Shown piece by piece: positions 1 through 64,000 of a stretch of DNA of 64,000 nucleotides (the first letter of the stretch is position 1; each line of letters begins with the position of its first letter). Made by a program: the position numbers and the translations under genes. Source of the stretch: a virus; the IMG/VR virus record IMGVR_UViG_3300045988_111617. One strand, 5' to 3'. The notes under the pieces are model-generated. The model had not been told where the DNA came from. It searched no databases and saw nothing but the letters and a program-made list of their open reading frames with translations.

Positions 1-1595
1 GAACATTTGATGAAAATGCAACTAAAGAAGAACAAAATTGGTTTAATTTCCAATTATATGTAGGAAATGCTTTCAAGAACATGTACGCAACCAGTAATGA
101 TTTATCTGAACTTACTGCTATTATGAGGGCAGATACTTCAAATGGTTCTGCTGGACCAAGTAATGCAGATACTTATAATAAGATTAACAGAATATTAAGA
201 TTTCAAGAGAGGATGCAGTCTGATAGGTTTAATCTTATAAACGCAGATTTAATCAGCTTTAGTTATCCAAAAGAAGGAGAGGATATTTATGACTCATGTA
301 TGAAAACTTCTTTACCATTCCTAAATGCCTTTACTAATGCAGGAATTGGAGGAACAATGGTCTTAATGAAGAAGTATTTTCCTCATTTCAATGCCTCTAT
401 ATACAACATGCTATTTGACCCAGAATTTGGATTGACTACATATTTAAAAGAGGGCAGAACTAATACGAAGTTTATAAATACTGTTCTTAATGATTTACTA
501 GTATATGTAATGTCTAAAACACAGTTCTTTAACTCTTATGTAGATAATGTGGGGAATGTACATACTGGAATTGAAAACAGAAAGAGATTCATAATAGATT
601 TTCCTAATGAATTTATTAAAATAGTTAATGAAAATCCAGATATTGCTGAGAATAGATTTGTATCAAGAATTAGATTGAAATATCCTAAGAGAGGAGCAAA
701 TGGAAAACTTCCAATAGCATCTTTGGCATTTAGAAATTCTGGTAAACTCAGTACAATACAGAGGGATATGTATTCGAGAGACTGGCTGTCTTTATTATAT
801 AGTCCTAATCCAAAAGCTGTAGAACTTGGATTGAACTTATTTAAGTATGCTTCTTTCATGGGAGGATTTGGATTTGGTCCAAATTCATTTATACATATGG
901 CTCCTGTACTCCTGAGAAAGGCAATTCCAGGATATGAGCAAACACTTAGGAATCTTGTAAAGAAAGATGACTACTTTCCTTTCATTAGACAGTTTATATT
1001 GAATCATATGGATATGCCTAATTTAGTTCCTCAGTATGCTGAAAAAGACCTTTCTGGAATTACTTATTCAAATTATGACAGAAATTTTGAAGCTACTCCT
1101 AATAATCCTTCTTTTATTAAAGAGCAGATGACTACTACTGATGAAAGTAAGAATATGATATTAATGAATAAATTAATTCCTTTTATAAGTATCATAAAAT
1201 CTAATGGGGAATTAGCTTATTTTGAAGCAGATTCTTGGTATGTAGCAGATGGACAACCTATCAGGTATCATAAAGTCAGTCCACTTGGATTTAAAGGTAA
1301 AGTATTGGAGTATGAATATGGAAAACCTAATTTGGACTCCGTATTTTATAAAGTTCAAAGACTCAAAGAAGACATGGTTTCATCTACTTTTGAAGATGGG
1401 GAAGATGGACTCCCTAGCAAGGAAATTGCTCCATATGATTCTGTTGAGCAAATTGAGGCTCCTATTCCAGAAGGATTTGATATAAGCTTTAAACAAAATA
1501 TTGAAGATTATGAAGCAGCTCCAGTAGAAGATGCAAATGGACAAATAAGTTGTGGAGGATTTGATTTGGAAGGTTCTCCTTTGTTTAAGTTATAA
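1..1595 (+). CDS. 3' portion of a larger ORF cut by the window start (frame open from nt 3); hypothetical large phage protein
   Basis: No stop upstream of the first listed Met in this frame back to nt 3; stop at 1593-1595; followed 4 nt later by next + strand gene. Confidence 0.6.
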   Translation, partial: TFDENATKEEQNWFNFQLYVGNAFKNMYATSNDLSELTAIMRADTSNGSAGPSNADTYNKINRILRFQERMQSDRFNLINADLISFSYPKEGEDIYDSCMKTSLPFLNAFTNAGIGGTMVLMKKYFPHFNASIYNMLFDPEFGLTTYLKEGRTNTKFINTVLNDLLVYVMSKTQFFNSYVDNVGNVHTGIENRKRFIIDFPNEFIKIVNENPDIAENRFVSRIRLKYPKRGANGKLPIASLAFRNSGKLSTIQRDMYSRDWLSLLYSPNPKAVELGLNLFKYASFMGGFGFGPNSFIHMAPVLLRKAIPGYEQTLRNLVKKDDYFPFIRQFILNHMDMPNLVPQYAEKDLSGITYSNYDRNFEATPNNPSFIKEQMTTTDESKNMILMNKLIPFISIIKSNGELAYFEADSWYVADGQPIRYHKVSPLGFKGKVLEYEYGKPNLDSVFYKVQRLKEDMVSSTFEDGEDGLPSKEIAPYDSVEQIEAPIPEGFDISFKQNIEDYEAAPVEDANGQISCGGFDLEGSPLFKL

Positions 1596-1598
1596 TTT

Positions 1599-4500
1599 AT
1601 GAAAAGTTGTGCAGTTATTCCCCAAATAAAGGGAAAAGATGGTAATGTAAAAGATAGCAAGTTATTTAAGGACTTGCTATCCTTTACTAATAATAATAGA
1701 GAGCAAACTAATAGGCTTTATTATATTACTAAAAATCCTAAATTTCAATCAGACTATTCTGATATTCTTAAATATGATGATTTAGGAGAAGTAACTATGA
1801 ATAGTCTCTTAAAGTTAGACCTGTCTTCTATGTTAGAAGAGGGTAATCTTAAAAGAAAAATTTCTGAGAATTATGGATTTTTTGAAAAAGGGGCTCCTGT
1901 TGTATTAGATGATACTACTGAAAATTACAACAGTTTAGTAGAAAAAGCTATTTCTTTTAATGCTTCTTCTGAATATAAAGATAATTTTTCTGCTATTATT
2001 AGAAGAACTCCAGAAAGAGGTATCTATGTTTCTTTGGAAAAATCTACTACAGAGAATCAAGTTTTGGCTCAAAAAATGGCAGCTTCCTATAATCTCAATA
2101 AAAAGATTAGAGACTTTTTAGGAAAGAATGGTATTTCAGTAGGTGCTTTGAATTCTCTAGATTTAGCACTTGGAAGAAGTGGAGTAACAGATTTTTCAAA
2201 AGCTTTTAAAGAGGGTGAAGGTATAGCTGAACTTATAAGAATAGCTAATGGAAGTAGAGGAGAAGAAGTTCTTCCAGAGGAATTTGCTCATTTTATAATA
2301 GAGTCTATGGAGAATGAACCAGTGGTTTCAAGACTCCTTAATCTCATGAGTAATAGGGAATTAGCTGAAAGTGTTTTAGGAGATTCATATGGTGCATATG
2401 AAACACTAACTGATAAGGCACTTGCTCATGAAGCAGCTGCAAGGTTGCTTTTGGATAGTATATATGAGTTAAATAATCTTCAAAAAGGGGTTTGGAGTAG
2501 TCTTCTTTCTAGAGTAAAAAGTAGATTCAATAGTAAATTCTCAAAAATGGATGCAGAGAGTCTTTTGAGAAGTGTAGGGGAAGCTAAAGCAGCAGCTCAG
2601 CAATTAGCTACTAACTTACCTCTACAAAAAATTTCCTTCCAAATAAATGATAGACAGTTATCTCATATAGATGAAAAATTAGATAGTATAAAAAAGCTTC
2701 TCAAAAGATTACAAGAACAAGAAATAAAAAGATACCACATTTATAAAACCAGAACTACTAAAAGAGGAATTAAGAAGGACTCTTCTGGATTCCAGGCTTC
2801 CCAAAGACAATTTATAAATTTGCTTGAGAGTCATTTAATGTCTGGTAAATTTATGGAAGGTATAGTATTCTACTTACAAGAAGCCAGTGATACAATAAAA
2901 TCCATAAAGAACTTATATGAAAAATTACAAACTCCTTCTCTTAGTTTTGAGGAAGAAGCTAGGTATTTGAGAGAAATAGGGAACTACATTGGAACCTATA
3001 GTACTACTATCCAAGATATTAGAAGTACTCTTAATGAGGGAGTGTTGGATGACCAAGAATTAGGTCCTGAAATTAAAGCTTTAGTAACTAATATTAGTGA
3101 GACTTTAAGTAGGGATAAAACACATCTTGGAGAATTATCTTTTAGGCACTTTAATAATTTCTTGCAGAAGTATTTTCCTAATGAAGGTATAGATATTACT
3201 TTTAAAGGTAAAGAACAACATATTGGAAGAGAGGATTTAAAAAATCTTTTGAAGCACACAGATTATGACCCATCATTAATTAATATATGGATAAATAGTG
3301 CTGCTGAAACTAATGATATTATTATAAAACTTGCTGATTCAATTATAAAGAAATATAAAGATAGAGCAAGAAATGAAACCATAGCTCTGAGAAAAAGGAT
3401 TCAAGTTGCTGCCCAAAAATTAAGAGCAGCAGGAATATCTAATGAGGATTTCATGTTTGAGAAAAATAGTAAGGGGGAATATACCCATAACTATGTATCT
3501 GAAATTCAATGGGCCAAATTCAAAGAAGCTCAGAGAGATATGTACAAAAGAGTGGAACAGAAATATGGGAAAGAGCCTGTAGGAGATAATTTAGATAAGA
3601 GAAATATGGAAATATCTCAATGGTATAGAGATAATACCAATGAGCAACATCTTCCTAATAGTAAATATAGAAATCCTAACTTCCTTTCTGGAGCTCAATT
3701 AGCTTATTACAATGAGTTCATGGCTATAAGAGAAGAGCTTCTTAATTTACTTCCACCTAATATATATGTAGAACCAGGTAAAATGGAAGACCCTATGAGA
3801 GCTATACAAGTTAGAAGAGACTTTGTAGATAGACTCTCACATTCTCCTGTAGAAAATTGGTGGGGTGAAATTAAAGACTCTTTGGCAGACACTATAATAA
3901 GAAGAGAAGATGACACTGAATTTGGAGTTAAATTAGCTCCTCAGGACTTTACTGGAAGAGAATTAATGTCTTTACCTATATTCTTTACTAAAAAAGTAGA
4001 AAGGGCTTCTGATTTAAGTCATGATACAGTATCCACTCTTATAATGTTTGCAGATTCTGTTTATAATTATTCCAATTTATCTGAAATAGTAGATTCTTTA
4101 GAGGTAGGAAGAGATGTTATGATGAGCCAGTGGGGTAAAGAATTTGGTAGAACTGCATCTAAAGAATTAGGAGGGAAGCCAGTTGTATCAATGGTCAGAG
4201 AATTTGGTAATACTGTTGTTGAAAAATTAAGTAAAGATAATGCTAATTTCATCACCGCTTATAATAATCTATTGGATTCCCAAGTATATGGAAGATACCT
4301 TAAAGATGAGGGAACCATAGGTAATACTAAAGTAGATAAACAAAAGGCTGCATCTTTTTGGAATAGGGTAGCCTCTCTTAATCAATTAGCTTTGAGTGCT
4401 TTAGCTGCAATGGCAGCTTCTGCTCAGGATATGGCTAATGTGAATCAAGAAGCAGTAGCTGGTGAGTTTTTTAGTGCAGGAGAATTATTTAAAGCAGATA

Positions 4501-5657
4501 ATATATACTTTTTTAAAGGGCTTCCAGGCATTTTAAAGGAAATCGGAACGGATATAAAATCATCTAAACTTTCTTTGTTCATAGAAAAATTTGATATTCT
4601 TCATGATTATGAAAATGAAGTAAGAGAATTATCTTTTGGTAAAGGTTGGTTTAAGAAAATGCTTAGTTCTAACACTCTGTATTTTATGTTGAGAATGGGT
4701 TCTCATTGGGGAGAAACTAGAACAGCTTTAGCTCAAGCACTTCATATGAAACTCAAAGATTCAGGAGGAAATCAAATAAATCTTTGGGATGCTCTTGAAG
4801 TTAAACCTATAGACTCTTCTCATCCAGAATATGGAGCTACCTTAGAATTGAAAAAAGGGGTACTTAAAGAAGATGGAACTGAACTTACAGAAGCAGACTT
4901 TGAGCAGTTTAAAAACAAATGTATGGCTTTAAATCAAAAATTATATGGTATATATAATCAGGCTGATAAAAATGCTTTACAAAGAACTGCTATAGGTAAA
5001 TTAGCTTTCTTATACAGAAGCTGGATGATACCTGCTATCAATAGAAGATTTGGAGGAGCACAGTATAACTTCATGTTAAACTCTGACACAGAAGGTTATT
5101 ATAGAACTCTGGGTAAATTTTTATGGAGCACTCTGAAAGATTTAAAAGAATTTAAATTCACTGCAATAGCTTATTGGCACGAGATGTCTGATGCAGAAAA
5201 GGCTAATATGGCTAGAGCTTTGACTGAACTAACCACTTTTGCAGTATTAATAGCAGCAAATAGCTTCTTACTTTCTGATTGGGATGATAAGAAAAACCCT
5301 TGGGTAATGAGGAATTTAGCCTACTTGTCAAGAAGGTTACAAACTGAAGTAGGAGCTATGGCACCTACTCCATTAATATTTGATGAGGCTTTCAAGATTC
5401 TTAAATCACCAATGGCAGGTATAGACCCAGCAGAAGGACTACTTAACTTTGTATGGAATGCTGTTAATCCTTGGCATTGGGGGCTTGAAACAGACTTTAT
5501 GGGATTAGGAGATGAAGAGAGACTTATAAAAGGAGGTAAATATAAAGACCATTCTAAATTATATAAATCCTTTATGAATTCTCCATTCTTACCTATGAAG
5601 AGGTCTATTGAGAGGGCTATAAATCCAGAAGAGAGTATGCCTTTCTTCAACAATTAA
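1599..5657 (+). CDS. 1352-aa hypothetical large protein (possible virion/injected protein); no recognisable motif
   Basis: Uninterrupted 4 kb ORF, tightly coupled to upstream ORF, ends at bidirectional terminator. Confidence 0.75.
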   Translation: MKSCAVIPQIKGKDGNVKDSKLFKDLLSFTNNNREQTNRLYYITKNPKFQSDYSDILKYDDLGEVTMNSLLKLDLSSMLEEGNLKRKISENYGFFEKGAPVVLDDTTENYNSLVEKAISFNASSEYKDNFSAIIRRTPERGIYVSLEKSTTENQVLAQKMAASYNLNKKIRDFLGKNGISVGALNSLDLALGRSGVTDFSKAFKEGEGIAELIRIANGSRGEEVLPEEFAHFIIESMENEPVVSRLLNLMSNRELAESVLGDSYGAYETLTDKALAHEAAARLLLDSIYELNNLQKGVWSSLLSRVKSRFNSKFSKMDAESLLRSVGEAKAAAQQLATNLPLQKISFQINDRQLSHIDEKLDSIKKLLKRLQEQEIKRYHIYKTRTTKRGIKKDSSGFQASQRQFINLLESHLMSGKFMEGIVFYLQEASDTIKSIKNLYEKLQTPSLSFEEEARYLREIGNYIGTYSTTIQDIRSTLNEGVLDDQELGPEIKALVTNISETLSRDKTHLGELSFRHFNNFLQKYFPNEGIDITFKGKEQHIGREDLKNLLKHTDYDPSLINIWINSAAETNDIIIKLADSIIKKYKDRARNETIALRKRIQVAAQKLRAAGISNEDFMFEKNSKGEYTHNYVSEIQWAKFKEAQRDMYKRVEQKYGKEPVGDNLDKRNMEISQWYRDNTNEQHLPNSKYRNPNFLSGAQLAYYNEFMAIREELLNLLPPNIYVEPGKMEDPMRAIQVRRDFVDRLSHSPVENWWGEIKDSLADTIIRREDDTEFGVKLAPQDFTGRELMSLPIFFTKKVERASDLSHDTVSTLIMFADSVYNYSNLSEIVDSLEVGRDVMMSQWGKEFGRTASKELGGKPVVSMVREFGNTVVEKLSKDNANFITAYNNLLDSQVYGRYLKDEGTIGNTKVDKQKAASFWNRVASLNQLALSALAAMAASAQDMANVNQEAVAGEFFSAGELFKADNIYFFKGLPGILKEIGTDIKSSKLSLFIEKFDILHDYENEVRELSFGKGWFKKMLSSNTLYFMLRMGSHWGETRTALAQALHMKLKDSGGNQINLWDALEVKPIDSSHPEYGATLELKKGVLKEDGTELTEADFEQFKNKCMALNQKLYGIYNQADKNALQRTAIGKLAFLYRSWMIPAINRRFGGAQYNFMLNSDTEGYYRTLGKFLWSTLKDLKEFKFTAIAYWHEMSDAEKANMARALTELTTFAVLIAANSFLLSDWDDKKNPWVMRNLAYLSRRLQTEVGAMAPTPLIFDEAFKILKSPMAGIDPAEGLLNFVWNAVNPWHWGLETDFMGLGDEERLIKGGKYKDHSKLYKSFMNSPFLPMKRSIERAINPEESMPFFNN

Positions 5658-5661
5658 TAAC

Positions 5662-5699
5662 AAAAAAAAGAGACTCAGTTTTGAGTCTCTTTTTTTTTA
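5662..5699. terminator. Bidirectional rho-independent terminator between convergent transcription units
   Basis: A-tract + 9-bp stem AGAGACTCA/TGAGTCTCT (loop GTTT) + T-tract; sits between + gene ending 5657 and - gene ending 5719. Confidence 0.8.
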
Positions 5700-5718
5700 T
5701 TTTACCCCTAGAAAAAAT

Positions 5719-8700
5719 TTATATCCCTATACAGTATTTAGCTACTTCTTTTTCTTCTTCAGTAGCATTTCTTATCCAGTTTTCAGAATATCCATTCTCT
5801 AAGAATAATGTATTATCTTTCTCAACTTTTCTTAATCTTATATCATTATTTTCTTTAGAATAAGTTCCTATATTATCAGTAGCTGATTTAATTTGATTTG
5901 GATTTATGAAACTATAAGAATCTCCTCCTTCTTCAACTTCATTTTTATATACTGTTCCATCATATCCAAGTTCTTGCATTAATTTCCTCAATTCAGAATT
6001 AGATAATCCTCTAAGTGTAGAATATTTATCTCTAGATATAATTCCTTGCTTATATAATTCATTTAACATAGAACTTGTGGATTCATGTACATAATCAGAA
6101 GTTCTTAGTGGATTTTTTAAATTAATAAATAATCCATATTGAGTACCTTTAATAGTATCAGCGGTTTCCTTACTGCCCACATGACCAAATGGTTCTGAGG
6201 TCCAAGGCATAGTCCTTGAAGGATGGTCCATATCAAATACACCATTAAAATCAAATGGGGTGTTATGATACATTATCTTAGGTTCACCATTTTTATCAAC
6301 TACTTTAGAAGCACTCTTTGGGTCATTTTCCCAATCTCCAAACCACTCTTTGAAAGCTTTAGTTCTTACATGAACCCATTGCCTCTCATCTAAATTAGAA
6401 GGTTTATCATTAGGAGCTAAGATATTTCCATCTTTATCATATTTAGCAGTACTTAATATATCAAGCATTTCTGGAGTATACTCTTCTGGCCTTAGTCTAA
6501 CAGAGGCTTCTTTTGCAGTTCCTACTCTCATATTCTTATATTTAGATGACATTATCTTTTTATATATAGAATATCTCATAGGTTCAGCTTCTTGAATTCC
6601 TCTAATAAGATTCCAAAGTTTCTTAAAGAATTCCTTAATCTTTTGTCCTACAGTTTTGGATTTTTGATTAATAACATATTCTCTAAATCTTTCTGCTAAC
6701 CATTCTTCCAATTCTACAGGGTCTGTAAGTTTAGATTCCTCAGAAGCTTCCTTCATCAAATTAGCTCTCTCATTTCCATTAAGTCCTAAACTAAATACAG
6801 CATGAAAAGCTTCATGATAAGTAGTACCTTCTGCTGCAACATTACTTAATGTAATACCTGCATTACTAAATGTTCCCCAAGCATTTTTTCCTGCTATATG
6901 TATTAGGCCTCTAACAACTTCAACAGGAATGTTAGGAAGTACAGTACTTAACCATTTGACTTCTTTATCAATGTCAAATTTTTCAGATTCTTTCTTAGCT
7001 TCTCTAAGTTTTACAGTAGGATTGCCACTTATATTTGCTCCCATCATAGCAGCAAAATCTTCAAATGACATTTCATCATTATCAGCAGTAGTAGTTGGAG
7101 TTTCTTGTTTAACTTCTGTGCCTATAGGAGTAGCTGTTTCAGTTGGAAAAACAGAAGGCATATTTTTTAATTCTGTAAATTCCTTCTTATGTTTTTCTAC
7201 AAACTCTTGTCCTCTAGGCCCAGCACCTGGACCTTCAAAAGATTTTTTAATACCCTCAAATACAGTATTTATAGGAGTTTCTACATTAAGATTAGCTCCT
7301 ATATAGGATTGTCCATTAGGTAACACAATACCATAATTATATCCTGCTACTTTCTTTGGTCCTTTACTATTTAATCCAGAAGTTAATACAGGTATTTTTA
7401 TAATTTGTACAGGAGTTCCTAATATTTCTCCAGCACTAACCATGTAAGTTTTATGAATCTTCTTGTCTCTACTATCTAAATAATAACCTATTTTACTATT
7501 AGGAAGCTTAGAATTATCAGATAAGTCTTCTATTGGATTCATATCATCGTGATTTTCAAATAGAATATCTGACTTTTCTATATTGGTAGATGTAACTTTA
7601 GGATTAACATGATTTCTTACTTCATCTGCTGCTACCCCAATAACCCATTCTCCTGTAGTTCTATCAATTACTTTTCCATTAATAATAGCTTTATTATTCC
7701 ACATGGTTGGACCTTCAGTAGCATTTCCATATTGCTTTTGTAAGGTATATAAGACTTGACATCTTTCTATATCTTCCATTTTTACAGGCATTTTTCTTGC
7801 TCCATCTTTGAGAGAAAGATATTCCCCATTAGGAAATAGAGTAACCTGTTTATTATTAACAGTTACAACAACACTATTATCATTAGATTTGGGAGTATTA
7901 CCAGGAGTAGGATTATTAAAAGGAGTTTTACTTCCTTTTATTTCTCCCTTTTCTCCAACAGGATTAGCAGTAAACCAGCCTCCAGTAGTATGATTAGTAT
8001 TAACTGCATTAGTTGAAACTATTCCTGAGTCTAGAATTGTTTTATTGTATTCAGGGGTGTTTATAGAAGCTCTATCTATATTAAAATTTAATCCCATTTT
8101 ATATAAATCCCCAAACAAAATTTCTGGGTCTTTATAAACTCCTACAACAGTTTCTGAATTTTCATAAACACTAGTGCCATCTGCCTTTTTGACCAGTTTC
8201 TTTATGACATTTCCTGAACTATCTAAAACATTCTTTGTAACTCTGATAATACCATCCTCTACAATATAAAAATTAAGATTAGGAATATAAAGATACTTAC
8301 TTAATTCCTGTACTCTATTTAATAAATCTGCTTGAGTTTTTGCATTTATAATAGCTTCAACACTCTTTCTAATATTTTTTACTACTGAAGATTCTGCATT
8401 TTTTGGAGAAGTTAAATCAAATTCTTTTGAACTAAATTTTCTAACTTTAGCTCCTACTAATGTGTATCCTCCTGACATCCCTTTTCTAGAATTAGGTATA
8501 GCTATATATACCATACCATTCTTTTGAGAAATATTTTTAGGTCTGCTGACTTCATTTAATTTTATAGAAGAAGCTCCTAAATCCAAAGAACCATTCCTAA
8601 CAATAGCAAAAGTAATATTATCAGCAGAATTTAAATCTCTAGATTCTCCATATTCAACATATCCTGTTTTTACATCATTAACAGTAGTAGTAATAGAGGA

Positions 8701-11700
8701 GAAGAAAGGTTTAGATTGGTCTGCCTTTTTATATTCCTCTAATATCCTAGATTTTGTATTTTTGGCTAAGTTTCCACTTGCAGTGAATATACCAACTGGC
8801 ATATAGTCATCACCTATTACTTTATAATAAACTATGACAGGATTGCCGTTAATATCTTTTAAATCAGAAGGTATTCCTAATACAAGTTTATCTCCTACTT
8901 TGAGATTTCCAGTATCTACATGTTCTTGAACTCTATTTTGCTCTATCCACTGAGGGATTTGTCCAAAGTTTACAGAGGCATCTTCTTTTTGAATAGCCTG
9001 TGTATCTGAAATAGGAATAAGAACTCCCTTCTTCTTAGAACCTAAGAAAAACCAAGAAAGAGGAAACCAAGATTTATTAGGGTCTGTAGGAGTCTCTTCT
9101 TCTATTTCTTTCTTCTGAGATTCATTAGTATTAGGCTGCTGTTCTACTCCAGAATTATCATAATTAGCTGGTAAGTTTCCTGCACTTACTCCAGGTTCTC
9201 CACTCTCTGATGTAGTACTTGCAGAAGGAGTAGAATCATGTCCTTTTGCAGAAGGAACTTCAGAAACTCCACTATTTCCAGTAGTACCACTTTCATTAGT
9301 TCCAGGTGCTGGATTTTCAGAGGTAGTGAATTTAGCAGCCTCTGCATTTTTACCCATTTCTATGAGCTGTTTTTGCAAAGCTTTTGCAACAGCTACTTGG
9401 GCACTTAAAAAAGTCTGTTTATCTAAAGCAGGGTTTCCAGAAGAGGGATTCTCCGTATTAAAAAATGTTGTAGCCTCTGTATAGTTAGGATTGGAAGGTT
9501 CAATCATTTCCCCAACATTTTTAGCACTATTCATAGCATTATTAAGCATTTGAATAGCATTAGCAGTTTCAGTATCCTCTAAACCCATTTCTGAAATCTT
9601 AGCTACTGTTCCCTGATATAAAGATTGTATGTTTTTATTTTCTTTAGCTACAGGATTATCTTCTTCTGCAAGTTCATTAAGAGCTCTTTCCAGTTCTGCT
9701 TCTGTTACATCACCTTGACTTAATATATTATTATAGACATTTCTTAACTCTCTTGGAGTAGTAGCTTTTTGTAAACTCTCTTTTGCTGTATCTGTTTTCT
9801 TCTTTTGGTCTTTTTTTACAGCTTTTTCTTTTATTTTTTCTTGCTCAGCATTTGCTTTTTGCGGAGATGAATAATACTCATTAATCTTATCAGAAAATTT
9901 CTTCATGTTATCTTGGATTCTATTTAAGTCCTCTATCTTTTTAATCCAAGTTTCTTTAACATCATCAGTAAGCTCTGATTCTTCAACTAATTTTTTTAAT
10001 TCATTTCTTATTACTGGAAGTGTAGCAAGTAATTTAAAATGTTCAGGAGAAACAGCCTTTTCATCAGTACTATCATATATTTCATCTTTATACAAACCCA
10101 CTAATTCATTAGAAATATCCGTCTGTCTTTGTCTCCAATTATCAAGCTGCATCTTAGCATAAATGATATTTTCCAAAGCATCTTTAGACAGTTGTGAACC
10201 ATTTTTGGATGCCTCCAGACTTTCTTTCATCTCTCTATATTGAGATGCCAATCCCTGCATTATTCCTACATTTTCCTGTATTTTACTCCTAACATCCTCT
10301 ACACTCATAGGATTACCATTCTGTTGAAATAATCCTGAATTTATAAGACTTTTGATATCCGCATCTGATATGGCAGAAGCCTTTTCAAGAATAGTATTGA
10401 AGAGCCCAAATTGTCCAGCATTATCCAACATTATAATATCAGATACCATGCTAGCAAATTGATAATTGTGAAAATTAAAATCATCTCCTGCCTCTAATGC
10501 TAAATTAGCTTTATCAGTTAAATCAGTATCCCTAACAATGCCTTTATAGTATTCTTCTAAAGTAGGGTCAGATAATCTTTCATTTATTTCATTTACTAAT
10601 GCCCTTCTTTTTCCATACTCTCTCCTTTCTCTTAGAAATTCAGTTACTCCTCCTTCCATTGTTACAGGACTTCTCCATTGTCCATTTTCTTTTGGACTCC
10701 TAAATCTAGGAGAACCTACTACGGATGTAAGAAATCCCATAGCAAAATCTGTGGCAGTATCCGGGTCTTTCATTGCTTGAGAAAAAGCCATTCCTAAAGA
10801 TTGTAGAGCCCCATTTGCTAATTCTCTTTTTTCAGGATTAAATACACTTTCATTAAAGGAATTATAGTTAGGATTAAGGTCTGCTGATTTAACAGCCACA
10901 TCCTGTAAAACTTCCTCTGTACCTTCAGTAAAAGCTTGAAGACTTCTTTCCCCAACATTCTTTGCAGTATTAAGCCAAGGTTGTTCTATATTAAGGGATA
11001 ATCCATCTTTCCCTACTTTTATTCCTTTAGACCTTTCTTTGGCTAAAAGAGCAGCTCTAGATGCCTTATTTCCTCTGGTAAATAGCTTTCCCCACTCTAA
11101 AGAATTAGTTAAAGTGAGAAGAGCCATATTGTACCCTAATACATAATTTCCAGCTTTATTTGCATCTTCTTCCATACCAAGAAGTGTCTTCTTATATTCT
11201 TGGTCTATTAATGCCTTCTCTTCTGGACTTTTAGCTGCCAAAATAGCTTTATTATATTCATCTGCAATTTGGGTATTCTCTAAATTGAGTTTATCTTGTT
11301 TAGCTTGTAGAGCTTCTATAGAAGCTTCTGATAAAGCACCTGCTACAGAAGAACCTATTAATTGTGCTGCTAATGGAGCTTTACTTAAAGCAGAGGATAC
11401 TCCCATACCTGGAACAAGCATACCCTCTGTAAAACCAAGATTTTTTATAAGGTCTGCCCAAAATACAGATGTTCCAAGTTTTTTCCAAATAGAAGATTCT
11501 GAATAACCCTTTGTATAATAATTAGGAGCAGCTTGAGCAGCAGACTCTTGCCACTCAAGCATTTTCCTATTTACTGCATTGTCATAGAGTTTATTTAACT
11601 CTTGATTAGAAAGAGCATCTAATGCTCCCCAAATAACTCCTAAAGAACCACTGATTGCAGTTGTTCCTGCTATAACTGCATTATTTATAAGAGCATTACT

Positions 11701-11970
11701 TATTCTATTAAAGACTGTTTGTTCTTCTCCTCTTGCTTGGTCAGCAGTTAAACCTTCTGCCATTAATTGGTCTACAGATGGGAGATTTTTATCCCATTTA
11801 GAAGAAGAAGCTCCAAAATAAGTACCAGAGTTGGGCCTAAGTCTGCTTTCCCTCATGAAGAAAGTAGGGTCTTGCTGCCTAATATAATCACTTATTTTAT
11901 TAAATTTTTCTACTTCTGATACTCCAGAATTACCTATGCCTTGATTTATATAATAATTTCTATCTCCCAT
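5719..11970 (-). CDS. 2083-aa giant virion/ejection-type protein with Gly-rich hydrophobic N-terminal segments, coiled coils and a C-terminal zincin motif HEAFH (nt 6802-6816)
   Basis: 6.2 kb ORF; HExxH with downstream Glu-rich segment about 365 aa from C-terminus; Gly/Ala/Ser-rich membrane-like helices near N-terminus. Confidence 0.8.
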   Translation of the reverse strand: MGDRNYYINQGIGNSGVSEVEKFNKISDYIRQQDPTFFMRESRLRPNSGTYFGASSSKWDKNLPSVDQLMAEGLTADQARGEEQTVFNRISNALINNAVIAGTTAISGSLGVIWGALDALSNQELNKLYDNAVNRKMLEWQESAAQAAPNYYTKGYSESSIWKKLGTSVFWADLIKNLGFTEGMLVPGMGVSSALSKAPLAAQLIGSSVAGALSEASIEALQAKQDKLNLENTQIADEYNKAILAAKSPEEKALIDQEYKKTLLGMEEDANKAGNYVLGYNMALLTLTNSLEWGKLFTRGNKASRAALLAKERSKGIKVGKDGLSLNIEQPWLNTAKNVGERSLQAFTEGTEEVLQDVAVKSADLNPNYNSFNESVFNPEKRELANGALQSLGMAFSQAMKDPDTATDFAMGFLTSVVGSPRFRSPKENGQWRSPVTMEGGVTEFLRERREYGKRRALVNEINERLSDPTLEEYYKGIVRDTDLTDKANLALEAGDDFNFHNYQFASMVSDIIMLDNAGQFGLFNTILEKASAISDADIKSLINSGLFQQNGNPMSVEDVRSKIQENVGIMQGLASQYREMKESLEASKNGSQLSKDALENIIYAKMQLDNWRQRQTDISNELVGLYKDEIYDSTDEKAVSPEHFKLLATLPVIRNELKKLVEESELTDDVKETWIKKIEDLNRIQDNMKKFSDKINEYYSSPQKANAEQEKIKEKAVKKDQKKKTDTAKESLQKATTPRELRNVYNNILSQGDVTEAELERALNELAEEDNPVAKENKNIQSLYQGTVAKISEMGLEDTETANAIQMLNNAMNSAKNVGEMIEPSNPNYTEATTFFNTENPSSGNPALDKQTFLSAQVAVAKALQKQLIEMGKNAEAAKFTTSENPAPGTNESGTTGNSGVSEVPSAKGHDSTPSASTTSESGEPGVSAGNLPANYDNSGVEQQPNTNESQKKEIEEETPTDPNKSWFPLSWFFLGSKKKGVLIPISDTQAIQKEDASVNFGQIPQWIEQNRVQEHVDTGNLKVGDKLVLGIPSDLKDINGNPVIVYYKVIGDDYMPVGIFTASGNLAKNTKSRILEEYKKADQSKPFFSSITTTVNDVKTGYVEYGESRDLNSADNITFAIVRNGSLDLGASSIKLNEVSRPKNISQKNGMVYIAIPNSRKGMSGGYTLVGAKVRKFSSKEFDLTSPKNAESSVVKNIRKSVEAIINAKTQADLLNRVQELSKYLYIPNLNFYIVEDGIIRVTKNVLDSSGNVIKKLVKKADGTSVYENSETVVGVYKDPEILFGDLYKMGLNFNIDRASINTPEYNKTILDSGIVSTNAVNTNHTTGGWFTANPVGEKGEIKGSKTPFNNPTPGNTPKSNDNSVVVTVNNKQVTLFPNGEYLSLKDGARKMPVKMEDIERCQVLYTLQKQYGNATEGPTMWNNKAIINGKVIDRTTGEWVIGVAADEVRNHVNPKVTSTNIEKSDILFENHDDMNPIEDLSDNSKLPNSKIGYYLDSRDKKIHKTYMVSAGEILGTPVQIIKIPVLTSGLNSKGPKKVAGYNYGIVLPNGQSYIGANLNVETPINTVFEGIKKSFEGPGAGPRGQEFVEKHKKEFTELKNMPSVFPTETATPIGTEVKQETPTTTADNDEMSFEDFAAMMGANISGNPTVKLREAKKESEKFDIDKEVKWLSTVLPNIPVEVVRGLIHIAGKNAWGTFSNAGITLSNVAAEGTTYHEAFHAVFSLGLNGNERANLMKEASEESKLTDPVELEEWLAERFREYVINQKSKTVGQKIKEFFKKLWNLIRGIQEAEPMRYSIYKKIMSSKYKNMRVGTAKEASVRLRPEEYTPEMLDILSTAKYDKDGNILAPNDKPSNLDERQWVHVRTKAFKEWFGDWENDPKSASKVVDKNGEPKIMYHNTPFDFNGVFDMDHPSRTMPWTSEPFGHVGSKETADTIKGTQYGLFINLKNPLRTSDYVHESTSSMLNELYKQGIISRDKYSTLRGLSNSELRKLMQELGYDGTVYKNEVEEGGDSYSFINPNQIKSATDNIGTYSKENNDIRLRKVEKDNTLFLENGYSENWIRNATEEEKEVAKYCIGI

Positions 11971-11972
11971 TT

Positions 11973-14021
11973 TTAGTTTTCATTAGTAACAAAAATATCA
12001 TAAAGGAATCCAGAGGCAACATCTTTCATAAAACTACCTCTACTAAACCCTCCCTTAATTTCATCTCTAAGAGAAGAAGTTCCTAACCATCTTCCATAAC
12101 CAGTCATTGGGTCTTCCTCTACTATTGTTTTAACAACATCTCCATCTGATGTGTAAGTAATATAGCCATAGTAACCTTTACCTAAATCTACTCCTCCTTG
12201 TATAGGCATCATTCCTGTCCTCTCAAGCATACTTAAACCGAATTCACTTAATTCAGCATTTTTATTGCTAATACCTGTTTCTGAATTTGAGTAATCTTTT
12301 AGGTAATTATTTGTTGCAATGTATCTATTTCTATAATCATCAATCTCTAAAATAGAGCCATAAGGAGCATATGATTTTCCAGTGTCTTTATCATGAATAA
12401 CTACAGGTTCAGAATCTGTTGCTATTATTCTAAGTCTATCCTCTGTTGATTTATTCTTATGAATAAGATTATCTACATCTGACTTAGAAATAAATTTACC
12501 AGTTTCCAAATCTATCAAACCTTTAGTTTGACTTTTTCCACTTCCTAAAGAGGAACTTACACCATTTAATATAGCATCTATAGAATTATGTTGTTCAGTA
12601 GGTGTTACTCTAGGAATAATACCAGACTTTTCTTTAGTAGCTTGGGCTTTATCTAAAGCTACTCCTAATTGTATAGACTGTACAATGTTTTCTCCAGGAA
12701 TATAAGAATATCTTTCTGCTAAAGAATCTAATTTATTTTGAATTTCCTGTATCCTAGTTCTATCAGAACCACTTGAGATATTACTTCTTGCTTTAGTAAA
12801 AGCAGCTTGCTCTTCTTTACTTAAGTCCCCTAGATAAGTTTTCTTTCCATTCTTAATAAAATATTTACTTTTTGATGTAGAAGCTGCTATTGATTTTGAA
12901 AGAGCATCCATTCCAGAGGTTCCTAATGACCCTGTAGGTGTAGAGGAAGTTTCAGTATATGTTCCATACTTAGATTGAATTTCTGAAACAGTATCAAAGT
13001 CTTTTTGATACTTTGCTAATAAGGCATCTAACTCAGGATTTGATAAACTTTTACCATCTTTAAGGGTTAAAGCTTGTATAAATTTATCTATATCTGAGAA
13101 TTCATCTCCATTACCTTCATGCCCCATACTTGACAGAAATGTAGGTAATTTAGGAACAGTAGGAACTTTTTCTGGTTTTCTTCTTCTATCTGCCTGAATT
13201 AAATCCCAGTTTCTATTTTGAAGGTATTGCACTTCAGTATTACCTGAAAGACCTGCCTTCATTCCCTCTATAATATACTGTTCTGCTTTATTTCTATCTT
13301 CCTGTGTAAATCCTTGTTTACCAATATCTGTATTATTAAGAATATCTTCAATTTGACTTCTTAATTCTGGAATGCTATCTGCTACATCATTCATGAAGTC
13401 CTGCATTTGTTTAGAATCAGGACCATATTGTTTAGTAATCCTATAATACTGTCCTCCTAAAGTATTAGCTAAAGCCTCTCCTTCTGGAACATCTCTAAGT
13501 GTTCTGGAAAAAGCCTCTGCAAGTGCTTTACCTCTTGAATAAAGTTCATTTCCACTTACATAGTAAGTCTCTGGAGATTTACCATTCATGTAACTTGATA
13601 CTGCCTGATAGTAAGGATTAGCATTAGTCATAAGGGTTTTATCTTGACTGGATAATTTATCCCAATTCTTTCTAGCCTCAGCTCTAGCTTCAGTAGCTAC
13701 TTTGATTGGAGCTATGTCAGAACCAAACCTTCTTCTAAGATTCTGTAAAGTCTTTCTATTTTCAGAAGACAATCCTTTAGAAGAAAGAGTGGCAGCTGCT
13801 GAATTTAATTCCTGCATATAAGGGTTATATACAGTGTCCATTAAATCTTTATCAAGAGTATCATCTAATTGAGAACCTATCAATCCTGCATTCTCAGCAT
13901 AAGTATTATATAACTCTTCCCTCTTATCAAACTCTTGCTTATATGTTTGATATGGTACAAGCATTTCAGCAAGAGTATATGGTTGAAATTTACTTCCTAT
14001 TGTTGTATATGCTGTAGCCAT
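11973..14021 (-). CDS. 682-aa hypothetical virion/ejection protein
   Basis: Long ORF translationally coupled (2-nt gap) to the 2083-aa gene. Confidence 0.75.
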   Translation of the reverse strand: MATAYTTIGSKFQPYTLAEMLVPYQTYKQEFDKREELYNTYAENAGLIGSQLDDTLDKDLMDTVYNPYMQELNSAAATLSSKGLSSENRKTLQNLRRRFGSDIAPIKVATEARAEARKNWDKLSSQDKTLMTNANPYYQAVSSYMNGKSPETYYVSGNELYSRGKALAEAFSRTLRDVPEGEALANTLGGQYYRITKQYGPDSKQMQDFMNDVADSIPELRSQIEDILNNTDIGKQGFTQEDRNKAEQYIIEGMKAGLSGNTEVQYLQNRNWDLIQADRRRKPEKVPTVPKLPTFLSSMGHEGNGDEFSDIDKFIQALTLKDGKSLSNPELDALLAKYQKDFDTVSEIQSKYGTYTETSSTPTGSLGTSGMDALSKSIAASTSKSKYFIKNGKKTYLGDLSKEEQAAFTKARSNISSGSDRTRIQEIQNKLDSLAERYSYIPGENIVQSIQLGVALDKAQATKEKSGIIPRVTPTEQHNSIDAILNGVSSSLGSGKSQTKGLIDLETGKFISKSDVDNLIHKNKSTEDRLRIIATDSEPVVIHDKDTGKSYAPYGSILEIDDYRNRYIATNNYLKDYSNSETGISNKNAELSEFGLSMLERTGMMPIQGGVDLGKGYYGYITYTSDGDVVKTIVEEDPMTGYGRWLGTSSLRDEIKGGFSRGSFMKDVASGFLYDIFVTNEN

Positions 14022-16153
14022 TATTTTCCCCTCCTACTTCTTTTAGTTAGCATTCCACCATTTTTCTTCCAACCTCTTTTCATAGGCTCACTAAGAGTTC
14101 CAAATAAGTCAGAATCAATCATTGCTTGAAGCATATTAGTATCTCTATTTTCTCTTCCTATTGCTCCTAAGTTATCAAAGAAGTTTGTAAGATTAGCACT
14201 TCTTGAAGTAGCTAATGCAGTGTCTGCTAATTCTCTCATATTAGCTGCTGTGGCAGTTCCTGATAATCTCATATTATCTCTTGCTTGAGCTAACTGTGCA
14301 TTTTGTGCAGCAGCTTGCATAAGTGCTCCAGAATTATACTGACTAGTTCCTCTATTAAACTGTGCTATACTTTGCCTAAGTTGCTCATTATACATATCAG
14401 TTTTAAGTAAAGCATCTGCAATTCCTTGCTGAGCATTATAATCTGCTGCAAGTAAACCAGCCATTCTTTGTCCAGAACTAAGTCCTGAGTTCATTACTGC
14501 TCTTCTTGTAGCTCCTGCTTGTCCCTTAAGCTGATTTAAATAATAATCTCTATTAATAGGATTATAACTTAAATAATCACTAAGTAATGTTGGAGAAACT
14601 TTATTTCTTGATGAATTATTAACAACATCAAGAATTAAATCTGAGTTAGTATAATCAGGTTTTTGAAATACACTTTGAACTGCTCCTAATGCAGAACCTA
14701 CTGCTGGAGCATATCTGGAATAAGTATCTTTAGTTCCTGCAAACTTTCTACCTCCAAATGCCATCATTTGTTGAGTACCTGTTTTTCCTTTCTTCATTCT
14801 TTGTTCTTCTTGGAGTGAAGCCAACTTACCTAATGAAGCTTCAAGTCCTCTTTTACTGATAGGGTCATTAGGTCTTTCTGCTGATTCTTTACTCATATCT
14901 TCTGCAATAAGAGCAAAGGTATGTCCTTTATATTTCTTAGGAAGATTAGATTCCTTTAGTTCTTTGTCAGTAGGATGAAGTCTATTAGAAAACACATAAT
15001 CATTATATAAGACTTCTCCTTCTTCTACTAAATTAGGTTGCCCATCTGGAGCTACTCCCATAGGAACACCCTCAAAAGGATTCTGTTCATGAGTTCCTCC
15101 ATTGTTTATAAATGTAACTCCATTACTGAAATCCCCTCCATGTGTTTGAGATTCTAACAAACTGTCATACATATTATCTCTATCTTTTATATATCCTCCT
15201 AAAGCATGTTTCCAACCAGCTGCATTTCTAGCAAAGTTAGCTCTCTTTACAAGAGTAGAAGAATATTTATCTTTATTGGCTAATATATGTCTTGCATATT
15301 CCTGTACTCCCATACCTGCTCTACTAGCAGATTCTGTGAATTTTCCTCTGTTTTTCTTTTTTATATTAATAGGTCCTCCTTCAGCAGCATAAGCATACTG
15401 CATAGCATTTCTAGCATTATTCTGCATAACATCATTTACTTGGAAATCATAGTTATCTATTGCCATATTATTGGCAGCTTCTGCCGCTTGATTAAGGAAT
15501 CTAGCTTTTTTCCTTGCCTTATTTTTACCTGTAAATATTCCTGCAAGACTTCCTCCTAATCCTATAGCAGCACCTGCTATAGCACCATAAGGACCTCCTA
15601 CAGAAGCTCCAGCCATAGCTCCAGAACCTACAGCTGATAAAGTATTTCCAAATAGCTCACTATTAGATACTCCTCTTACATCTTTCCAAGAGTAATCATC
15701 TTTTAGAAAATCAAGACTATTGTAAGTATTCATAAGAGAATTACTGTCAGTAGCTCCAGAGAAATCAGTATCTCTTAAATCTTTTATAGTACTTTCTATT
15801 CCAGTAGTATCTGCAATTTGAGCATTCTTTAATGAAGAATCTATTATTGAAGTTACTCCACTAACTACATTACCTGCTTTGCCCATAAAGTTAGAAAAAT
15901 CAAATCCAGAACCTGCTGATTTACTGGTCTGAGCAAGTCCATTATTAGTAGGAATAAGTCCTGCGGCTCTTGCTTGTTCTGGAGTAAGTTTCCTTATGTC
16001 TCCAAAGTTACTTACAAAGTTATTAATTGGTTGGATAGTGGCTCCGAAATTATGTTCTCCATCAAATATATTACCAACAGTTGGCTTATTTCTTTTTTGT
16101 AGAGATAAGTCAAGTGTTTTACTATGTCTTCTTTTAATATTATATTTAGCCAT
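14021..16153 (-). CDS. About 710-aa protein with a glycine-zipper membrane segment (GASVGGPYGAIAGAAIGLGGSLAGIFTG); putative ejection/pilot protein. Listed start 16201 is TTG; ATG at 16153 (MAKYNIKRR) preferred
   Basis: ORF; Gly-zipper motif; candidate promoter and terminator just upstream. Confidence 0.7.
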   Translation of the reverse strand: MAKYNIKRRHSKTLDLSLQKRNKPTVGNIFDGEHNFGATIQPINNFVSNFGDIRKLTPEQARAAGLIPTNNGLAQTSKSAGSGFDFSNFMGKAGNVVSGVTSIIDSSLKNAQIADTTGIESTIKDLRDTDFSGATDSNSLMNTYNSLDFLKDDYSWKDVRGVSNSELFGNTLSAVGSGAMAGASVGGPYGAIAGAAIGLGGSLAGIFTGKNKARKKARFLNQAAEAANNMAIDNYDFQVNDVMQNNARNAMQYAYAAEGGPINIKKKNRGKFTESASRAGMGVQEYARHILANKDKYSSTLVKRANFARNAAGWKHALGGYIKDRDNMYDSLLESQTHGGDFSNGVTFINNGGTHEQNPFEGVPMGVAPDGQPNLVEEGEVLYNDYVFSNRLHPTDKELKESNLPKKYKGHTFALIAEDMSKESAERPNDPISKRGLEASLGKLASLQEEQRMKKGKTGTQQMMAFGGRKFAGTKDTYSRYAPAVGSALGAVQSVFQKPDYTNSDLILDVVNNSSRNKVSPTLLSDYLSYNPINRDYYLNQLKGQAGATRRAVMNSGLSSGQRMAGLLAADYNAQQGIADALLKTDMYNEQLRQSIAQFNRGTSQYNSGALMQAAAQNAQLAQARDNMRLSGTATAANMRELADTALATSRSANLTNFFDNLGAIGRENRDTNMLQAMIDSDLFGTLSEPMKRGWKKNGGMLTKRSRRGK

Positions 16154-16170
16154 AACATAATTATTTGTTG

Positions 16171-16178
16171 CAAAGGTA
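16171..16178 (-). promoter_or_regulatory. Candidate Bacteroidota-type -7 box TACCTTTG (TAnnTTTG) upstream of the 710-aa gene
   Basis: Motif located after the terminator hairpin and ~17 nt before the ATG at 16153. Confidence 0.3.
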
Positions 16179-16222
16179 ACAAAATTAATTGATTTAAACA
16201 ATAAGGTATGTAAAATAATAAA

Positions 16223-16251
16223 AGAGTAGTAAGTGATTTACTTACTACTCT
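16223..16251 (-). terminator. Rho-independent terminator after the 1912-aa gene
   Basis: Perfect 12-bp stem AGAGTAGTAAGT/ACTTACTACTCT, 5-nt loop, followed on the - strand by TTTATTATTTT. Confidence 0.7.
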
Positions 16252-16256
16252 CTTAA

Positions 16257-19200
16257 CTATTCAAAATATCTTACTGCCAAATCATGGAACTCCATTCTTT
16301 CATTAGAAAGAGTTGGAGTCTTGGACAGTTTAAGATATATCCAAGGGTTTCTTATTCTATTCAATCCATAAGGATTATCAGGACCTTTCTTATCTCTTGG
16401 GATATCCATTCTCCATATTCTGAACTTCCTCCTTACATCAGGATATTTATCTCTTGCCTTAAAAGGATATAGAGGAGAAGTAGAGTCACCTACAGAAATC
16501 TTGTTTCCCTGATATTCATTCCATACTTCAAGAGTATCAAAGGTATCTCCCGTAAGTTTTCCCTCACCAGGTATATAAGGATTATAATCTGGGTCACTCA
16601 TATCAAACATGTCAGCTCTATATTCAAGAGTACTGAATGTTTTGTCTCCATAAGGGTCAGGAGTAATTCTATATAACATATGATAGCCTTGTAAGCTTCC
16701 AAACAGATTATTGAACTCTCCTTTACCCTGTATCCACAATTTATTTACTCCCTTGTTATCCTCTCTGAATGCTACAAATTTATCCTGAACATTAACCATC
16801 ATTGGAACTTCTCCATAGCTGAAGAATGATGTAAATTGATTAAGCATTTCATTATAGCACAGTACATCCTGCTGGGTCTCTTCACTCCCTCTAAGGAAGT
16901 AGACATCATCATTCCCCCTATCCCAGTAAGCAACAAAGTTATTGAAGTCCACAGGATTCCATAAGTCAGTAGAATTGTTTCTTCCTATCCAATCCTTGAA
17001 CCCCTTCTCATCAGAGAGAGATTTCACAGTTCCTGTGAACAGACTGAGTGAACTGTTGATATTATCTATGAAGTAGATACCATTCTTGGTTTCAACTATG
17101 GACCACTTGTTGATACATCCAGCCTTGTCAGTAATATACCTCTTTCCATCAACCTTACCTGAGTTGGCAATCTCAATAGGTACTCCTTGCTGAGTTCCAA
17201 TCTGAGTTCTTGAATTAAAGAGTATCTCAGCAATACCTTTATCCTGGAATGCTATAAGTGAGTTCTGGAACCTTCTTATAGCTCTAAGTGGTCCTTTATC
17301 ACCATCAAGAGTTTCAATTTCAGATAAAGTAATATTAGTCCAAATATCTATATCTTCTCCTGGAGTTTTTTCTTTAGTCCAAGTAAACTGAGTAGGATAA
17401 GAAGTAGTAGTATCAGTACTATCAAGTACAACAGAAGTATTGAATGAATCCTGTCTGGTATAAGCTTTATTAATACTATTAAAGGTTTCTGTGTTTACAA
17501 GAGTATAATCAGAAGTAGACATATTCTTATCAGTCTTTCCATTAAGATTGATTCTACTTTCAATCATTCCAGAAAAGATTTCAATAATACTGTTGTCTTT
17601 ACCTTTTGTGTATGGTATAGTTTTAAGGACATCATATCTCTGATAATAAGAGTCACCTTCTACTCCATAAAGAATATTAGATTTAGTAATGTCAGTAACA
17701 GCACCACAATCTACAAAAGTATTCTTCTTTAAAGCATCTTCTCTTGTTCCTCCATATCTATAATCATCTTCAGAATAATCTTTAATATCTCTATAAAGTT
17801 CTCCTACAAAGAGTAAAGAAGTATCAAAAGTATCTGTATCTATTTTACCTGAATTATAAGTATCTAGAGGAATGGATAAATTGTCTGGTTTTATTGTAAT
17901 ATTATTTAAAAGTACCTCATTCAAAGTATTTATTTCTCTAGTATATTTATAAGACGTTCCTTTATAATCTTTTAAGTATACAACTTCAAGTTCAGGATTT
18001 AATCCAATATTTGTTTTTATACTTACTCCTTTATTTATATCATCGACAGTTAAAGTTTCAGTAGTATTAAGCTTAAATATTGGAGATTGAACTGCTCTAT
18101 TAGAAGAGTATCCTATATACAATGGGCTATAAGTAGCATCTATTTTGAAAGAATACTTGTCAGAATCTGCTTTTGTAATTGTTATAGTATTACCTATCTC
18201 AACAGTTTTTTCACTAATACCTTCTGAATTTATATACAATAAATCATAAAGACCTGATTCACTTCCTGGGGTAATACTTAAGGTATATTTAGTAGTAACA
18301 CCTCCTTCTATTACAGGAGTCACTGTTACTGTAAAACCAGGATAAACATTCTTTTTGTATTCTACATCTTCTCCTAGATAAGTAACAGCATTACCTGATA
18401 TCTCTTTGATAAAAGCAATAGCTAATTTATTTGAATAAGCATTCTTAGCATTTTTAAAATCCTTATCAAAGGAATTATAAGCATCTACTGTGGAAGTATT
18501 ATCAAGTTCTATTATATAAACAGAGCCAGAATTCAGCAATCTATCTGGAGTATAATAAGGATAATCTCCAGTTATAAGAGTATCATTCATTGGTAATTCA
18601 TCAACATAAGTTTCCCAAGGAAGATAATAATTAGATAAATTAATATTTAGAGTATCTGCATTTACTGAAGGCAATATAATTGTTTCATCTCCTACAGGAT
18701 TAAAAGACAGAATACAGTTCTTTTTACTCTTTGCTGCTACATTTACAGGAGCTGTAGAGTCTGTAACAACAGCTTCCCAGTTAGCAGTATCTGATAAAAA
18801 GTCTAATCCTTCTGTATATTGCTTATCTCCAGTAGTATACTCTTTATATTTTTCTGAAGATTTATCATCAGAACTAACACTCAAAACAAAGTCATAATTA
18901 TTATAGTAAAGCCTTTCATCCCTGATATTTAGAAATACATTGTCTATAGATTCATCAGCTATATTTATATTACTGATTCCTCCTTTAGGCTCCCAAGCCA
19001 TCTTCATATAATAATTATAATCTCCAGTATTAGTTATATCTAAATCTGTTCTATATTTATTGAGCCAGCAATAATTAGTAAATAAACTATATTTAAGATT
19101 AGCAAGTATTTTATCTTTAACTACATATTCCTCAATATCATTTTTCTTATATAGAGCACCTGTTTTATGCCAAGGATATATTATATAAGGAGCTACCACA

Positions 19201-21995
19201 GAACTGCTGTCTTTTTTTATAGCATCTCCACTAAAAAATGGTAAAGTAGGAGCCTGTTCTGGATATTGAGAAATATTCTCTTTATTCAAATTATCTGGCA
19301 AGAAACTACTTTCAGAGTTGTCTTTTTCAGGATTCATGTAGAAACCAGTAGTTCCTGCTGTAAGTGGAGAATAACCTATAATTCTAAATTTAAAATCATC
19401 TGGAAGAGTCTGATACTCACCAAACTCAATATCTGGAGAATTAAGAGTTACTATAGACTCATCTATATAGAACCTATTACCTAAAGTCTTGCTATATAAA
19501 AGTCCATTATTTGCTAATACTCCTCCTACTTTTATTTTTCTTCTTTGCAGAGGAGCAGAGGTTCTTTTGTGATAGGCGGCCTTTCCTGCATTTTTCCAAT
19601 CTGCATAAAGAGCAGTTTTCATCTCCTCTGTGGGTTTAGAAGGGAAATATCTAGCATATTTTGGATAATGAGCTAATAACCTTGGATATAAATCTTTCGT
19701 ATAAGACCTACTAAATTCTTGCCATACTTTGTTAAATCCTGCTGCTGCATAAGCTTCTCTCCATTTAGAACTAATATTTATAGTTGCTTCTGAAATTAAT
19801 CCAACATTATCATATACCTCTTCTTTTCCTTCATTATTAAAAAACTCCAGTATTGCTTGAGCTTCTGCTCCTGTTACACCATAAAATCCTCCTTTATTGT
19901 CTTTATAATAAGCCTTGACAGTCCACCTAACCCAAACCTGTCTTCTATCTAAAGCTATATCATTCAGAGTAAAATAAGGAGGCTTAGTTATTTCTTTGCC
20001 CTGCTCATCATATTCTCCATTGACATTCTGTATTTCTGCTGAAATACTTTTGTTTGCTGGTATTTGTGAGAAATGAGTATTTGTAATAACATTGCTATTC
20101 TTAGGTCTAAAAAACCAAGAAGACATTGCATAAGGAGAATTCAATACTCTTTGAGTTGCATTGAATACAGTAGGATTAACAAAACCTTGAGCTATGACAG
20201 ACCTATCAGATTCAGCCATAATTGCCCTTACTAAAATAGCCCTTTTATAAGGGGTATTTTTAGAAATATAAGAAGCTACTTCTTGGGGTATTGTACATTT
20301 AGCTATTGCCTTATATGTTCTGATAGAATTTGATTTTGGATATAAAGTATTAACCTTATCTCCTATCCAATATACTGAACTTCTCCTTCCTGTACTTGTC
20401 AAGAAAACTAGTCCAAATCTATATTTCTCCCCACCCTTAAAGAACAGATATTTATTAGAACCTAAATTAAGTTGCTGGTCTTCATAATATACGGTTCCCA
20501 AACTGTTATTCTGAAATACATACTTATCAGAATATTCAAATTCAACCATAGAACTTTCTCCAGTAAAATCTCCGCTTGGAGTCTTTCCTATAGTATTATC
20601 TATAAGAGCTTTAAGTTCTGCATCAACTGAATCTGTTTGAAGCTCTATATTACCTAAGAATAAAGTATTATCTTTTTGAGCAAGAGTCTCTGCATGAATC
20701 TCTGTTCCTCCTATATAAAGGAGAGTAGTTGGGTCTATTGATATAGTATAAGAACCTGTATCTACATAAGAAACTTCATCTGTAATAGGTAGAGTAGCTA
20801 CTTTATTACAAGACAAATTAGTTGTAGTAATAACAGAATAAATGTTTATATTATCAAATCTCTTGTCTAAGCCTCTTAGGTCTATTTTAAAAGCACAAGA
20901 AGCTGTAGAATCAGCTGAAGTTGCTCTTTCTTGGTCACTGAGATTGTATATATTACTTTTACCAACTATATTAGTTTCCTGTCCAAAATCATTTGAATAG
21001 GTGAAGAAGTATTGTATAGTCCCGCTACTAAATGAAGAAGTACCTAAAAATGTTTTTGTTATTTCAATATCAAGGTCAGGACTAAACTCTGTAACAAAAT
21101 CAAACTGACTTGGATTATCACTGCTATAGTCAAGTTTCTTTATATTGATAAATCTTGGTTGATTTATTCCATCTACCCAGTAAACTTTTTGTACAGCTTC
21201 TGTTTCATAATTGGCAAGAGTTTCTATTGGATGTTTAGAATCAAATCCTAAGTTTCCATCAAACAGTGATAAACTTCTCCAATTCTCCTCATCAATATAC
21301 TCTATTCTATAGATATGGTCTATCTTAGTATCCTCTTCATGAGTAAATAGAACCATATAATTATTTAATACACTATGCCCTATTAAAGTTCCCTTTAAGG
21401 TTATTGGAGTTTCTGTTGGAGAATCCTCACTCTCATATAAAAATTTTCCATCATCATAATCATGATAAACAATATTTATAGGATGATACGTATGATTCTC
21501 CAATATATATCCTAACTCTGCCTTTAAATACTCTACTTCTGAAATAGGACTAGTTAAGGTGTTCCCTTCTTTAAATACCCATTTTCTAGAGTTATAAGTA
21601 TATACCATACTTCCTGTTTCTCCAGATTTGAGTTTCCAAAGAAGAGTTAGTGAATTAGCATAACTCTCAATTTTAGAATCAACTTCAAAATCTCCATCAG
21701 CATAATAATCTATTATGTAAGCAGTACTTTTAGTAAAAGGCTGCCCCTTAAGCTCTATTTCTTTATTACCTCTTTCATTTGTAACAGAAAGGAGGGTATC
21801 ATGGTCTCTGGCTATTATTCTGACATTGAAGTTCTCATAAGCAAATTCATTGTTTACTTTACTTATTGAGAGGTCTCTTGTCATTCCTCTATTTTGAAAT
21901 GATGCAATCTTCTGTTCCATATTACTTATATCTCCATATAAATCCTCCACAAGAATGCTGCCTTCCTTTACAACACTTTGTAATATCTCCAGCAC
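16257..21995 (-). CDS. 1912-aa giant virion protein (tail/muzzle- or tubular-type by size and position); true start may be the Met at 21920, which avoids overlap with the upstream endonuclease gene
   Basis: 5.7 kb ORF ending in TAG at 16257; no catalytic motif recognised. Confidence 0.8.
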   Translation of the reverse strand: MLEILQSVVKEGSILVEDLYGDISNMEQKIASFQNRGMTRDLSISKVNNEFAYENFNVRIIARDHDTLLSVTNERGNKEIELKGQPFTKSTAYIIDYYADGDFEVDSKIESYANSLTLLWKLKSGETGSMVYTYNSRKWVFKEGNTLTSPISEVEYLKAELGYILENHTYHPINIVYHDYDDGKFLYESEDSPTETPITLKGTLIGHSVLNNYMVLFTHEEDTKIDHIYRIEYIDEENWRSLSLFDGNLGFDSKHPIETLANYETEAVQKVYWVDGINQPRFINIKKLDYSSDNPSQFDFVTEFSPDLDIEITKTFLGTSSFSSGTIQYFFTYSNDFGQETNIVGKSNIYNLSDQERATSADSTASCAFKIDLRGLDKRFDNINIYSVITTTNLSCNKVATLPITDEVSYVDTGSYTISIDPTTLLYIGGTEIHAETLAQKDNTLFLGNIELQTDSVDAELKALIDNTIGKTPSGDFTGESSMVEFEYSDKYVFQNNSLGTVYYEDQQLNLGSNKYLFFKGGEKYRFGLVFLTSTGRRSSVYWIGDKVNTLYPKSNSIRTYKAIAKCTIPQEVASYISKNTPYKRAILVRAIMAESDRSVIAQGFVNPTVFNATQRVLNSPYAMSSWFFRPKNSNVITNTHFSQIPANKSISAEIQNVNGEYDEQGKEITKPPYFTLNDIALDRRQVWVRWTVKAYYKDNKGGFYGVTGAEAQAILEFFNNEGKEEVYDNVGLISEATINISSKWREAYAAAGFNKVWQEFSRSYTKDLYPRLLAHYPKYARYFPSKPTEEMKTALYADWKNAGKAAYHKRTSAPLQRRKIKVGGVLANNGLLYSKTLGNRFYIDESIVTLNSPDIEFGEYQTLPDDFKFRIIGYSPLTAGTTGFYMNPEKDNSESSFLPDNLNKENISQYPEQAPTLPFFSGDAIKKDSSSVVAPYIIYPWHKTGALYKKNDIEEYVVKDKILANLKYSLFTNYCWLNKYRTDLDITNTGDYNYYMKMAWEPKGGISNINIADESIDNVFLNIRDERLYYNNYDFVLSVSSDDKSSEKYKEYTTGDKQYTEGLDFLSDTANWEAVVTDSTAPVNVAAKSKKNCILSFNPVGDETIILPSVNADTLNINLSNYYLPWETYVDELPMNDTLITGDYPYYTPDRLLNSGSVYIIELDNTSTVDAYNSFDKDFKNAKNAYSNKLAIAFIKEISGNAVTYLGEDVEYKKNVYPGFTVTVTPVIEGGVTTKYTLSITPGSESGLYDLLYINSEGISEKTVEIGNTITITKADSDKYSFKIDATYSPLYIGYSSNRAVQSPIFKLNTTETLTVDDINKGVSIKTNIGLNPELEVVYLKDYKGTSYKYTREINTLNEVLLNNITIKPDNLSIPLDTYNSGKIDTDTFDTSLLFVGELYRDIKDYSEDDYRYGGTREDALKKNTFVDCGAVTDITKSNILYGVEGDSYYQRYDVLKTIPYTKGKDNSIIEIFSGMIESRINLNGKTDKNMSTSDYTLVNTETFNSINKAYTRQDSFNTSVVLDSTDTTTSYPTQFTWTKEKTPGEDIDIWTNITLSEIETLDGDKGPLRAIRRFQNSLIAFQDKGIAEILFNSRTQIGTQQGVPIEIANSGKVDGKRYITDKAGCINKWSIVETKNGIYFIDNINSSLSLFTGTVKSLSDEKGFKDWIGRNNSTDLWNPVDFNNFVAYWDRGNDDVYFLRGSEETQQDVLCYNEMLNQFTSFFSYGEVPMMVNVQDKFVAFREDNKGVNKLWIQGKGEFNNLFGSLQGYHMLYRITPDPYGDKTFSTLEYRADMFDMSDPDYNPYIPGEGKLTGDTFDTLEVWNEYQGNKISVGDSTSPLYPFKARDKYPDVRRKFRIWRMDIPRDKKGPDNPYGLNRIRNPWIYLKLSKTPTLSNERMEFHDLAVRYFE

Positions 21996-22530
21996 ACAGA
22001 TTATTTATAGCAGCTGCCTCTCTTATAGACTTATACTCTGCCATAAAATCTCCAATTTTTGAAAACTGAAGAACAGCTTTACTACATTTTATCTTGGCTG
22101 CTTCTGCACCATGTAATATCTGTTCTTTTGGAAATATCCTTCCTTTAAGAGAACTTGCTATTTTACTTCTCCACTCTTTAGATAAAGTTCTTCCCTTCCT
22201 TTGTTTAGACCATATCTTCTTTGTTTCCTCTGATGGTTTGTATCCCAAATATCCATCCCCACCATCTGAAAGGTTGTAAGAAATACCTAAACTTTTATAG
22301 TGTCTTATAAGGTCTATCTCCAGAGACTTAGCTGTAAATTCATCTAATCCAGTAAATAGAACTTCATGCTTTATGTTATTCCATCCATACTTTAGTATGG
22401 CATTAAAGAAATAAGTATGTCTTTTGTATCCTTTCCCATTGTACCATCTCTTTTCAGGAATTTGAGTAGTGATTCCTATATAAACTTTTCCTGATGGAGA
22501 TGTATGTCTATATAAACTGTATGACTTCAT
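21922..22530 (-). CDS. GIY-YIG homing endonuclease (free-standing HEG) with NUMOD-like basic repeats
   Basis: N-terminal KVYIGIT...RWYNGKGYK (GIY-YIG); repeated SKxxKGR motifs; overlaps start of giant gene. Confidence 0.8.
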   Translation of the reverse strand: MKSYSLYRHTSPSGKVYIGITTQIPEKRWYNGKGYKRHTYFFNAILKYGWNNIKHEVLFTGLDEFTAKSLEIDLIRHYKSLGISYNLSDGGDGYLGYKPSEETKKIWSKQRKGRTLSKEWRSKIASSLKGRIFPKEQILHGAEAAKIKCSKAVLQFSKIGDFMAEYKSIREAAAINNLCAGDITKCCKGRQHSCGGFIWRYK

Positions 22531-23252
22531 GACTGTACAGTTAAATATTCTTTAGACCCAGAATTTATAAATCCTTTTGAATGTTCATTAGCCCTTGCTA
22601 TTAAAGCTGTCCACAGATTAGTAAGAGATTCCATCTGGTCAATAGATGGCATTATCATATCAGTCTGACACTGGCCAACATAAAATGCATATTCCTGCTG
22701 GGCATTCTGTAGAATGGCAGGCTGTAGTTTTCCTAAATCAAACAGTATAGTGAACTGCTGTTTCTTGATATAGGCTTCAAGGGCTCTAAGGAAGGAAGGA
22801 TTGTCAGGTAATAAAGGATAACCTTCATCATCAGTTGCTATGGCATTATAGGCTATCTCTATATCTGTATCCTTAGTTGAGGTATATATAACACTTCCTT
22901 GAATCTTATATGTAAGGTCAGTCCCATATCTTCCTACATCAGGCTTCTCATTGCTCATATGAAATGAGTCAGTAGAATACCTATAGGATATATGAGACCT
23001 ATGGTCAGGTTCTATGCCATCAACTTTCTTGGCTGTCCTTACCTGTATCATAGATACATAATCACAAGGCAGCATACATCTGTAATTCTCTACATGAAGT
23101 AAAGCAGTCTTCTCTTCAAAGAGAGAAGGAACTCCTACTATCTGTAAGAAATCTACAGTGTAATCAAGAATAGTTTCAAAGGGCACATCTCTGAGAAGAG
23201 GATGTCTCATTATTCTGTCAGCAACCCTTCTTATGTTAGTTGTCTTCTCCAT
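22527..23252 (-). CDS. 241-aa hypothetical protein (structural-module position)
   Basis: ORF, 4-nt overlap coupling with downstream HEG. Confidence 0.6.
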   Translation of the reverse strand: MEKTTNIRRVADRIMRHPLLRDVPFETILDYTVDFLQIVGVPSLFEEKTALLHVENYRCMLPCDYVSMIQVRTAKKVDGIEPDHRSHISYRYSTDSFHMSNEKPDVGRYGTDLTYKIQGSVIYTSTKDTDIEIAYNAIATDDEGYPLLPDNPSFLRALEAYIKKQQFTILFDLGKLQPAILQNAQQEYAFYVGQCQTDMIMPSIDQMESLTNLWTALIARANEHSKGFINSGSKEYLTVQS

Positions 23253-23793
23253 GCCTAATTCTATATAACATAAGGGAATCTATTTCCCCGTTTTTTATTT
23301 TATGCTTAAGTCCTTTCTTAATTTCCCTGTTGATATGAAATTGATAGAAAGATTTATTTGGATAGTCTGCTCTATACTTATTATAGAAGACTTTGAATAC
23401 TTCTTTAGTTTCCTGTCTTACAAGCCTCTTATCCTTATAAGACTGTTCATCCTCATACCACAGTTTTAGAGTAGAGTCCCAATCTATTGGAAGATTGGTT
23501 CTAAGTTTACCTTCCTTAAACTCTACTATAGTTGGTCTCTTCCTAAGCTCCAATTTTCCCATCTTCTCAGGCAATACAATCTCTTCTCCTTGTATAATAA
23601 GCTGCCTTAGAATATCATTGGTCTTTCTTATAATACTTAGGAACTCACATTCAGTAAGTACATATTCAGACTCCTTTGGTCTTGTCTTCCTATAGTAGTG
23701 GAAAGCATCTTTCACTCCCCAGGAATTTCTTACTTTATGAACTCTCTTCTCTTTAGCCTTCTTAGCAGAAGACATAAACTCCCTTATATCCAT
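23236..23793 (-). CDS. 185-aa hypothetical protein, basic
   Basis: ORF with short overlaps to neighbours. Confidence 0.6.
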   Translation of the reverse strand: MDIREFMSSAKKAKEKRVHKVRNSWGVKDAFHYYRKTRPKESEYVLTECEFLSIIRKTNDILRQLIIQGEEIVLPEKMGKLELRKRPTIVEFKEGKLRTNLPIDWDSTLKLWYEDEQSYKDKRLVRQETKEVFKVFYNKYRADYPNKSFYQFHINREIKKGLKHKIKNGEIDSLMLYRIRHGEDN

Positions 23794-24554
23794 TAGTCTT
23801 CCTCCGTTTTAGTAGGTTTAGTAGTTTTAGGATTAACTCCCATCATTCCACTCATATCATCTGAAGCATTGTTTTGCTTATCTGTAGGCAAGTATCTAGC
23901 TCCACTTAATTCTTGTACCATCAGCTGTATAAGAGGTGATATGAGAGTATCCTCAAGAGGAAACTCAGAATCAAGTATATCACAATTACCTTCAGACTGA
24001 GCAGAACATGCAAGTGCTGCTACCTCTTGTGCATTATGAAAGACTGCGTCTATCCTAAGTTTCTTCAGGTAAAGAAACTGAGGATTAGATGACTTTAGAT
24101 ATAGATAGTCATCTGGCCCTTTAGTAACATATATCATGTTTGACAGCCATTTGTTGTTTCCCACATAAGGCATTCTCTCAAGAGGTATATAGGATATATG
24201 TTCTGAGGTGAAGTAATCTACTGGATATATATGCTTTATTCCTATATTCATTACTGATGGCATCTTTTTGGTACTCCTAAGATACACACCAGCACATGAT
24301 GTACCCGGTATAGCAGGCACCTCTATAAGGTCAAGACATATCTCCTGATAATTACTTCTGGTAACTTCTCCTTTTCTTGCATCCCTATACCTCCTGTCAA
24401 GAAGAAGTGCCCTATAGTTATCTGCAAGAAAGATGAGATGTTCTGGGGTATAAGTGGCATCATTTGAGATAAGTTTTAACTCATCTAAAGCCATATATAC
24501 TATGCTTCTATAAGTTGTCATGATATTTTTCTTTATATATCCATTTATATCCAA
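23793..24554 (-). CDS. 253-aa hypothetical protein; a downstream Met at 24494 would remove the overlap with the HEG
   Basis: ORF. Confidence 0.6.
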   Translation of the reverse strand: MDINGYIKKNIMTTYRSIVYMALDELKLISNDATYTPEHLIFLADNYRALLLDRRYRDARKGEVTRSNYQEICLDLIEVPAIPGTSCAGVYLRSTKKMPSVMNIGIKHIYPVDYFTSEHISYIPLERMPYVGNNKWLSNMIYVTKGPDDYLYLKSSNPQFLYLKKLRIDAVFHNAQEVAALACSAQSEGNCDILDSEFPLEDTLISPLIQLMVQELSGARYLPTDKQNNASDDMSGMMGVNPKTTKPTKTEED

Positions 24555-25209
24555 AAGATGATTTGGAAAGTCCTATTAAACATCTATAGATAGCACTGGA
24601 GTTAAAATTATTTTCCTTGGCAGCCTCTATAGCTGATGAATATTCCTTTATAAATTTTCCATCAAGAGTAAGTTGAATCACCTTTTTCAAATTACTTCTG
24701 TACTCTTCAGAATTTACCATTTTCACAGTCCATGGAACCTCTCTACCCTTTAGAGATTTGCTTATTTTATCTCTATGCTCTCCAGTAAATTTTCTACCTT
24801 TTAATGATTTGGACAATTTCTCTCTGGTCTGCTGACTACACTTCCTACCTTTGGCAGCTTTCCTTATCTTTTCCTTTCTTGTCTCATCACAATAATATCC
24901 TGAAGTAGCTTCTCCTCCTATAGTGCAATTATATCCATTTTTATAGGAGTTGTAAAGACCTATATAATATATCTCTAACTTGTTAAGTTCCTCTGTAGCT
25001 ATCTTTTTGGAAGTATAAGTATTCCTTTCTAAAACTTCATACCTGAAATTGTGAATACCATATTTCTTTCTGGCTCTATTTATCTTAACTCCTGCATATG
25101 GATAATTGGCTGTATTCCACTGTTCTCTTCTTATTTTCTCATTAGTGGTCTGACCTATATAACATTTTCCATTTGGTGCAGTGTATTTATAAATAACTCC
25201 TTCTATCAT
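24508..25209 (-). CDS. GIY-YIG homing endonuclease with NUMOD3-like repeats and C-terminal helix-turn-helix
   Basis: VIYKYTAPNGKCYIGQT (GIY-YIG), repeated LSKSLKGR motifs. Confidence 0.8.
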   Translation of the reverse strand: MIEGVIYKYTAPNGKCYIGQTTNEKIRREQWNTANYPYAGVKINRARKKYGIHNFRYEVLERNTYTSKKIATEELNKLEIYYIGLYNSYKNGYNCTIGGEATSGYYCDETRKEKIRKAAKGRKCSQQTREKLSKSLKGRKFTGEHRDKISKSLKGREVPWTVKMVNSEEYRSNLKKVIQLTLDGKFIKEYSSAIEAAKENNFNSSAIYRCLIGLSKSSFGYKWIYKEKYHDNL

Positions 25210-25293
25210 ACCTAAATTAGACTATTGCACAAATATAAAGAAAAATAGTCATTCATGCAATAGTCTAATCAAATTTGTTTATGTCTTATGAAC

Positions 25294-25683
25294 TTAATTA
25301 TCCCAATAGTTTGTCTTATGTTCAGTAGCTCTCACCCTAAAATCTTGTTCAGAGAATCTTAATATATCTTCCTCTGTGCCCCTATAAGGTTGCATTCCCC
25401 CAGGTGTTGGAAGAATAGTGCCTAACTGAGGTATTTCTTTATAGAATTGAGGATAAGGCATAAGGCAATTGCTTCCATACAGACAATATAAAAATTTTGC
25501 CATTATGTTGTAGTCTTCCTCAGTTACATAGGTATTCAGGTCAGTATTAAGAAAAGAATCTACTAATAATAATCCTAATATTTTTACAACTATATCATAT
25601 CTTAAATAGCCTGTCTGACTAAGATTAGTAAAATATTCATTGAGGGCATCAAGAGCTTGTTGAGTTGTTTTTCCTGCATACAT
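25294..25683 (-). CDS. 129-aa hypothetical protein
   Basis: ORF. Confidence 0.55.
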   Translation of the reverse strand: MYAGKTTQQALDALNEYFTNLSQTGYLRYDIVVKILGLLLVDSFLNTDLNTYVTEEDYNIMAKFLYCLYGSNCLMPYPQFYKEIPQLGTILPTPGGMQPYRGTEEDILRFSEQDFRVRATEHKTNYWDN

Positions 25684-25684
25684 A

Positions 25685-26245
25685 TTATTTACATCTACAA
25701 GGAGGGTTAAACTTCACATTCTCTTCTGCAAACCACTCTTTGAACTTATCATTTGCCAAAGTATATTGAGCAGTTCTAATAGCAAGTTCAAATGCTTTAA
25801 ATCTAAGTATATAATCTATGAAGTCTCTAGGCAATTCACAACAGCCATTAACTACTTGCTTCATATGATTTATACCTTTTTGATATATAGATTGCCAATT
25901 CAATACTACTCCTAAAGTATACTCAGTATCCATTGCACAAGGAGTATCAATAGAAGGAGTACCAGCTACAGATACATATACATAAAATATATGATTATTA
26001 AATGATGATAACTTAAATTTATCTGGTGAGAGATTTATACTGTATTCTTTTACAGTTGTATCTTGATTTTCATATACTACAACTGCATTAGAACTTGGTT
26101 TTCCTGTAGGAGAAAATGTTTCTTCTGTATCAATACTTATTGAAGATATAAACATATTTTCAAAGTATTTGTATGGAGCTACCTTAACATCTATAAAAAG
26201 ATTTTGACCATCAGGAGTTATTCTTAAATCATTAAAAATTACCAT
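25685..26245 (-). CDS. 186-aa hypothetical protein
   Basis: ORF, 1-nt gap to the next gene. Confidence 0.6.
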   Translation of the reverse strand: MVIFNDLRITPDGQNLFIDVKVAPYKYFENMFISSISIDTEETFSPTGKPSSNAVVVYENQDTTVKEYSINLSPDKFKLSSFNNHIFYVYVSVAGTPSIDTPCAMDTEYTLGVVLNWQSIYQKGINHMKQVVNGCCELPRDFIDYILRFKAFELAIRTAQYTLANDKFKEWFAEENVKFNPPCRCK

Positions 26246-26272
26246 ACTAATTCAGTTGAAAATTAAACAATA

Positions 26273-26297
26273 AAAGGGACCTTTTTAAGGTCCCTTT
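26273..26297 (-). terminator. Rho-independent terminator after the 340-aa gene
   Basis: Stem AAAGGGACC/GGTCCCTTT followed on the - strand by TTTTATTGTTTAATTTT. Confidence 0.7.
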
Positions 26298-26300
26298 AGT

Positions 26301-27323
26301 TTATGCAAGTTCCTTAAGGAATTCACTTGTCTCAGCTGGGACAATAGCCTTAATAGCTGCGATAAGAGCATTAATGTTTGTATAATCTTTTTCTCCTGGT
26401 CTAGGAACTACAATCTGGATGTCCTTCTCAGATTTCTGTACTGAAATTCCATCACCCTGATAGAAGTAATGGATGTTGATAACATCATACATCTTAGATG
26501 GGTCAACCAGATACTTGGTAGGAATAACATTAGGCCATCCCATATTTCTGTACTGGTCTCCTCTCTCACCCATGCAGAAGTACTCAAGGTCTGCAATAAG
26601 CTGTCCTTCTGGAAGAGAAACCTGAGGGTCATAAGACTCAACTTTTCCCCAAATTCTGTGGTCTCCATCTACAAGAACATCTACTGGCTGAACTTCAAAA
26701 GGAATTACTGCCTGAGGCATTAATCCAAGATGCCAAGGCTGAACTGCCTCTACAAATCTAATTGCTGTATAAGTTCCAGTATAGGCTTTATCAAAAGCTT
26801 CCCAACTCATTGCCTCTACTTTAGTTTCAGCAGAGCCGTCATAGAGATAAACATCTACAAGAGCTGTTACATCCTTTGAAAGATTAATTACTAAAGAGTG
26901 TGCCATCTTCTTATAGAAGTCTGATGCAGAAAGCCCAGGGAATACATGAACCATACCATACTTGAAGTACTGGTCTGCTTCTGACATACCAATATACTCT
27001 CTAAAGGCAAGTCTAAGAATATAATCCTGCCCAGCTACTGGCTGACCACCATTCACCTCAGGGTTAAGAGTAAGAGTATATCCCTTAAGCTTAGTAGCCA
27101 TGTCTTCAGCTTTAGTAGCTGTGAGATTAGTAATATTGTCAACCTTAATAAGGTCACTTCTCATCTTATCAAGAAGTGCTCCCATATACTGGAAATATAT
27201 AGCACCACCTTCATTTGTCTTTACTACAGTGATGTCCCCAGCATCCTTAAGAGTTGCAAGGTTTTCCTTGTAGGCATTAGCAACATAAAGCTGCCTTACC
27301 TGATGCACTGAAAAAGCTGCCAT
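26301..27323 (-). CDS. 340-aa hypothetical virion protein; own terminator suggests an abundant structural component
   Basis: ORF downstream of MCP; strong terminator after stop. Confidence 0.65.
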   Translation of the reverse strand: MAAFSVHQVRQLYVANAYKENLATLKDAGDITVVKTNEGGAIYFQYMGALLDKMRSDLIKVDNITNLTATKAEDMATKLKGYTLTLNPEVNGGQPVAGQDYILRLAFREYIGMSEADQYFKYGMVHVFPGLSASDFYKKMAHSLVINLSKDVTALVDVYLYDGSAETKVEAMSWEAFDKAYTGTYTAIRFVEAVQPWHLGLMPQAVIPFEVQPVDVLVDGDHRIWGKVESYDPQVSLPEGQLIADLEYFCMGERGDQYRNMGWPNVIPTKYLVDPSKMYDVINIHYFYQGDGISVQKSEKDIQIVVPRPGEKDYTNINALIAAIKAIVPAETSEFLKELA

Positions 27324-27354
27324 AAATTATTGTTTGTTAAAAATATTTGTAAAA

Positions 27355-28029
27355 CTATTGTTGTGAACCCCAAACAGACTTAGCAATACTTACTGCTCTG
27401 ATGAGGATTGCTCTGTGAATTGCTGAACTTAATTTACAAGTTTGAGGTGTACTTATATCATTAATAGTCAGACCTTCTGGTAAATTTTCAAGTATTATAG
27501 GTTCTGGTTTTGAAAGATATCTTATTGTATAAGATTCAATAGGATATTTGCTTATTAATTCAACTTTATTGGCTTCACAGTCCAATCTTAATATCCTTCT
27601 TTCATTAGGTCCTCTAAATGGGCTATTCTTAGTTCTATATAAAGTATCTTGTGTTACTGGAACTACATCTACTTCTCTTTCTGTAGAATTTCCACATTTA
27701 AGGGAATTATCCTTTATTATTGCCTTTTCTCCTGTCTTAAACCAAATGTCTGTATCTATATTAAAGAATACTGACCTTGAATCCAATCCCTTACCTTCTA
27801 CTTTAGTTGTATAAGTAGCTTGCTTAACCAAAGGACTTAAATAATCAGTGACTTCTTCAGTACTTTCAAAAGAACTCCCAAGTTTTCCTGAATAAATATC
27901 AAGAACCAGAGCTTCTTGTGCTTGGGTTAAGAACAAGCTCTTCTCATACTCTGAAAGTCCTGGAGCTTGATTTGAAGAAATGTTATTATACATTAAATCA
28001 AATTCAAGTGAAAACTCTTGTGTTGTCAT
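27355..28029 (-). CDS. 224-aa hypothetical protein
   Basis: ORF. Confidence 0.6.
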   Translation of the reverse strand: MTTQEFSLEFDLMYNNISSNQAPGLSEYEKSLFLTQAQEALVLDIYSGKLGSSFESTEEVTDYLSPLVKQATYTTKVEGKGLDSRSVFFNIDTDIWFKTGEKAIIKDNSLKCGNSTEREVDVVPVTQDTLYRTKNSPFRGPNERRILRLDCEANKVELISKYPIESYTIRYLSKPEPIILENLPEGLTINDISTPQTCKLSSAIHRAILIRAVSIAKSVWGSQQ

Positions 28030-28030
28030 A

Positions 28031-29020
28031 TTATTTTACCTTTGCTTCAATTGAAAGTTTGAGCTCCTGATTCTTAGGAAGGTTAAGGTATCTTGCAGCT
28101 ACATTCAGAGTAGGGTCCTCATTATGGTCACACAGTGGTGAGTTGTCACTTCTGAGGTATAACTGGTCACCTCTCTTTGATATTACTCCTGCTTCAATAG
28201 CCTTACTGATAAGCACCTTAGTACTGAGAAGTGGGTCAGTGATTATCTTGAGGAATAACTTAGAATCAGCCTGAATAAGGTTATTAATCTTACCCTGAAG
28301 GAACTCAAGTTTTGAATTAGAGGCTACAGGTCTACCATCTATAAGTTCAATGATGCACCTAAGAGTGTCTCTATCCTCCTTAATTCTACCATATTCCATG
28401 TAGCACTTCATGGTAGCTGACATCTTTTCACTCTCCTGACTTTCCTGCTCACCCTCCCTAATCATTACAAACTGGTATGTTACCTTTGGCTTGTCCTGTA
28501 ATGTCTCAAGAGAATCTGCAATAAAGTCAGAGTTAGCCTTGAGGACCTTGTACTTGATATAATCATCTGGTACTGAAAGGTCAAGATAATTGTCTTGCTT
28601 TGTCAGTCTGACCTGGTAGTTATCCCAGTAATTGTTCTCTTTCTTATAGATAGAGAGAGCATTATATTCAAGCCCCATAATCTCCTCAAGAAATGTCTTC
28701 TCATCATCTGTAAGTACATTCTTATATGCACCAGAAGACCCAAGGATAGGAACTGTAAAGTATCTTACTGCACTTTCAGCCATACCTCCATAGAGGATAT
28801 GTTTAGGGTTAGTAACAAGTCCTCCCTCCTTAGGGACATGCCTGATAATTACTCTCTCATTTCTTAAGCAAGACTCAACCACTCTACTTGGTTTTGGCTT
28901 CTTCTCACCCTCTATTCTTGTAGATGGTTTATTACCTTCCATAGAACTAACTTCATGTACTGAAATTGGGCTATCATCTATAGCTCCAAAATCAATAGAC
29001 TCTTCCATTTTCTTTGCCAT
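28031..29020 (-). CDS. 329-aa hypothetical protein
   Basis: ORF. Confidence 0.6.
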   Translation of the reverse strand: MAKKMEESIDFGAIDDSPISVHEVSSMEGNKPSTRIEGEKKPKPSRVVESCLRNERVIIRHVPKEGGLVTNPKHILYGGMAESAVRYFTVPILGSSGAYKNVLTDDEKTFLEEIMGLEYNALSIYKKENNYWDNYQVRLTKQDNYLDLSVPDDYIKYKVLKANSDFIADSLETLQDKPKVTYQFVMIREGEQESQESEKMSATMKCYMEYGRIKEDRDTLRCIIELIDGRPVASNSKLEFLQGKINNLIQADSKLFLKIITDPLLSTKVLISKAIEAGVISKRGDQLYLRSDNSPLCDHNEDPTLNVAARYLNLPKNQELKLSIEAKVK

Positions 29021-29045
29021 TTATTTATCTCCCTTTAAAAATAAA

Positions 29046-29068
29046 GGGATAGGGTACTACCCTACCCC
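29046..29068 (-). terminator. Terminator after the major capsid protein gene
   Basis: GC-rich imperfect hairpin GGGTAGGGTA/TACCCTATCCC, then TTTATTTTTAAA on the - strand; a second small hairpin at 29030-29049. Confidence 0.6.
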
Positions 29069-29075
29069 TTATGAT

Positions 29076-30590
29076 TTATCCCTGAAGTATTGCAGGTATA
29101 ATTGACATTGTTCTTGTAGGGTCAAGAACACAGATTCCAAGAGTTGCCATTCTGTGGAATGTTGCTGAATCCTCATCATGGCTCATATATGGATTACCCA
29201 TCTGACCAGTGAATGGATTTCTAAGACCCCACTCATAGCCCCTGAACTCTGTCTGACCCTTGATAGCACACTTGAAGATATTAGGCTGGTCCATTGTACC
29301 AATGTACATAATGTCATACCTATATGAGTATGCTACACCACCCTCTGGGTGAAGAATCTTGTTTCTTACTGGGTCATCATAGAACGGGTCTACATCAATC
29401 TTAACCCTTACTCCATTAGGAGCCTTATACTCTACAAACTGGAAACCAGCTGAGAGAGCATTCTCATGAAGCTTACTCTGAGTCTTCTGAACTACTCCAA
29501 TAGAGTTATTGTCAAGTACAAACTGTGTCCAACCTGAAACTGTCTTGAGGACTTCTTTGTGGAACTGAATTGCTCCTCTTTCACCAGTCTTGATGACAAA
29601 GTATCTGTCATTGAAATCAAGCTTAGATGCTGAAAGTTCATAAAGAGCATCCTCAATAAGTTTAAGTGAGAAGTGGTTGTAGTACATTGTATTAGCTACT
29701 TCCATCTGCTCAAACAGACCTGCACCAGTCTTGATAGCCTCACCTGACTTACCAAAGTTAAGGTACTCACCATTACTGTTCCTGTTGGAAACACCCCAAG
29801 CAAGTACATTATTCTTTGCTTCTGAGAACTGAAGTTCGAGTTCATAGTCCACATAGTGCATCCACATATTAGTGGTATCCTTAACAAGCTTTCCACCTTC
29901 AGTTTCCTTAGTAATAGGAATACCTACTGCAAGCTTCTTATTAAGCATTGAACCACCAACCTTGTGATGAATTCTAATTGTAGACCACTCATTTCTCATA
30001 GAAACTGGTGAGCTGAATCTGATGTCACCAACCTTTCTTGAGAAACTTCTTTCTACTGGAGCATAACCAATGGAGAACCTTTCTCCTGCAAGAAGTCTTT
30101 CTGCTGGTACACCCTTAGAATTAGTACCAAAGACCTCTACCTTATAAACTGCATTAGTTCCCTCAAACCTTGCTTCACCAAGAACCCTAAGTGGATATGC
30201 CTCATTGTAGTTACCCCAAAGGATTTCTCCATCAGCAAACCAATCTTCTGGGAATACAAGATAGAATGGAGCATAACCAGCACCTACAGGTGCATCTGTA
30301 TCCTTTACAACATCTCCATTCTCATTCCTTGCTTCAACAAGTGGAATGTTTCTCCTTGAAGAACCAATCACATCCCAGTAATATTCATTGTCATCATCAA
30401 ACTCCCTTGTTGGGAACTGATTGAGGAATGTGTCAAGGGTCTTACCTCTGTAGTAGGCAAGCAGCTGCACCATAAGGTTTGTAGCCTTCTGAGGTGCTAA
30501 CTGGAAGATTTGTCCAAGGTGGTTTTCCTTGGTTGTACCCTTCCAGTGCTGGAAGCCTAACATCTGAAATTTACCAAGCTTTCCTGCCAT
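29076..30590 (-). CDS. Putative major capsid protein (HK97-fold, crAss-like MCP size class, 504 aa)
   Basis: ATG start; ~500 aa; directly follows an acidic scaffold-like gene; insulated by terminators on both sides. Assignment is by context and size, not homology. Confidence 0.5.
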   Translation of the reverse strand: MAGKLGKFQMLGFQHWKGTTKENHLGQIFQLAPQKATNLMVQLLAYYRGKTLDTFLNQFPTREFDDDNEYYWDVIGSSRRNIPLVEARNENGDVVKDTDAPVGAGYAPFYLVFPEDWFADGEILWGNYNEAYPLRVLGEARFEGTNAVYKVEVFGTNSKGVPAERLLAGERFSIGYAPVERSFSRKVGDIRFSSPVSMRNEWSTIRIHHKVGGSMLNKKLAVGIPITKETEGGKLVKDTTNMWMHYVDYELELQFSEAKNNVLAWGVSNRNSNGEYLNFGKSGEAIKTGAGLFEQMEVANTMYYNHFSLKLIEDALYELSASKLDFNDRYFVIKTGERGAIQFHKEVLKTVSGWTQFVLDNNSIGVVQKTQSKLHENALSAGFQFVEYKAPNGVRVKIDVDPFYDDPVRNKILHPEGGVAYSYRYDIMYIGTMDQPNIFKCAIKGQTEFRGYEWGLRNPFTGQMGNPYMSHDEDSATFHRMATLGICVLDPTRTMSIIPAILQG

Positions 30591-30628
30591 AAATTTTTAT
30601 GTTATTGTTGTTAATTCAGAATAGGAGG

Positions 30629-31774
30629 TTAGACATCAAGATGCCAGCCCTTGCCCACATAAGACTCAGGGTCTTCATCAACTCCAGTTGCAAACTTCAG
30701 ATTACCATCTGAGGTTCTTGCAGTATTGTTGATAGTGGTTTCAAGCTCTCTCAATCCCTTCCTCACTTCCTTCTTTACTTTTCCTTTAATAAGCCCATCA
30801 AGGTTCTTGAAGCCATCAGTAAGAGTGTATATGAGACCTACATTCTTAAGAAAATCAAGTCTATTATCCATCTCATACTTCTGTAATGCTGTGAAGAGTT
30901 CCCCTGTTTCAGGGTCCTTATAGACAGGCTTACTTACATTATCAAAGACCTTCTGTCTTGTAGCCTTGTCAATCTGGAGCTCTCCAAATACTTTCTCCTC
31001 TTCAAGTATGTTCTTCTTGAGAGTTTCAGCATCCTTCTTTCTCTCCTCAATCTCCTTTTCCTCTTCTTTCTTAGCCTCCTCTACTATAGAGTCATAAGAG
31101 CTCTTGAAGAACTCCTTATTGCTCTTTAGAGACTCTTTGGCATCTTCTATATCAGTGCCTGCATCAAAAGACTTCTTTACCTCCCTTTGAGCTCTTTCTT
31201 TAGAGTAACCTCTATTGATGAAGTCATTATAGATGAGCTGTCTTCTTAACTGTTCACCCTGCTCTGACTCATCTGAGATATTCTCATCCTTGATTGAATC
31301 AAGATAGTTGAGTGTTCTCTCATACTTTTGGACTTCAGAAGGTTCAATTCCAGCATTTAATGCTTCATCAATCCTCTTCTGTCTTTCATCAAATTGGGCA
31401 GAAACTTCATCTCTTATAGCCTGGGCAAAGGACTCTGCATCCTTTATCTCCTTGGCTTTATCATTATCAAGGTTCTGGAAGATACCATCTTCTTTCAAGG
31501 CACTGGCAATGGAAGAGTAGAAGTTGGTTTTGGGAGAAGTACCAGTCCCATCTGGGGAGGTATCTTCCTTTCCTTGCTTATCTTCTTTTCCACTACCTAC
31601 GCTCTCTGATTCAAATAAATCTTCTGCATCTACTTGAACCTCAGTAGTTTCATTATTTTTATTATCATCCTCCGTTGGTTCAGGTGGAGTTTCCTGTGTC
31701 TTACTTCCCTCCTCATCAAAGAGATTATCCATCTCTTCTGGGCTGAGGATGTTACTTAAATCGAGTTCTTCCAT
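30629..31774 (-). CDS. Putative scaffolding protein (381 aa, highly acidic N-terminus, charged helical/coiled-coil body)
   Basis: Composition and position immediately upstream of the putative MCP. Confidence 0.4.
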   Translation of the reverse strand: MEELDLSNILSPEEMDNLFDEEGSKTQETPPEPTEDDNKNNETTEVQVDAEDLFESESVGSGKEDKQGKEDTSPDGTGTSPKTNFYSSIASALKEDGIFQNLDNDKAKEIKDAESFAQAIRDEVSAQFDERQKRIDEALNAGIEPSEVQKYERTLNYLDSIKDENISDESEQGEQLRRQLIYNDFINRGYSKERAQREVKKSFDAGTDIEDAKESLKSNKEFFKSSYDSIVEEAKKEEEKEIEERKKDAETLKKNILEEEKVFGELQIDKATRQKVFDNVSKPVYKDPETGELFTALQKYEMDNRLDFLKNVGLIYTLTDGFKNLDGLIKGKVKKEVRKGLRELETTINNTARTSDGNLKFATGVDEDPESYVGKGWHLDV

Positions 31775-31798
31775 ATTATCTTCTCCTTAAACTTCATG

Positions 31799-31806
31799 CA
31801 AAGATA
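31799..31806 (-). promoter_or_regulatory. Candidate -7 box TATCTTTG (TAnnTTTG) for the scaffold/MCP unit
   Basis: Follows terminator 31823-31856; ends about 25 nt before the ATG at 31774. Confidence 0.3.
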
Positions 31807-31822
31807 TATACAAAAAATGTAA

Positions 31823-31856
31823 TAGGCAATAAGGAAAATGTTTTTCTTATTGCCTA
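31823..31856 (-). terminator. Terminator between the lysis-like cassette and the scaffold/MCP unit
   Basis: 11-bp stem TAGGCAATAAG/CTTATTGCCTA, then TTACATTTTTTG on the - strand. Confidence 0.6.
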
Positions 31857-31927
31857 TAAACTTTTTCACTTAGAGTAATACTACTTACCCTTCTTTCCCT
31901 TACCTTTACTTTTCTTGCAAGCCATAA

Positions 31928-32482
31928 TTAAACAATTTCAAGTTCTATATTATTACCTTTCATCTTATTGTAGAGTTCAGCAAATACCTTCTTACCATTC
32001 ATAAGATATTCTTCTGCTGAAAGGTTGCCTACTCCTATGCATCCCTGTACCAAGGAATCTCTCTTTGGACCATCTGCAACATGAATAAGAACTCCATCAT
32101 ATCCTTTTACATCAATAAGTCTTGGAAGTTTGCCTTTACATGTTTCCATATAGAAGGGATACTGTGAAAACTTGGGACTTACTACATCCAAGGTGACTTT
32201 ATATATCCCTTTTGGTATGGCGGTTTTGCCAGGTATCTTCAATAACTGTATCTGACCAATGCTCATGTCCTGTGTTAGGCCCCTGTCCTTATCCTCCAGA
32301 GTATCACAGAAATAGACTCCATCTACATACAGCTTACCTAAAGTGTAGCTATTCCTTGTTATAGTTCTCTTTATAGTTAGTTTCATCAGTGTCAAAATCC
32401 AATAGTTTGAACAAATCATCAAGCTCTGTGTCACTATAAGGACATCTGTTCTTGCAGGATTCAACTGTACAGATTTTACCAA
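31928..32482 (-). CDS. Putative cell-wall hydrolase with an L,D-transpeptidase-like (YkuD-type) His...GCIG active-site pattern; start may be internal (Met at about 32386) given overlap with the upstream gene
   Basis: C-terminal LIHVADGPKRDSLVQGCIGVGN resembles the His / S-x-GC(I/V) catalytic arrangement; adjacent to two membrane-protein genes. Confidence 0.35.
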   Translation of the reverse strand: MVKSVQLNPARTDVLIVTQSLMICSNYWILTLMKLTIKRTITRNSYTLGKLYVDGVYFCDTLEDKDRGLTQDMSIGQIQLLKIPGKTAIPKGIYKVTLDVVSPKFSQYPFYMETCKGKLPRLIDVKGYDGVLIHVADGPKRDSLVQGCIGVGNLSAEEYLMNGKKVFAELYNKMKGNNIELEIV

Positions 32483-32741
32483 TCATCTTGATGACTACAC
32501 TCTTAAGTCTCATAACTTCAGCCTTATTCTTGTCTACAATCTTTGAATATAAATCAAGTTTTCTGCCAAGGTCTTTAACCATGTCCTGATATATATCTAA
32601 AGATGCCTGCATATTGGATATCTGTGTACTAGCTACTTCCGCATTATACTTCTTCTTTGAGAATAGAAAAGTAAAAAATGCAGAGCAGAATGTAGTCACA
32701 GTACCTATACCTGCTGTAACCAATATTCCTAAGTCCATCAC
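32349..32741 (-). CDS. 130-aa membrane protein (N-terminal TM helix); holin-like candidate
   Basis: N-terminal hydrophobic segment then charged tail; overlaps neighbours. Confidence 0.4.
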   Translation of the reverse strand: MMDLGILVTAGIGTVTTFCSAFFTFLFSKKKYNAEVASTQISNMQASLDIYQDMVKDLGRKLDLYSKIVDKNKAEVMRLKSVVIKMIGKICTVESCKNRCPYSDTELDDLFKLLDFDTDETNYKENYNKE

Positions 32742-33373
32742 TCAATAATCTTTATATATTTTTCCTGTTTATTTATTATATAAGGACTCTTCTCAATTAC
32801 TTCTGTCTCAATCACCTTATGTTTCTTTTGAAACAGTCTTCCCAACCAACACTTTTTAGGAGGTTTAATAGTCTCTTTCCTCAAACTTTGTACTACATAC
32901 CTCTCTGATATGAACTTGGGAGAGGCAATTACAGTAGACGGATATTCAAGGTTTAGATTAAGAGAATACCATTTATCTCTTAAAGTAGTATCTATTTTAA
33001 GTTCTGGATTTCTGAAAAGAGTATCTCTGAATATCAAGGTATCAGTCTTCTTGGCTTCAGATAATTGATATTCAAGTTCTTTTATGTTCTTGTCTTTAAT
33101 TTTAAGTTTCTTTCTGACTTCATTCATCTTCACAATGATGGAGTCATTAATATAGTTTAATTGTTCTACTGTAAGCTGTAATGTTCTTCCCTTATTATTA
33201 AGGGAATCATTGTCAGCAAACAAAGCCTTCTCATTGGCTATGCTTATTGACAAATCTTCCTTCAAACTATCTATTCTTGAAGACTGGAGTGATATAACAC
33301 CAATCATACCAAGTATAAGAGCAACTACTCCTATATATATCCAACTCTTAAGTTTCATATCTTTTTCCTCCAA
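32738..33373 (-). CDS. 211-aa type II membrane protein with coiled-coil periplasmic part; spanin-like candidate
   Basis: N-terminal TM (SWIYIGVVALILGMIGVISL) followed by long charged helices. Confidence 0.4.
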   Translation of the reverse strand: MEEKDMKLKSWIYIGVVALILGMIGVISLQSSRIDSLKEDLSISIANEKALFADNDSLNNKGRTLQLTVEQLNYINDSIIVKMNEVRKKLKIKDKNIKELEYQLSEAKKTDTLIFRDTLFRNPELKIDTTLRDKWYSLNLNLEYPSTVIASPKFISERYVVQSLRKETIKPPKKCWLGRLFQKKHKVIETEVIEKSPYIINKQEKYIKIIE

Positions 33374-33405
33374 TAGGCAAAAATAAGAAGTATAAATAAA
33401 AAAAG

Positions 33406-33436
33406 CAAGAGGTTAAGTAGAACACTTAACCTCTTG
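33406..33436 (-). terminator. Strong terminator after the BACON-protein array
   Basis: 13-bp stem CAAGAGGTTAAGT/ACTTAACCTCTTG, then CTTTTTTTATTTAT on the - strand. Confidence 0.7.
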
Positions 33437-33458
33437 TTAATTTTATTCTAATCTATGA

Positions 33459-35123
33459 TTAGGACAGTGTCCAAGAATCATTAGATGTGATAGTCAATGT
33501 CTTAGTCTCACCAGCTGCAATGAATGACAATGTATCAGGAGAGAGGTCAAGAGTTGAGTTAGAACCCTGCTGGTTGAATGTGATGTCCTTAGTAGCAGTC
33601 TTACCACCTTCACCCTCAGCTGAGATTGTAACAACAAAGCCCTCTCTTGGAGCAGTTGTAGGGTTAAGATTAACAGTAACCTTACCTGCATTAGTATCAA
33701 GTGAGAAGCCTTCCTTAGCAGTCTTAACTGCATATTCAGCAGAGAGCTGTACCTTGTTATCTGCTGGAGTAGCCTCAGTCCTTGTAGCACCTGAAGTGTA
33801 AGTAACTGTCTGCTTCAAAGCAGGAACAATAGCATAAGTCTCACCTGGAGCAGCAAGAGATACTGGAGTAGCCTGACCAATAGTTACTGCACCATAAGTT
33901 GCAGTGTTAGCTGCCTGATATATAGTGAGTGTCTTAGTAGCTTTCTTACCACCAGCACCTGTTGCAGTAATTGTAATGACACCTGCTTCAGTCTTTGCAG
34001 AAACTGCCGTACCCTTAGAAGCCGCTGTAACAGCTGCACTATAAGTGATAGCAATAGGGTCAAATGTTGGATTGGTAGAACCCTCAACATCCGTAATACC
34101 AACTTTTGCTCCAGAAGTATAAGTAATAACCTGTGCTGCTATTGAGCCCTCATCAGACCAAATAATATCACTTCCTTCAACTGTACCTCCTGCGGCAGGA
34201 ATATCATTAGCTGAAGGTACTCTTCTAGAAATATTAATCTCACCGTACGTAGCAGTATTAGCAGCCTGGCTAACAGTCTGTGCTTTATATACAGCAGAAG
34301 ATTTACCATTGAGAGTAACCTTAGCTGTCACTGATGCTACCTCAGTAACTTCAGATACAGTAGTACCCTTAGAAGTAGCAGTTACAACACCTGTACTCGT
34401 ATTAGTGGCACCTTCAAATTTAAATGTAGTTCCTGAAATAGGAGCCGCAAGAGTACCTGAAAGTGTGCCTCCATTTGTAGTAGAGTTATTCCATCCCCAA
34501 GCCTGTGAGTAAGAAAGGGTAGGTGTCTTGCTGCCACCTGATGCTGGGATATTTCCAGCAGGGTAGCTGAATGCAGAAATAACAGGAGCAGCATAGCTCT
34601 TAACACCTGCTGCCTGATTGATAGTAAGCTCACCTGAAGTTACATCAGCATTTGCATTCTTAACTGCAAACTTAGCAACTAATGCAGATGTTGATTTATT
34701 CTCTGGAACAATTACAGTAAGAGTAAAGTCATATATTGCAGATGCACCTGGGTCACCATCCACAACAGTATCTTTACTACCATCCCAGGATGCATCAGCT
34801 ACTCCTGCTACAGCAAGCTCGTAAACAAGACCTGGAATACTAGAAGTCCCTGCTACAATGCTAAGATTAGCAGAGTTAGATTTACCCTGAATAGTAACAC
34901 TTTGACCTACTTTATCCGCAGAATAAGTCTTTGTTGCAATAGTAATTACCTCAGCAGCACCTACCTGAGTTACAGCTGTAGTATCACCAGCTCCACCTGC
35001 TGTTGTACCAGTAATAGTACCCTCTCTGGCAACTCTACCCGTATAGGCAGCAGCAGTGATTTTACTTGAGCCATTCATGGAACCTTCAGCGGTTTCAATT
35101 GTAATCCATTTTGGTTTAGCCAT
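33459..35123 (-). CDS. 554-aa BACON-domain protein, Thr/Ala/Gly-rich Ig-like repeats; paralog family with N-terminus MAKPKWIT
   Basis: N-terminal WIT..G..G....ITA...R.GTIT pattern typical of BACON; low-complexity beta-rich body. Confidence 0.65.
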   Translation of the reverse strand: MAKPKWITIETAEGSMNGSSKITAAAYTGRVAREGTITGTTAGGAGDTTAVTQVGAAEVITIATKTYSADKVGQSVTIQGKSNSANLSIVAGTSSIPGLVYELAVAGVADASWDGSKDTVVDGDPGASAIYDFTLTVIVPENKSTSALVAKFAVKNANADVTSGELTINQAAGVKSYAAPVISAFSYPAGNIPASGGSKTPTLSYSQAWGWNNSTTNGGTLSGTLAAPISGTTFKFEGATNTSTGVVTATSKGTTVSEVTEVASVTAKVTLNGKSSAVYKAQTVSQAANTATYGEINISRRVPSANDIPAAGGTVEGSDIIWSDEGSIAAQVITYTSGAKVGITDVEGSTNPTFDPIAITYSAAVTAASKGTAVSAKTEAGVITITATGAGGKKATKTLTIYQAANTATYGAVTIGQATPVSLAAPGETYAIVPALKQTVTYTSGATRTEATPADNKVQLSAEYAVKTAKEGFSLDTNAGKVTVNLNPTTAPREGFVVTISAEGEGGKTATKDITFNQQGSNSTLDLSPDTLSFIAAGETKTLTITSNDSWTLS

Positions 35124-35228
35124 AAAAATTAAATTTAATTTAAATGTTTTTAAATAGTTAATAAGTTTTTAACCTTATTAACTATTTGTTGTATTTATGT
35201 ATTAAGAAATGTATTGTTTCAAACAATT

Positions 35229-36299
35229 TTATAAAATAGAATTGAAAGTCAATGTAGGATAATTTGATGAAATCTTTAGGGTTTGACTAGTAGTTGTCTT
35301 CCTAAGAGGAATTCCTTCTGTATTTTCAAAATAAATATATCCTCCACTTTCATGTTTTGTGAATGTCATACCATTTATGACAAGATTCTTGTTCAGAGTT
35401 GCATAAATAACATAATCATAACATTTTATAGTAAATCTACACAAAGCCACGGTTGACCACTCTTTAGCCCACTTGAACTGTGAACCCATGATATTTTCAA
35501 CCACCATAGGACAACTCAAGCTCTGTCTAGACCCAGCTCCAAGAGTAAATCTTCCAACCCTAATGTTATTCATTGAAATATCATTATTCAATCTCTGACC
35601 ATCAGGATAGAGGTCTGCAAATACATTAAAGGTGACCTCTGATATTGAAGCAGAATCAAGTGTTTCTTTTGTAATAGAAGCTGATAAGAGACTCACAGAT
35701 GGAAGACTCCAAGAGCAAGTAGGTTCACTCGGTGCAACAAGGCTTTCAGCGGAAATCACTTCATTTAATCCGTTAAATGCGTTTTGAATCTTAGCAGCTA
35801 CAAGTTGTGAAACATAATCTTTGTCATCTGGGTCATTAACCAACAAAAGTGGAACCCAGTCTATTGTTGGGTCATTAGATGATGTTATACCGAAATATAA
35901 TTCTGTTGAGTTAAGACTATTAAGCGTTTCAAGGTTTGTGTTTAAGTCAAACTCACTCATATACTCTATATTCACAACAAGAGTGCTGGCATTAATAGAC
36001 TCTATCTTGCCAAACTCCCCATAAGAATAACTAGGGGAAACATCATCATCTGCAAAATAAAGAGACTGACCCACGCGTTTCTGTGGAATCTCCCCTCCAG
36101 TATATTCAAATGTAATCTTACCTTTGGTTGCTTTCCCTGCCTGAGTTACTTGTATTTCGTGTGTTAACCCACTAAGTGACTTTACAGTTACTATTCCACT
36201 CCTTGAAGAAGTTGATGTATTTTGTGCAAGAGTGATGTTAAATATTCCTGCTCCTGTACCACTTGAAGGATTAACTGTTATCCAATTTGGTTTAGCCAT
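35229..36299 (-). CDS. 356-aa BACON-domain protein (N-terminus MAKPNWIT)
   Basis: N-terminal BACON-like segment ending VQVTQAG; paralogous start to neighbours. Confidence 0.65.
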   Translation of the reverse strand: MAKPNWITVNPSSGTGAGIFNITLAQNTSTSSRSGIVTVKSLSGLTHEIQVTQAGKATKGKITFEYTGGEIPQKRVGQSLYFADDDVSPSYSYGEFGKIESINASTLVVNIEYMSEFDLNTNLETLNSLNSTELYFGITSSNDPTIDWVPLLLVNDPDDKDYVSQLVAAKIQNAFNGLNEVISAESLVAPSEPTCSWSLPSVSLLSASITKETLDSASISEVTFNVFADLYPDGQRLNNDISMNNIRVGRFTLGAGSRQSLSCPMVVENIMGSQFKWAKEWSTVALCRFTIKCYDYVIYATLNKNLVINGMTFTKHESGGYIYFENTEGIPLRKTTTSQTLKISSNYPTLTFNSIL

Positions 36300-36314
36300 A
36301 ATATCTTATTTTAT

Positions 36315-36965
36315 TTATTCTACATTCCATGTTACAAATGGTTGTGTTTTCACAGAAACACTGGAAGTTTGTCCATCTGCTGGTGCTGAAATAGATGATG
36401 TATCTACTACAAGACCTTCCTCTATACATGTACAACTACTGTCATCCTTAGATACATAAACATCTCCTTTACCTGCAACTGAAGTGGCAGTTATTGTGTT
36501 AAATGATAATGCTGTTTTACTATTAGCTTTAAAAGGAGTAGTAAAGATTTTGCCCAAAGCTTTAACTATGGTTGAGCCTTTTGTTATAGTAGCTGATAAT
36601 ACTAAGTCAGAACTGCCGTCAGGAAATTGAAGAGGAAGCCCATCATTTAATAACTTAACTCTAATTTCATAACTTGAATCTTCATCCTCTGCCTTATCAC
36701 TCCTAAAAGCATACATACAAGAAGATATTTTGAATAAACTTCCTTCCTGTACTCCTGTAAAAACTACAGTCAATTTGTAGGTAACTGCTCCATATTGTAG
36801 CACCTTTACTTGTTTAGAAGTGCTTCCATTTCCTGAACTCACTGTTATTGTACCTTCTCTACAATATCTTTGAGTGTTAGATTGTGCTTCAACAGATATA
36901 GTGTCATTACCTGAACCTGAATTTTTACTTAATGTAATCCAATCTGGTTTTGCCATTTTATTCAT
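36315..36965 (-). CDS. 216-aa BACON-domain protein (N-terminus MNKMAKPDWIT)
   Basis: BACON-like N-terminus ending VKVLQYG. Confidence 0.65.
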   Translation of the reverse strand: MNKMAKPDWITLSKNSGSGNDTISVEAQSNTQRYCREGTITVSSGNGSTSKQVKVLQYGAVTYKLTVVFTGVQEGSLFKISSCMYAFRSDKAEDEDSSYEIRVKLLNDGLPLQFPDGSSDLVLSATITKGSTIVKALGKIFTTPFKANSKTALSFNTITATSVAGKGDVYVSKDDSSCTCIEEGLVVDTSSISAPADGQTSSVSVKTQPFVTWNVE

Positions 36966-36970
36966 ATTTT

Positions 36971-36999
36971 TAACAAGGGAGATTAAAACTCTCCCTTGT
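36971..36999 (-). other. Perfect 10-bp hairpin (ACAAGGGAGA/TCTCCCTTGT, loop 7 nt) in the 51-nt gap between two BACON-family genes; no U-tract
   Basis: Read directly from sequence. Confidence 0.5.
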
Positions 37000-37015
37000 A
37001 AGTTACTATCAATTA

Positions 37016-38248
37016 TTAATCAATATTCCAAGAAGTATTAGATTCAATTTGTAAAGTCTTTGATTCTCCACCAGAGGTAAATTCCATATAATTAGGATTA
37101 ATATCCACAAATTTCTCTACTTCAAGAATGACATTTTTAGTTTCAGTTTGAACTATTTTATACTTTTCTGTATAAGTCTTATATCCCTTCTTAGATACTT
37201 TAATACTAACATCAGTATTATAATCTGCTGTAATGGAGTTTTTAACTTCCCCATTTAATTCTACAACAGCATCTGTTGGAGTAGGATTTATAGTGAGAGT
37301 ATATTTATTTGCAACAAGAGTTACATCTACTACAGTATCCTCATTTACTGTTTGAGTGCCATTCTTAGATTCATAATGAGGAGCTTCTACAGACCAAGTA
37401 ACTTCTGAGTTTTTATCAATAACAATTGAATTAGTAGTTTCTCCGTTTATAGTTACAACTGCATCTAGTGGAGAAATTACATTTACAACAAAGTTAATTT
37501 TATTTTCTCCTATTACATCTAGAGATACTTGCATTGAAGTACTTTCTGTAACAATTATACTACCACTTTTTTTTATATAGCCACTTTTAGATACTTCCCA
37601 AGTTACTACTGAGCCTTTATCTACTGTAATAGATTTTCTAGCAACTCCATTAAGTCTAACTGTACAATCATTAGGAATTGGACTTACAGTAAATGTTGCT
37701 TGTTCTCTATTAAGTTCAGGTTTAAGGGTTATATCTTTATCTACCAAAATAAACTCTTCATAAGTTACATATCCCTCAGCCTGTACTTTAACATTGACTG
37801 TAGAACCATTAACAATCTGTAAAGAACTTTGCTTTATGCCATTTATAAATACAGTTGCATTAGGAGTAACTGGTATTACAGTGAGTGTATATTTAGTAGT
37901 TAATGTACTTAATACTCTATTGATATCATCTAAACTTTTATCAATACTATCAAAGTGTATATTAGTTTTCCTTATAAATGCTCTCAATAAAGTATTGATA
38001 TCCATTACTTTTTCTTCAAGAATTTCTATTCTATGAAGTGCATCTCCAATATCTCCATTTATATTTTGCCTTACAAATGTATAAAGTTGGTCTAAGGTCA
38101 TCGACCTATTTTTTCCATCCTTTACAAAGGCTATAAAGTCTTTCTTACTAATAGATGTCCAATCATCCAGAGGTTTAAAATCTGAATCTCTTTTACACAT
38201 TGCAGAAAGCTTTTTTGATATCTCTTGTATTTGTTGTAATGTAAACAT
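37016..38248 (-). CDS. 410-aa protein with four PEGA-like beta-sandwich repeats and a C-terminal BACON-like half segment (ESKTLQIESNTSWNID)
   Basis: Repeats TPNATVFINGI / PNDCTVRLNGV / PLDAVVTINGE / PTDAVVELNGE spaced about 70 aa apart. Confidence 0.6.
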   Translation of the reverse strand: MFTLQQIQEISKKLSAMCKRDSDFKPLDDWTSISKKDFIAFVKDGKNRSMTLDQLYTFVRQNINGDIGDALHRIEILEEKVMDINTLLRAFIRKTNIHFDSIDKSLDDINRVLSTLTTKYTLTVIPVTPNATVFINGIKQSSLQIVNGSTVNVKVQAEGYVTYEEFILVDKDITLKPELNREQATFTVSPIPNDCTVRLNGVARKSITVDKGSVVTWEVSKSGYIKKSGSIIVTESTSMQVSLDVIGENKINFVVNVISPLDAVVTINGETTNSIVIDKNSEVTWSVEAPHYESKNGTQTVNEDTVVDVTLVANKYTLTINPTPTDAVVELNGEVKNSITADYNTDVSIKVSKKGYKTYTEKYKIVQTETKNVILEVEKFVDINPNYMEFTSGGESKTLQIESNTSWNID

Positions 38249-38404
38249 TCTATTCTTGTTTATAAGTTACTTGCAATGTCCAACTATCATTAGATTCAAC
38301 AAGGAGAGTTTTAGATTCATCTTCTTGTGTGTTGTAATTTAAAGATTCTGGAAGAAGCCTAATATAAGAAGTGGAATTATTCTTTAATAGGTTTCTAAAC
38401 ATGC

Positions 38405-38851
38405 TCATTTGAAAATCCCCCAAACAGCTAAATTATTCAAAACACTTACAACTATTACAGAATTTGCTTCTGAAACTGGACTTTTGCCATCCTGCCATTT
38501 AATGGTAGAATCTCCAATTACTTTATGTACAGTCTCTCCTATTGTAATATAATAAATCACTTCATTAGTGAGAGAAGGATTAGAAGTTATCATATAATCC
38601 TCTGTAAGGGTAGGTACTTCATGATAAGTAACTCCTCCACCAAACAATCTCCACTTTCCAGTAATAGCATCTACTGAATTATTTGGGTCATACTTATATG
38701 TATTTCTATCTTCTTCACAAAATGAAATATGTCCAGGGTCTAATGCAGATTCTTTAAAAGCTTTCATAGCTTCTAAAGTAGGAAAAGAATCTCTGGTAAA
38801 ATTAGAAAGTCTTCCCTCATATTTTATATTAGATGCAAATTGTACTGCCAT
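38405..38851 (-). CDS. 148-aa hypothetical protein
   Basis: ORF, abuts next gene. Confidence 0.55.
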   Translation of the reverse strand: MAVQFASNIKYEGRLSNFTRDSFPTLEAMKAFKESALDPGHISFCEEDRNTYKYDPNNSVDAITGKWRLFGGGVTYHEVPTLTEDYMITSNPSLTNEVIYYITIGETVHKVIGDSTIKWQDGKSPVSEANSVIVVSVLNNLAVWGIFK

Positions 38852-40404
38852 TATTTAACAAATCTAAATTTATAATCAGTTACTGAAGATGGATTTTGTA
38901 AAGCATAAATATAGTAATTTTCCCCATCAATTACCATTTCTTGCTCTTTTACAAAATCATCATAGGGCATTGAAGTGGCATCATCTAATACTTTTGTTAG
39001 AAGTCCAAAAGTAGAAGGATACGCATAAACTGCTCTCTGGTCTTCTAAATTATATGTTAGAGTAGCAGAAGCAGAGGTACATACTTCTTTCGTTAAAGAA
39101 GTTATCATAGGCTCTGTAATACTTCCTACAGAAGTTCCTACAGGTAAAGCACCATAATATCTATAGTAAGTCTTCTTGAAAGTAGCTGTAGTGCTTCCAT
39201 TATAAGTCTTGCCCTGGTAAACTACTACAACTCTATAAGTTGTAGTTGTAGTTACATCAGTAAATACTTTATAACCTGTTGCTGGGTCTACTGTTTCTCC
39301 ATTTACAGTTACTGAATCAGGAGTAAGAGTCTGTCCATTCTTCATGAGTTTCCAAGACACCATAACTGTCTGAGAAGTGCCTTCATCATAAGTTCCTCCT
39401 CCAGATACAGAAAGGGTAGTAGGAAATACTTTCTCATCAAGTTGAGCAAGCAATTCATTCATTGCATTAATCTTCTCAGTGATTACTTTATTCTGAACTG
39501 GATTTACAGAAGTCTCACTAAGAGCCTCATCTACTGTTACAGTAGAACCTCCTTGAATCTCAATATTTCCTTCTCCAGTAATTGCTTGTCCATTTACAGT
39601 TTTAAACTGTTGATTAGAAATTGCAGTAGATACTTCCTCTTTAGAAGCTAAACCAGAAACATCAGGAATATCTGCTTTAGGAGCATAGCTCTCTAACTTT
39701 GTGTCCACTTGTGCTTCTGTAATAAAACCAGAAGTATCTGGAATATCTGTCTTTAAAGCATAGTCTCCTTTAGGCTGTTTCTCTCCTATCTCAGTATTTA
39801 TCTGATTAATACTTTGAGTAATAACCTTATTTTGAACTGGATTAATAGATTCTGTACTAAGAGCATCATCCACTGTAACAGAGCTTCCTCCTCCTTGGAT
39901 TTCTATATTACCCTCTCCAGTTATTTCCTGGTTATTAATAGTCTTAAACTTCTGGTTAGAGATAGCATCAGTAACTTCTGTCTTAGTAGCTAAATCTGTA
40001 GTATCTGGAAGCTCACTCTTAAGAGCATACTCTCCTTTTGGCTGATAAAGTTCCTGTGCTTTTACTTCAGATAACAGTCCTTCTATTGAAGGTATATCAG
40101 ACTTTTTAGCATAGTCAAGAAGTGCTGTATTTAAGGCATCTTCTGTAACATAGTTTTTAAGGTCTGGAATTATAATCCCTAATTCTTCGAGAGAAAGGTT
40201 TCCTTCAAGGACTACATTGTTAATCTTAGGTTTATTCTCTAAGTCATTGTAGTCTGAAGTTCCTCCTCCAGAACTAGTACCTATTTTTCTCCATCCTCCA
40301 TCATATACATGGATTGTATTAATATTATTGGCACCTGCTTTAACCCATAATACATAAGGAGTTGCAGGGGGATTAGTAGAAAATATAATATCTCTAATTA
40401 TCAT
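38851..40404 (-). CDS. 517-aa fibre-like protein (head or tail fibre) with an internal tandem duplication
   Basis: Two ~85-aa repeats (KGEYALKSELPDT...NPVQNKVITQ / KGDYALKTDIPDT...NPVQNKVITE) also visible at DNA level; immediately downstream of portal. Confidence 0.55.
   Translation of the reverse strand: MIIRDIIFSTNPPATPYVLWVKAGANNINTIHVYDGGWRKIGTSSGGGTSDYNDLENKPKINNVVLEGNLSLEELGIIIPDLKNYVTEDALNTALLDYAKKSDIPSIEGLLSEVKAQELYQPKGEYALKSELPDTTDLATKTEVTDAISNQKFKTINNQEITGEGNIEIQGGGSSVTVDDALSTESINPVQNKVITQSINQINTEIGEKQPKGDYALKTDIPDTSGFITEAQVDTKLESYAPKADIPDVSGLASKEEVSTAISNQQFKTVNGQAITGEGNIEIQGGSTVTVDEALSETSVNPVQNKVITEKINAMNELLAQLDEKVFPTTLSVSGGGTYDEGTSQTVMVSWKLMKNGQTLTPDSVTVNGETVDPATGYKVFTDVTTTTTYRVVVVYQGKTYNGSTTATFKKTYYRYYGALPVGTSVGSITEPMITSLTKEVCTSASATLTYNLEDQRAVYAYPSTFGLLTKVLDDATSMPYDDFVKEQEMVIDGENYYIYALQNPSSVTDYKFRFVK
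39500..40070 (-). repeat. Intragenic tandem duplication (two ~250-nt copies) inside the fibre gene
   Basis: DNA-level similarity between 39500-39760 and 39810-40070 (approximate). Confidence 0.5.
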
Positions 40405-40411
40405 AGCTTAA

Positions 40412-42835
40412 TTATTTACTACTTACTGGTTTCTTATTTATTTGTTTCTCCTTTAATCTGGCATCCTCTTCCTGCTTATCTCTCTGTACCTTGAGTTTCT
40501 CCCTTTCAAGTATCATTTTAGCATCAAACTCTCTTATCTGCTCTCTAAGTTTTGCAGCTGCTTCTTCAGACATAGGCTCCTGAATACCATCATTAATGTC
40601 TACCTCTGAATCCTGAAGTTTAGATTGAGCATTAATCTGAGCAACAAGAATCTTGGTCTCATTATCTCTCTGATTAAGTATATCTTCCTGCTGCATCTTC
40701 TGCATTTCAGTCTGCTGCTGCATCTGAGCCTGTTGCTGCTGAGCCTGGAGTTCCTGCTGCTGTTGCTGCTGAGCCATTTCTCTCATCTTCCTTTCATCAT
40801 TCTCAACCATTCTTTGCTTTTCAGCAAGGGATGAAGAACCGTATATCTTCATTATAGTTGAGAAGGAAAGAGTCTGGTTTTGTAGGGCTGCCTGAGCAAG
40901 TGTCTCAAGCTGAGACTGTAACTTTTGAAGTCCTTCAGAGTTGTCTACTACAAGACCATAGTCAGCTTCTGCAAATTCATCTCCCTCTATATTTACTATC
41001 TGCATTGAACTGTCAGATAATATATACTGGAACTTCTTGCTTCTCCCTTTAAGGGCTGCTTTTGCAGTTTCAAGGAAGCACTCAAGTGCTCTCCTCTTCA
41101 CATCATCATGTATAGTAAAGAGCCATTCTGTTATATGTGATGACTGAAGAGTTGCCCTCTCAACACCACCTACAGTCTCTCTATTGCTTATCTGACCTTC
41201 TCTCTGTCTTGTGATACCTGCAACTTCAGACATCTCAAGCTTAATAAATTCAAGAAGGCTTATATATTGCTGTATGTTATTACCCCAGTCAGCATCAATC
41301 ACACCTGTGGAGGCATTATTAAGTGCTCCTGCAAGCTTTCCTGTTGCAGCACCTATATTTCCCTCTTTGAAGGAGTCTACTACAGCAATTCCATTAACCT
41401 TGGCGTAGTACATCCATTTCTCTATTTCCCATCCTTTTGGAACCTTGGCAAGGTCAAGTTGTACAATCTTACCCCAGTTCCTGGCAATCATCTTGTTAAG
41501 TCTATCATGAACAGCATCATACAAATAGTTATACTGCTTCATCATATCAACAAGAGAGAAAGGTCTTGATTCATTAAGGTTATATATAGAACCTACTATA
41601 CCAAAATGACATCTTGATGGATTTGAAAGCCTGTTGTACTGTACAACTCTTGGTCTCATATTAACATAGATATCCTGACCAATTTTAGTTCCTTCCCAAG
41701 CTTCATTAATCCAGAATGTTTGTTCTTCTTCTCCTAAGTCAGGATTACAGATATAAGTCTCTGGGTAGAAGTTGAAAGTCTCTTCACCTGTTTCAGGGTC
41801 ATATGACTTTACCTTCTTTATCTTCCTTCTTGATTTCCAGTACATTCTTAGAACTCTAAGATTACCTGCAAGGTCATAAGGAAGAAGAGAGTTCACTACT
41901 GCATCTGAAAACAGGTTAAGTGGGTCAAAGTAGAAACCATCAGTAACTACTTCATCCCCTATCATATTATTATTTACAAATCCATACCTCTCATCTATAT
42001 TGTCCATAGAGTCTGAATAGGCTTGACCTATGTGGTCAGGCAACTTTTCAATATACTCCATGTCCTTTTTAGAGAGAACATCATAGAAAGTATCTATAAC
42101 CCTTCCTGGGCTCCAGTAATCTTCTATGATTATAACATCTGCATCTTCTATCCTGTTGGAATAGCCAGACTTGAACACTCTTATCTTAAGAGGATTCACC
42201 CTTTCAATGACTGGCTCTCCTCCTACTATATCACACTGATAAATCTCTTCACCTACAGTCATGGCATCCATGAAACCATTGTTGAAGAGAAGAGGCATAT
42301 TATATTCCTTTATATAATGATTGAGAAGAGCATTTGCTCTTATCTCTCTCATATCCTGCCACTGGTATGTATAGTAGTCATTGAGCTTCTCTAACTCCTG
42401 ATTGAAATCTTCCTCAGAGAGTGAGTTGTCAGCAATTAACTGCTGAAGTGAAGCAAGAAGCTGCTCCTTTTTATGGTCTTCAACCTCTGTTACAGCATTA
42501 GGATTAGTCACTACCACCTTAAAGTCAAATACCCTCTTTGTCTCCTCACCCCTAAGAACATTCAGTTTGGAGTTCATAATAGGATAGTGCTGTATTCTAT
42601 CAGGTATATAACCTACCTTTATACTTTCTGGGTTTATGATTGCTTCCATGTCCTCCATATGGAGCTTTCCATTAAGGAGGTCATAGTTTATCTTCTTATG
42701 TATTGTGCTTTTCCTTACAGGAGAATAGTTGAAGAATGTCTTGGAATCTGCCCAATCCATACATTGCTTCCTCCACTTCTTTGTCTTCTGTGAGAAGGGC
42801 AGTTGTTGCCTTGGAAAATTAATAAATTCTGACAT
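40412..42835 (-). CDS. Putative portal protein (807 aa) with Gln/Glu-rich C-terminal tail
   Basis: ATG start; size and position directly downstream of terminase large subunit; poly-Q acidic C-terminus. Confidence 0.55.
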   Translation of the reverse strand: MSEFINFPRQQLPFSQKTKKWRKQCMDWADSKTFFNYSPVRKSTIHKKINYDLLNGKLHMEDMEAIINPESIKVGYIPDRIQHYPIMNSKLNVLRGEETKRVFDFKVVVTNPNAVTEVEDHKKEQLLASLQQLIADNSLSEEDFNQELEKLNDYYTYQWQDMREIRANALLNHYIKEYNMPLLFNNGFMDAMTVGEEIYQCDIVGGEPVIERVNPLKIRVFKSGYSNRIEDADVIIIEDYWSPGRVIDTFYDVLSKKDMEYIEKLPDHIGQAYSDSMDNIDERYGFVNNNMIGDEVVTDGFYFDPLNLFSDAVVNSLLPYDLAGNLRVLRMYWKSRRKIKKVKSYDPETGEETFNFYPETYICNPDLGEEEQTFWINEAWEGTKIGQDIYVNMRPRVVQYNRLSNPSRCHFGIVGSIYNLNESRPFSLVDMMKQYNYLYDAVHDRLNKMIARNWGKIVQLDLAKVPKGWEIEKWMYYAKVNGIAVVDSFKEGNIGAATGKLAGALNNASTGVIDADWGNNIQQYISLLEFIKLEMSEVAGITRQREGQISNRETVGGVERATLQSSHITEWLFTIHDDVKRRALECFLETAKAALKGRSKKFQYILSDSSMQIVNIEGDEFAEADYGLVVDNSEGLQKLQSQLETLAQAALQNQTLSFSTIMKIYGSSSLAEKQRMVENDERKMREMAQQQQQQELQAQQQQAQMQQQTEMQKMQQEDILNQRDNETKILVAQINAQSKLQDSEVDINDGIQEPMSEEAAAKLREQIREFDAKMILEREKLKVQRDKQEEDARLKEKQINKKPVSSK

Positions 42836-42858
42836 TCTTAGTTACTTTTTTAACTGTG

Positions 42859-42866
42859 CAAAAGTA
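42859..42866 (-). promoter_or_regulatory. Candidate -7 box TACTTTTG upstream of portal
   Basis: TAnnTTTG motif ends ~24 nt before the portal ATG, just after a terminator hairpin. Confidence 0.3.
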
Positions 42867-42872
42867 ATAAAA

Positions 42873-42898
42873 CTTATCCTATTAAGCAATAGGATAAG
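42873..42898 (-). terminator. Hairpin terminator/attenuator between terL and portal
   Basis: 11-bp stem CTTATCCTATT/AATAGGATAAG, followed on the - strand by TTTTATTACTTTTG. Confidence 0.55.
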
Positions 42899-42917
42899 TA
42901 AATTATTAAGAGTAGTA

Positions 42918-45227
42918 TTACTTTTTGCTAAATTTCATCAATCTATCATCATAATTAATCTTGAAGAAAGGGTCATTACCTAAATAATCAGCTGACACCT
43001 TATCATCCTCCCTCTTCATATCTCCCTGATACAGAATTACTTTCTCCTCTCTATACAACATTACCATACCTAATGCCCTTACCCTATCCACATTTATATC
43101 TGGATTAAACAGAATAAGCTCCTTAAGGAGAGCCCTATTTCTTATTCTATAGAGATTGAATATAGTAGTCTCAACTTGCTCACCATCTACTTCCTGTACA
43201 ACTGTTATTGGCTTAAGCAACCAATCCCTTATGAGAGTGTTAGCATAGTTGTTAATAGGAGCTGTTGCATTCACTCCTTTTGATTTATTACCTACTCCTA
43301 TGACTTTTATAAGGTCCTTATCCTTAAGATATTCAGGAGTATCTGCAAGAAGATAGGTGCAGTTCATTCTTGAGAAGTATGCAAATATACCTTTTTTATT
43401 GTTCTCATAGAGGCACTTTGCATTATAGAACAGGCAAAGTTTCCTGACCATCTCAAAGTTATCATCAGCATGTGTTTTTCTTCCAGTATACTCTGCTACT
43501 ATCTGGTCTGTCCATAGGTCAAGAACAAAGGTTGAAGTGAGGGAAAGTGTATCTGACTCATCATCATCAACAGGGTCATGACCTATAATATACCTGTCAG
43601 GAAATACCCTATCCTCTCTATTCTTCTCTGGAAGATTGAATATCTCAAGTGCACCTTCTGCCTTATTATCTTTTAGAGGGAAATCTCTGATTGGCAAATC
43701 AGTAGTAGGACAGAACTCTACTTCTCCCTTGGCATTCTGTATCAAAGTACCTGTGTAGACATCATCAAACTCTCTTAGATTATTATCCAACTGATTAAGT
43801 CTTTCATTAAGGTCTGTAACTGGGAACAGATTACCCCTTGTCTTGAGGATAGCTTCCTGTGGAGTTATAGGGATTTCAGCAATTCTCTTGGTTATTGAGT
43901 TAATATCAGTAGAGTTGTACTTTACAAGATATCTATCCTTGAGTATCTCAAGAAGAGCTTTTGTTACATCTGAATTTCCATCCTTATCATAACATTCTGC
44001 CCTATTCATATAACCAGGGAAGAAGAAAGTAAATAACTTTCTACCCTGACCCTCCTTATCATAGACATTTGGAAGGTCCTGCATATTATATCCGAGAGGG
44101 TTATACATAATCTCCTGAGCTGAAGCAAAGTCAGACTCATTGTCTCCAGCAGTACCATACATGAAGATAAGACCATATATATTCTCTCCATCCTCTACTG
44201 ATGGTCTAAGAGTGTTGTAAAGACCAAGAAGTCTTGGGAATGTACCAAACTCTTCTATAAGATAGAGTACGCCTCTTGAACCTCTCAGCTTAGACTCATC
44301 ATCCTTAGATGTGATACCTATTACTGAGTTAAGAGTTCCCTTCTTTGTACCACTGTCAAGGTCCTGGTAACCCATAGTCCACTGAAGATTCTGCATGGTA
44401 TTGACCAGTCTCTTTGAAGGGAACTGGGTATTCTGAGCACAGAAGTCTATATACCCAGAGAACATATCAAGTATCTGATTAGCACCTGACAGATATTTCT
44501 TTTCAGAGGCAGTTACAACACACTGTACTTTCTTGTTTACTTCAAAAGATTCTCCAAGTATGAACCTTTTTGCAAGAAGTGCTGCACCTAAGTAGGACTT
44601 ACCCTTACCTCTGGAAGCAAGTTCAGCAGCATGATGTCCATTAGCTCTTGCTTTTTGTAGATAATGAGTGAGATAGTAGTGACCTTCCCAGAATTTAGGA
44701 AAGTCCACAACCCTATTAGCCCTTCTTCCCCCTTTCTCATCCTTTCTATCCTGAAGAATAGGACAATAATTGAGGAAGAAATATAGGTCACCAGTTATCC
44801 ATTCACCATCAGAAGGTCTGACATAACCTTCATAACATCTTCTTATTTCCTCTCTAATCCACTTGCCAAACTCAGAATTTGGGTTTGGATTAGGTCTCAA
44901 GTCTGTAAATCTTCCAGTCTCCTTGAAATGTATTGCTGTTGGTCTGAAGTAGTCACTATCCTCTATTATATGGGGCTTTGTTATATCAATTATAATCTTA
45001 CCTTCTTCATCCCTTGGAAGGTCACAAGCCCTTGGTCTGTTTTCTGAAATCAGACTTCTTATGTAAGGAACATTATGAAGAAAATCAAGATATTGGTCTT
45101 GAATCTCCTGTGGTAAGCCCTCTATAGAAGATTGGGTGACAGGAGTTTGATACTTATTAGTTGGTATTAATATTCTATCTTCTTCCATACAAATCCTCCA
45201 GCTAAATTCCTCTCTCCTCTTAAACAC
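42918..45227 (-). CDS. terL: Terminase large subunit (GTG start at 45227; alternative ATG at 45188)
   Basis: P-loop ASRGKGKSY (Walker A), C-terminal acidic nuclease-like cluster IIGHDPVDDDESD; ~770 aa as in crAss-like TerL; upstream of portal. Confidence 0.7.
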   Translation of the reverse strand: MFKRREEFSWRICMEEDRILIPTNKYQTPVTQSSIEGLPQEIQDQYLDFLHNVPYIRSLISENRPRACDLPRDEEGKIIIDITKPHIIEDSDYFRPTAIHFKETGRFTDLRPNPNPNSEFGKWIREEIRRCYEGYVRPSDGEWITGDLYFFLNYCPILQDRKDEKGGRRANRVVDFPKFWEGHYYLTHYLQKARANGHHAAELASRGKGKSYLGAALLAKRFILGESFEVNKKVQCVVTASEKKYLSGANQILDMFSGYIDFCAQNTQFPSKRLVNTMQNLQWTMGYQDLDSGTKKGTLNSVIGITSKDDESKLRGSRGVLYLIEEFGTFPRLLGLYNTLRPSVEDGENIYGLIFMYGTAGDNESDFASAQEIMYNPLGYNMQDLPNVYDKEGQGRKLFTFFFPGYMNRAECYDKDGNSDVTKALLEILKDRYLVKYNSTDINSITKRIAEIPITPQEAILKTRGNLFPVTDLNERLNQLDNNLREFDDVYTGTLIQNAKGEVEFCPTTDLPIRDFPLKDNKAEGALEIFNLPEKNREDRVFPDRYIIGHDPVDDDESDTLSLTSTFVLDLWTDQIVAEYTGRKTHADDNFEMVRKLCLFYNAKCLYENNKKGIFAYFSRMNCTYLLADTPEYLKDKDLIKVIGVGNKSKGVNATAPINNYANTLIRDWLLKPITVVQEVDGEQVETTIFNLYRIRNRALLKELILFNPDINVDRVRALGMVMLYREEKVILYQGDMKREDDKVSADYLGNDPFFKINYDDRLMKFSKK

Positions 45228-45949
45228 CTCCTGATATAGGATGCTTTCACTCCAGTAGCTTCTTCTGCCTCTTTAACAGAAGAAAAAATCCTAATTAATT
45301 CAGTCTTATTGAACTGCCCTATTGGAGAAACTCTATCTTTAATTAGAGTTACTCTTCTGTTAAGTTCTTCTGGATTATTATATCTTAGAAATATAAATCC
45401 TTTTGTTTGAATAACTCCCTTATAATTATAACAGCTAAAGTATATTTCAGAACTACTTATACCTAAAACCCTCCCTGCCTCTTGAGCACTCTGAAAAATA
45501 TTTATCAGCTCACCTGTTAATGAGAATTGGTATACTTTGTATTTTGAATGTCCTGTCCTAAGTTTATTTATATACTCTTCTGTTATTTCTATCTTAGATG
45601 GTTCACTCTTCTTAGAAAGACTTAATTTTCTCTTAGATTGCTCAGTCCAGTGAAACCCTTTATTAACTTTACCTCCTGGAGCTATATTATAGGAGAACTT
45701 TTTAGAGTCTGTTATTAATTGTTTCTCCAGTTTCTCTGCCTCAGAAAGTGATAATTTATCTCTTAGAATTATATGATAAAAATTATCCCATCCATATTTA
45801 AGAATTGCATTATAAAACTTTCTACAGTTTTTATACCCTTCTCCATTTTTCCACCTAAGTTCTGGAACTGAAGAAGTTATTCCTACATAAGTTTTTCCAT
45901 TTACTTTATTTATATGGCAATAAACAGTATAATTACACCTTATGTCCAT
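45167..45949 (-). CDS. GIY-YIG homing endonuclease inserted upstream of terL
   Basis: YTVYCHINKVNGKTYVGIT, RWKNGEGYK; overlaps terL start. Confidence 0.8.
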   Translation of the reverse strand: MDIRCNYTVYCHINKVNGKTYVGITSSVPELRWKNGEGYKNCRKFYNAILKYGWDNFYHIILRDKLSLSEAEKLEKQLITDSKKFSYNIAPGGKVNKGFHWTEQSKRKLSLSKKSEPSKIEITEEYINKLRTGHSKYKVYQFSLTGELINIFQSAQEAGRVLGISSSEIYFSCYNYKGVIQTKGFIFLRYNNPEELNRRVTLIKDRVSPIGQFNKTELIRIFSSVKEAEEATGVKASYIRRCLRGERNLAGGFVWKKIEY

Positions 45950-46280
45950 CTATCACCTCCTTTCCTTCCTCTGACATTACCCACTTGAGCACCTCATATG
46001 TGAAGAAAGGTTCCATAAGGTCCCATACCTTGGAATCATCAGTTCCTGATGTATTTATAGACTGTTGTACCTTCAATACTAAAGTATTTTTCCCTTCAGA
46101 ATGGAGAAACAGTTCCAATGTAAGTTCCTTATATGCCTTTATCTTTAGTGGTTTGCTGGTCTTTCTTACAATGAACCTTATAAATGGATTCTTTGTTCTT
46201 TCTATTGCTAACCTTGTAAGTGACCTTATTATCTCTTCCATATATATCCTCCTGCTGTTGGTTGTTTTCCATTTAAACAA
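45933..46280 (-). CDS. 115-aa hypothetical protein between two HEGs; terminase small-subunit candidate by position only
   Basis: ORF location upstream of terL. Confidence 0.35.
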   Translation of the reverse strand: MFKWKTTNSRRIYMEEIIRSLTRLAIERTKNPFIRFIVRKTSKPLKIKAYKELTLELFLHSEGKNTLVLKVQQSINTSGTDDSKVWDLMEPFFTYEVLKWVMSEEGKEVIDGHKV

Positions 46281-46906
46281 TTTGACAATGAGCCTTTATG
46301 AGTTTTAGTTAATCTTGCTGCTTCATTGATACTATCAAAACATGCTATAAGATTTCCTTCTTTATCAAATTGTTTAACCTTTGTAGTTTTTCTTTTTCTA
46401 TCTTCCCATTTTCTCCAATCTGGAGGAGTCCCTTTATTTACCACTACGTATCCCTTGTAATGGAACATCCCATTATAGGTATGCAATGAACCATTCAATC
46501 CAGATGGGCTAACTCCTAAAGTATCAGAGGCTTCTTGTATAGATTTGAAACTTCCAAGAAATTCATGCTTCAAATTATATACATCTATTGGAATAGATGT
46601 ATCTGGAGTATCATCATACCCATCTGACATGTTATAGGATAATCTAAGACTCTTATAATATGCTATTAATTCTGCTTCCAATATAACAGCATCTTCATTA
46701 TCAAGTCCTGAATATAGAATCTCATGAGTAAAATTATCCCAACCATATTTTTCTATGGCTCTTCTGAAAACCATTTGAGTTTTATAGCCAGACCCATTCA
46801 ATCCCCATCTTTTGATGGGAGACTGGCAAGTAATACCAATATAAACTTTGCCATTTATTTTGTTGGTGTGTTTATATAGAGTAAATTTTTTATCTTTAAC
46901 TAACAT
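46229..46906 (-). CDS. GIY-YIG homing endonuclease
   Basis: FTLYKHTNKINGKVYIGIT, RWGLNGSGYK. Confidence 0.8.
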   Translation of the reverse strand: MLVKDKKFTLYKHTNKINGKVYIGITCQSPIKRWGLNGSGYKTQMVFRRAIEKYGWDNFTHEILYSGLDNEDAVILEAELIAYYKSLRLSYNMSDGYDDTPDTSIPIDVYNLKHEFLGSFKSIQEASDTLGVSPSGLNGSLHTYNGMFHYKGYVVVNKGTPPDWRKWEDRKRKTTKVKQFDKEGNLIACFDSINEAARLTKTHKGSLSNCLNGKQPTAGGYIWKR

Positions 46907-46918
46907 ATTGTCATACAG

Positions 46919-47485
46919 TTAGATAAAAACCCCATCCTCGAAAATTGTTTTGTTATTACCACCTCTTGCTCTTCCAGCCTCTTCAAGTTCCTTTTGGACT
47001 GCTCTTTCAGCTTCAGAAAGAGACTTAGCAAGTTCTGGAATCTGTTTTATAGCAGAGGTTATGGTATTCACAGGATATACAGGCTTACCCTTATCATCCC
47101 TTTCATTAAGGTCTACGTTCCTAAGAAACTCCCTTAACTTGTCTATGGCAACTCTTGTATCCTGAAGAAGTAGAGTAGAGGAAGTATTGCATAACTTTGC
47201 ATAGATGTTCATAGCTTCTTCAAGTTCCTTTGAAGGTTTGAAGTCTTCTGGAAGACCTTCCTGTAGAATTATCTCCTTTGCCCTTTCCTCTGGGTCAGTT
47301 ATATACATATATGAACTGATTGGGTCAGTCATAAAATAAAGATAACTTATCTGCTGCCAGAATTTCTCCTTAGTAGCAGACCTATCCTGATTGAAAAGTT
47401 TCCTTATAGGTTTCACAAGATAGGCTTCATCTGACAACTTTAACTGGTAATTATCATATTCTATTAACTTCATATCTATAACCAA
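46919..47485 (-). CDS. 188-aa hypothetical acidic protein
   Basis: ORF. Confidence 0.6.
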   Translation of the reverse strand: MVIDMKLIEYDNYQLKLSDEAYLVKPIRKLFNQDRSATKEKFWQQISYLYFMTDPISSYMYITDPEERAKEIILQEGLPEDFKPSKELEEAMNIYAKLCNTSSTLLLQDTRVAIDKLREFLRNVDLNERDDKGKPVYPVNTITSAIKQIPELAKSLSEAERAVQKELEEAGRARGGNNKTIFEDGVFI

Positions 47486-47489
47486 TAAA

Positions 47490-47510
47490 AGCCAGTTTAT
47501 TAAACTGGCT
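47490..47510 (-). terminator. Terminator after the GroES-like gene
   Basis: 9-bp stem AGCCAGTTT/AAACTGGCT, then TTTATTGGTT on the - strand. Confidence 0.55.
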
Positions 47511-47516
47511 ATATAA

Positions 47517-47963
47517 CTAAGATATTATCTTACTTGTTCCTGGGGTATAGATTCCAGCCTTAGCTGCTCTTGATTCTATTGTTTCCTCAGGGGTATCATC
47601 CTCATATTCCTCTATAACAAAATCTACATCCTGTGTTTCAAGAAGTAAATGAGGGACTCCATCAAGTTCTATGATTGGAAGATTATAGCCAAGCACTGGA
47701 TTGTCCTCAATAACTCCATCCTTTAGAGAGCCCTGTTTATGTTTCATCACTGCATATCTTGCAGGATTAATCATAACTATATCTCCTACCTTAAGTCCAG
47801 CAGGATTAGAACCTACTGCTACAATCCTTTGATATTCTTTGACAGAACCTGCCTGCTTCTTTGCTATTACAAGACCACCTTCAGTAGTCTGGTCTTCCTC
47901 ATATCTATCAAGTGTTGTCACTATTTTAGTAAATAGTGGTCTAATTTTCTTTATATTAATCAT
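47517..47963 (-). CDS. GroES/Cpn10-like co-chaperonin (T4 gp31 analogue) with C-terminal acidic extension
   Basis: IRPLFTKIV, GGLVIAKKQAGSVKEYQRIVAVGSN and LKVGDIVMI match the GroES mobile-loop/roof pattern. Confidence 0.7.
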   Translation of the reverse strand: MINIKKIRPLFTKIVTTLDRYEEDQTTEGGLVIAKKQAGSVKEYQRIVAVGSNPAGLKVGDIVMINPARYAVMKHKQGSLKDGVIEDNPVLGYNLPIIELDGVPHLLLETQDVDFVIEEYEDDTPEETIESRAAKAGIYTPGTSKIIS

Positions 47964-48231
47964 TACTTCTACTCTTTAAACCATTGAGATACTTAAATCT
48001 CTTCTTCATTCCCAAATACCTCTCATAGGTACATACAAGTTTGCCCAATGATGGAACATTGAAACATGTCCTGAGCTCATTAAATTCCTCTTCAGTGAGA
48101 TTTTCCTTCAAAGGCAGTTCTGTGATTGTCTCTCTAATGAACCTCCAAAATGTCCTATAGGCTAAAGATACAACCTCTTCAGGTATTCCTGTCTCCTGAG
48201 AGACTTTCTCAAATATTGGCTTATAGTTCAT
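47956..48231 (-). CDS. 91-aa hypothetical protein
   Basis: ORF in a tightly packed small-gene series. Confidence 0.5.
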   Translation of the reverse strand: MNYKPIFEKVSQETGIPEEVVSLAYRTFWRFIRETITELPLKENLTEEEFNELRTCFNVPSLGKLVCTYERYLGMKKRFKYLNGLKSRSND

Positions 48232-48608
48232 TACTTCAATGTAAAGTACAACAATAACTTAAATGAACCAGATTCTTCATCTATATTAGGTATGAATCTT
48301 GGATTTATCTTTCCATCCACAATTATCTGATTCTTTCTAAGTTTACCCATTATCACTTGAAAGTGAGGAAGGGTTATATTGCATTCCTCCCTCACTGCTT
48401 TTTTGGTATCTTCACTCATCAATACCTTATCAAGTATATCTGGGTCTTTAACTACCTTACTTAGTTTATATCTCTGCTTGACAAATGCAGTAGCCACATC
48501 CATTTCTCTTGCTGTAAGTCTATGGAATGGCTCAAGAAATTCAAACCATTTTCTAAAGAAGGAATCAATATTGCCTGGAACCATTACTACACTGTCAGGC
48601 TTCTTCAT
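48231..48608 (-). CDS. 125-aa hypothetical protein
   Basis: ORF. Confidence 0.5.
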   Translation of the reverse strand: MKKPDSVVMVPGNIDSFFRKWFEFLEPFHRLTAREMDVATAFVKQRYKLSKVVKDPDILDKVLMSEDTKKAVREECNITLPHFQVIMGKLRKNQIIVDGKINPRFIPNIDEESGSFKLLLYFTLK

Positions 48609-48610
48609 GA

Positions 48611-48904
48611 TTATTCCTTTGCTTTAGGTTCAGTAGTATCCTCTGGTGTATCTTCAGGAAGAGTCATAAGTGACTCAATCTCTGTTACACACTTACCTAC
48701 AAATTCATCACTGAACATATGTGAGAACTCCATAACCTTGAACAGATAGTTGAGTCTCTCAAACATATTCTTATAGTTGAGGTCATTAAGAGCTCTTCTC
48801 AACTGCATATTCTGCTGCTGAAGCTGTCCAGCTATGTTCCTAAGTTCCTCATAACTGAGCTGTTTTGGCTGCTCAGGTGCCTGTGCTTTTACTTTCTCTT
48901 CCAT
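48611..48904 (-). CDS. 97-aa hypothetical coiled-coil protein
   Basis: ORF. Confidence 0.5.
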   Translation of the reverse strand: MEEKVKAQAPEQPKQLSYEELRNIAGQLQQQNMQLRRALNDLNYKNMFERLNYLFKVMEFSHMFSDEFVGKCVTEIESLMTLPEDTPEDTTEPKAKE

Positions 48905-49119
48905 TATACTTCTTCTCCTGTTAAAAAATTCCTACCATACTTCTGTTCATACATCTTCTCCCAAGTATGTATGTCAGTTTGACCAACCTCAGTACTACCA
49001 CATTCATCACAGAAATCAAGATAATCAGTATCTACAGAATCATCTACTGACTTAATGTTAAGTGATAGACAGTGCTTGCAGTAAAATACTGGTTCACTAT
49101 TAAAATCTTGCTCTACCAT
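48904..49119 (-). CDS. 71-aa zinc-ribbon protein (CKHC...CDEC)
   Basis: Two CxxC pairs. Confidence 0.5.
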   Translation of the reverse strand: MVEQDFNSEPVFYCKHCLSLNIKSVDDSVDTDYLDFCDECGSTEVGQTDIHTWEKMYEQKYGRNFLTGEEV

Positions 49120-49382
49120 ATTACTCTTTTACCTGTGATTCTTTCCCAAATTCTCTTCTTCTCAATATTAGCCTCTCTACCCTTAGTATGTTTCTTGTTG
49201 TTAAAAGGTCTCTTTGGGAGGATATAACCAAAGCTGGTTATGTATCCCTTCTTAAAGGCTCTCTTTACTGACTTAAATCTTTTGACACACTCAAAGTAGT
49301 GAAGTTTAAGTGTGTTTCTAAGCAAGTCCTGAAACTCTTCCTCTGAAATAGGAGCAACTTCCTTTACATTCTTCTCTTCCAT
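49113..49382 (-). CDS. 89-aa basic hypothetical protein
   Basis: ORF. Confidence 0.5.
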   Translation of the reverse strand: MEEKNVKEVAPISEEEFQDLLRNTLKLHYFECVKRFKSVKRAFKKGYITSFGYILPKRPFNNKKHTKGREANIEKKRIWERITGKRVIW

Positions 49383-49569
49383 TGTCTTGAAATTTAAGCA
49401 TAATAGGTCAAGATATACTGACCTCCTTCCTTAGCAAGAGATACAATATCATCTCTCTGTATGCCCAGTTCATTAGACTGTTTTACTATCTCCCTGATAG
49501 TATCACCATAGATGGCACACATTATTTTAACATTCTTATCTTCTCCCATAGTATTGAATATTAATTAGA

Positions 49570-49651
49570 TGCGGGAGGGGGACTTGAACCCCCGAGGCTA
49601 AAGAGCAGGAGCTTATGAGACTCCCCAGATACCAACTTCTGACATCCCGCA
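49570..49651 (-). tRNA. tRNA-Met/Ile2(CAT): tRNA with anticodon CAT (Met or Ile2-lysidine) but with a 14-nt extra arm (type-II-like), 82 nt
   Basis: Hand fold: acceptor TGCGGGA/TCCCGCA, D-stem TCAG/CTGG, anticodon arm GGAGT-CTCATAA-GCTCC, extra arm GCT-CTTT-AGC, T-arm GGGGG-TTCAAGT-CCCCC. Confidence 0.55.
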
Positions 49652-49661
49652 ATATTTATTG

Positions 49662-49734
49662 AGCCTTCTATTGGAATTGAACCAATATCTACTGATTACA
49701 AATCAGTTATAATAACCTTTATATTAAGAAGGCA
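49662..49734 (-). tRNA. tRNA-Thr: tRNA-Thr(TGT)
   Basis: Acceptor GCCTTCT/AGAAGGC, anticodon arm ACTGA-TTTGTAA-TCAGT, T-arm ATTGG-TTCAATT-CCAAT. Confidence 0.65.
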
Positions 49735-49774
49735 ACACTCTTATAGTATGCTTATAAGCCTTAAGAGTTTATTG

Positions 49775-49857
49775 TGGGGATAGAGGGATTTGAACCCTCA
49801 AGAGACATGCTCATGGGTGTTTAAGACCCATATGTTTACCAGTTTCATCATACCCCC
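49775..49857 (-). tRNA. tRNA-Leu: tRNA-Leu(TAA), type II
   Basis: Acceptor GGGGGTA/TATCCCC, anticodon arm TGGGT-CTTAAAC-ACCCA, long variable arm, T-arm GAGGG-TTCAAAT-CCCTC. Confidence 0.65.
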
Positions 49858-49864
49858 AATCCCT

Positions 49865-50323
49865 TTAATAACTTCTTGTTGAATCACAAAGTTCAAACAA
49901 GTACTTGTACTTCCATATGTTGTGAATGAAAGTCTCACACTCTGACCTCACTCCTGCATATTCCACTGAGTCTGGAATTGATGAGTAGAATTTAAGGGTC
50001 AGGTTCTTCACTTCAAGTATGAACTCCATTGCATTAAGAGTGTTACTCTCAGTTCCAACTATCTTGTTTGGAGCCATGTGACCAAGTATTCCTTGCATCT
50101 CTTCTGCAAGAGAGTCCTGATAGTCACTTAAAATCTCAAGAAAGTCATCCAGATATATATGAATATTCTTCTTTGGAGCTGCCCAGTGAAGATTCTTACA
50201 TTTAGCCTTCCATCCTTCAAGTCTGTTTATAAAACTTATAAAGAATGAGAAGGTATCTGGAGTCTCATCTTTTGGTGCTTGACCAGGAGCTGGTATAGGG
50301 TCTAAAAGTAAATCTCCTATCAT
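49865..50323 (-). CDS. 152-aa hypothetical protein embedded in the tRNA array
   Basis: ORF between tRNA-Leu and tRNA-Phe. Confidence 0.5.
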   Translation of the reverse strand: MIGDLLLDPIPAPGQAPKDETPDTFSFFISFINRLEGWKAKCKNLHWAAPKKNIHIYLDDFLEILSDYQDSLAEEMQGILGHMAPNKIVGTESNTLNAMEFILEVKNLTLKFYSSIPDSVEYAGVRSECETFIHNIWKYKYLFELCDSTRSY

Positions 50324-50372
50324 TTCTTCTGCAAATATAAGTATTTTATTTTAAACTTCCAAATAAAATTGT

Positions 50373-50446
50373 AAGTTTTTAGTGGAGACTGTGGGAGTTG
50401 AACCACACTTTTCTGGATTTTCAGTCCAGCACATTTACCACTAATG
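50373..50446 (-). tRNA. tRNA-Phe: tRNA-Phe(GAA)
   Basis: Acceptor GGAGACT/AGTCTCC, D-stem ACAT/ATGT, anticodon arm CTGGA-CTGAAAA-TCCAG; T-arm register slightly irregular. Confidence 0.6.
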
Positions 50447-50462
50447 TTAAGTCTCCATAGAT

Positions 50463-50535
50463 GGAAGCATAGACTCCAGGGTAAGAATCGAACTTACACA
50501 AAGTAGTTTTGCGGACTACTGCATTAACCTTTCTG
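50463..50535 (-). tRNA. tRNA-Cys: tRNA-Cys(GCA)
   Basis: Acceptor CTCCAGG/CCTGGAG, anticodon arm GTAGT-CCGCAAA-ACTAC, T-arm GTAAG-TTCGATT-CTTAC. Confidence 0.65.
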
Positions 50536-50540
50536 CTACC

Positions 50541-50614
50541 TGGAGAATCAGGGTGTCTTATTGGAGTTGAACCAACATCATCTTGAGCCACAATCAAGTG
50601 CTCTACCATTAAGC
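50541..50614 (-). tRNA. tRNA-His: tRNA-His(GTG)
   Basis: Acceptor GGTGTCT/AGACACC, anticodon arm CTTGA-TTGTGGC-TCAAG, T-arm GTTGG-TTCAACT-CCAAT. Confidence 0.65.
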
Positions 50615-50616
50615 TA

Positions 50617-50689
50617 AAGACACCAGTGGGCAAATAAGGATTTGAACCTTCATTTCCTGAGTATCAGTCAGGGTTCCTAACCAATTAGA
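50617..50689 (-). tRNA. tRNA-Ile: tRNA-Ile(GAT) (one T-T mismatch in acceptor stem)
   Basis: Anticodon arm CCTGA-CTGATAC-TCAGG, T-loop TTCAAAT. Confidence 0.6.
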
Positions 50690-50695
50690 AGATAT

Positions 50696-50766
50696 GCCCA
50701 TTAGCAGGTCCTTAAGGATTTGAACCCTAATCAAGGGTTTTGGAGACCCTTATGCTAACCAATTGC
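50696..50766 (-). tRNA. tRNA-Trp: tRNA-Trp(CCA)
   Basis: Acceptor GGTTCTT/AAGGACC (one G-U), anticodon arm AGGGT-CTCCAAA-ACCCT, T-loop TTCAAAT. Confidence 0.6.
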
Positions 50767-50772
50767 ACCAAG

Positions 50773-50845
50773 AACCCAAGTGGCTGGGGTAGAAGGAATT
50801 GAACCTTCATCCACAGATTAACAGTCTGTTGCTTGACCTTCCAGC
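50773..50845 (-). tRNA. tRNA-Asn: tRNA-Asn(GTT)
   Basis: Acceptor CTGGGGT/ACCCCAG, anticodon arm ACAGA-CTGTTAA-TCTGT, T-arm GAAGG-TTCAATT-CCTTC. Confidence 0.65.
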
Positions 50846-50886
50846 TATACCCCAGTTTCAACTAAAAAAAAACAAATGAGAAATGT

Positions 50887-50957
50887 GGACTCTTGGGGAA
50901 TTGAACCCCAACTCTCTGCTTGCAAAGCAGAAGTGCTAACCATTATCACTAAGAGCC
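50887..50957 (-). tRNA. tRNA-Ala: tRNA-Ala(TGC)
   Basis: Acceptor GGCTCTT/AAGAGTC (G-U at 2-71), anticodon arm TCTGC-TTTGCAA-GCAGA, T-arm TGGGG-TTCAATT-CCCCA. Confidence 0.65.
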
Positions 50958-50962
50958 CAAAG

Positions 50963-51036
50963 TAGGGAAGAAAGGGCTCGAACCTTCATCTTCTACATCC
51001 CAAATGTAGCCAATTAACCAATTATTGTACTTCCCT
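50963..51036 (-). tRNA. tRNA-Pro: tRNA-Pro(TGG)
   Basis: Acceptor AGGGAAG/CTTCCCT, anticodon arm CTACA-TTTGGGA-TGTAG, T-arm GAAGG-TTCGAGC-CCTTT. Confidence 0.6.
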
Positions 51037-51044
51037 ATAACAAT

Positions 51045-51150
51045 CATATTGCGGAGAGCAATGTACTTGAAACATATCCCCCTGAGAGAACCTCATGTTT
51101 AGCAGACAGAGCCAGAATCTGTAGTGCTACCATTACACCACATCCCAGGG
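51045..51150 (-). ncRNA. tRNA-like segment that does not close into a canonical cloverleaf: tRNA-Gln(CTG)-like 5' half (acceptor, D-arm, anticodon arm ACAGA-TTCTGGC-TCTGT) plus a separate T-arm-like hairpin (ATGT-TTCAAGT-ACAT); degenerate, intron-containing or non-canonical tRNA
   Basis: Hand folding; no complementary 3' acceptor strand found for either part. Confidence 0.25.
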
Positions 51151-51232
51151 TACCTACTATTCATATGTAACTATAATGTACACTTTAATTATATATGTCT
51201 GGAATCTGTAGGTTGGTTCTTAACCAGTTTGT

Positions 51233-51305
51233 TGAAGGGGAAAGACTCGAACTTTCATCTACCTGTTTCAAAGACAGGAATGTTTACCGTTACACCACCC
51301 TTCAA
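51233..51305 (-). tRNA. tRNA-Gln: tRNA-Gln(TTG)
   Basis: Acceptor TGAAGGG/CCCTTCA (U1-A72), anticodon arm CCTGT-CTTTGAA-ACAGG, T-arm GAAAG-TTCGAGT-CTTTC. Confidence 0.65.
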
Positions 51306-51316
51306 TATAAGAAGGC

Positions 51317-51553
51317 CTAAGCCTTCTTAGTAGTTTTCTTTGTTACCTTTACAGGCACTTCCTTTACTACCTCAACCACCTTTTCTACCTCTTTGATAAT
51401 ATCTTTCTTAAAGAGATACCCTGCTGCAAACCCAGCAATCACTGAAACAAGGCAGGCAAGTGTAGCCCAGAATGGGAACAGCTTAATAAGCCCAAGTGAC
51501 CCAACTACTACCACTGCTACAATAGCAAGTGCAATCCATCTTTTTGTATTCAT
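51317..51553 (-). CDS. 78-aa small membrane protein (two TM helices, Lys-rich C-terminus); first gene of the transcript that continues into the tRNA array
   Basis: Hydrophobic segments; hairpin GAAGGC-CTAA-GCCTTC overlapping its stop. Confidence 0.55.
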   Translation of the reverse strand: MNTKRWIALAIVAVVVVGSLGLIKLFPFWATLACLVSVIAGFAAGYLFKKDIIKEVEKVVEVVKEVPVKVTKKTTKKA

Positions 51554-51605
51554 CCTCTCTTTATTTAAATTGTACTACAAAGGTAAGTAAAAAATTTGAT
51601 ATATG

Positions 51606-51613
51606 CAAATTTA
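51606..51613 (-). promoter_or_regulatory. Candidate -7 box TAAATTTG for the small membrane gene + tRNA array
   Basis: TAnnTTTG on the - strand in the 92-nt AT-rich gap upstream of the ATG at 51553. Confidence 0.3.
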
Positions 51614-51645
51614 TTTTACATTTTTATACAATTTATCTATAGAAG

Positions 51646-52545
51646 TTAATACAAATCACTCATTCCTATACCTTTAGCCCCATTATTAAAATTCTTCATA
51701 TCATCTCTTAAAAGATATGAACCCTTCTTCGGGTCATAAGATATCCTTCCTCTTATTTTCATTTCTCTAGGTCTTTCTGGGATACCTCCTAGGGTTCTTG
51801 GTATTGTAGGAAAATCATAAGTATCATGTATATATAAAGCTTTTTCATCTGGGTCCCACATCATCCCAAAATTTGCAAGCATTCCTAAAGGAGCAATTTC
51901 ATTATTTTCTAAATCTTTTTTTAATATAAACTGACCTGCTCTTCTTTCATCTTTAGTTCTTCCAAATCTCTCTCCTTTCTCACTAACCTGAGTCCATCTA
52001 TTAGGATTATCCATCACCTTCTTGCCTGCTCTATATAAATACTCTACTTGGGTTTTACTACTAAGATTTGGAAATCTTTTTTTATATTCATCATAGTTCC
52101 TTACTATCTTACCTGTATTAGTAGTATCTGCAATAGCCTGAATATATTGGTCCATTTTAGGAGTTGTACCATAAAATTCAGAAGGGGGTTCTCCAGCTTT
52201 AGCTTTTTCATATTCTATTTTATCATCCCAAGAAGTTTTAGCTTTTGGATTCATTTTAGGAACTATATTATCCAATCCCAGATAAGCTCTCCAATATTGG
52301 TCCTCTTCTCCTTCAGCTTGATTTCCATTAGAATAAAAAACTCTTTCTATTCCCCATCCTCCAGTTGGGTCATGCTTACTATGAACTTCTCTCCTTTTCT
52401 CCAAAGTATCCTCTGAATATCCCCCCTCAGTGTCTTTGGTACCATCATATATATGTTTCATATCAGACAAAGAGCCTACTCCTGCTTTCAGAAATAGGCT
52501 CATCAAGTCTGACCTTTCTTTCATTGTAAGGTCATTCCACTTCAT
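51646..52545 (-). CDS. 299-aa hypothetical protein
   Basis: ORF. Confidence 0.6.
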   Translation of the reverse strand: MKWNDLTMKERSDLMSLFLKAGVGSLSDMKHIYDGTKDTEGGYSEDTLEKRREVHSKHDPTGGWGIERVFYSNGNQAEGEEDQYWRAYLGLDNIVPKMNPKAKTSWDDKIEYEKAKAGEPPSEFYGTTPKMDQYIQAIADTTNTGKIVRNYDEYKKRFPNLSSKTQVEYLYRAGKKVMDNPNRWTQVSEKGERFGRTKDERRAGQFILKKDLENNEIAPLGMLANFGMMWDPDEKALYIHDTYDFPTIPRTLGGIPERPREMKIRGRISYDPKKGSYLLRDDMKNFNNGAKGIGMSDLY

Positions 52546-52907
52546 TTTAACTTTCTTCTTAATTTCTTGTTAAAGACAAATTTAATCCAACTGTATCTTT
52601 TCCTACTCTTTAAGTAGTTAGGATTATTCTCATTGTTGTATGCTTCCTCTTCAAAAGATATATCATGGTAAGCCTTATTATAAGGTGGCAATAGTACCTC
52701 TAAAAGCCACTCTATAAAATACCATATATAAAAGAATACATACCCAAGTTCCTTCATCTGTTCTGTATGAATAGACTCATGATTAATAGTTCTTGGAGAT
52801 ACATAAGGTTTAGTTTTTCCCTTCTCCTGTCTTACAAAGAGAGTTCCAAACAGATTAGTTACAGAGAATCCCTTGAAAGGAATAAATCTATTATAAATTA
52901 TTTTCAT
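52542..52907 (-). CDS. 121-aa small putative zinc metallopeptidase-like protein (HESIH) followed by hydrophobic helix
   Basis: HExxH motif INHESIHTEQ. Confidence 0.4.
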   Translation of the reverse strand: MKIIYNRFIPFKGFSVTNLFGTLFVRQEKGKTKPYVSPRTINHESIHTEQMKELGYVFFYIWYFIEWLLEVLLPPYNKAYHDISFEEEAYNNENNPNYLKSRKRYSWIKFVFNKKLRRKLK

Positions 52908-52933
52908 TGTATGTCAGTTTATGCTCTTTAGAC

Positions 52934-53260
52934 CTATGAGATTAGGTTTGATTTAATCAATTGTCCTATAGCTTTGGCAGTCCATTCTACAAGAGGTTCA
53001 TCATCATAACAATTTAAATATTGTCCATTGAGGAATATCATATGAACTAACTCATGTCTAACAGTATTCTCAATAGTTTCTTTATCTATTGCTTTACCAT
53101 TAGGCCACTTAGTTGATATCCATATAGTTCTCTCAGTTGGTATTATTACACCATTATTAAAAGCCCCTTCTACCTGACCTTCTGTCATAGGAGCATGGTC
53201 TACAAATTTAATAGACCATACTTGTCCAAAAAACTTAAAAGTTCTGTTCTTGAATTCCAT
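52934..53260 (-). CDS. 108-aa small putative zinc metallopeptidase-like protein (SprT/zincin-type HELVH)
   Basis: HExxH motif TVRHELVHMIF. Confidence 0.4.
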   Translation of the reverse strand: MEFKNRTFKFFGQVWSIKFVDHAPMTEGQVEGAFNNGVIIPTERTIWISTKWPNGKAIDKETIENTVRHELVHMIFLNGQYLNCYDDEPLVEWTAKAIGQLIKSNLIS

Positions 53261-53742
53261 TTTATTAATCTTCTACTCTTACTTTTGTATATAAAAGTCC
53301 CTAAGCCAGAGTTACCCAGCTCACCTTGCTGTTACCAGTAGGTTTATCCTTAAAATTTCAGTATGGCGTTCTTTTATCCCCCTATAGACCTTTTACCCTC
53401 AGCCTTTTCTCATACAGATTGGCAGGTCACATACATTATATTTAAGGACAGTTTTCACATAGGGTCATATCCTTCCCACCCTATCCAGTACCAGGCTTTC
53501 ATTGCTTCCAATAGCAGCTGGCAGAGGTGAAGATTCTGTAGTATCTTCAGTATTGCAAAGGTAAGTAAAAAAACTGACATATCCAAATATATAAATGATT
53601 TTTTTTTTCTTTATTTTTTTTTGTTTTTTTTTTAATTTTTTTTGGATTTATGTAGATGGAGGATAACCCCCATCCACCTCCCCCAGCCATCAACCAATGG
53701 GGGTTAGTCCCCCTGTATGTTTAACTTTAATCCTTATTTATT

Positions 53743-54105
53743 ATGGAACCAATGTATCGCAATCTTCAGACTATTGAGTCTTTGAAGGAGTCCTGGAAAT
53801 CTCAGAACATCAGCATTGTACCTGTAAGAAGGTGCATGTATGACAAAGTCACTGGAGAGAAAATCTCTGGTAAATATGAGTATTTCAAGCACAAAGATGG
53901 TACTCAGAAATACTTCGGTGTTTCTGATGACCAGAAGAACTTTTGTGCAGTCTCTAATGCCCTTGCAAAGGACCTTGAGACCAATGGAATGCCTAATCCT
54001 GACAAGATTGTAGTAGTTCAGGAAGTTTCTCAGGATGGAGGACAGACTTGGGTTCCCTCTCTTATGTATCAGGGAGGAGCACAGGAAGTTACCTTTAAGT
54101 TCTAA
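53743..54105 (+). CDS. 120-aa hypothetical protein, first gene of the rightward accessory module
   Basis: ORF followed by clear terminator. Confidence 0.6.
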   Translation: MEPMYRNLQTIESLKESWKSQNISIVPVRRCMYDKVTGEKISGKYEYFKHKDGTQKYFGVSDDQKNFCAVSNALAKDLETNGMPNPDKIVVVQEVSQDGGQTWVPSLMYQGGAQEVTFKF

Positions 54106-54118
54106 TAGAAGAGAGAGG

Positions 54119-54135
54119 AGGGGACTTTGTCCCCT
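54119..54135 (+). terminator. Rho-independent terminator
   Basis: AGGGGAC-TTT-GTCCCCT followed by TTTTTCTTTTTT. Confidence 0.75.
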
Positions 54136-54376
54136 TTTTCTTTTTTACTTTTAATCCTTTAGCTACAATTGGTTGAGGATTAATTGTTTAATTATTAATT
54201 AGTTAGCTACAATTAGGGAGGCTTTATAAAAAACCTTCCCCTTTATTAGCTTTCTATACCCTTTTGAAAAAGAGTTACATAGTCTATTAATATGACTATC
54301 TTGGCTCTTTCAAAAGAATAAATACTTACTAAATCTTAGAGTAAAAGTTGAATCAGTCCAACAATTTCTCTGTGAT

Positions 54377-54613
54377 TTGGTAAGCATTGAGGACTTTGCT
54401 AAGAAGTATCAGGATAAATCTGTAAAAGTCTTCATAAAAGAAGCATATGGCAGAGTACCAGTTGCAAAGCTGGTAAATGCTAATGCAAGTGAGGGACCAA
54501 GATTTATCTCTGTTCTAAAAGATACTGGAATCTCTTTTGATTATGTTGAGAGTGAAGGGCAAAATTTAGTTGCATATAAGAATCTCTACAAAATTGAAGA
54601 GGAATGGATATAA
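54377..54613 (+). CDS. 78-aa hypothetical protein; only TTG starts available (54377 or 54347), no in-frame ATG
   Basis: ORF with non-ATG start; uncertain. Confidence 0.35.
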   Translation: MVSIEDFAKKYQDKSVKVFIKEAYGRVPVAKLVNANASEGPRFISVLKDTGISFDYVESEGQNLVAYKNLYKIEEEWI

Positions 54614-54636
54614 AGTAATCCTCATCTGAAAAGGTT

Positions 54637-54858
54637 ATGAAAACATTCTCACTTATTATTAAGGGAATACTGTTGTATTTTACCTTAATATATTGGCTGT
54701 TCTTTTTAGTAACAGCTGATAGCTACAACATAATTCCTCTCTTAATAATATATGGAGTGGGATTCTGCTTAATGCTCCTCTGCAAAGATATTATCTCTAA
54801 AGAGGATTTGATAACATTATTAAAGGCTAATCCAAAAGATTTAGATGAAACAGTTTGA
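54637..54858 (+). CDS. 73-aa membrane protein (two TM helices)
   Basis: Hydrophobic profile. Confidence 0.5.
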   Translation: MKTFSLIIKGILLYFTLIYWLFFLVTADSYNIIPLLIIYGVGFCLMLLCKDIISKEDLITLLKANPKDLDETV

Positions 54859-54977
54859 AAAGAAATCTATTCCAACAGAAGAAGTAAAGTACTCTGTGGA
54901 ATTTCCTCAAGAGCCAAAATATACTCTTAGAAGAGGAAGATTCTATAACTTAATGTGTGTTGTAACAAAGACAAAAC

Positions 54978-55118
54978 ATGAATAATCTGGAACTTCTAGA
55001 TAACCCTTCTAATGTTATCTCTTCAGAAGAGTTAGATTGGGAACCAGAATACAGATGTCCTAATTGTGATAGTATGTATGATGGATGCTACTATCCAAAC
55101 TGTGGATACCACGAATAA
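54978..55118 (+). CDS. 46-aa zinc-ribbon mini-protein (CPNC...CYYPNC), below the ORF-track size cut-off
   Basis: ATG-initiated ORF read from sequence; two Cys pairs. Confidence 0.35.
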   Translation: MNNLELLDNPSNVISSEELDWEPEYRCPNCDSMYDGCYYPNCGYHE

Positions 55119-55142
55119 AATAACAGTCTTAATCACAATATT

Positions 55143-55688
55143 ATGAAACAATTGATAACTATGCTACTTGCATTATTTGCAAGTATAGCTATTTCAGCCC
55201 AGACAAATTCCAATGTCCTTAAATTTATGGGTATTCCTGTAGATGGGAGTAAAACACAGGTAATTCAGAAACTGAAGGAAAAGGGATTTGGGTATGATTC
55301 ATTCAATGATTGTCTTATAGGGCAATTCAATGGCCAGTATTCTCGAATATTTGTATCTACTAATAAAAATAAAGTAGATAGAATAACAGTTTGTAGTATA
55401 GATGGAACAAATGAAGCAAATATTCGTGTTGTATATAACAATCTCCTTCAGCAATTCAACAATAATAGTAAATATATTACCGCTGTAGGAAATAAACCTA
55501 TCCCAGAAGATGAAGATATTTCTTATGAAATATCAGTACATAATAAAAGATATGATGCTGTATTCTATCTAAAGGAAAATAGCACACAGGGAATGGTGTG
55601 GTTTATGATTTACCGTGAGATTAATAATTATTATATTGCCATTTTCTATGAAAATCTCAATAACAGGCCAAATGGAGAAGATTTATAA
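55143..55688 (+). CDS. 181-aa secreted protein (signal peptide, predicted cleavage after ISA)
   Basis: N-terminal MKQLITMLLALFASIAISAQT signal-peptide pattern. Confidence 0.6.
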   Translation: MKQLITMLLALFASIAISAQTNSNVLKFMGIPVDGSKTQVIQKLKEKGFGYDSFNDCLIGQFNGQYSRIFVSTNKNKVDRITVCSIDGTNEANIRVVYNNLLQQFNNNSKYITAVGNKPIPEDEDISYEISVHNKRYDAVFYLKENSTQGMVWFMIYREINNYYIAIFYENLNNRPNGEDL

Positions 55689-55791
55689 ACACATGAAAGA
55701 GTGATGTACCCGGGAATAGTATATTTCCAGAAGCAGGAAGATGTCAGAAAGGCATATGAAATGCTGAAAGATGAACTGTAAATAAGAACAA

Positions 55792-55869
55792 AGGGCTATT
55801 GCTGAATAGTGGAGTTACTTCATAAATTTTGGGCAATCACACTCCACAAACTATTGCATAGCCCTTTTT
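55792..55869 (+). ncRNA. Structured RNA element: outer stem AGGGCTATTGC/GCATAGCCCT, internal loop, inner stem GTGGAGT/ACTCCAC with 25-nt loop, then TTTTT; complex terminator or small ncRNA (Y-RNA-like architecture)
   Basis: Complementarity read directly from sequence. Confidence 0.4.
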
Positions 55870-55922
55870 AAATAGAATACATTTCTTTAATATATTAGTA
55901 CTAATCTTAAAAAAGAAAACAA

Positions 55923-56234
55923 ATGAAAGAAAAAGATTTCAAGTCTCTCTCTGTTGATGAACAGAAGGAGAAAATCAATGAGCTCATCATTTCTTGGTAT
56001 GAGCAGGATTCAGACAACAGATGTGCAGTAGTCATCCTTAGTGATAGGAATAATGAGAAAGATGCAGGAAAGTCTTCATGCTGTATGGTCGGCCCAGGAA
56101 GTCTTATAGCAGTATCCCTTGGAACTGTGTTGAAAAGTAATGAGGACCTCAGGGGGCTGGTAGCTCATAGCTTGATGGGACCTCTTGGAGGACTCTTGGA
56201 TATGTTCAACAAATCAGAAGAAGAGGAGAAATAG
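55923..56234 (+). CDS. 103-aa hypothetical protein (Cys-containing core RCAVVILSD...CCMVGPG); paralog of the interrupted ORF downstream
   Basis: ORF; similarity to translation of 56273-56523. Confidence 0.55.
   Translation: MKEKDFKSLSVDEQKEKINELIISWYEQDSDNRCAVVILSDRNNEKDAGKSSCCMVGPGSLIAVSLGTVLKSNEDLRGLVAHSLMGPLGGLLDMFNKSEEEEK

Positions 56235-64000: not shown

Follow-up and report, generated by a model that had tools for sequence, protein, structure and literature searches.

The window analyzed here is the whole 64,000-nt stretch, one strand, of record IMGVR_UViG_3300045988_111617, which comes from a crAss-like gut phage. Its positions 33459-38248 hold four ORFs, all on the minus strand, and three consecutive ones (213/216, 356, and 554 aa) begin with MAKPxWIT and match Pfam BACON. 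The resemblance of these starts, which led to the original prediction of four paralogous BACON/PEGA-repeat proteins, exceeds chance: the first 57-68 aa of p216, p356, and p554 are 39-42% identical (BLASTP E 1e-7 to 1e-10), a family of 44-nt direct repeats lies at the starts of the genes (66-80% identity), and Pfam BACON PF13004 scores 42.1, 38.8, and 24.9 bits at the three N termini (cut-off, 25). The array is real, but it had been misread, and the glycan-adhesin interpretation placed on it is partly supported.

The units that recur are halves of a ~90-residue BACON fold. We call its C-terminal half the head (H; ~55 residues, M-A-KPxW[IL]T.. to ..V.Q) and its N-terminal half the tail (T; ~35-40 residues, LxF..G..K.L.I.SN.SW, closing with ..SNxSW plus 2-3 aa), the latter predicted to comprise strands A-C. 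Both were located with HMMs built partly from window sequences and checked both against the coordinates of Pfam matches and against alignments with PDB entries. The features, in gene order, are as follows.

38851..40404, minus strand: p517 ORF; fiber-like protein encoded immediately downstream of portal
38405..38851, minus strand: p148 ORF; conserved module protein ending ..LAVWGIFK
38250..38408, minus strand: mini-protein ORF, 52 aa, MSMFRNLLKNNSTSYIRLLPESLNYNTQEDESKTLLVESNDSWTLQVTYKQE; conserved 17-aa N-peptide, then only a tail (38271-38372, tail HMM E 1.8e-5)
37016-38248, minus strand: p410 ORF, 410 aa; tail, no head
38108-38248, minus strand: p410 residues 1-47, resembling the tail-hub docking N terminus of crAss001 gp22
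37898-38095, minus strand: p410 residues 52-117, long helix or coiled coil
~37124-37897, minus strand: four gp29-type (PF25641, PEGA-like) β-sandwiches of p410 (Pfam, PDB, BLASTP)
37019-37117, minus strand: p410 tail (tail HMM E 1.4e-9)
36974..36998, minus strand: stem-loop in the p410-p216 spacer, 9-10-bp stem, no T-tract (MFE -18.4 kcal/mol, z -5.0)
36315-36965, minus strand: p216 ORF, 216 aa, MNKMAKPDWIT; head, ~120-aa β-rich body, tail
36789-36956, minus strand: p216 head (HMM E 6e-23)
36318-36422, minus strand: p216 tail (HMM E 2.7e-6)
35229-36299, minus strand: p356 ORF, 356 aa, MAKPNWIT; head and unrelated ~300-aa body
36135-36299, minus strand: p356 head (HMM E 5.7e-24)
~35232-35288, minus strand: p356 C terminus, ..SQTLKISSNYPTLTFNSIL; at most a degenerate tail, not significant with the tail HMM
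35152..35187, minus strand: AT-rich hairpin of 14-17 bp between p356 and p554 (spacer of 105 nt), 94% complementary (MFE -16.4 kcal/mol, z -4.0)
33459-35123, minus strand: p554 ORF, 554 aa, MAKPKWIT; head, body, tail
34959-35123, minus strand: p554 head (HMM E 2.3e-23)
33465-33560, minus strand: p554 tail (HMM E 3.6e-9)
33406..33436, minus strand: intrinsic-terminator-like hairpin closing the array, 14 pairs, T-run CTTTTTTTAT (MFE -23.4 kcal/mol, z -6.9)

Homologs of p216 begin at its second Met, so that the probable start is 36956 and the protein 213 aa long; all 41 of its homolog clusters share these ends and measure about 210-226 aa, and its generic Foldseek matches include C3-type MG tandem domains. 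Homologs of p356 form 88 clusters. The p554 body is rich in Thr, Ser, Gly, and Ala with internal ~115-aa repeats, and three phage backbones carry orthologs 550-560 aa long. Similarity among the three proteins ends after ~60 residues, beyond which the bodies are unrelated by BLASTP, and p410 has in common with p554 and the mini-protein only the last ~35 aa and a degree of similarity in the repeats. With homology confined to these connector ends, neither four paralogs nor an expanded array describes the locus.

The four repeats noted earlier in p410 are indeed β-sandwiches of the PEGA/carboxypeptidase-regulatory type; PEGA itself is a weak secondary match (24 bits), the best Pfam match being Head_fiber_dimeric PF25641 (140 bits, 4 stretches). 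p410 matches gp29 residues 52-116 in PDB 7QOF (E 1.7e-10), and BLASTP aligns p410 with gp29 four times at 36-46% identity. The p410 N terminus is 30% identical to gp22 residues 2-46 (BLASTP), and the alignment score of 56 was reached by 0/2000 shuffles (22±4.5). The domain architecture was also read from an AF2 model. We propose that p410 is a tail-fiber anchor. Homologs of p410 or p554 were not found in GenBank phage records.

Upstream, the mini-protein ATG overlaps the p148 stop (ATGA), and p148, which has no match in Pfam, PHROG, or PDB, always immediately precedes the mini-protein; it is 84-86% identical to its counterparts in two loci (L265 and L087) and 48% identical to that of the GC-rich L085 lineage. 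In L265 and L087, the gene preceding the 148-aa gene is 71-75% identical to the C-terminal ~270 aa of p517 amid unrelated flanks; this segment accompanies the module in phages that are otherwise unrelated. The p517 N terminus bears a weak likeness to crAss001 gp21 (62/2000 shuffles score as high). The array occupies the fiber slot, with the portal on one side and lysis/capsid genes on the other (crAss001 gp21-gp26 synteny), which agrees with the tail-region placement first suggested.

A BACON fold divided between genes

The N termini of p216, p356, and p554 had been taken for BACON-like domains. BACON models do match them, but the BACON_2 match is restricted to positions 42-93 of 94; they are half-domains rather than complete binding domains, and the other halves are the C termini of preceding genes. 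A tail forms the last ~35 residues of the mini-protein, p410, p216, and p554, and there is no intact BACON in the 64-kb window. These C-terminal halves had been overlooked in the first reading.

When tails and heads were concatenated, four of five combinations matched BACON_2 almost end to end (positions 2-93, 4-89, 5-89, and 14-93). Scores rose from 23.4 bits for the head alone to 38.1 with a tail, and from 27.1 to 40.2; the p554 head, unlisted alone, reached 35.0 bits once a tail was joined. The fifth, the p356 end with the p554 head, covered positions 19-93 at 22.8 bits, under the 25-bit cut-off. The p410 tail plus p216 head aligned with solved BACON domains without a gap across the junction (3ZMR residues 16-81, 8VA4 residues 37-112), and the split halves retain the hallmark residues of intact BACON domains and their two-Trp spacing of 7-8 aa.

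The core residues conserved in a 35-residue tail (L, F/Y, I, W) cannot be buried by the tail alone. Halves occur as orphans, with only a tail in the mini-protein and the p410 family and only a head in p356 and in proteins of 170, 314, and 701-935 aa, and closure within one chain therefore cannot be a general solution. Variants carry a 70-130-aa Cys-rich insertion ahead of the head's Trp, so that a head need not sit at the extreme N terminus.

The halves are conserved and under purifying selection. Among close relatives of p554, pN is 0.05 in the head, 0.15-0.21 in the body, and 0.01-0.06 in the tail; against orthologs in another backbone, tail pN is 0.25 with pS saturated (~0.97). The mini-ORF has an ω of ≈0.10 (pS 0.68, versus L003). 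Divergence is 3-5 times faster in the bodies than at the termini, as the idea of a variable array would have it, but a body ω of 0.26-0.46 gives no sign of the positive selection that was also proposed.

Recurrence, gene order, and mobility

The split falls at the identical loop in ~60 viral contigs on three unrelated phage backbones. In a survey of 143 loci plus the window, all N-half matches (82/82) end 0-9 aa ahead of a stop and ~80/96 C-half matches start ≤2 aa from a Met; the same HMM picked up 28 intact BACONs in the same loci. Dereplication left 19 sequence clusters of tails and 16 of heads. Each of 19 p410 homologs, sampled from at least 120 clusters at 51-96% identity to p410, stops just past the Trp of its tail (18 within 2-3 aa, P0112 after 7).

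Gene order is colinear: T, then H…T, then H. The dominant arrangement, T53 / HT550 / H700-935, is found in ~30 loci, and where the HT cassette is absent (L142 and L289, T59 / HF701), tail and head numbers stay balanced. A tail-ending gene lies 2-103 nt upstream of 62/81 heads, and the other 19 lack an adjacent tail. Mini-proteins are 51-86 aa long, and a head-first gene follows downstream in 42/42 loci that have one. Counts are unbalanced in L090 (1 T, 3 H) and in the window (4 T, 3 H), where nothing but a terminator comes after the last tail, that of p554. An AT-rich leader and a conserved ATG mark every head, direct repeats of 44 nt at heads are accompanied by others of 40 nt at tails, and related loci have GC-rich hairpins similar to that of the p410-p216 spacer 3' of tail-ending long genes.

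The module is mobile. Backbones of GC 0.35, 0.40, 0.44, and 0.51 have only module genes in common, and cassettes are gained or lost exactly at the junctions (L142 versus L085; the window versus L001 and L003). Array content varies among close relatives, as had been anticipated: p356 is swapped for a 222-aa gene, p216 is missing, or a 170-aa gene is added. Judged from these sequence comparisons, the region is probably a horizontally mobile fiber/adhesin module.

A proposed connector and its alternatives

With roughly even confidence, we posit that the half-domains complement each other in trans, as a plug-and-socket connector that chains swappable adhesin/fiber cassettes onto virion anchors. 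One BACON Ig-like β-sandwich is encoded in two pieces on consecutive genes; in this model, the tail and head of different polypeptides would associate into one complete sandwich, and this non-covalent joint would link gene products end to end. Tail-only proteins would be initiators or anchors: p410 would dock into the tail hub via its gp22-like N terminus, and the conserved N-peptide of the mini-protein may bind another virion or module component, or the mini-protein may act as an assembly cap. The H…T proteins p216 and p554 would be extenders, and head-only proteins such as p356 distal terminators with variable, presumably ligand-binding bodies. A cassette would consist of an AT-rich leader, an H…T gene, and a hairpin, and because the joint would be generic, always at the same loop, recombination could add, remove, or exchange whole cassettes with assembly unbroken. 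Physical trans-complementation, the order of assembly, and a location in the tail rather than the head are what we infer. In favor of the model we count the BACON_2 matches completed by joining tail to head, the gap-free alignment with solved domains, the constant split position, the colinear gene order, the orphan halves, the purifying selection on the halves and their retained hallmark residues, the gp22-like N terminus of p410 in the gp21-gp26 slot, and the sharing of module genes alone between backbones. We count against the model the imbalance or non-adjacency of tails and heads, the p216 tail (ω≈0.9-1.8), the degenerate p356 C terminus, the ordered AF2 tail of p410 (pLDDT 81-85, so that a tail without a head does not look disordered), and the Cys-rich insertions.

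Several of these points would also fit halves left over from the breakage of multi-BACON fiber genes (gene fission) or from cassette exchange by homologous recombination within BACON-coding DNA, persisting as linkers or boundaries that do not re-associate, each protein attaching to the virion or acting alone by other means. We regard this as fairly unlikely. The direct repeats, the gains and losses exactly at junctions, the unbalanced loci, the relaxed constraint on the p216 tail, and the degenerate p356 tail speak for it; yet fold-specific core residues are strongly purified in both halves across saturated synonymous divergence, the mini-protein is essentially only a tail and is always kept, under strong constraint, beside head genes, the p410 family ends uniformly after the tail's Trp, and junction DNA of 66-80% identity is a poor substrate for frequent homologous recombination.

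Complementation could instead take place within one chain, whose own termini would form one BACON with the body as an insertion, or between identical chains (head-to-tail homopolymers), with only the mini-protein and head-only proteins pairing in trans. Both p216 and p554 hold both halves; p554 closes the array in the window, L003, and L087, which leaves its tail without a downstream partner; its own tail and head give the fullest BACON_2 match of the five (2-93, 35 bits); and balanced counts fit equally well. Insertion or deletion of an H…T cassette between a tail-only and a head-only gene (L085 versus L142) is, however, simpler as a chain; the single-chain AF2 model of p216 (pLDDT 87.6) has only moderate confidence at both ends, with the same two tail strands predicted in headless p410; and the tail-only p410 family is left unexplained. 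We consider this reading unlikely.

It is improbable that the proteins are paralogous adhesins, each with a complete N-terminal BACON glycan-binding domain, diversifying for host range or mucus retention. The Pfam matches, the variable bodies, and the adhesion to epithelium reported for BACON/Ig-like proteins of phages (PMC13370021) are in its favor, but completeness is already contradicted by heads that span only half the structural domain, the bodies are unrelated, no body has an ω above 1, and tails and mini-protein are unaccounted for.

Finally, the array is not a single mis-assembled gene: all stops are TAA, the spacers measure 15-105 nt, and the gene boundaries recur in dozens of contigs and in >100 protein clusters independent of one another. 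Some crAss-like phages recode stop codons, and two junctions, p216-p356 and p356-p554, are by chance in frame, but a split that is an artefact (frameshifts from assembly or sequencing, recoding, or fused proteins made by programmed read-through or bypass) is highly improbable given TAA stops (two doubled) with more in-frame stops within the spacers, an out-of-frame p410-p216 junction, a start signal at each head, a lack of matching take-off and landing codons for bypass, and recurrence of the boundaries in hundreds of contigs assembled independently (JGI, ENA, Logan, and NCBI).

Comparison with known systems

Published phage BACON proteins resemble the array in fold family (PF13004 / PF19190 “Viral BACON domain”), in their origin in Bacteroidota gut phages, in adjoining structural/tail genes with several Ig-like ORFs per phage, and in a plausible adhesin role. 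Those of crAss-like phages, displayed on another phage, are reported to confer epithelial adhesion (“modular adhesins”; Apjok et al. 2026, PMC13370021), and crAssphage gp64 is a BACON tandem repeat (de Jonge et al. 2019, PMC6949934). Whole domains, single or tandem, lie within one polypeptide in these published cases, whereas in the window neighboring genes each hold a part of the domain, cut at a constant loop; half-domains are unmentioned in both papers, and we found no published description of a BACON domain split across genes.

In the cryo-EM atlas of ΦcrAss001, the tail-fiber proteins are gp22 plus gp23-26 and the head-fiber proteins gp21 (HFT) and gp29 (HFD); gp22 is docked in the tail hub through its residues 1-26 and bears additional fiber proteins (Bayfield et al. 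2023, PMC10172136). The window shares the slot between portal and lysis/MCP genes, at the gp21-gp26 position, and p410 has an N terminus resembling the hub-docking peptide of gp22 and repeats 36-46% identical to the C-terminal β-sandwich of gp29, without the latter's capsid-binding N-terminal part. Fibers anchored by short N-terminal peptides, and a gp22 that bears other fiber proteins, parallel our proposal, but gp22-26 lack BACON halves and are instead of tailspike, hydrolase, or lectin-like type.

Anchor-and-branch receptor-binding systems, such as the Klebsiella KP32-type depolymerase pairs, G7C gp63.1/gp66, and the CBA120 tailspikes, likewise have tandem receptor-binding genes with conserved docking ends and swappable variable distal parts, in a modular “LEGO” build on one virion anchor like the one proposed; their docking modules are complete domains (T4 gp10-like, XD), not gene-split fold halves. 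Two-polypeptide single folds are known from the MG6 domain of complement C3, split inteins, and engineered split Ig-type systems such as SpyCatcher, in which one compact domain comes from segments on two chains, as would be the case here. However, C3 arises by cleavage of a single precursor, inteins join their segments by covalent splicing, and SpyCatcher is man-made, and none is a recurrent genetically encoded connector of phage structural genes.

In chaperone-usher and Bacteroidota type V pili, incomplete Ig-like subunits are completed by a neighbor's β-strand(s) into non-covalent polymers, with initiator, extender, and terminator subunits as in our proposal; the pilus chaperone is a conceptual parallel of the tail-only mini-protein. 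Unlike pili, the array belongs to a phage virion, without usher, periplasmic chaperone, or protease, and whereas pili donate one strand, array proteins would donate about three, almost half the sandwich.

Layout of the array and the proposed anchor p410

The window is a segment of a crAss-like genome whose portal protein is 72 to 76% identical to those of cr128_1, DAC15, and crAss001-like Steigviridae. Downstream of the terminase and portal genes lies a run of minus-strand genes, whose products are named here by their length in amino acids (the 52-residue product is the mini-protein):

40412-42835, terminase and portal genes
38851-40404, minus strand, p517, next to terminase and portal
38405-38851, minus strand, p148
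38250-38408, minus strand, mini-ORF of 52 aa, its ATG overlapping the p148 stop codon
37016-38248, minus strand, p410
36315-36965, minus strand, p216 (homologues begin at the second Met, giving 213 aa)
35229-36299, minus strand, p356
33459-35123, minus strand, p554
33406-33436, minus strand, strong terminator closing the gene run after p554

Beyond the terminator come spanin-like, holin-like, L,D-carboxypeptidase-like, and gp31-like genes and then the major capsid gene. In ΦcrAss001, the equivalent slot holds gp21, a trimeric head fibre, and the tail fibre/tailspike proteins gp22 to gp26 (PMC10172136).

The original prediction assigned PEGA-like repeats to p410. Four β-sandwich repeats are indeed present, but their match to PEGA (PF08308; 24.2 bits against a cut-off of 20.8, in two stretches) is much weaker than that to Head_fiber_dimeric (PF25641; E of 1.4e-41, in four stretches). 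The repeats are 36 to 46% identical, four times over, to the C-terminal domain of crAss001 gp29 (PDB 7QOF, gp29 residues 52-116; E of 1.7e-10), and every match falls within gp29 residues 41-119. The p410 N terminus has no similarity to gp29 residues 1-50, which belong to the segment (residues 1-58) that binds the capsid at the winged-hexon pocket. Over a short stretch, p410 residues 1-47 align with gp22 residues 2-46 at 30% identity (score of 56 versus 22±4.5 for shuffled sequences, with 0 of 2,000 as high), the motifs in common being FT.., RKDTDF/KRDSDF, and NGKN/DGKN. By cryo-electron microscopy, residues 1-26 of gp22 anchor the tail fibre in the tail hub (PMC10172136). No similarity to the polygalacturonase/tailspike-like body of gp22 extends beyond p410 residue 47; a coiled coil and then the four β-sandwiches make up the p410 body, and AF2 places a long helix (residues 52-117) between the N terminus and the repeats. 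The mini-protein N-peptide does not significantly resemble the gp22 N terminus, and PHROGs has no family for any array gene.

Several features of the surroundings deserve mention. The GC skew changes sign and the coding strand switches at positions ~5700 and ~54000, which thus bound one long minus-strand structural/late block. Twelve tRNA genes cluster at 49568-51304 on the minus strand (Met, Thr, Leu, Phe, Cys, His, Ile, Trp, Asn, Ala, Pro, and Gln), and isolated Lys-ttt and Ile-tat genes occur at 56532-56606 and 63358-63432 on the plus strand; no suppressor tRNA is seen among them, which fits the absence of stop-codon recoding. Close relatives carry a GIY-YIG-like homing-endonuclease gene (MRGVIYKYTNLVNGKVYIGQT.., 212 aa; locus L001, 11168-11806, and locus L003, 19894-20532) between the holin-like and L,D-carboxypeptidase-like genes, a gene absent from the window (~32350-32480), and the 184-aa open reading frame at 31928-32482 probably has a later true start (MKLTIKR..). 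Protein p517 contains an internal duplication (..PKG[ED]YALK..[DI]PD..NQ[KQ]FKT[IV]N[NG]Q[EA]ITGEGNIEIQGG..), and its length in relatives ranges from 374 to 517 aa; since only its C-terminal ~270 aa are common to the module in unrelated phages, its N terminus seems to be backbone specific. The similarity of that N terminus to gp21 is marginal (62 of 2,000 shuffles score as high) and is not counted as evidence.

A BACON fold divided at gene boundaries

Three MAKPxWIT starts had been taken to mark paralogous BACON proteins. The starts are genuine: they belong to one family of 44-nt direct repeats, and the proteins are 39 to 42% identical over their first 57 to 68 residues. Past about residue 60 the bodies of p216, p356, and p554 are unrelated, so the term paralogue does not apply in its ordinary meaning. 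The p554 body (33588-34680) has internal repeats of ~115 aa, with direct-repeat spacing of 345 to 354 nt and weak signatures resembling the BACON C-terminal half; these are probably divergent Ig-like repeats.

The N termini do match Pfam BACON (PF13004: p216, 42.1 bits; p356, 38.8 bits; p554, 24.9 bits, borderline against the cut-off of 25), and p356 scores 27.1 bits on BACON_2 (PF19190). What does not hold is a complete domain, for these N termini, which we call heads, match just positions 42-93 of the 94-position BACON_2 model. The missing N-terminal half (about positions 2-41) is found at the ends of proteins from the preceding genes, in their final ~35 residues. Such C termini, which we call tails, end p410 (..NPNYMEFTSGGESKTLQIESNTSWNID), p216, p554, and the mini-protein; the C terminus of p356 is a degenerate tail at most. 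When tails and heads are concatenated, BACON_2 is matched nearly in full (2-93, 4-89, 5-89, and 14-93) with scores above those of the heads alone; four of five concatenations reach 35 to 40 bits, and the fifth, p356 tail plus p554 head, reaches 22.8 bits, under the cut-off. The p410 tail joined to the p216 head aligns without gaps across the junction to the BACON domains of BoGH5A (3ZMR) and of a GH16 enzyme (8VA4), so that the gene junction maps within solved domains. MAKPxW is the mid-domain (L/K)PDW motif of BACON preceded by Met-Ala, and the two conserved Trp residues are spaced 7 to 8 residues apart in the split halves, as in intact domains.

A hidden Markov model (HMM) scan of the whole 64-kb window returned three heads (E of ~1e-23), four tails (E of 1e-5 to 1e-9), and no intact BACON. 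Judged by sequence, the array pieces are BACON, yet none is a complete domain in one chain. Each protein acting as an independent adhesin with its own complete BACON, as originally proposed, is therefore very unlikely, even though the BACON matches themselves are genuine. As a whole, the earlier observation is partly confirmed and its interpretation partly supported.

Recurrence, mobility, and constraint

We fetched 80 portal-related loci and 63 with the MAKPxWIT DNA pattern (the first 143), plus 42 with the mini-protein. Across the 143 loci and the window, all 82 matches to the N-terminal half end 0 to 9 residues short of a stop codon, and ~80 of 96 matches to the C-terminal half start no more than 2 residues from a Met. 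The same HMM found 28 intact internal BACONs in these loci, and thus it can recognise whole domains. After dereplication there remain 19 tail and 16 head sequence clusters. Heads sit 2 to 103 nt downstream of a tail-ending gene in 62 of 81 cases, and a head-first gene follows in 42/42 mini-protein loci.

Gene order keeps to a simple pattern within each lineage. In the ~40-kb lineage (GC of ≈0.5), a tail-only protein of 53 aa precedes one of 550 aa with both head and tail and then a head-only protein of 700 to 935 aa; in two contigs that lack the middle cassette, the mini-protein is followed directly by a head-first 701-aa gene. The ~50-kb AT-richer phages have tail-only, head-only, and head-and-tail genes in that order. 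The window lineage runs tail-only (52 aa), tail-only (410 aa), head-and-tail (213 aa), head-only (356 or 222 aa), and head-and-tail (554 aa), and locus L001 runs tail-only, tail-only (532 aa), head-and-tail (554 aa), and head-only (170 aa). Strong hairpins occur in the spacers after long tail-ending genes, both in the window (36974-36998, z of -5; 35152-35187, z of -4) and as GC-rich stems in the 40-kb lineage (z of -4 to -6), and spacers after the mini-protein are without them. Based on these spacers, a cassette looks like an AT-rich leader, a head-and-tail gene, and a hairpin.

The backbones differ in GC (0.35, 0.40, 0.44, and 0.51), their flanking genes are unrelated, and they have in common only module genes (the C-terminal part of p517, p148, the mini-protein, a p410 fragment, p356, and p554), and thus the module moves horizontally. 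In a large protein collection, the p410 family comprises 145 clusters (E ≤ 0.001), with no BACON annotation among the 120 listed; 19/19 sampled members end right after the tail Trp, 18 of them within 2 to 3 residues and one (P0112) after 7. For p216 there are 41 homologue clusters and for p356 there are 88, nearly all of the latter with a MAKPxWIT start. Among GenBank phages, megablast and tblastn searches with the region, p410, and p554 returned portal matches only and no p410 or p554 homologue. In genome contigs the MAKPxWIT DNA pattern matched at least 120 loci, all of them chance among the matches listed.

Some variants stand apart. Six p216/p356 homologues (P0011, P0012, P0208, P0216, P0250, and P0254; also locus L265, 6001-7470) carry a Cys-rich insertion of 70 to 130 aa with one or two ferredoxin-like CxxCxxC...CP motifs (a faint Pfam Fer4 match). 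In the p356-type P0208, P0216, P0250, and P0254 it falls exactly between "MAKPx" and the head Trp; P0011 and P0012 have other starts. The insertion may be a module of these phage fibre proteins that binds metal or an iron-sulfur cluster. P0047, of 86 aa, is a mini-protein with two tandem tails and no head. Several ~40-kb phages (GC of ~0.5; L085, L100, L136, and similar loci) encode proteins of 920 to 1,085 aa with two intact BACONs just upstream of the split chain, and thus intact and split versions coexist.

Diversifying selection on the bodies was also proposed; with body ω at 0.26 to 0.46, there is no evidence for positive selection. The mini-ORF has a pN of 0.16 versus a pS of 0.68 (ω≈0.1), and constraint is tighter still over its N-terminal 17 residues. 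In comparisons of close relatives, pN is 0.01 to 0.06 at the two ends of p554 (head and tail) and 0.15 to 0.21 in its body; when orthologues from another backbone are compared, pS is saturated and pN in the p554 tail is 0.25. Only the p216 tail departs from this pattern (ω of about 0.9 to 1.8).

Proposed complementation in trans and its alternatives

These sequences are best explained if a tail on one polypeptide and a head on another together form a single BACON sandwich; we infer their physical association, the order of assembly, and the location. This reading draws on the existence of orphan halves (tail-only and head-only proteins), on fold-core residues kept under purifying selection in a 52-aa protein unable to bury them alone, on a constant split site, on the adjacency of tails and heads, and on a gene order that is colinear, usually balanced, and still balanced after cassette loss. 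Against it stand the four tails to three heads in the window, where just a terminator lies downstream of the p554 tail; locus L090, with one tail and three heads; the 19 of 81 heads without an adjacent tail; the relaxed constraint on the p216 tail; and the variants with a Cys-rich insertion before the head.

One alternative is that the half-domains are relics of fission or recombination that do not reassociate; the unbalanced counts favour it, the constraint on the mini-protein speaks against it, and we consider it unlikely. Quite unlikely is cis closure or homopolymerisation of proteins with both halves. AF2 models p216 well (pLDDT of 87.6), with four strands in the head and two in the tail, and the tail of tail-only p410 is predicted with the same confidence as that of p216, so the two models do not tell cis from trans pairing. 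Foldseek searches of the p216 model against the PDB gave only generic tandem-Ig matches (integrin and complement). Artefact or recoding is hardly credible: identical gene boundaries recur in many independent assemblies, which rejects mis-assembly, and recoding, read-through, and bypass are rejected by TAA stops (single or doubled), further stops in the spacers, one out-of-frame junction, and conserved ATG starts.

Under complementation in trans, about three C-terminal β-strands of one structural protein would complete the N-terminal half-sandwich of the next, and the joint would chain variable adhesin/fibre cassettes onto anchors. Tail-only proteins would act as initiators, those with both halves as extenders, and head-only proteins as terminators. 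In this scheme, p410 would anchor via its gp22-like hub-docking peptide and the mini-protein via its conserved N-peptide, the latter serving as an adaptor or assembly cap; P0047 would then be a bivalent adaptor. The joint would also let receptor- or mucus-binding cassettes be exchanged between unrelated phages in a mobile, recombination-friendly manner. In its fullest form, in which a natural split BACON is a universal plug-and-socket joint of gut phages, building heteropolymeric fibre/adhesin chains with a mini-protein adaptor or cap and mobile, swappable cassettes, the proposal is tentative, and we put it at slightly under an even chance.

What makes the finding interesting is a split-BACON connector architecture that is both conserved and mobile. 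At present, annotation, counts, and engineering treat the BACON and other Ig-like proteins of crAss-like and other Bacteroidota phages as self-contained "BACON-domain adhesins." If BACON here is a two-piece connector, annotation pipelines mislabel half-domains and overlook the tail partners and the mini-protein, neither of which has a BACON annotation. The connector would also give a concrete, testable account of what joins the several proteins of crassvirus fibres, which are poorly resolved, and of how these fibres exchange specificity modules across unrelated phage backbones. Used as a tag, it would be a natural, orthogonal split domain with which gut phages could be loaded with cargo or new receptor-binding modules. 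Should complementation in trans prove false, gene boundaries would still be fixed within a fold, cleanly and widely, and would need another explanation.

The BACON proteins known from crAssphage and other gut phages carry intact domains, singly or in tandem (PMC6949934), and recent work found that such phage proteins promote epithelial adhesion (PMC13370021), which supports carbohydrate or mucin binding by other phage BACON proteins only indirectly. Half-domains are mentioned in neither paper, no junction peptides were found in the supplements of the latter, and we found no description of split BACON or strand complementation in phage fibres in the open-access literature. Unlike crAssphage gp64, which has tandem intact BACONs (de Jonge 2019), no array protein has more than a single head and a single tail, and none has an intact copy. 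The closest functional analogues are pilus donor-strand complementation and anchor-and-branch receptor-binding protein systems; if the proposed joint is true, the split-BACON chain would be a viral analogue of the former.
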